NCBI RefSeq assembly: GCF_003704095.1
Contig: NW_020844212.1
Coordinates: forward strand, 1-64,000
Origin: Pocillopora damicornis
Taxonomy: Eukaryota
Length of the DNA: 64,000 nucleotides
Direction: 5' to 3'
The notes under the pieces are model-generated. The model had not been told where the DNA came from. It did not search any database and saw only the letters and a list, made by a program, of their open reading frames with translations. This document shows positions 1-64,000 of the stretch, piece after piece; the stretch's first letter is position 1; each line of letters opens with the position of its first letter. The position numbers and the translations under genes were made by a program.

Positions 1-13400: not shown

Positions 13401-15044
13401 CTTTTATATAACTAACTATATAAACATTATACATAGCAATGTTGTCTCATAGATGATGTCTGTGTGGTCTTGTTTGATTTTTACCTTTCCCTTGCTCAAA
13501 AATATGAAATTGTGCCTAGGACAACATTACATTTTGGAGCACAGTGCTGTGATTTCTGACACAGTATATTTAAAGCGATTACTGATGGCAAAGGAATTAA
13601 TTGGTACTTCAATGAAGAATGTAGAGCACAGCAATCAATGTAAACCATCATAACAAAAAACATGGTGACTGGTACATTCACCTAGAACTCTCTGCACAAG
13701 AAAATCCTGGAACCACTCAAAAAATCAAGCAGAAAAGGTCTGGAAAATTTAAACTTTGCATATATAATGGTGTTGTTTTGTGAAATATTGCTTTCTACAT
13801 GTGCCTTACCCTAAAAATAATGGTAAAATGTACAGGCACCATCTTTGTCTGTAAGTGGATTGAATCTATTGGGTAAACACCTGAAAAAATAATAATATTG
13901 ATACAAATAAAATGAGGGTTTAGTATAGGTATGCTGTGGTTTAGTTTTATCCTTAGTTTAATTCTTTTACTTTTAATAGAAGCCAAATTGATAGTGACAT
14001 ATCATCTCACCATAACTTAGGAGCTAAATTTTATCTTTCTTTACACAAAATGCATTTTCATTCATACCATTAACAAAACTTTTATAACTAGCGCATAATT
14101 TTCCAAAAAAATGTTTACAATGGAGCTTATCACCTCATCAGAACTTTTGATGTGTAAAAAGTTTGTGAGTTAACTTTCCAGGATATGTGAACTTTGACAT
14201 CGACCATACATCCTAGCTGAATTTTTGTGTAGCCCTATACATTTACAATGATTACATGTCTTCCACTGTATCCATAATAGCCATCAGTGTAGACACTATG
14301 AGATTGCTACATGTAACAAAGTACAAATTATTGTGAGGCTGGAAGAAAGTCACAAGTTTTTGATCATTGAAACACCGACATCTGTCCTGTTTTTTAATCG
14401 TGTAATATCTGATTTTGCATGGCCCAAACAAAATAAAAAAGTCAGTCCTCGACACAGAAGGATTCAATGAATCCAGGTATCATGCAGCTACATGAAATCC
14501 ACAGGAATTTAACACAAAACTTAAACGCGATCTTTGAAGAATGGTTGTAATATTTAAATTTTAAAAAGATACTAGCATGAAATGCAACGAAAACCTTACC
14601 TTACTGAACTAGCTCCGACAGAAAAGTCAGGAAAACCACGACGCAATGTCAAATTCTCGTCTTCCTAAGCTTTCTAATATATGGAAGAAAATTTCCCTAA
14701 TACCTCGCACTTAAAAAAGCTACCAGAATCTTACTCTTTCACCGATCAGAAGCGTCCCAAAAGGCATCAAGGACAGCCCATGAAACAAGGATAGCCCATG
14801 AAGTTCTCAAGCTCTTAACGATCTTTCTACACTTTTGCATTGCATCCCTCCCCTAGTTGGAAAGTGACACACGGAAGACGCGACTACAGTTAACGCACTT
14901 TGATTGGAAGAAGTAAAACCGCATTCTATTGGTTATAAGATGTGAGGACATCGCTACAAAGGAAGACACAACCGCCATGCTATATTTCTTCATTACTTCT
15001 TCAATAACAATTTTGCTTTTGTCGCCGCCCGAGTAAAGTTGAAG

Positions 15045-18000
15045 ATGGCCTCCGCAAAGGATGAAAATTGCATAAGTCCATATAGGAGACTTCTCCTAGA
15101 AATGTCGATGGAACTGTCTAACAAAGATCTGGAGCGGTTGATGTATGCTGTAGGGGATCGTCTTCCCAGGAGATTGACAGAAAACATAGAAAGCGGACTG
15201 AAGTTATTTGAAGCACTCGAACAAGATGTACACATTGGTCCACAGAATCTGACTTTGCTACATGATGGGTTTAAAGCGATCGGCAGAGTGGATCTTGCGC
15301 AAAGCATTCAGGTTTTTTCAAGAAAACTCCACAAAGCTGATGATGATCCGGATGAGACTGACGGTAATTCTGTATAGGGTGTATCTTGTAGAGACAAAAA
15401 ATATTACTCAATCGTTGTCGCATCGGTCGCAAACGTCAGTCTTTAGATCCGAGTTTCTTAGAAAAAAAAAAAACAAATAAGTGTTTTGATGCAAATCTGG
15501 AAACTGACTCGAATTGCTTTATTTAATATTTACAAACAACAGGAATATCTGAATAAAAAATATCCTTTACCCGTAAAATTATTTTAATACTTAAAAGTTC
15601 GATCTGAATTCGACAACGCGGTAATCAAGTTGCAACATAAACATCTTAGAATACTTCGCCTTACAGAGCTCTGCACACCTCGCTTTTTAATTCCCAAACC
15701 TAAATTTTTTAAGCCATAAATTACCACTACTAAAATATTAAGAAAGTGAGTTCAGGTAAAATTATTTAGACACAGGAAATTTTTTTATATTTGTTATGAT
15801 TTTGTCTTAACTAGATGGGCAAGGTGACATGGTTCCTGACGGGGTAGGGGACGGTAGTGATCCGGAACCAAAAGGAAGTGATTTTCCTGACAATGGTGCC
15901 CGAAAAGGTACAGATACGAATAAACTTAGTGAACTGGTTCATTCTGAGTATCGCTCCATAATAAAGAACTTTTTTTCTAATCTTATTTTAAGTTTTAACC
16001 CAACAATTTTTTCCAGTGGAAACCTTAAAACCTGGCGATTTGAGCTTTTAATTAATCCAAGTTCTTCCCCCTCTCCCTCCCACCCAACTCGGCCCTAGAT
16101 AAGGAAAAAAGGAATCACGTGGGGTATAACATCATGCTAGCAACGTATCAAGAAAAGCGGATCGGCCTAAAGTTGAGCAGGCTTTGTTTAATGAATAGGG
16201 CCTTTTCTTCCAACTCAGCAGCTGCAGCTGACGAACATGTCATGACATTTCGATCTGTAGTTGATCAGCCACATCCTGCGAATCCTAGAAATACTTCAAC
16301 AGGGTTAAGTGGCGGTGATGCGGATGGCCGTACAGCTGAACATCTTGTTGCTGTCAGAAGTGATGCTTCGCTAACTGTTACAAATAATGGTGAGAACCTG
16401 AAAAGGGAAGGAAATTAATACTTTAAATACTTTAGGAATGTGGACAACAAGTGAACTACTTATAAAACTTTATGCGTCACTGTTGCTTTGTGAACGTTTA
16501 AATATATGCTTTGGGCAGTTTAACTGATCTCTGGGTAGCAAATTAATTGAAGCAGTTTCCAATTGAGTGTCAAGACTAACCCGAGATTTCTTTGCTTTTG
16601 CTTATCTTCGCTTAGTGATTGGTCAAGAAATCTCGAACCACTTTCTGAAACAATCATGCAGATTCGAAACTAAAACCGATTCTCGCGTTTGAGGCAGTTT
16701 CTCTTTTTCACTAGGAGTTTTCACTGGCTATTTCTGATGATTTCCTTTGTTCTGATTGGCTGTTGTCATCAATGTGGTTTGTGTGTGAAATCTCTTTCCT
16801 TCTTTAAATTTCAGGCTCCTCTTTAGAATCTGCGCGGGGACCCTGTCCTGCACCTTCTCGGGATTTCGTCCTTGAATCGTCTGCTCGACTCCAGCCTGAT
16901 CCAGCTGCAGGACCTGCACCTGCTCGATACGTGAACTTTCTGGTTCACGAGGGCTACGTCGTGGAAATCCTGGGAGGAAAACACTATAAGACCCCTGATG
17001 GAGAATTTGTAGAGATGAAGAGTGGGACGCAATATAAAATACACGTCAAAAATTCTCATGCTTATGGTAAAAGTCATACATATTACTGTTTCAAAAACAC
17101 TTTTCAACTTTGTCACCATGTCAAATTGGGGTGAAAACACACTGTTAAGTTTCAATGGACTCCTCTTACTGACTGCGCTACCACGTTCTTTTTGACAAGA
17201 ACTTCACCCCTACCCTGATGAACGGACCTGCACCGGTCCCCATCCAGAAAATCATAACCAGGGTGACTCTTTATTTTCGCTGGTGCATGGGGAACACCTC
17301 ACTGCACTTCATTTGCTTAGAGGTCAAGAGACGTTATAAGCGTCTACCAATTATACAATTTCTTTCTCACTTTTCATTGAGTCCCTTTCGTTTCTTTTTG
17401 CATGGAAGACTGAATTCGTCAATACTCTATGATGAAGATCTCGATTTTATACATATAAGATCATTGACCACTTGCGCCTTTTTTCCAGGTTGCCATGTCG
17501 ACATATCTATTGATGGTTATGACGTAGGGGGATGGGCTCTCCGCGGTGGAGAAGAGATGTCAATAGAAAGACCAGCTTATGAGGCCAAGAAGTTCACCTT
17601 CTACCGAGTGAAAACTGCACCGAAAGAGGCAGGAATTGAATCTGGCCGGCCCGAAAATGGAGTTGTTAAGTGCGTGTTCACACCTGAAGCTTTTCTTAAC
17701 ATTCCAGTGATCACCTCTGACTCGTCTCAGCCTTTGAATGTGAGCATGCCTCCATCGGCGACAGTTGGTGAGTTGAAACGTAAATTGCAGCACCAGATGG
17801 GAGTTATGGATGACCCCTATCAAGTTCTGGCTAAAAGCGACAAGGTCCTATCAAATGGTACACGACTACGGTAAGAAATATAAAGCCTACAAGCCTATAG
17901 GATGATCCTTTGGATGGCGGACTAGTAAGGGATAAAATCTTGTCAATTTTCTCTTTTTTCCATCAGAGATATAATTGAGAAACCCATGGATTTGAGACTA

Positions 18001-18153
18001 ATAGATGCAGAAATATCAATTACAGTAACAGCCGAGGCGTGTTCCAATTGTCCTTTTCCAATAAAGGTGCATCCCGGCAAGGTAAAGGTCCATTATCTCA
18101 TGGAACAGATAGAAGGGAAGATTCAAGTCCCAATCAGGGATCAAAAGCTTTAC
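15045..18153 (+). CDS. DED-domain / beta-domain / multi-ubiquitin-like protein, paralog 1, 5' part
   Basis: GT-AG exons in one continuous frame: 15045-15363 (DED with DLE..L and GRVDL = RxDL motif), 15815-15907, 16219-16389, 16815-17066, 17489-17870 (beta domain ..ISIDGYDVGGW..IERP..KKFTF..NGVVKCVFTPE then UBL1 ..ATVGELKRKL..) and 17967-gap 18153 (UBL2 ..IEGKIQVPIRDQKLY). Confidence 0.85.
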
Positions 18154-18347
18154 NNNNNNNNNNNNNNNNNNNNNNNNNNNNNNNNNNNNNNNNNNNNNNN
18201 NNNNNNNNNNNNNNNNNNNNNNNNNNNNNNNNNNNNNNNNNNNNNNNNNNNNNGTTATGCGACCAGATATTCCCGTTCTTTCCGTCGTTTGGCCTGAGTT
18301 CAGAAAGACTATAACGTTATTTGTCATTGGTTGTGATCTTTAACAGG

Positions 18348-19829
18348 TTGTCATTTGGACATATCTATTGATGGTTACGATATTGGTGGATGGGCTCTCC
18401 ACGGAGGAGAGGAGATGTCAATCGAAAGATCAGCTTATGAGGNNNNNNNNNNNNNNNNNNNNNNNNNNNNNNNNNNNNNNNNNNNNNNNNNNNNNNNNNN
18501 NNNNNNNNNNNNNNNNNNNNNNNNNNNNNNNNNNNNNNNNNNNNNNNNNNNNNNNNNNNNNNNNNNNNNNNNNNNNNNNNNNNNNNNNNNNNNNNNNNNN
18601 NNNNNNNNNNNNNNNNNNNNNNNNNNNNNNNNNNNNNNNNNNNNNNNNNNNNNNNNNNNNNNNNNNNNNNNNNNNNNNNNNNNNNNNNNNNNNNNNNNNN
18701 NNNNNNNNNNNNNNNNNNNNNNNNNNNNNNNNNNNNNNNNNNNNNNNNNNNNNNNNNNNNNNNNNNNNNNNNNNNNNNNNNNNNNNNNNNNNNNNNNNNN
18801 NNNNNNNNNNNNNNNNNNNNNNNNNNNNNNNNNNNNNNNNNNNNNNNNNNNNNNNNNNNNNNNNNNNNNNNNNNNNNNNNNNNNNNNNNNNNNNNNNNNN
18901 NNNNNNNNNNNNNNNNNNNNNNNNNNNNNNNNNNNNNNNNNNNNNNNNNNNNNNNNNNNNNNNNNNNACCAAGGGAGTGCCTCCCTGATAAACTCATCTG
19001 CAGTCCACGACCGGCTGTAGCCGTCATCCTCCCGGAGTATATTCACATAACTGTGGAAGAACAGAATGGTGACTCGCATGCCTTGAAGATAGACAAAGAG
19101 AAGAACTTGAAGGCTGTCATGGAAGAAATTCCTTCGTGTTGTAACCTGCAAGAAAATACACAGGTCATATTTTATTTCAATGAAAAAAAACTCTGTCCTT
19201 TTAAAAATAAAGGGAACTTAGACAACCTGGGTATTTGTTCTGGATCAAGGCTCGAGTNNNNNNNNNNNNNNNNNNNNNNNNNNNNNNNNNNNNNNNNNNN
19301 NNNNNNNNNNNNNNNNNNNNNNNNNNNNNNNNNNNNNNNNNNNNNNNNNNNNNNNNNNNNNNNNNNNNNNNNNNNNNNNNNNNNNNNNNNNNNNNNNNNN
19401 NNNNNNNNNNNNNNNNNNNNNNNNNNNNNNNNNNNNNNNNNNNNNNNNNNNNNNNNNNNNNNNNNNNNNNNNNNNNNNNNNNNNNNNNNNNNNNNNNNNN
19501 NNNNNNNNNNNNNNNNNNNNNNNNNNNNNNNNNNNNNNNNNNNNNNNNNNNNNNNNNNNNNNNNNNNNNNNNNNNNNNNNNNNNNNNNNNNNNNNNNNNN
19601 NNNNTTGTTTAAGGTGCCGTCGCACGGGATGGAAGTATGCTTCTATTTTGACAATTTTATCTTGTGAATTGATGGAGCCAACGATAGAAATATCTGTCGA
19701 ATGCCTTTTCTTTGTATTAGATTACGGAGTTACGCACGGCTGTACCCTTCACGTGACGAAACATCTGGCCGCTGATGGTTCCATCATTCCTCACGAAACG
19801 TCTAAGTGTAACGGGCAAGAGTTCGAAAG
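18348..19829 (+). CDS. Gap-separated exon fragments of a second DED/UBL paralog
   Basis: 18348-18442 GCHLDISIDGYDIGGWALHGGEEMSIERSAYE duplicates the 17489 exon. 18968-19257 PRECLPDKLICS..IHITVEEQNGDSHALKIDKEKNL..LGICSGSRLE is UBL2/3. 19721-19829 DYGVTHGCTLHVT is the UBL4 end, with the same phase-1 entry and phase-2 exit as 38539-38623. Confidence 0.75.
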
Positions 19830-20451
19830 GTTAGCCGCATGCGCGCAAATCGCAAATCGACCTTTGCACAAAGAAACTTTTACTTACGCCCTGTATATAG
19901 GCATCCCTTATTTCACGTTAAGCGGCATCAAGATCATTTAACTGAGTGCAACTATCTTACGAAGTGGTTACCTTAATTCCTAAATATAAAGCCTTCGTAG
20001 TGAGTTCACTATCGTGGTCCTTAACTGCTATACTAAAGTTTTAGAAGCGTAGTCCATTAACTACTTTGTGAAACGCCCGTTTTGAATGAAGAATAACGTA
20101 CCAAGAGATTACAATCTCTTGAACGAACATATTACTTTCTCTAGAACCTAGCTTGGTTTCTATCCAAGGATTTGTTAAAATGATCGTAAAAGCAAAGTGA
20201 TTTTGACAAGGTTTACTTTCCTTCTCCATACGCATGCTAATTANNNNNNNNNNNNNNNNNNNNNNNNNNNNNNNNNNNNNNNNNNNNNNNNNNNNNNNNN
20301 NNNNNNNNNNNNNNNNNNNNNNNNNNNNNNNNNNNNNNNNNNNTAAACGGGAAATTGATTATTACTTATTACTCAGTAAGAAATGGAACCAGACCACGGG
20401 CTATGCTACAGAAACATTCTCAAAACATATGCCTCTTAATTTGCCCCTCAC

Positions 20452-23314
20452 CATAAGTGCGTGAATTTTTTACTAGTATTTTATACTGTGTTCCACTTTT
20501 CACTTCCACAAACTCTCCATCACGGGTCTTAAAGTGTTTTCCACCCAATATTTCCACCGAGTAACCCTCGTAAAATAGAAAGTTAACATATCGCGCAGGT
20601 TCCGGTTCAATAGCTGGATCAAGTTGGAATCGGGAAGATGAAGCGACTTGAGTGGGCCCCGTTTGCTGTCCTGCGGGTGCTGGCAAGGGCGCTGGATGTG
20701 TTCCCATTGATCTCAGAGAGGAGTCTAGGTTAAACAAAGAACAAAAATAGATTTGGGCCTCACAAAACGTAAAAAATAGATCGTATAATGGAAAGAGGGT
20801 GAGGAGAGTTGAAAAATTATTCTCTTTTTTAGGTCAGTCTGATAGTTTTGTATAGTCTTTCAATCCCGCACTTCCAAGCGTAACGTGCTTATGAAAGGAG
20901 TCGATCAAAATGGTGCCTAGTAAGACAATGGCATGTAAGGGTGAATGAAGCATATATTTCTCACTGACTCCTCTGAGCTATGGATGAAGTTTATTCCCCA
21001 CCGAAACGTCGCCCAAGGGCCTCAAATTGAAACGGTAAAAAAACGAGAACCGAGACTAATTACAGCACAGAGAGAAATGATGAGCTTGGTAATATATTTA
21101 TTGCGCCTATAATGCGTGTCTGNNNNNNNNNNNNNNNNNNNNNNNNNNNNNNNNNNNNNNNNNNNNNNNNNNNNNNNNNNNNNNNNNNNNNNNNNNNNNN
21201 NNNNNNNNNNNNNNNNNNNNNNNNNNNNNNNNNNNNNNNNNNNNNNNNNNNNNNNNNNNNNNNNNNNNNNNNNNNNNNNNNNNNNNNNNNNNNNNNNNNN
21301 NNNNNNNNNNNNNNNNNNNNNNNNNNNNNNNNNNNNNNNNNNNNNNNNNNNNNNNNNNNNNNNNNNNNNNNNNNNNNNNNNNNNNNNNNNNNNNNNNNNN
21401 NNNNNNNNNNNNNNNNNNNNNNNNNNNNNNNNNNNNNNNNNNNNNNNNNNNNNNNNNNNNNNNNNNNNNNNNNNNNNNNNNNNNNNNNNNNNNNNNNNNN
21501 NNNNNNNNNNNNNNNNNNNNNNNNNNNNNNNNNNNNNNNNNNNNNNNNNNNNNNNNNNNNNNNNNNNNNNNNNNNNNNNNNNNNNNNNNNNNNNNNNNNN
21601 NNNNNNNNNNNNNNNTGGCTGATTAACTGGCTGCACTTTAGTGTGAAATGGATCAGCTTCAGCTAATGCATGTACAAGAATAGAGAGAGCATTTTAGGTT
21701 TATAACCTTGAGCTAAATAAAAAAGGCAACTACAACAGAATATAGATTTTGTACACAGGCTGAGCCACACATAGACTTATGCCTTATGCTATCCAAACAT
21801 TATCCAACAAACAGGTAATGAAAATAATCAAACTTATCAGGTAGTTAGGTAAGTTAGTGTTAACAACTGGGTTGAAAACGTAAATNNNNNNNNNNNNNNN
21901 NNNNNNNNNNNNNNNNNNNNNNNNNNNNNNNNNNNNNNNNNNNNNNNNNNNNNNNNNNNNNNNNNNNNNNNNNNNNNNNNNNNNNTTTTCAGCAAGTGAC
22001 TAAGCATACAATCCCCAATATGGTCAATCATTTTGTCATCCACCCAACATGATAATGAAATACATAGATTATCAGCAATTAATTTTTCGCAACATAGTTA
22101 CAATTTTGAATCAAAATAGAAAAAAATGATGTGTTTAAAAATCCAGGCATCATGGTATGGTTAATCAAAATAAAAGTTTTTTTTTGCAACTTTTACTCCA
22201 GCTCATTTCCAAATAAAACTTTCTGATACTTTAACTCTCAGAAGTGACTAACAGGTAACCTCTCCCAGTAATATTCATATGTTTTCTAGCAAATGGTTAA
22301 TGAGAATACTCAAACTTATCAAGAGGAAGTTTTTATCTTGATCTTGCACCAAATTCTTATCACTAATTTATAAGGAATTGAATAGCAGCAAGAGGAGAGA
22401 ATTAACAATCAGATCTTGCAAGTTAAAGGATTGACAGTTTACTGATAATGCTGTACTTTTATTTCCAGCAGGGTTTACTGTGTCACAAGGATCTCTTTCT
22501 TTAGTTGTATGATCATTGTCATTCCTTCCCTCGTCGCTCACTAAGTCATGTAGCTTAGCTGTTTATGATAAAATTATGGAATTTGAATAATCGCCATTAA
22601 AAACAATAGTTAGTACAATCAATTTCAAACTTCCTAAGGAAGTATTAAGGTTTGTGGCAAACTTAAGCTATGGGAGGTCATTTTGATGGTTATCTATGTT
22701 TTAAGGGAAAAGGATTCGAAAGTGCTTAGGATGCAATACAACGCATAAGACGCATTCCATTGCGTCCAAGTAAAATTTTACACCGGTTTTATGGTTTTTA
22801 GCACGTTTCCCAAATAGCCGAGAAAATGTTTACTAATTATCGTTGTTGACCAAGTAATTCGTTTCTATCTCATGCACAACCCCTGTTGATCAACTTTCCA
22901 CAACAAGTAACGCCATTCAAGCCAAAGATTGATCGCTTAGTTGTAAGAAACGTTCTACCAAAGGTATCCTGTAAATTCTCCTTAATCCGATACACGATAG
23001 AAAAGCTTACCTTCAGGCTCAATTCTGTCGGTTGTAATTGAAAAATCCTGAATTCTCCGCGAGAGATCCACTCTGCCGATTGTCTCAAATATATTCTGTA
23101 GCAAAGTCAAATTTGTTGGGCCAATTTTGTCATCTTTCTGTAGAGCAGTAAACAACTGCAGCCCACTTCCTGTATTTTCTATTATCCCCGAGGGAAGAAA
23201 GTCCTCCGCAGCAGATACTAACTTTTCCAGATCTTTGGTAGATAGTGCATTCGATAGCTCTATGAGCAACTTCCCGTAAGAAATTATGCGGTACTCTTCT
23301 CGTGCTGTGGCCAT
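20452..23314 (-). CDS. DED-domain / beta-domain protein, paralog 2, 5' part
   Basis: Exons 23314-23011 (DED MATAREEY..IGRVDL), 22558-22457 (102 nt, symmetric phase 1) and 20724-20452 (..ARYVNFLFYEGYSVEILGGKHFKTRDGEFVEVKSGTQYKILVKNSRTYG). Intron phases match paralog 1. Confidence 0.85.
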
Positions 23315-23921
23315 TTTCGTGGTAATCTATTCTGAAGAGGTAAGCATATTTTTTCCGCGTTGTACTTAAGCGCTTCCGCTCTATGGTTCGCAGTGGTTCC
23401 CAGTTCTCACCGGGATCTAGCAAACTCACTTACAAGGTTGTTTTGAGCGTAGTAAGAATTGTAATTTATGTCTTTCATGTTTTAATTGTCATTTATTATT
23501 AATATTTTAATTATCACCATGATTGTTATTATCATTTTTGTATCTAGTTTGCTTTACCATTTTTTTTAATATCTAATATTTTTCTTTTAGTTGTGAACAG
23601 GACTTCGACTTCAAGATAAGAAGTGACGACTATGGCTGCAAACAGTAGTGGTTCCATTTTGTTCTCACGGTGAGAGTCTTCATGGCAGAGAAATTACTGA
23701 GGGTACCTTATAATTCCCTGAATGTTTTTTCACCAATTTACTAGTAATGTTCTTGCATTGTTCACGTAGAAACATTAGTTTACTTCATGTGACTTACCCG
23801 GAGTCAGATCGAAAAACCACATTAATTGCACATGAGTCGGGTTAGGGGTGACTGTCACGGGTGTTTACCTCAATTTACATACTGCTCAACGTTCCGATTT
23901 CACTTCAAAGCCGGCAAGGAA

Positions 23922-25652
23922 ATGTGTTCTACATCTGATAATCAAGGAGGCCGAACAATCGACGACAAATTTAGAGAAAGTCTTCTGCGATCTCTTAACG
24001 AACTGAGGCAAGCTTGCATTCTTTGTGACGTTCTCATTCGTGTTGACAAAACGTTGGAGTTTCCTGCTCACCGTTGTGTTTTGGCCGCAGGCAGCGTTTA
24101 TTTTCAAGCTTTGTTCTCGGATGATTTTCGTGAGAGAAAGAGCGGCGTGGTGGAGCTGGAAGGTATATATGGCATGGAAAAAGTCCTTGAATTTCTCTAT
24201 ACGGGTGAGGTGGAGATAAATGAATCCAATGCTCAAGATTTAGTCATGGCTGCCGATTACCTGAATATTCCAGCCTTAAAATTTCATGCTGCTGTTGCGT
24301 TAGAAAAGTTCATCAACATCTCAAATTGTCTCTCCCTACAGAGGTTTTCCACTAAGTTCGACTGTGCTCTGTTGAAAGAATCGTGCACTTTCTTCACAAA
24401 TCAAAACTATTCTATGGTAACAAAATCGGAAGCGTTCAAAGAATTGAGTTTCGAGGCGCTCATTAGGTTACTCAAGAGTGACGAGCTTAATGTTCACAAC
24501 GAAAGCGAAGTGCTCTGTTCTGCGCTCTCCTGGATAAGGTACGATCTTCAGTCGAGGGAGAAACTGCTTCTTGAAGTTCTAAAACATGTTCGGTTTCCGC
24601 TTATCCGCAAGGATTATTTGATCAACATTGTTAAGTGTGATGTGTTGCTTCGAAGTAACGCAGTCGAAGTGAACGTTTTACTGAAAACAATCAAACAAAC
24701 TTCCTCGGCGTCAGAGAAATTTCGAGAACTGCATGTGCCAAGAACTGGACCTCTCGAGACAGTGGTAGCATTGACAGGTGGAAGATCAGTGTCGAAGTAT
24801 GGCTCAAACAACAGTGTTTTGGCGTACATACCGTTGCGTGACTCATGGGTAACGCTATCTAATCTTCACATTCCGCGACACGGTCACAGTGCTGCTGTCT
24901 GCCAAGGTTCTTTGTACTTAGTGGGAGGAGTATGTAGAAATGTCTCAGCTCATTCCCACGTGTGTCGATTTAGCCCTCTCAGGAATAAATGGTACTGCGA
25001 TGTAGCGGATCTTCCTCACCCAGTTTCATTTGCTGCCGTTGTGTCATTAGATGAGAAGTTGTTTGTTATTGGCGGCAAAGACTGCTGCAATACGGCACTT
25101 CGTAGAACACAATGTTACAACCGAGAGCACAATCAATGGCATTTTGTTGCAGACTTGAACTTACCACGTGACAGCCATTGTGCAACAGTATTAAATGATT
25201 CTATCTACGTCATCAGCGGAGACAAAGAGAATTTTAAAAGCTGCGAAAGATACGACTCGACCATTATGAGATGGAACCTTCTCCCGGACATGACCATGTC
25301 ACGCCAACAACCTGCAGTTCATGCACTTCGCGGGAAAGTCTTGGTAGTTGGCGGTTATGCTGGTTCAAATTATAGCATGCGCACAACCTGCGAGATCTTT
25401 GACCCTAAGAAGTTCCAGTGGAGCTTGGTACCTGGACTTGGTGTACCACGTGCGGGATGTGGAATCACGTGCGTGGCAGATCACGTGTATGTGTTTGGCG
25501 GGTCGAATGGCCGATCTATCTTAAACACGTTAGACAGTGTTGAGTGTTACAACGAAGAAGACAAGGAGTGGAGAAAAATCTCGGTTATACCAGAGACTAT
25601 CGTCGCCCCCCAAGTGGCTGTTTTTAGGATGNNNNNNNNNNATCTAACATGA
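23922..25652 (+). CDS. Kelch-like protein (BTB-BACK-Kelch), single coding exon
   Basis: BTB motif LCDVLI..FPAHRCVLAAGSVYFQALF, BACK (LLKSDELNV..ESEV..WIRYD) and Kelch repeats with GG..Y..W signatures. First ATG at 23922; a 10-N gap lies just before the stop. Confidence 0.92.
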   Translation: MCSTSDNQGGRTIDDKFRESLLRSLNELRQACILCDVLIRVDKTLEFPAHRCVLAAGSVYFQALFSDDFRERKSGVVELEGIYGMEKVLEFLYTGEVEINESNAQDLVMAADYLNIPALKFHAAVALEKFINISNCLSLQRFSTKFDCALLKESCTFFTNQNYSMVTKSEAFKELSFEALIRLLKSDELNVHNESEVLCSALSWIRYDLQSREKLLLEVLKHVRFPLIRKDYLINIVKCDVLLRSNAVEVNVLLKTIKQTSSASEKFRELHVPRTGPLETVVALTGGRSVSKYGSNNSVLAYIPLRDSWVTLSNLHIPRHGHSAAVCQGSLYLVGGVCRNVSAHSHVCRFSPLRNKWYCDVADLPHPVSFAAVVSLDEKLFVIGGKDCCNTALRRTQCYNREHNQWHFVADLNLPRDSHCATVLNDSIYVISGDKENFKSCERYDSTIMRWNLLPDMTMSRQQPAVHALRGKVLVVGGYAGSNYSMRTTCEIFDPKKFQWSLVPGLGVPRAGCGITCVADHVYVFGGSNGRSILNTLDSVECYNEEDKEWRKISVIPETIVAPQVAVFRMXXXXLT

Positions 25653-26929
25653 AGTTGTTTTTAAGCAAGATTGAAGATGGCCGCCGAATTAAGAAAAAAA
25701 TGCACAGGTTATAAATTNNNNNNNNNNCAAATTTAAGATGTTCTCCTCAATTTTTACCTTCCTTCCCTTTTCCTTTAAGACAAAGTTTCCAAAACTGTTA
25801 ACAATTATCCTTAGACTACTGTAAGTCATTGGAGTGTAAGAATGCTATGCTACTTTCAAAGCAATGCGAACATTTAGAAAGTGCACGTACAGCAGATGAA
25901 CGATAAACGCTTACNNNNNNNNNNGGTTCCTGTAACTGTGATCTTTTATTGTAAATATGCCTGTGCTCACCACAATAAGGTTCTTCGATCATTTCGTTTT
26001 ACGCAAATATAGAAAAGCGTAANNNNNNNNNNGTGAAGACGAAATAAAGAGACAATAAATCGAACAGTGCAAGTTGTACATTTATTTACAACTCTACAAA
26101 AATGGTGCTCAGCATTCGCTCTGAAATGAGTCACTACCATGTACAGAACATTCGGTTCTCACACGTTTGGACAAAAAACAGTAACCGTGGTTATCGCGAT
26201 TCATCACAGTTTGAGATGTTTAATGGTGACTGTTACGAGTCTCATAAGAGAGTGAGAAGCGATCCCCTCTGACTTTAGTATCATAATTCATCCAGCTCAC
26301 GTCTTGGAGTATAGAAATTGAATGGTTGTAACTTAAGAGTACTTGATCNNNNNNNNNNTGCTGTCATTCTGTATTGGACAGGAAATTTAGGACTCCTATG
26401 AGTCTCATAAGAGAGCGAGAAGCGATCCCCTCTTTGAGTTCACTATCATAATTTATTCAGCTCATGTCTTGGAGTATAGAAATTGAGTATTTTATCAAAA
26501 AAGTGTTGTCGTTCTGTATNNNNNNNNNNATTGATGTAGTGAGATTTGAAAAACGTAACATCATAATGTGATAACAGAGTGATATGTTTTCGATTGCTGT
26601 TGAAAAGTCATAACTCGTGGGGGAGTTGATCTCTTCAAATGGTGTAAAACTGACATTCCCAACGNNNNNNNNNNNNNNNNNNNNNNNNNNNNNNNNNNNN
26701 NNNNNNNNNNNNNNNNNNNNNNNNNNNNNNNNNNNNNNNNNNNNNNNNNNNNNNNNNNNNNNNNAAGTATGCACCCCTGATAGCAGATTCTACGAGTACT
26801 AAGAGGCATGATTGCAAGGAAAACAAAATTTATATTTTTGAATGATTCTGGGGCACCCGACTCTCTCTCTTGGCTCCACCGGCCCTGAAGATGCCGAAGT
26901 CCTGTTTAAAAAGCACTAAGCGAACTAAC

Positions 26930-37687
<10,758 letters not shown>

Positions 37688-37974
37688 CTGTAGGGCAGTA
37701 AATTATTCCACTTATTTTAATAAATGCTAGGACTTTACAGAATAAATCCATTGATTGAAAAACACCTATAAGTGCTCCTTTACAAGGAAGCAACAAATTA
37801 AGGGATTGTAAAAGACACAAACTCTAACAGAACTGCAGGTAATGATAGTGTAATCTCTGTATCAGTCTGAGATANNNNNNNNNNNNNNNNNNNNNNNNNN
37901 NNNNNNNNNNNNNNNNNNNNNNNNNNNNNNNNNNNNNNNNNNNNNNNNNNNNNNNNNNNNNNNNNNNNNNNNNN

Positions 37975-39635
37975 GAAGATCAGAGTGGCCACTCACACTC
38001 CGTGAAAGTGGACAAAGAAAAGAACTTAAAGGCGGTCATAGAAGAAATTACCTTGTGTTGTAACCTGCAGGAAAACGAAGAGGCTACGTTTACTTTCAAT
38101 GGAAAGCACCTCTGCCCTTCTAAAGACAAAGGAACCTTATCAAGCCTTGGTATTTGCTCTGGATCGAAGCTTGAGTTGACAGTGAGGATTCTTTACATCG
38201 AAGTCAAAGTTTTCTTCTCCGATAACTCTTCATCAGCCAGTGTGAAGTGTGATCCCCAAGAAACATTCCGGGATTTGGTTACAAAGGTCTTAAAACGGCG
38301 CAACAGAAGAAAGTGCAGGGTTACATTTGTAATAGATGGACGAGAGTTTGATCCGAATCAAGACAAGGGTCCGTTACAAGGTATATTTTATTCCTCAAAG
38401 TTAATCTATCACTAATAATAACAGTGTTACTAAATGGCTGCGGCGTAGGGTGAAAGAAAGATACTATTTCGGCAACTTCACCCTATATGATAGTGTAACA
38501 AGCAAGATAATATATTCGGTTAACTTTCTCTGATCTAGATTACGGAGTTGCGCATGGCTGTACGCTTCGGGTGACGAGTCATCCCACTTCGGTCGGTGCT
38601 AGGCATAGGATCATACTCGACGGGTAAGTGTATAAAATATGGCTGACTGAGTGCATAGAAATGCAAATATCCTGATACTTCGTAAACTTTTTAGCCGCCA
38701 TAGACAAGAACAAAGACGTACATTTAGAACGCGAGGTGACTTTATTTTGCGAGGACTCAGATTCCTTTTAGCATCTAATTTACAATTGGCGTTCATTGAC
38801 CTCGACGTGGTCGAACTGGCTTCTTTAATCCCTAAGTAATTTGTTAAGGTGGTGAGAAAGAGGACAAATGACGATTTAGACTACAAAAGGTTTTCATTCA
38901 AAAACCACTGAGAAAAGCGGACCTACTAAAATCTCAGCGTTGTAAAGCTAAAACAGGCAATTTGTTAAACTATAAACCTTGATTAGGTTTAGAGCGCGTG
39001 CGTGAATTTCTGTCCGAGATAACTTTAATAAGCTTGGATACAACGTAGTAATATTTGCCTTGTCTATTTCTCTTTCAAATAGGCCTCAGGTGTTAGGAGC
39101 TCCAGGTAAGCAAAGCACCAATGGGAATGGGTGGAGAAGGTGTAAAAAATCAGGAAATGAACACTTATGCTGCAATCCCTATTCAATTGCTATCCGTCAA
39201 GCAAATCTTAAGAATTAGCATTTGGAGACGTCTTTTTCAGGGTACAGAATTTTAGTGATGAATAGTAGGGGGAGGGGAGTGTAGAGTACGTAAGGATTTG
39301 GAAAACAATGACGAGTCTTGGTTTTGCGAGATTCGTCCTAATTTCAAACATAAACTTTTTGTCGCTGGGTTTTGCCGACCACCTAACTCCACAATAGACA
39401 CTTAAAAGGCAACCACGAAGTCCCTTCAACTCGTCAGCAAAGCAACCTTCGACCAGCTTTTGGCCTGTTGGGACGTTAGTCTCCCTACCATCAACTGGAA
39501 AACCTGTACTTTCATCAACAATGACTCCATCTGCAGCTATTTTACAAAACTAGTGCGAGACAATTACTTGGGGCAACTGGTTGATTCCCGTACACGGAAT
39601 ACCATCATGTTGGATCTGGCCCTCACTAATGCCCC

Positions 39636-39666
<31 letters not shown>

Positions 39667-42600
39667 TTGTTTTGTTAAACACAGTTTAATTTTTTTTTCT
39701 TCATAGAAACTATTTAACCGAATATTTTTGACTTGAATGTAGCACATTGGAAATGCAAGTTAGCAAGTACTTGAATCCAATGGAAAATCAAGTTTTTCAG
39801 TTCTCTGTTTATAATTTTCATTCAATGAAAACCAGTTTAACAAAACATGTTTTGCTGGTGTGAATGGGGTATAAGACAATACCGCTCGCGTATAGCTCTA
39901 AAGAACTAATTTTTAGCAAATTTCAAGTAAATCTCTATTACTCGTGTATTTTACAGGAAAAGGACAATTCTTGGCTCACTGTGGAAATGGTGAGAAATTA
40001 TCCTTTTCTTAAGTGAAGTTTTTTGCTACAAATATTTCGTAACTTGCATGACGAAGCATTTTTTCTATTTTCACTTTTTGTTTTAATTTGCCATTATGAA
40101 GAGGATACTTTGGGGGAGTTTTTTTTATCTTAAAAGATCAGGGGGTAGGGGGCAGGGGGTAGCTGTCAACTGGGACTTTGTTCTGTTACTGCCCCCGTCA
40201 CGAAATCCTTTTTTGTTCACCTCGCCTTTTATACAAAACTAACAAGTTCTAGTCGCTTATTTTAATGGTGTCGTGTTGCAGTTTGGTTGCCTGTTACGAC
40301 TACGTCTTGTTCTGACTCATATGCAAATTTTTTAGGCGTAACCGGAGTAGCCTCTTGTTTTATTATTTGTCAAATCATCGATCGATGTTCTCCAAATTGC
40401 TCGAAAAAGGAAAGGGAAAAATGAAATGCAAGATGCATGTAGTTCAAGTATGTTTAAGACTCGCCGGCGCGTATAATTAGGTATGGGGAGCCGTTTGTCC
40501 CAAATATTAATCACTCAACCGTCCATTTTAAGATACACGCATTTGAGTTCTAAATAACTTATCTCGAGTAAATTTCTCTTTTAGTATCTATGGTAGCAGG
40601 GTCACACTCTGGAGATGGTGAGTAATTTTCCTTTCCTATAAGTTTAATTTTTTTGCTATTGATAAGATACATGAAAAAATTACTCAGTTCTGATTGGTTA
40701 AGATAAATTTAGTTTTCAGGTAATTCAGTGCAGAAGAGGGTTAATTCAGTGCTCAGACACTTTTTTTAATTTGCCATTATGAGGAGGATCATGTGGGGGA
40801 GTTAAAGATCGGGAGGGGGGGCAGGGGGCAGCTGTTAATTGGGCTTTGTCTTATTACTGCCCCCTGTCACGAACTTATTTTTTATGGATCTGTAAATTTC
40901 GTAACGAATAAATTAAATTAGACGAATGCTAAAGTTTTTCATACATCAAACTCTGGTTACAAGGAGAAGTTTATTCATTAAACTGCCTGATCAGCTTTCC
41001 CTTTTCTCATTTTTTTTAACATTGAGAGCTCTCGTTTTGGTTATGTAAACGGTCCATTTATACTAGATAATTACGCCAGTTCTTTGAGTGCTCACTTCAC
41101 TTTTACACTGCACCACAGCCTCTTACATGTTTAAGTAGGATAAACTGAAAAAATAACTTTCCAACTTGTTAAGTCAACCGTCAATTTAAAGAGACACGCA
41201 ACTAAGCTCTAAAGAACTAATTTCTAGCAAATTTCAAGTACATCTCTATTACTCGTGTATTTTACAGAAAAAAGACAATTCTGGGGTCACTGTAGAAAAG
41301 GTGAGCAATTACCCTTAAGTGAAGTTTTTTGCTACAAATATTTCGTAACTTGCATGAAGAAGCATTTTTCTATTTTCACTTTTTGTTTTGATTTGCCATT
41401 ATGAGGAGGATAGTTTGAGGGAGTTTTTTTTATCTTAAAAGATCAGGGGGTAGGGGGCAGGGGGTAGCTGTCAACTGGGACTTTGTTCTGTTACTGCCCC
41501 CGTCACGAAATTCTTTTTTATTCACCTCGCCTTTTATACAAAACTAACAAGTTCTAGTCGCTTATTTTAATGGTGTTGCAGTTTGGTTGCCTGTTACGAC
41601 TACGTCTTGTTCTGACTCATATGCAAATTTTTTAGGCGTAACCGGAGTAGCCTCTTGTTTTATTATTTGTCAAATCATCGATCGATGTTCACCAAATTGC
41701 TCGAAAAAGGAAATACAATGTCTAAGACTTGCCAGCGCGTATAATTAGGTATGGGGAGCATTTGTGCCAAAGATATCAATCATTAGTGATAAAACTCAAT
41801 CGTTAGTGCTAAAACATCAATCGTAGCGATAAAACTCAATCATTAGTGCTAGTATTGATTTGTTATCGATTTTACTTTGAGCTAGTCTCTCGCTTGTTAA
41901 GCAAAGGTGAACCAATCAAATCCTGCTCACTTTCATGAAATCTGATAAGGGACACTGAAATGAGAATAAAGGTAAAGACTACGAAGACTCATCAACTCTT
42001 TTTTTTCACGACTTCAACCTTTTTAAAAATTGAATTAAGTTGGAGTGCCAAAGTTTTCCATACGTCAAACTCTGATTTCAAGGAAAGTTTTGTTCATGAA
42101 ATTACTCGATCAGCTTTCATTTATCTCATTTTTCTTTTAACATTGAAAGCTCTCTCTTTTGTTAGGTAAACGGTTCACTATAGAGAATTACACTAGTTCC
42201 CTGAGTGCTCACTTCCTTTTTGCACCGCACCACAGTCTCTAACATGTTTAGATAGAATAATCTCACAAAAAATAGCTTGCTTGCTTGTCAAGTCAACCAC
42301 CCATTTTAGGAGACTCGTAGTTGAGCTCTAAAGAACTAATTTCCAGTAAATTTCAAGTACCTCTGTATTACTCTTGTAATTTATAGATGATGAGCTAACC
42401 TTTGGTACTTTGAGATGGAGAGAGTAACTTCCTTTTTTTTTAACTTAAGTCTTTTACTACAAATATTTCGTAGCTTGCATGACGATACAATTCATCTAGT
42501 TTAAGAGACTCGTCAAACTCTTGCCAAAAACAGCTAAAATTAAGGGTTTCTCGAGCAATTTTTGTTTTGATTTGCCATTATCAGGAGGATAATAATAATT

Positions 42601-45600
42601 TGTTATCTTAAAAGATTTGGGGGGCAGGGGGGCAGGGGGTAACTGTCAATTGGGACTGTCCTGTTACTGCCCCCCGTCACGAACTTTTTTTTTTTGTATC
42701 TGTACATTTTTGTAACGAATAAATTAAATTAGGGTATCAAAGTGTTATACACCTTAGTTTCCGTGCAACTGGTGAGTAATTTTCCCTTTTTCTGTTTTAA
42801 GTTTTGTGCTATAAATATTTGGTAGCTTGCATTACTCGGTGTTTTGTCTAATTTAAGAGACCCGTCATACTCCTCCTAAAGAAAGCTAAAATCAGGAGTG
42901 TTTCTCTTTTTACTTTGATTTGCCATGATGAGGAAGATCATGATGTAAGGGAGTTTAAGATCGGGGGGGGGGGGCCAGGGGCAGAGGCAGCTGTCAATTG
43001 TGACTTTGTCCTATTACTGCCCCCTGTCACGAACTTCTTTTTTATGTATCTGTACATTTTGTAACGAATAAATTAAATTCAATCAGGGTACCCAAAATTT
43101 CAATCCGTTGGTTCCTCTGCAAGCGGTGAGTAATTTTCCTCTTTTCTAGTTTAAGTTTTTCGCTAAAAATATAAATATTTCGTAGATGTACATTTTTGTA
43201 ACGAATAAATTAAATTCAAGTGGAGCGCCAAAGTTTTCCATACGTCAAATTTTGATTTTAAGGAAAATTTCATTCATGAAACTACTCGATCTCATTTTTT
43301 TTAACATTGAGAGCTATCGCTTATGTTACGTTAACGGTTCATTAAAAGAGAATTACACTAGTTCCCTGAGTGCTCACTTTACTTTCACGCCGCACCACAG
43401 CCTCTTACATGTTTAAGTGGCATAATCTAAAAAACTAGCTTGCTTACTGTCGATTGGGACTTTGCCCTATTACTGCCCCTAGTCACATACTGCTTTTTTT
43501 ATGTATCTGTATATTTTTGTTACGAATAATTAAATTAAATTAGAGGAATGCTTAAGTTTTCCATGCATCAAATTCTACTTACAAGGAAGATTTTGACTGT
43601 AAATATATGAAAATCATATATGTGCACTGGGGTTGAAGAAACGAAAATAGAAGCAATCCTCGCAGATATGAATATACTACTGAACTAGTAGTGAAATTCA
43701 TTAAACTACTCGATCAGCTTTTCTTCTTCTCATTTTTTTTTTTTAACAATGAGAGCTCTCGCCTTTGTTACGTAGACGGTTATTAATAGAGAATTATACT
43801 AGTTCCCCGAGTGCTCACTTCACTTTTACACCGCACCACAGCCTCTTACATGTTTAAGTAGGATAATCTTAAAAAGTAATTTCTAATGAATTTTAAGTAC
43901 CTCTCTATTACTCTTGTAATTTACAGAAGAGGATCTATCCTGTGGTTTCTCTGGAATTTGTGAGTAATTTTCTTGCTTGCATTGCAAAGCAATTTGTCTA
44001 GTTTTAGAGACTCGTCAGGCCCCTTCCCAAAAAGCAGGGGCTGAAAAAGCTAAAATGAAGGGTGTTCCTCAGAACCTTTTTTTTCGTATTTGTCATTGTG
44101 ATGAGGATCATGTGGAGGAGCTTTGGATCAGCCATTCTCGATCAGATACATACAGTATATGAATTTGATTTCTGTTTGACTTGAAGAATTTAGGCAGGGA
44201 TGCGAGATTCTAGGTGCATATGATTCGTATCTCAAAGATACGTTTCGTTTCTCGATGTTTCTTTCTCTGATACATATGGGATACTTTAGCTTTCGAATGC
44301 CAGATAATCGCTTGATAATCAGATAACTTCCATCAAGTATTTCAACTTTTCAATTTCCCCTCTCATTCTCTAACGTCATACGGTACAATTAACCAAAACC
44401 TCTTTACTTACTGAACTTCCCTGTGCAAAAAGGAAGAACATTATTTCCTGTCACCGAAATGTGTCCCTTATAGAAGCAGACAAATCAAAATAAACAGATC
44501 TCCCCTTTTCTATTTCACTGCTATGTCTACAGAAAGAATTCATTTATGACTGAGAAATAAGGCCTCAGAGGAAGAGGAGGAATGAGAGAGTCGGACGCGA
44601 TTACTACGCGTACCATCCCATGTTGGAAACTTTTCAATTTAAAATATGCGTGAATAAGTCATTCTTCAGTTTACTGAATTTAAGTAGACTGTTTCTCTCG
44701 ATTATTTTGCATTCGAATTTCCCACCTCGATGATACTGTGTGCGATATTTCCCGGCTATGATTCTGAATTATATCATCTTGCTAATGCATCGATCAATTC
44801 CAAGCTTCAAAATCTCCCTTCAGGGAACCCAATTGGCCCACCCACGGACCAGATTTAACGGTCAATTTTTATGCAAAAGACAAAATCAGGGTCGTGACTT
44901 TCTACTCATTGACCAAGCTTTAAAACTTGTAAACCTTGTAGACCTTTTCTTCTGAGCTGTTCGTCAGTGAAAGTGAACTTTACCTATTAAAAGATAAAAC
45001 GCGTGTATTCCTTTGGAAAGACTTGACACTTCCTTCTCCACCCTAGCTGGGAAAGGTTCAAATACCCCAACCCCTGGGCAAAGAAAACAGTCAAATACCC
45101 GTGGGTTTTTCCTGGTAAAGTGGTTGAAATTTAGAGTTGGTCGGCACATAACCAAGTGTAAGGCCGTACTTGGGATTATTGGCCCGGGGTCTTCGGTGTG
45201 GGTTGGCAGTATGGACTGAGCGCAGGGAGGTCTGTATTTTAACAACCGAAGGCCAATATTTCCCTTACGTCAAGAGCAAGCGAGGTTAGTAGGCAGTTTA
45301 TCTCATGGCACTCAGACCAAGCTTGTTTATTTTATTTTTACTAGCTTTCAAAAAACGCACAGCTTATGACCGTTTCTGTGGTGGAAACGGACCTCAGGGC
45401 AAAATCCCAATCAAATAAGAAAACTAGTCTGAACGCTTAGATCTACCCCAGGACTACCTTGCCATATAAATGCAATAATAATACAATCGTAAATATGTCC
45501 TAGAATATTTGTATATCTGCCGTCAATGCCCTTTTCCTATTACATGTAAAGTTCACGGTTGTGCCAATGTCGTTGAACCGGATCCAGCATGGAGATCAGG

Positions 45601-46127
45601 TGGAACAACATTACAAGGCCACAGTACACAACAGTTTACCAAGGCTGAACCAATAAGAGTGGATCATTCACGGAGGGTGGAACTGGTAATCAGGCTTGTA
45701 GCCAGGTAATACACCACTTAGCACATTAAAAAAGGGACGGGTCAGTTATTTGTTTTGGAATAGTTAGTCCTTCGTACCTGGCTCGACGATTAGCCGTTGT
45801 TATGGAAATGAGCCGTGTATTATCTCCTAGGTACGACTTGAGAGAGTAGCGGTATTCGACCTAAATGTCTCTCGTTATTACAAGGATGTTTAAACAAGAG
45901 CTTTTCTAAAGTAACCCCGAGCTGTCACGAGCTAGGTACAAAATTGTTTAGGGAAAATTTTAACACAGTCATTTACGACCAAGGAAAACCGGTTTCTCCA
46001 ACACCGAGGGCGAGTTGTAGATGTTAGTTCTTTGTTGTTAATATTCTTGTATGTCTCTCTACTTTTTAGAGATGGAGAAAAAGATCTAGAATTTCCCAAA
46101 GGTGAATGTAAACCGCTGTCAACTCTG
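37975..46127 (+). CDS. 3' part of a DED/multi-UBL gene: UBL3, UBL4, microexon array, C-half of the beta domain
   Basis: Exons gap-37975-38380 (UBL3 and UBL4), 38539-38623 (DYGVAHGCTLRV), 39083-39105, microexons 39957-39989, 40585-40617, 41268-41300, 42733-42771, 43087-43125 and 43927-43959, then 45552-45705 (WRSGGTTLQGHSTQQF..VELVIRLVAR) and 46070-gap (DGEKDLEFPKGECKPLSTL). Phases chain consistently with no stops. Confidence 0.8.
39170..39629 (+). mobile_element. Degenerate LINE (CR1/L2-like) AP-endonuclease fragment
   Basis: Frameshifted RGGGV, RPPNS, WDVSLPTINW (GDFNLP.INW-like), QLVDSRTR and LDLALTNAP motifs. Confidence 0.65.
39630..39871. mobile_element. PIF/Harbinger-type MITE
   Basis: TIRs TGCCCCATTCACACCA / TGGTGTGAATGGGGTA with TAA on both sides. 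Confidence 0.7.
39885..44120 (+). repeat. Tandemly duplicated intron-microexon-intron modules
   Basis: ~39895-40420 is nearly identical to ~41205-41720. Shared blocks recur 3-7 times: gctctaaagaactaattt..ctctattactcgtgtattttacag, gtgagtaatttt, tttgccattatgaggaggat, the G-rich/C-rich hairpin and gagtgctcactt..gcaccacagcctcttacatgttta. Confidence 0.9.
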
Positions 46128-46595
46128 ANNNNNNNNNNNNNNNNNNNNNNNNNNNNNNNNNNNNNNNNNNNNNNNNNNNNNNNNNNNNNNNNNNNNNNNN
46201 NNNNNNNNNNNNNNNNNNNNNNNNNNNNAATTTTCACAAAGGCCAAAGTTTGATACATTTTGACATGACCTAGGACCCAGGAACACTGGGTATATCAGCT
46301 ACAGGTTCAGTGGTAAAATTCCAGGGAGAATATGGTGTGTATTGAGAATAGCATTTAATTCAAAACCATATTTCCAGAAGTCTCCACCAACAGTTACACT
46401 ATATCATTGCAAATATTGCGCGAAACAAACACATGTGCATTGTACCCAAGATGTACTTATCATATATTTAAATAATATAATGAGTTGCATTATACTTGCA
46501 TTTAGGTTTTGTTATTATCTAAGACCTATTAGCAGACAGATGCTTTCATGTTGTCACCATTAACAACATTTTGCTTTGTTTTCACTTAAGAGATA

Positions 46596-46745
46596 AAGAT
46601 TCTATGTCATTGTGGTGCCACTCAGTAACAGATCACAGAAGACCCCATGGCTTCCCCTTGTGTGCCACTTTTTTTGTTCTTACCACAATTTGACATCCTC
46701 TGTGATCTATTACTGAACAGATGCATGGCAACATTGAATCTCTTT
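46596..46745. mobile_element. Hairpin MITE-like repeat in RPL14 intron
   Basis: aagattctatgtc..cagtaacagatcacagaaga pairs with tcctctgtgatctattactg..acattgaatct. Confidence 0.5.
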
Positions 46746-46889
46746 GTTAATCCGCAAACAGACACTGTACTCTTCTGATTGGGTGTGGTGCTTAATTGTA
46801 CCTTTGCTTATTTCTTCAATTTAAGGTGGGATTTTATTTTAAAGAAAAGAAAGCAAGGAATATCATTTAATACTTTGATTGTGGCTTAC

Positions 46890-48843
46890 CCTCTGCTTGG
46901 CCAATTTGAGCTTAAAGCGATCGAAGTCAGTGAGAGTTGCTCGCTTCTTCTTTGTGGCCAGTTTCTTGGCCCAGGCTGTCTTTTCCCACTTTTCAAGGAT
47001 CTCTCCCTTCTCAAAGGCATTCTTCACTGGTCCACTCTTAGCAGAGGGTCCAACTTTGACCTTGAAGTCAGTGAGGGAGAGGTGCTTGAAGTTAAGGGCT
47101 TGGCGGCACACATTGGTACAGGGCCCATCAATCAGAGCCTGTTGAAAAAGATTTAAGTAAAAATTCTGCTGATTAAATTTTATTTTCCAAGGCCAACGCA
47201 ATTTTACTTAATGTAGTATTGATAAGGAAAAAAACCTCTCTTGCTTTCTCAAGTCTTGCAGTAATTTTTTGCAAGTCAATTACAGATATTAGTAAAAATT
47301 TGTATTACGATACATAAGAAGTGGATAGCTTACATATAAATTGCTTTCCGCTCCAAAGATCTAATTCCCTTTACTGACTTCCATACAATTCCTAATATGT
47401 TAGTTTGGAGAATTTGGTATTGGGTCAACTAATAATCCCCTAATTTTCTTTATTCACATTACTTGTCTACTTGATATCGCATTGATATTGTAAGGAGAAG
47501 TTCTCTCTTGGTCAATCATGGGAGTTCAAGAGCACTATCACCCTTAACTCCCACGATCTGATTGTCAGTTCTTCCCTCTAGCTGCTATACATTTCCTTGT
47601 ACATCGGTTATGAGAATTTGCTTTTCAATCAAGGTAATATCTTGTAGCTGATGAGTTTAAGTATTCTTGTTACCTGTTTGCTGAATAATGTATGGATATT
47701 ATAGGGGAAAGTAACATGTTAATCAGTTCTGGAAGTTAAAGTGTTAAGTCCCCATTTGTGTGTACATGAACATCTGTCACTGCAGGTGAGTTTTCCCTTT
47801 TTAACTTTATGAGTTGAGTTCCCCCCTAACAAGTGATATTCAGTGGGAGATCTGTTTGTAACTTGTCTTATACTATCAATCACTGAAGAGGACACAGATG
47901 AGGAGAGTAAATAGAATGAAAACAACTAGGGGCTGTTATTTTGGTGTAACACATTATAAGATTTAAAATAATAACTGAGTTTTTCTAAAGATTTTGCTGA
48001 AAAACACAAAAAAGAAACAACTGACACTGAAATAAAAGGAGTGACAAAATAATTAAGATAATAAATTACAAGGAGACAATTTGACAAATCAGATGACTTT
48101 GTACAATTGCTTGGCAACCAGGTACATAGTATACCAAGACGGCTGCCTTGATGGAAACTAATTCAAAACATAATACAAGGCTTTCAAGGAAAGAAAAACA
48201 AAATTAACAAAATAAATTTCACTTCAGTGTGCCAAGAAAAGAATGCAACAGCCAAGAGCACGAAGAAGGTACAGCTGACTGCATAAAACATTGAGATCAT
48301 TGTTATTGTATAAAAATAAGCTTGTTATAAACCATCCTACCCAGACGAAGGGTACTCGCTTAGATTCAAGACACAGAAATCAACTGAATCGAACCATTAG
48401 TCAAGCAAAGTACATATAAAAGAAAAAAACATGCTGATTTCTTTAGGAATGAGCGAAACTCATGATCAATTTTGAAATCGACCTCTCCAAATACACAAAC
48501 GGAATCAAACCCCACTTGCAACTTCCTAAATGATGTTTGATTAGTCTATAATATTGATAAAAGCATTTCTAACAAATTATTGACATGATATTAACTTCAG
48601 ATCGTTCATATAAAATGGAGATATAATCTGTAACAACACTTACTCGATTCTGATCCACCACATCAACTATGACACAAAGTTTTCCTTCATCGGGCCCAGA
48701 GTTAATAAGGGCTACACGGCCAATCTCCACCAAACGCTTGTACACCTGAAGGATTTTTTCACAAAAAATGAGCACAATGCGACACTCCAAAGTTTACTTA
48801 TTTTGACGAATACTTCTAAGTGTATCACACGTGGACTTACCAT
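46890..48843 (-). CDS. RPL14: 60S ribosomal protein L14, last exon lost in gap
   Basis: ATG-only exon 48843-48841 (AAGATG|GTAAGT), 48745-48644 [34 protein letters not shown] and 47138-46890 [21 protein letters not shown]. Confidence 0.95.
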
Positions 48844-48857
48844 CTTGGAATATCCGC

Positions 48858-48866
48858 GAGAAAGGA
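48858..48866 (-). promoter_or_regulatory. TCT/5'-TOP pyrimidine initiator of RPL14
   Basis: TCCTTTCTC about 15 nt upstream of the ATG, as is typical of ribosomal protein genes. Confidence 0.55.
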
Positions 48867-51800
48867 CAAATTTTTGTCAAGGTCCCGTATGTAATGAGGC
48901 GCGCAAAGCGTTAAGGGTATACTCTCAGTTAACCGCTGAATGGTATAATTGGCGGCGCAAATGTAGAGGAATGGATGAGCTGGGTCATACTACTATTGAC
49001 GGTCAAAATAGACATTTAAGAGTTATTTAAGAATTAAAATGGCCTTTTTTTTTCACATTAATCAATATTAAGCTTATTAAATTTCTCTTTTACTATATTA
49101 TGAGCTGGTAGTAAAATAAAAAAGTCCGAAGTCAAAGGGTAGTCAAACGAACCATTGGGTATAAAATTTTAGAGGTATACATCATGACTGATAACTGGTA
49201 AGGAAAGAGAAAAACATTCAATTCAACCTAAATTAACACAGGAGACTAAAAGAATTGCAAAAAATTATCATCCATACTTAAGAGAGAATCACACTTTCCA
49301 CTCTAATACGTCGAAAAGCCCATCAATCCACGAAACGATCCAAATTATAAGTGACTGAAGAATTAAATTTTCTAACCGGAATTTCCGGTCTGTAAATATG
49401 CACAGCAAAGGTCGCCGTACATAGTGTGACTATCCCATGAATAAGCTCAAATTAGATTGACATGTTGGGATCAAATTTATCAGATTTATGGCTCAAGGCT
49501 GAGGTGAAGACAATTTTTAGGTACTTTATTCCGACCGAGTAAAGGCGAGGCGGCCGGAAGCTAGTGTGGATGGTTTGCAAAATTTTTCTTTTTTTCTTAT
49601 CTATTTTCCAGTTTCTAAGAAGACAGTTCCTTTGCTTACATTGAAAGGTTGGTATATGAAAATTCTTCTTGAGAGAGTAGGTTATAAATAGTCTACTAGT
49701 CTTAAATATTAACTGCATAGTTCTCGCTCAAGTTCCGACGGCTCGCATGAAGACGACACGATGTGTGGGCCAGAAATTCAGTTTAGGAGTGCAAAGTGGG
49801 AGTATATCATAACTGGTTTACACGAAAGGAATACTGAGAAACATTTTATCAATAACGCTGAAGAACTAGAGTTTCTGTGTCTAAGAAAGAGTAGATTTCA
49901 TTAAAATCCCGGCTTCTTAAATGTCGTGAAAAAATAACTATAAAAAGCAATAGCAATGTTGAAAGAGCTGATTTTTGGAAAAAGTTTCGGGTCGTCTACA
50001 AAGTCTGGCGGTCAACGTTGTCAAAAACCCTACCACGGAATTATTCTGAGGCTTCATTTACGAGAACTTTATGAGTGCTCACTTCGCTATCGGCACAAGA
50101 AATATATCTATTTTCGTTTATCGAGTCTAAAATTACAACCTTCAGCTCTCTTTCATCGCATGACTCCTGCGTGGGTAACGACCGTTAGACAGTGTCTTTG
50201 GAGGTCTGTCATGGTGGTCCATGAAAACTTCGATTTGGTATCATATCAGATCCTTTCGTTTTAAAGGCAAAGGTATGCAAAGTGTTTGTTACCTAACCGG
50301 TCTCGTTTGCGTGGGACTCAAACAAAAGAATGAAGTTTAACGTACGAGCATTTACGTCTGGGGCTCAAAATAAAACAAACATAGAATGGAATATTTCCTC
50401 CTATGAGCGGATTAATACAAATTTAATGCGATCGTGCTTTGAACGATCTTTTTTTTTCTTTCCTTTCTTCGAACACGGTATCTTAGTTGTTAATAAACAG
50501 ACAACGGAGACGGATTTGTATCACAGCGACGAAGACCTCAGTTGTAGTGCAACCCTCTGTTTGAGGACTTCGAACAAAGGGCGTCAAATACGAGTTGATC
50601 ACGTTTACGAGCTTAAAAATATATTACTTAACTGAGGTCACCGTATTAATTGCTGTTATTAGTAAATAGACGGTAGAGAGATTTGTATCGGAGCAACAAA
50701 TGAGTTAAGTGTAACAGAACCCTGATCTTTTGCTCAAGACCAACTGTCGGTAAAAATGGAACAAAAGGCGTTAAATATGTGTTTATAAGCTTAAAAAATA
50801 TATTGCCCGTTGAGGTCACGCTATTTTTCAGATTAACTATTCTTCTTCGTCTTAAGGTATGTAAAAATCACCAAGGCAGCCGCTTGTTTCCAAACAATAC
50901 GAACACTCCAGAGTCAATTACAGTTTTCCTTTACCACACCACCACCCGCAAAACCCTCACAGGTTTCAATGACATCTACCCAGAAAATTGTGCCTCGTCA
51001 TGCAGGGTATTCAGATGTAGCTCGTAATATTCCCTGCTCCCCTCCTTTCAGAGAGCAGTTTGCGTGCTAGTACTAACGGCTGAAATCAATCTATACGCAA
51101 TAACAACTCAATTTACGACAAGCTAAAGCGCGCTAAAAACGTTACCAAGCGCGATGTGGTTTTAGATTACAACAGAACGTCTTACAATCCTCTTTGTTTG
51201 TTTAAGCCGAGATTAATATCAACAATAAGGTCGATCGAGGTTTGCACGCGGATATAAGAGTGAGTGAAGTGTTTGGAAGGGTTGATTGAAATTAAGAAGG
51301 AACATAAAGAAAAATCAGACATATCGCAGAGCATGGAGAGTTAGGAACTTTCTCCAACAAAATTAACTGCTTGAAAGTAATGGATCTCTACCAAGTGAGT
51401 TTATTCTTTCTTATAGATCAAGGACACTGTATATTTATAGTCAGTACGCATCAAAAACAACAACCTTCACTCTGCACATTTCACCTTTCATAACAGTTGG
51501 TTTTTCTCACGACCACTACAGTAACCTTTCTTTGGTATTAATAATTTGTCTCCGCGAGAAAAATACATCAATCACCCTGACGTATTCAATGGGCTTTTCC
51601 AGGACTTAGAAGACGAAGAAAGATATTTTATTTGTCTAACACATAATAGTGAAGAGGTCAAAGAACTCTTCTTAGCGATTTATTGAGTTCTTTTCTGTAA
51701 CGTGAAAATTTGCTTTACAAGAGAGGGAAAGCACAAAATATCGGTTTGATAAGATGAGAGAACACAGAAATTTGAAGAATAAACCAAAAAAAAAGATTAA

Positions 51801-54800
51801 CAAGAGTAGAAATCAAGTGACAATTGGCTATAAAAATTTAGGCTGACTTTTTCGAGGTGCTCGAACAGTGATGTTGTTCCTTTAATCCTTTCACTGGTCA
51901 CTGCCTAAGAGCTACCAATTCTCCTTACAATATTAATACATTGTCAAGCGGTGAAAATGAAGAAAAACAAGTGAATGTTACTTGACTCAGAACTAACGTG
52001 GCGCTAAACAAGAGACAGAGACAGGAGAATTGATGTTTAGATGTTGCGCTGGATCGAGAGTGTTGGTGACGGACGCTACGAATAAGTTGAAACAAAATGC
52101 AGAGCTGAGCTTTCGTAAAGTGACACCACATCCGTGTTACATAATATATAAGTTTTTACTTTTTTCCGGCTTAAGATCACAGACAATAGTTGATAACCGA
52201 GTGCAATTATGTCATCTGAAACTTTCGGATGATCGGCTCTGGACTCAGTCAATAGTAAACCGCAAATCTGGCAGAAATGACAAGAGCGGTGATATTCAAC
52301 AACTTTCCGGTACCTAAACATTCATAGTTCTTGAGATCTATAATAGGCTTTGAACGATCAAAAACTTTTTGGGTGAAATTAAACCGCGAAAAAATTGGCC
52401 TTTAAAGAGTAACTTTTTCCTTAAATGCTTGGTTCCGTGATGTCTTCCTGATTTCCCCATAAGACAGCTCGGGAAATCATTTCGCACACACCTGTTCCGA
52501 AAAGAATTAAGTTTCTTTTCTGTCGTATTTACATGTACCGTGATCTGCATAATGACTCATTCTCTATATTTGAATTTCCATGAAAGGAAGGTTCAACGCA
52601 TCACATGAACTTAAATGAAGAGGATTTCTGCGGAATTAAGACGAGGCCTTGACAAATTACGAGGAGGCCAATCAAATTTAAGAAAAACTGACAGGTAATA
52701 AGCTCACACGCAAGAAACAGTCACTTTCTTGAAGTAACATGGTGAATATTTATCCAACAGGAGACAATGCGTCCGGTAAGACTCGATAATTTGTATAAAA
52801 CCTTTTGCTATGTCTCGGATCGTTCAGCATTTCCGTATCTAGCTGTTATTAACACTTATCAACTTCTGAGTTACAATAGAGATTTCATGTAAGAGCACCA
52901 AAGAAACCTATCGAGATAAACCGATAATGCAGAGGAGGATTTTGGTTTCACTCAGGAAAATCGATCTGTAACGTTAGACAACAAAACAAAGGGGATGAGA
53001 TTTTGTTTTGAAGAGTATACGTTCAGATCAGAACTCCTGATCACAGCCTCCTAATTCTCACAGTTTCGTTTTTCTCGACAAATGGTTACAAATTAAATCT
53101 CAATAATGTTTCAACCGGCTGCCTCAGCCGGATTTGACTGGTTTGGCGGATGATAAGCTTACAGAGCTCATATGCTTCAAAAGAGGAAGATTTGTTTTGG
53201 TAGATCAGAAGCTTTTTAACTTTTTATATAAAATATGGGTCCCCGTGTTTCAGGTTTCCGAATCGATGTAATGTTTACCAGGCCGGAAGAATGTGTTGCA
53301 CGTTCCAATCATGTGTGCTGCTGAAAGTTAATTGCAACGCACGTACGAAGCTTTGTGTTTCCCCTTTTCGTTAAATATTACAAAGGTTTCAGTTATCTTG
53401 CTCATGTCTAAAATCATTCTAAATATATTTAAATATGAAACATGAAAGTTCCTTTTGGGACGACTGCCTTCGATGTATGAACATAAATAATTTTCTATAT
53501 CCGTTCATCTATTTGAAGATTCTGACATTTATTTTAGAGATAAGTCTTTTTTTTTTTTTTTCCTTCCTGGTCCTGATAAGATTAAGCAACCGACGATAGA
53601 GAAGACTAATTTATCGCGGTTACACTCTCACTTGACACGTTAAAAACCTCATTTTCCATGAATTTTCATGAAACATTTTCACGGGAAAAGGGCCATGAAA
53701 ATAAATAATATGGGATGCCCTGTGTGGTACTAATTAAGGAAAGATCTTTTGGAAAAAAAAAAGGATCGGATTGTAAGTGACTTAGCTTCGTTTTGCGTCA
53801 TTTACAGCTGATCTCCTCGGGGTATTTTGAAATTGTCAGCATCTAAATTATTGTGTTTCTTCCTCGACTTTATAGCTCGCACGTACTGTCTATGACAAGT
53901 GTTGCTAAAGGGCAGTAGTAAAGCCCCAACCACACCGCACCTATTTAAAACGTTATTTGCTAATCCAAGAAACATTCTCCGTAGCAGTCTGCTCCCTCTC
54001 CTGTTTGCCAAATGGTAAAACTGTGAATAATTAGGCGTAATTCGAACGAATGATACATCGAGAGAGAAAAAACTTTTCTTTAGTAGCTTTAACACCTTTG
54101 CGTGACTTCCACTTAACTGAAAGAGATGAGACTAATATTTCACCTAAAAAAAACAATTTTTATTACTTCAAAAGCTAAACAGAATAAGTAGAAATTTCCT
54201 AATGAAAGCCGGCGCAAACTAAAACTAGGATTTCAGTATTATTAAAGGTAAATTTTCCACTCCAATTTTTCTCCGAGATATTCCTTTCCAAGTGCAATGC
54301 TTACTTTTCCATCCTCGTTACAAGAAAACAACTTAGTCAGTTCATGTGTTAATTACGTCATAAAAACTGGATCTCAATTTTTGCAGTTATTTTGCAAATG
54401 TTTCGTTCCTTGTTAAAAAAAGATTATTGCCCAGTATGAAAAAAAGAAAAATGGCAGCAAGAAACCTTGCAGAATTTTATTTCACTCTAAGAATTCGACT
54501 GTGATCTCCGAAAAAGAAAAAAAAAAACCTTCATCTGCCAAAAATTAAACTTTAATCTTCGTTTTCCTTTATTTTTGAGCACAAATTTGAAGCACTAATA
54601 GTTTTGCACTTGCCGCAGAAACTATTTACTTTCATTTATCGCTTTTCTTTGATAAAACTGTCAAAGCGAAAGCTGTTTGAAGTATATTTTAAAACACCAA
54701 ATTGTATGGTTGCCGGAAAGGATAAAGTTTCCCTTTTAATTGCTGCCAGATCGTTGTCATTTACTCCATGTGGATAACAGCGATCATGAAATTTCGCTGA

Positions 54801-55864
54801 CACGTGCCACTTGTATGGCTGATTATACTTGAAAAATGACTGGACAATTGTTTTCAGAACATCACTAAAGTTCCGGTCCACAGTCTTTTAAAACTTCATT
54901 TGCATCAGAAGTGTGCAGCGAGTGGCAAAATAGGATGACAGATGTTTAAGCTTAGTTTGTGGTGTGAAGAAGTTTCAATTCACGAAGCTTTGTCTTCGCG
55001 TCTGCCAAATTTTTCACGTCGAGAGGAAACATAGGGGAGAAATCAATTTAATTTTTCATCCCTGTGGCAAATTTCGTGAAGGGAGACTGATACAGAAGAG
55101 CCCAGGTGAGGTGTTTTTCGGAATAAAATCTCGATATATTTATCGCCGCTGTTTATTCACTTGAGATTCAATATGAATCTGTCAGAAGGAAGCTTTGTCC
55201 GCGACATCGAACCGTAAGCTTCTTAGATTTTTCCACCGAAATGGAGCCGCCAGAATTGATATTGACGTGATACGAACGGATTGGATGTAAACACTTCTAA
55301 TGCCACAGCCCGCCTGTTTCACATCGGTTATGAAAAATTCACTGAGGACATCGCAGGGTTTCACAGAAGGTTCAAATCAGCGATTCATTGATTTGTTCTC
55401 TGTTTTCCGCCTCAGGGAGACGCGTTTAAAATATCTTTAGAAACTAAGCGAGCCCCACGAGCCACGCATATGTTTTCGTCGCTCCATGCTGACATTTTTT
55501 TTTGTCAAAATGCAAATGTTTTTATTCTTAAACATTAACTGTTTTCGGTGTATTAAAACCAATATCACTTCGGACCTGCAAAAATCGATTCCTGTCAAGA
55601 GGATTAAACGGCCAATTTAATCTGGCGCTCTTTGGTTTCGTACCTCTTGGCAAAAGCTAATATTCTGCCTGCAGAACTGACTATAATTAAGCTACGATTA
55701 TTCAATATCGAGGTTCGAAAACATCTTTAAACTAAAAATTTCTAATTGAGTTCTTCATCTGATCTGATAAACAGAGAACCCACGCTAGCGCCACAATGTA
55801 CCGGAACAGATTCTGGTAATACACACTTACCGTGTGAACAACTTGTCGGGATTCAAGTGACATT

Positions 55865-56455
55865 ATGAAACGCTTATTCCGCGCGCTCACAGATACCAGT
55901 TGTCAAAAGCGCCGGAAAAGAAAGCAAAGAAAAACAAAGCACTCTAACCATTTGAATGAAACAATGGGAGCATGTCTGGACTTGCAGAGCTCTGCCCCTC
56001 TAAAAATTCTGCTGGTTCCATGCGAATCTCAACCGTCTTCTGCAACAAGATACTGGATTGTGGATACAAGAAAACAGGGCAAAATTCCCTTCTTTGGGTC
56101 TAACAGGTGCAAAATTGTGCAACATATGGGCAACAGAGTTACGGAGCCCTTTCATGGACATGTCACGACGAGAGAAGGACGAACTATCATTAAAGGGTTT
56201 TTAACAGACGGAGCCGTTGAAGGGAAATATTTTGAACTCGTGTTGCAAGCTTCTCCGCAACAACTAAACCAACCCTACCGGAAAAATTCTGCAAGAAAAG
56301 CTTCATTGTGCGGATTTCTTCAGCGCAGTACAAAAGATGAATTTGGTTCATTCGAGGAGACACATGACGCATTTTTACATACAGAGGGGGAAACCAGCGA
56401 AGTTTTTGACACACAAGAAGAAATTCTGACATTTGCAGAGGAAAAAGTTTCCTAA
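55865..56455 (+). CDS. Hypothetical single-exon protein (196 aa, or 163 aa from MGAC at 55964)
   Basis: Isolated 591-nt ORF in AT-rich intergenic DNA with protein-like composition and a candidate upstream acceptor (aaacag at ~55773). No family recognised. Confidence 0.55.
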   Translation: MKRLFRALTDTSCQKRRKRKQRKTKHSNHLNETMGACLDLQSSAPLKILLVPCESQPSSATRYWIVDTRKQGKIPFFGSNRCKIVQHMGNRVTEPFHGHVTTREGRTIIKGFLTDGAVEGKYFELVLQASPQQLNQPYRKNSARKASLCGFLQRSTKDEFGSFEETHDAFLHTEGETSEVFDTQEEILTFAEEKVS

Positions 56456-57860
56456 TTTCCTTAAAAGTTGTACGAGGCGTCATTCTGCTAAAGAGGTCTG
56501 GTTTGGTTAAACTATACACTTACGTGGAGTTCAATATAACCGCGGAGATATTGTTTCTTGATTTTATGCCGGCAAGATTGTTAAGAATATGGATGTCACA
56601 GCATAGAATTCTTAAACTTTTTGTTTACAAAATAGACTGACATAGACCCTAGATGGTGAAGAAATGTTGCGTTAACCTTAGATATTAAATATGATTTGAA
56701 TTGAGGAATTTGTTGATGGTTAAAAATGGTATTTAGCCGACTGTGGCACGAATTAAACATGGATTTAGGAAGGTGGTCTGTTTTCATGATTCTCATCGAG
56801 CGACAACAAAATCGTTAGCAACGCATGCTGCGAGGAATTCAAACATCTAATTTATTATATAGAACCTTAAAGTTTCGTTTACAATGTTTATTTTTTTTCT
56901 CTAATTAGTATAGATTGAATGCCGTATTGAATACTTAGTAGATTCCTCTAATCACTAATATTATTCAAGCTGAACTTTGCACTATCTCATTTACTCCAGT
57001 CAACATAAGCTACCGTGCGCTTGACAATTTCTTAGGCATCTTAAAACTCTTTAGCGTTTACAATTGGCTTCTTAACTCTGAAGCATTAATTTCTGATTCT
57101 TAGTTTTTGGATAGGTTAAAAAGCAATAACTTTTAAGGTCTTTTTTTCAGTGACTCGGTGATCGTGAAACATCCTGATTACTTTCAGCTGCAGTGTAGGC
57201 GTAAATGATTTACATTTTTTAAGTCTGTCAGACATAAAAAGAATTTCGAAAAATTCTACGCCTTATCTGCATGCTGTATTAGTTTAGCGCCATTACTAGA
57301 ATAAGCCTTAATTTTTGACGCAGTTTGTAATGTCTACCGCTTTCTTCCTCTTATTTTGCGGCTAATTAAGTGAGAGTCTTGAGTCCACTCTATCACGTGC
57401 GTATGGCCAAGGAAAAAATAGCCTTTTCCTGATATCTTGCTAATTTGATTTCTTCGATCAAAAAGGTTATTGAGAACGCAATCTAAAACTAAACATTTCG
57501 TCTTGCTAACTATTATGCTTGAGAATGGAATGACGACTTAGTGAAACCGGCTCAAATTTTTGTCGGAAAAAAAAGAAAACGCTACATTAGCTATAGTTCG
57601 CTTATCCGATCAAAAGGCTTTAGTCAGACCGCCATTCAAAAATTGTCACGTCGTCCTGCAAGATATCATGTTTGAGAATGAGGTAAATTCTGCGTCAATT
57701 TGAGTTCAAAGTCCACCAAGAGAAATTGCCTCCCTTGAATTCTTGATATTTGGATTGGTACGATCGAAACGTCTAGTTTGGCCACACTCTCAAAATTATT
57801 TTTCTTAAATGTCTGATGAGACCACAATCTAAAAGTTAGTATGTCGTCGTGGCTAATATT

Positions 57861-58220
57861 AGGGACCTTAAGCAGTCAGGACGGCAACGCCAAGGAAGAC
57901 TTCGATTAAAAAAATGAATTTCTACTTTGAATTAGAATTTCAAAAATGGCTGCATTTGTTTACTGTCTCATACGGCGCCACACCTCAACTTCAGCATAAC
58001 GTATAAGCGTTGAGTTCCAAATGGAAATTCAAATAATTTGCAGTCGTGGTTTCGGTTCGCAGACGACGCAAATTGTGGTGATTTCACGTTGTTGCTTTGC
58101 ATAGGACAGCTAAGAAATGTACAAAATTTTAAACGCACGTGCTGAGCTATTCTGCCAATTAGATCTTTTATTTTTCCATGTCGTCGCTGCCGTCGCCGTC
58201 GTGATTTGCTTAAGGTCCCT
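57861..58220. mobile_element. Non-autonomous DNA transposon (MITE)
   Basis: TIRs AGGGACCTTAAGCA / TGCTTAAGGTCCCT, flanked by ATT on both sides. Confidence 0.7.
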
Positions 58221-58809
58221 ATTACGCTCGAGAATGCAGCAGGTGTTGACGTTTGATCGATGGAACGGGCACGACCTTAACATGAACTCATTACCAGGCT
58301 CCTCCCTCAAGCCTCTGATAACGAGGCTGACAAAGACCTTAATTGAAAGCTTTTCAATCTGATTTTATTTATCATCCATATTTTTCTTTCAACAGCAACC
58401 CTCGTAAAGTGAAAATATTCCACCTCCGGCTCCTGATCTTGATATTGTGTTCTTTTTTAGCACTTTGACGTAGCGATAGTCTTGATCTCAGAGGATCCCA
58501 GAGCTAGAAAAAGCTGTAGACCACACCCTTGTGAAAAGGAAAAAATGATTGCCATCTTGAAAACGCCCCCTCTCAAAATGCTGACACTAACCACACGGTG
58601 TTGACACAGCCTATTTATTGACAGTTCTTGTTTTGAGAACCCTTAAGGCTTCTGGTTACTCCTTAAGAACTTGGTCCTCAGTTCTCTTCATTGAAACAGA
58701 TGTAGTCTTTTTTATGGCATACCGAAATATTTGAAAAATTACACTTGTTTTGCAGGATAAGAGAGTTTGCAGGTAATGCGTGCCTATATTAGCAACGCGT
58801 TCCATGTAG

Positions 58810-62758
<3,949 letters not shown>

Positions 62759-64000
62759 TAGAGAGGCTTAGTAGTTTAGCTTCTGTTAAAAAATATTTTA
62801 TGAAGAGGTGTGGGTTTCAGATGTACTCTCAATCAGTCAACCAAAGAGGGTTAAAATACTAAACTGAGGTGCCATAGGAATGCGCCTCCATTGCATGCGT
62901 ACTTGAATTGGTATCAAGAAAGTTGACATTTACTCAAGAATGAAGGATTTCCTAGGATACCAGTCAAATAATATTGCTGATTATGGCTGAGAGTAGGAAT
63001 TAAGTCATTCACAGGTGCAACTGGGAAAACAGGAAATTACATACTTATCAACTTGGTAAAAAGAATCTGTTAGAAAGGTACTAATAACCCAGAACTGTGA
63101 CCATTAATGTGTTTAATGATTGTAACCTCTTAAATGACTTCAATTTGTTGTAAGAGGTACCTGCCCTTTTCTCTCTCTCTCGAAAAACGTTTTCTTATTT
63201 TGGGGATTAACGAAAATTGTTTTAGATCAATAAAACTTGCTGTGTGCGTGGGTCAGTTTTCAGAACATCTTTATAAATTTCATTTAGTTTTACAAACGAG
63301 ATCAAGAGGGCAATCTGTACATCTGAGTGCTATCATGAGTTTTATTAAGAATAATACAAATTAACAATAGTTAAGATAACTATAAAGAATTTTCTTTATA
63401 TATTTAAAAATATGGTTACTTACAGTTATAACAAAATAAAAGTATTGTAGTAGAATATGGCCACAAATTTATTTCATGAGTATGATATTCTTTAGGGAAC
63501 TGAGAGAACTTGTAAGATAATTCTAGCATTTAAACCTAGATATAGTGGGCTCGAAATACTTGAAATTCGCAAACGAGCTGAGTAATTATGCGTGGTTTCG
63601 TTTGTTTTCCATAGCTCAGTTTTTTTGGTCCTCGGAATCAGATTCATATGTTACAAAGAAATAATAAAACAGCAAAAACAACCAGCAAGATTAAAATTTC
63701 TTGCTTATTGTCGTCTCTTGAAAACGCGGTTGTTCAAAAACATTTCAATCCCTGCAACAAATACCAGCACTGACAGATTGATATGATTAAAAAAAAGCTT
63801 ATAAACATGCCATAAAAATAACTTGACGAGTCTTATGTTATGTTCCGTTGTTCTATCTAGTTCTAATTTTGTTTTCTTTTGTTCTAAAAAAAGGAACAAA
63901 ACCAGTAACCCGTGTTTACACGACGAATGTTCGCCACGCAACTTAAATAACTCGGGTTCACTCGCGGGTTTAAGTTAAGAGCTCCGTGACATTATCCGGA

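What the first reader, a model, noticed from the sequence alone, without database searches (positions are those of the whole stretch)
39957..43959. Tandem array of frame-preserving 33/39-nt microexons inside a DED/ubiquitin-like gene
Seen: six AG..GTGAG-bounded exons of exactly 33 or 39 nt, all phase 1 in and out and all stop-free in the inherited frame. They are 39957-39989 GKGQFLAHCGN, 40585-40617 VSMVAGSHSGD, 41268-41300 EKRQFWGHCRK, 42733-42771 GYQSVIHLSFRAT, 43087-43125 GYPKFQSVGSSAS and 43927-43959 EEDLSCGFSGI. The 23-nt exon 39083-39105 sets phase 1 on entry and exon 45552 accepts phase 1. The exons sit in duplicated intron modules, and the ORF track misses them entirely. Inference: any subset can be skipped without a frameshift, giving up to 64 linker variants. 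This resembles schistosome micro-exon genes or Dscam-type diversification, but in a death-fold protein of a cnidarian-like genome.
Basis: partly seen in the sequence, partly recalled or inferred. Interest (0 to 1): 0.9.

Follow-up and report, generated by a model that had tools for sequence, protein, structure and literature searches.

The report
Tandem micro-exon array, coral orphan gene
A stony coral (Pocillopora damicornis) carries a row of duplicated 33- and 39-base exons that all keep the reading frame. Public gene models in two Pocillopora species already splice several of them into a small, fast-evolving protein encoded next to a death-domain gene, but nothing shows that they are shuffled into many variants.

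Summary
All are phase 1-1 and open in the stated frame. First-order shuffles of the intron give 0.37 such segments, against 6 observed.

They are locus-specific tandem duplicates of one exon-plus-intron unit. A seventh unit (42387-42419) has a dead donor. Homologous units lie at the same place in P. cf. effusa and in Stylophora pistillata (two units, 30 and 24 nt). Every unit with intact splice sites is a multiple of three long.

GenBank's P. damicornis protein pdam_00010303 starts at an ATG inside exon 40585, then uses exon 41268 and the exon at 45552. So several units are very probably real coding exons.

Both annotations place them in a separate small orphan gene (88-120 aa) just downstream of the DED/ubiquitin-like gene, not inside it. 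A fused isoform stays frame-compatible.

The encoded stretch evolves almost neutrally and is predicted to be disordered. Units are gained and lost between species.

Combinatorial splicing into 64 variants has no support.

The parts
37976..38380 (+). Ubiquitin-like coding exon of the upstream DED/Ubl gene. It begins inside the N gap 37875-37974, and its donor leaves phase 1.
   Evidence: Pfam Rad60-SLD 2e-8 and ubiquitin 5e-5. Sequence and donor read. 92% identical to the P. cf. effusa DED-Ubl gene.
38539..38623 (+). 85-nt exon that completes the last Ubl domain (..DYGVAHGCTLRV..). Phase 1 in, phase 2 out. If unspliced, an in-frame TAA follows at 38625-38627.
   Evidence: Read. The same Ubl-exon splice is seen in a metatranscriptome contig of another coral. 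Conserved twice in P. cf. effusa.
39083..39105 (+). 23-nt candidate exon (phase 2 in, phase 1 out). No transcript or gene model seen here supports it.
   Evidence: AG and GTAAG read. Conserved with its splice sites in P. cf. effusa copy 2. Its 3' end and donor are conserved in S. pistillata.
39957..39989 (+). Micro-exon unit e1, 33 nt, phase 1-1. Splice sites intact, but it is in no annotated CDS.
40585..40617 (+). Micro-exon e2, 33 nt. ATG 40590-40592 is the start codon of GenBank pdam_00010303 and of the P. cf. effusa model.
   Evidence: Nearest to the S. pistillata unit at L021 14212-14235.
41268..41300 (+). Micro-exon e3, 33 nt. It is a coding exon in both Pocillopora gene models.
42387..42419 (+). 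Seventh unit, 33 nt. The donor is mutated to GAGAG in this genome. Its orthologue has GTGAG and is a coding exon in the P. cf. effusa model.
42733..42771 (+). 39-nt unit e4 with an A-rich, weak acceptor. In no gene model. Its donor is damaged by a 2-nt deletion in P. cf. effusa.
43087..43125 (+). 39-nt unit e5 with a weak acceptor. In no gene model. No counterpart found in the P. cf. effusa locus; present with intact sites in a Tara Pocillopora scaffold.
43927..43959 (+). Micro-exon e6, 33 nt. Its orthologue is a coding exon in the P. cf. effusa model. The P. damicornis model skips it.
45552..45707 (+). First conserved tail exon (DPxWRxGGTTLQGHSTQQF..ELVLRLVAR), phase 1 in and phase 2 out. The P. 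damicornis model uses an alternative acceptor at 45503|45504, in the same frame. That AG is not conserved in P. cf. effusa.
   Evidence: 34 coral homologues. Paralogues on contig C2136. S. pistillata homologue at L021 15026-15167. Acceptors compared.
46070..46128 (+). Start of the last coding exon (DGEKDLEFPKGECKPLSTL..). It runs into the N gap 46129-46228, which I did not fill.
40216..40481 (.). Dispersed repeat inserted into the e1 unit. A second copy at about 41516-41780 was carried along when the unit duplicated.
   Evidence: Matches at about 80% identity on at least 10 other contigs. The two local copies are 97-99% identical.
40644..40752 (.). Abundant short interspersed element of about 100 nt in the intron after e2.
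   Evidence: 90-96% identical copies on at least 25 contigs.

Best explanation
The segments are real, tandemly duplicated, phase-1-symmetric micro-exon units of an array found only at this locus in pocilloporid corals. The array grew by repeated duplication of one exon together with its downstream intron. Transposon insertions and deletions then remodelled it.

They encode the N-terminal 20-45 residues of a small orphan protein of about 90-120 aa. Two downstream exons (45552-45707 and 46070 onward) encode its strongly conserved C-terminal part.

In Pocillopora this is most likely a separate transcription unit directly downstream of the DED/ubiquitin-like gene, with its start codon inside e2. 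Because every unit is 3n and phase 1-1, gain, loss or skipping of a unit never breaks the frame. Units therefore turn over freely, and the encoded segment drifts as a low-constraint, probably disordered tail.

Shown here: anatomy, homology of the units, conservation across species, and agreement with public gene models. Inferred: that those models rest on transcripts, and the separate-gene status. Not shown: any alternative splicing.
For: - Coordinates, splice sites and frames.
- 6 observed against 0.37 expected.
- The units are homologous to each other.
- The exon plus its flanks is unique to this locus in the 234-Mb genome.
- The syntenic S. pistillata locus keeps two units with intact AG/GTGAGTA, 30 and 24 nt long.
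- All lengths seen (24, 30, 33, 39) are multiples of three, although they arose by about four independent indel or acceptor-shift events. My estimate of the chance of that is about 1 in 80.
- GenBank pdam_00010303 (100% identical to the window) is made of e2 from ATG 40590, e3 and the tail exon. The P. 'meandrina' 120-aa protein is made of e2, e3, the 42387-type unit, e6 and both tail exons. I checked both exon by exon.
- That second annotation was built by Gmove purely from aligned proteins and the species' own RNA-seq contigs, with no ab initio step (PMC10236652). Two of its micro-exons occur in no other protein among my search hits, so they most likely come from transcripts.
- The tail exon is a conserved family exon, with 34 homologues and 18 invariant columns.
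- Paralogue transcripts (Logan contigs) encode stand-alone small ORFs behind stop-rich leaders with no DED or Ubl.
- Orthologous exon differences are 7 non-synonymous to 3 synonymous. Exon divergence is 4.1% against 2.6% for the whole aligned block.
- AlphaFold gives pLDDT below 50 for most of the first 49 residues, the micro-exon-coded part.
Against:
- The P. damicornis model came from MAKER and could be partly ab initio. It uses an acceptor (45503|45504) that is not conserved in P. cf. effusa.
- That GCA_942486045.1 is the Genoscope assembly described in PMC10236652 is my inference. The accession is not in the paper's text.
- Phase continuity from the Ubl exons through the 23-nt exon into the array holds in all three species. 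In S. pistillata there is no in-frame ATG in the micro-exons or tail exon 1, and the first one upstream lies in the exon fused to the Ubl exon. That fits a fused gene better in that species.
- Exons e1, e4 and e5 have no model support at all.
Confidence: 0.62

Rival explanations
1. The array lies inside the DED/ubiquitin-like gene as a linker between the last Ubl domain and a C-terminal tail. Its exons are cassette exons, skipped in many combinations to diversify a death-fold adaptor.
For: - The chain 38380 > 38539-38623 > 39083-39105 > micro-exons > 45552 is phase-compatible and free of stops.
- A 930-bp deletion in S. pistillata fuses the Ubl exon to the end of the 23-nt exon and still exits in phase 1. 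The S. pistillata GenBank model joins the DED-Ubl exons to the last tail exon.
- DED genes and tail genes are duplicated together as neighbours.
- The two Pocillopora models differ in which units they include.
Against: - Two independent annotations start the small gene at an ATG in e2 and end the DED-Ubl gene upstream.
- The 85-nt exon runs into TAA when unspliced, in P. damicornis and in both P. cf. effusa copies.
- Paralogue transcripts carry no DED or Ubl upstream.
- The S. pistillata model skips the conserved tail exon 1 and uses exons in a lineage-specific insertion, so it is unreliable.
- No data show any skipping within one species.
Confidence: 0.2
2. The units are unexpressed pseudo-exons: decaying duplicates that keep splice-like signals only by descent. 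The public models that include them are annotation artefacts.
For: - I saw no RNA.
- Sequence constraint is near-neutral (7 non-synonymous to 3 synonymous changes).
- Donors have been lost in single lineages: 42387 here and the 42733 orthologue in P. cf. effusa.
- The 39-nt units have weak, A-rich acceptors.
- Three exons are open in every frame.
Against: - The evidence-only Gmove model contains four 33-nt exons in a row.
- All eight splice-competent units, across two genera and four different lengths, are multiples of three.
- At e2 the ancestral AG was lost and replaced by a new acceptor 12 nt upstream, while the length stayed 33 nt.
- Donors keep the extended GTGAGnAA consensus in 6 of 7 units here and in both S. 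pistillata units.
Confidence: 0.1
3. Dscam-type mutually exclusive array: exactly one unit enters each mRNA, chosen through competing intron RNA structures.
For: The array consists of duplicated alternative-looking exons. Each unit's intron carries a conserved hairpin of about 75 nt made of a G-rich and a C-rich arm.
Against: Both public models include two to four units in series. Mutually exclusive exons do not need to be 3n, yet all of these are. Part of the hairpin element also occurs as dispersed partial copies elsewhere in the genome.
Confidence: 0.03

Closest known systems
Tandem exon duplication that builds arrays of short symmetric exons included in series (titin PEVK, collagen and other repeat-protein exon arrays). 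Another agent described a mini-exon stalk in this same genome (s1-775443).
   Same: The exons are homologous to each other and were duplicated together with their flanking intron. All share one phase and are 3n long. Several are included in series. Copy number differs between related species. The product is probably disordered.
   Different: The exons here are only 24-39 nt and number just 2-7. They show almost no peptide repeat conservation, only a loose G-x-H-S/C core. They sit at the N-terminus of a protein of about 100 aa, not in a long structural protein. The start codon lies inside one of the micro-exons.
Schistosome micro-exon genes (MEGs)
   Same: A run of symmetric 3n micro-exons of 36 nt or less lies between longer exons. 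The encoded sequence evolves fast. The gene is an orphan restricted to one lineage.
   Different: There is no signal-peptide-like N-terminus. The micro-exons make up only about a third of the CDS. Here they are obvious recent duplicates of each other. Exon skipping has not been shown. There is no sequence homology to MEGs.
Dscam / protocadherin-type variable exon clusters
   Same: A tandem cluster of duplicated exons lies upstream of constant exons.
   Different: Units are included in series, not one at a time. There is no evidence of regulated choice. The encoded piece is a short disordered segment, not a folded half-domain.
Coral DED + ubiquitin-like proteins (S. pistillata PFX11866.1; Montipora capricornis XP_068721503.1)
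   Same: These proteins represent the family of the upstream neighbour gene, and of the possible fusion partner in Stylophora. The synteny DEAH helicase / DED-Ubl / tail exons / RPL14 is shared.
   Different: In Pocillopora annotations the micro-exon and tail ORF is a separate gene. More distant corals have the DED-Ubl gene, but I could detect no array or tail exon downstream of it.

Membership tests
Tandem symmetric exon-duplication array | The exons are homologous to one another and were duplicated together with flanking intron sequence. | tested here: met
   Repeat families and multiple alignments of seven window units plus two S. pistillata units.
Tandem symmetric exon-duplication array | All exons share one phase class and are a multiple of 3 nt long. 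| tested here: met
   Lengths are 33, 33, 33, (33), 39, 39, 33 here, 30 and 24 in S. pistillata, and 33 for the intact-donor units in P. cf. effusa. All are phase 1-1.
Tandem symmetric exon-duplication array | Several units are present together in the mature mRNA. | tested here: inconclusive
   Two units (P. damicornis) and four units (P. cf. effusa) stand in series in public annotated proteins. I saw no reads myself.
Schistosome-type micro-exon gene (MEG) | Most of the CDS is built from symmetric micro-exons of 36 nt or less. | tested here: not met
   Micro-exons supply 21 of 88 codons in pdam_00010303 and 43 of 120 in the P. cf. effusa model.
Schistosome-type micro-exon gene (MEG) | An N-terminal signal peptide, i.e. 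a secreted product. | tested here: not met
   By direct reading, the first ~45 residues of P0034 and P0038 are hydrophilic with no hydrophobic core. I ran no dedicated predictor.
Schistosome-type micro-exon gene (MEG) | Transcript variants made by skipping micro-exons. | not testable with these tools
The only hint is that the models of two species differ.
Dscam-type mutually exclusive exon cluster | Exactly one exon of the cluster enters each mRNA. | tested here: not met
   Annotated models contain 2-4 units in series.
Dscam-type mutually exclusive exon cluster | Docking and selector intron pairings. | tested here: inconclusive
   Each unit carries its own internal hairpin (-24 to -34 kcal/mol, z -0.6 to -3.1). 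I did not examine pairing between units.
DED-domain protein | A DED domain in the same ORF as the micro-exons. | tested here: inconclusive
   A DED lies at window 15039-15374 (Pfam 3.9e-19) and in the orthologous upstream genes. The 5' part next to 37976 is hidden by an N gap, and the annotations keep the two ORFs apart.

The most novel reading that the evidence does not exclude
The array is a birth-and-death cassette system. Exon gain and loss between species, and exon skipping within a colony, would vary the N-terminal tail of a small protein. That protein is genetically coupled to a DED/ubiquitin-like death-fold adaptor, and in Stylophora it may be fused to it. This would be an innate-immune or cell-death diversification device in corals. 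The burst of exon substitutions right after unit duplication (6 of 33 against 3.8% in the flanks; 16 of 39 against about 10% in the near flanks) would then be its selective footprint.
Probability: 0.12. Interest if true: 0.7.

Novelty: new member of a known kind. Interest (0 to 1): 0.4.

Why it matters
The locus is a clean, small example of how symmetric micro-exons let a coding region grow, shrink and drift without breaking its frame. Copy number is 2 in Stylophora, 6-7 here, and different again in P. cf. effusa.

It also flags an unnamed, strongly conserved coral-specific small-protein family (motif DPxWRxGGTTLQGHSTQQF..LVLRLVAR) that repeatedly sits beside DED genes. This bears on coral cell-death and immune gene annotation, because current models split or fuse these genes inconsistently.

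It is not evidence for somatic or splicing-based diversification.

Tried and rejected
- Transposon origin of the units: rejected. The exon and its flanks match only this locus. Only the inserted pieces and a ~100-nt part of the intron module have copies elsewhere.
- snoRNA or other known RNA in the repeat units (the snoRNA-host-gene idea): no Rfam match at E<=1 over 37976-46128.
- JGI metagenome scan with the tail exon: two hits that I took to be spurious and did not examine further.
- More distant corals (loci L023, L024; transcript L022): the DED-Ubl gene is present, but I could detect no array or tail exon.
- Pfam and ESM Atlas on the small protein: nothing usable.
- AlphaFold on the public P. 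cf. effusa protein: mean pLDDT 54.8. This is too low for a fold search, so none was run.
- Exon-versus-intron divergence in recent duplicate pairs: suggestive (p=0.003 and p=0.03) but not robust. One other 33-nt window, next to an indel, is as diverged. The S. pistillata pair shows no such excess.
- Joined models: I did not build, search or fold any joined spliced model of my own. Public proteins were checked exon by exon.
- N gaps: not filled.
- Earlier scan notes near this place: none.
Full report
**Observation**

The six segments are exactly as described. Each has an AG acceptor and a GTGAG donor.

The phases work once the upstream exon is placed correctly. The Ubl exon ends at 38380 in phase 1. 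The next exon is 38539-38623 (85 nt, exits in phase 2). The 23-nt exon 39083-39105 exits in phase 1, and the exon at 45552 accepts phase 1. The split codons between any ordered subset contain no stop.

First-order shuffles of the 6.4-kb interval give 0.37 such segments on average, with a maximum of 3 in 500. Six are observed. Openness alone says little, because three of the exons are open in all three frames. It is 33 nt and open, but its donor reads GAGAG.

**What the units are**

All seven are copies of one ancestral exon plus its downstream intron. They share the 3' end of the exon, the donor GTGAGnAA and about 150 nt of intron. Five share an upstream module with a CTAAT branch-like site and a TTTACAG acceptor.

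The exon and its flanks occur nowhere else in the 234-Mb assembly. Only inserted elements have copies elsewhere: 40216-40481 with its duplicate near 41516-41780, an abundant ~100-nt element at 40644-40752, and a ~100-nt part of the intron module. The array is therefore a local tandem duplication, not a transposon.

**Organism and neighbours**

A GenBank protein, 'pdam_00010303 [Pocillopora damicornis]', is 100% identical to the window. On the + strand upstream lie Ubl exons (Pfam Rad60-SLD and ubiquitin). A DED exon lies at 15039-15374.

On the minus strand there is a DEAH-type helicase gene at about 32-37 kb. I identified it by reading its GETGSGKT and DEAH motifs; Pfam was blank on the short pieces. 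RPL14 lies at about 46.9-48.8 kb.

**Comparison with relatives**

*Stylophora pistillata.* Contig LSMT01001798.1 (locus L021) is syntenic. It keeps two homologous units, 30 and 24 nt, with intact acceptor and GTGAGTA donor. It also keeps the homologue of exon 45552, with a conserved acceptor, a 21-nt in-frame length difference and 5 synonymous against 7 non-synonymous changes. The last exon is present as well.

*P. 'meandrina'.* This is most likely the P. cf. effusa assembly of PMC10236652. Its gap-free locus L033 has orthologues of e1, e2, e3, the 42387 unit (donor intact there), e4 (donor damaged by a 2-nt deletion) and e6. It has one extra e6-like copy, and I found no counterpart of e5.

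*A Tara Pocillopora scaffold.* It has e5 and e6 with intact sites.

Every splice-competent unit in the three lineages is a multiple of three long: 24, 30, 33 or 39 nt. These lengths arose by at least four separate events. One of them is at e2, where the ancestral AG was lost and a new acceptor 12 nt upstream took over while the length stayed 33 nt. I put the chance of that at roughly 1 in 80. This argues that frame preservation has been under selection.

**Indirect evidence for splicing**

Two public gene models nevertheless contain the micro-exons.

- pdam_00010303 (88 aa) is made of e2 from ATG 40590, then e3, then the tail exon entered at 45504.
- The P. 'meandrina' protein (120 aa) is made of e2, e3, the 42387-type unit, e6, the tail exon entered at the 45552-type acceptor, and the last exon.

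I checked both exon by exon without joining anything myself.

The second annotation was made by Gmove from aligned proteins and the species' own RNA-seq contigs only, with no ab initio predictor (PMC10236652). Two of its micro-exons occur in no other protein among my search hits. A transcript alignment is therefore the likely source. This step is inference.

**Which gene do they belong to?**

Both annotations treat the array plus tail as a small gene of its own. In L033 the DED-Ubl gene (647 aa) ends upstream and the small gene begins at the ATG in e2. If the 85-nt exon is not spliced, it reads straight into TAA, both here and in both P. cf. effusa copies.

The tail exon belongs to a conserved coral family. 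It has 34 homologues and 18 invariant positions, with the motif DPxWRxGGTTLQGHSTQQF..LVLRLVAR. Two more copies lie on contig C2136 of this genome, one of them downstream of another DED gene.

Assembled transcripts of paralogues encode stand-alone ORFs of about 88-114 aa. Their leaders are rich in stops and contain no DED or Ubl. Pfam, the ESM Atlas and AlphaFold (mean pLDDT 54.8; below 50 for most of the micro-exon-coded residues 1-49) give no fold or family.

Against a clean separation, the frame runs unbroken from the Ubl exons through the 23-nt exon into the array in all three species. In S. pistillata a 930-bp deletion fuses the Ubl exon to the end of the 23-nt exon and still exits in phase 1. 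In that species the first in-frame ATG upstream of the tail lies in that fused exon. A fused gene is therefore plausible there, and a fused isoform cannot be excluded here.

**How the encoded sequence evolves**

Between P. damicornis and its close relatives the micro-exons differ at 7 non-synonymous and 3 synonymous sites. Exon divergence is 4.1% against 2.6% for the whole aligned block. That is close to neutral.

Between recently duplicated units the exon is more diverged than its flanks: 6 of 33 against 20 of 526 (p=0.003), and 16 of 39 against 61 of 246 (p=0.03). Four of the differences in the first pair predate the P. damicornis / P. cf. effusa split. This hints at a burst of change after duplication. 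The signal is not unique along the alignment, and the Stylophora pair does not show it.

Single units lose splice competence in single lineages. Taken together this looks like birth-and-death turnover of a weakly constrained, probably disordered N-terminal segment.

**Verdict**

The exons are very probably real, at least e2, e3 and e6. In this genome the 42387 unit is a dead copy. Units e1, e4 and e5 have no support.

Two parts have no support so far: placement inside that gene in Pocillopora, and the 64-variant diversification idea. Inclusion in series excludes a Dscam-type mechanism. The MEG analogy fails on secretion and on the share of the CDS.

The case is a new member of a known kind, tandem symmetric exon duplication. 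It has some extra interest because of the unnamed conserved small-protein family and its recurrent pairing with DED genes.

Noticed in passing
window 15039-19259 versus 37976; L033 1-4361; L021 1-10440: The DED and middle-domain exons at 15.0-18.15 kb are 92% identical to the P. cf. effusa segment that lies directly upstream of the Ubl exon matching window 37976. In S. pistillata the DEAH helicase gene abuts the DED exon. In this scaffold about 20 kb, containing the helicase gene and many N gaps, separates the two parts. Either the scaffold order is wrong here or there is a second, mosaic paralogue (its Ubl copy at 18981-19257 is only 78% identical).
   Followed up: partly
window 40128-40208, 40795-40876, 41430-41517, 42610-42686, 42955-43036; L021 12118-12196: Each unit's downstream intron carries a hairpin of about 75 nt, formed by a G-rich arm and a CUGCCCCC arm (-24 to -34 kcal/mol, z down to -3.1). 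S. pistillata has the same fold with GGGUAG/CUACCC in place of GGGCAG/CUGCCC. Part of the element also exists as a few dispersed copies (for example contig C2099). It could be a MITE remnant, a pre-miRNA-like hairpin or a splicing element.
   Followed up: partly
window 45552-45707 and 46070-46128; G000 contig C2136 about 180905-181054 and 197750-197893 (minus strand): An unnamed coral small-protein family with a near-invariant motif (DPxWRxGGTTLQGHSTQQF..ELVLRLVAR, then GExxLxFPxxxCxPLSTL). It has many genomic copies across scleractinians. Pfam and the ESM Atlas give no usable match and AlphaFold gives no confident fold. In this genome it sits downstream of DED genes at two loci (this window and C2136).
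   Followed up: partly
L021 10436-10449 versus window 38174-39105: Relative to Pocillopora, S. pistillata has a deletion of about 930 bp. It removes the last Ubl domain, the 85-nt exon and most of the 23-nt exon, yet keeps the donor and phase 1. The GenBank model PFX11866.1 then uses exons in a lineage-specific insertion and skips the conserved tail exon 1, so it is probably mis-annotated.
   Followed up: partly
L033 4913-8621: P. cf. effusa has an extra segmental duplication. A partial array (with an e6-like exon at 6628-6660) and a second copy of the 85-nt and 23-nt exons (7917-8034 and about 8472-8494) are inserted between the Ubl exons and the main array. The second 23-nt copy carries an in-frame ATG.
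   Followed up: no
window 39231-39660: A remnant of an endonuclease/reverse-transcriptase-type retroelement ORF (weak Pfam Exo_endo_phos_2 hit). It lies at the orthologous intron position in S. pistillata (L021 10798-11196) and in P. cf. effusa, so the insertion is old.
   Followed up: no
window 41759-41851: A 20/40-nt tandem repeat (about 3.7 copies) lies where the second copy of the duplicated super-unit has lost its counterpart of exon 40585.
   Followed up: no
window 40596-40600: Exon 40585 contains a tandem TAGCAG acceptor pair. Alternative starts at 40597 or 40600 would give 21- or 18-nt exons, again multiples of three, but both would remove the ATG.
   Followed up: no
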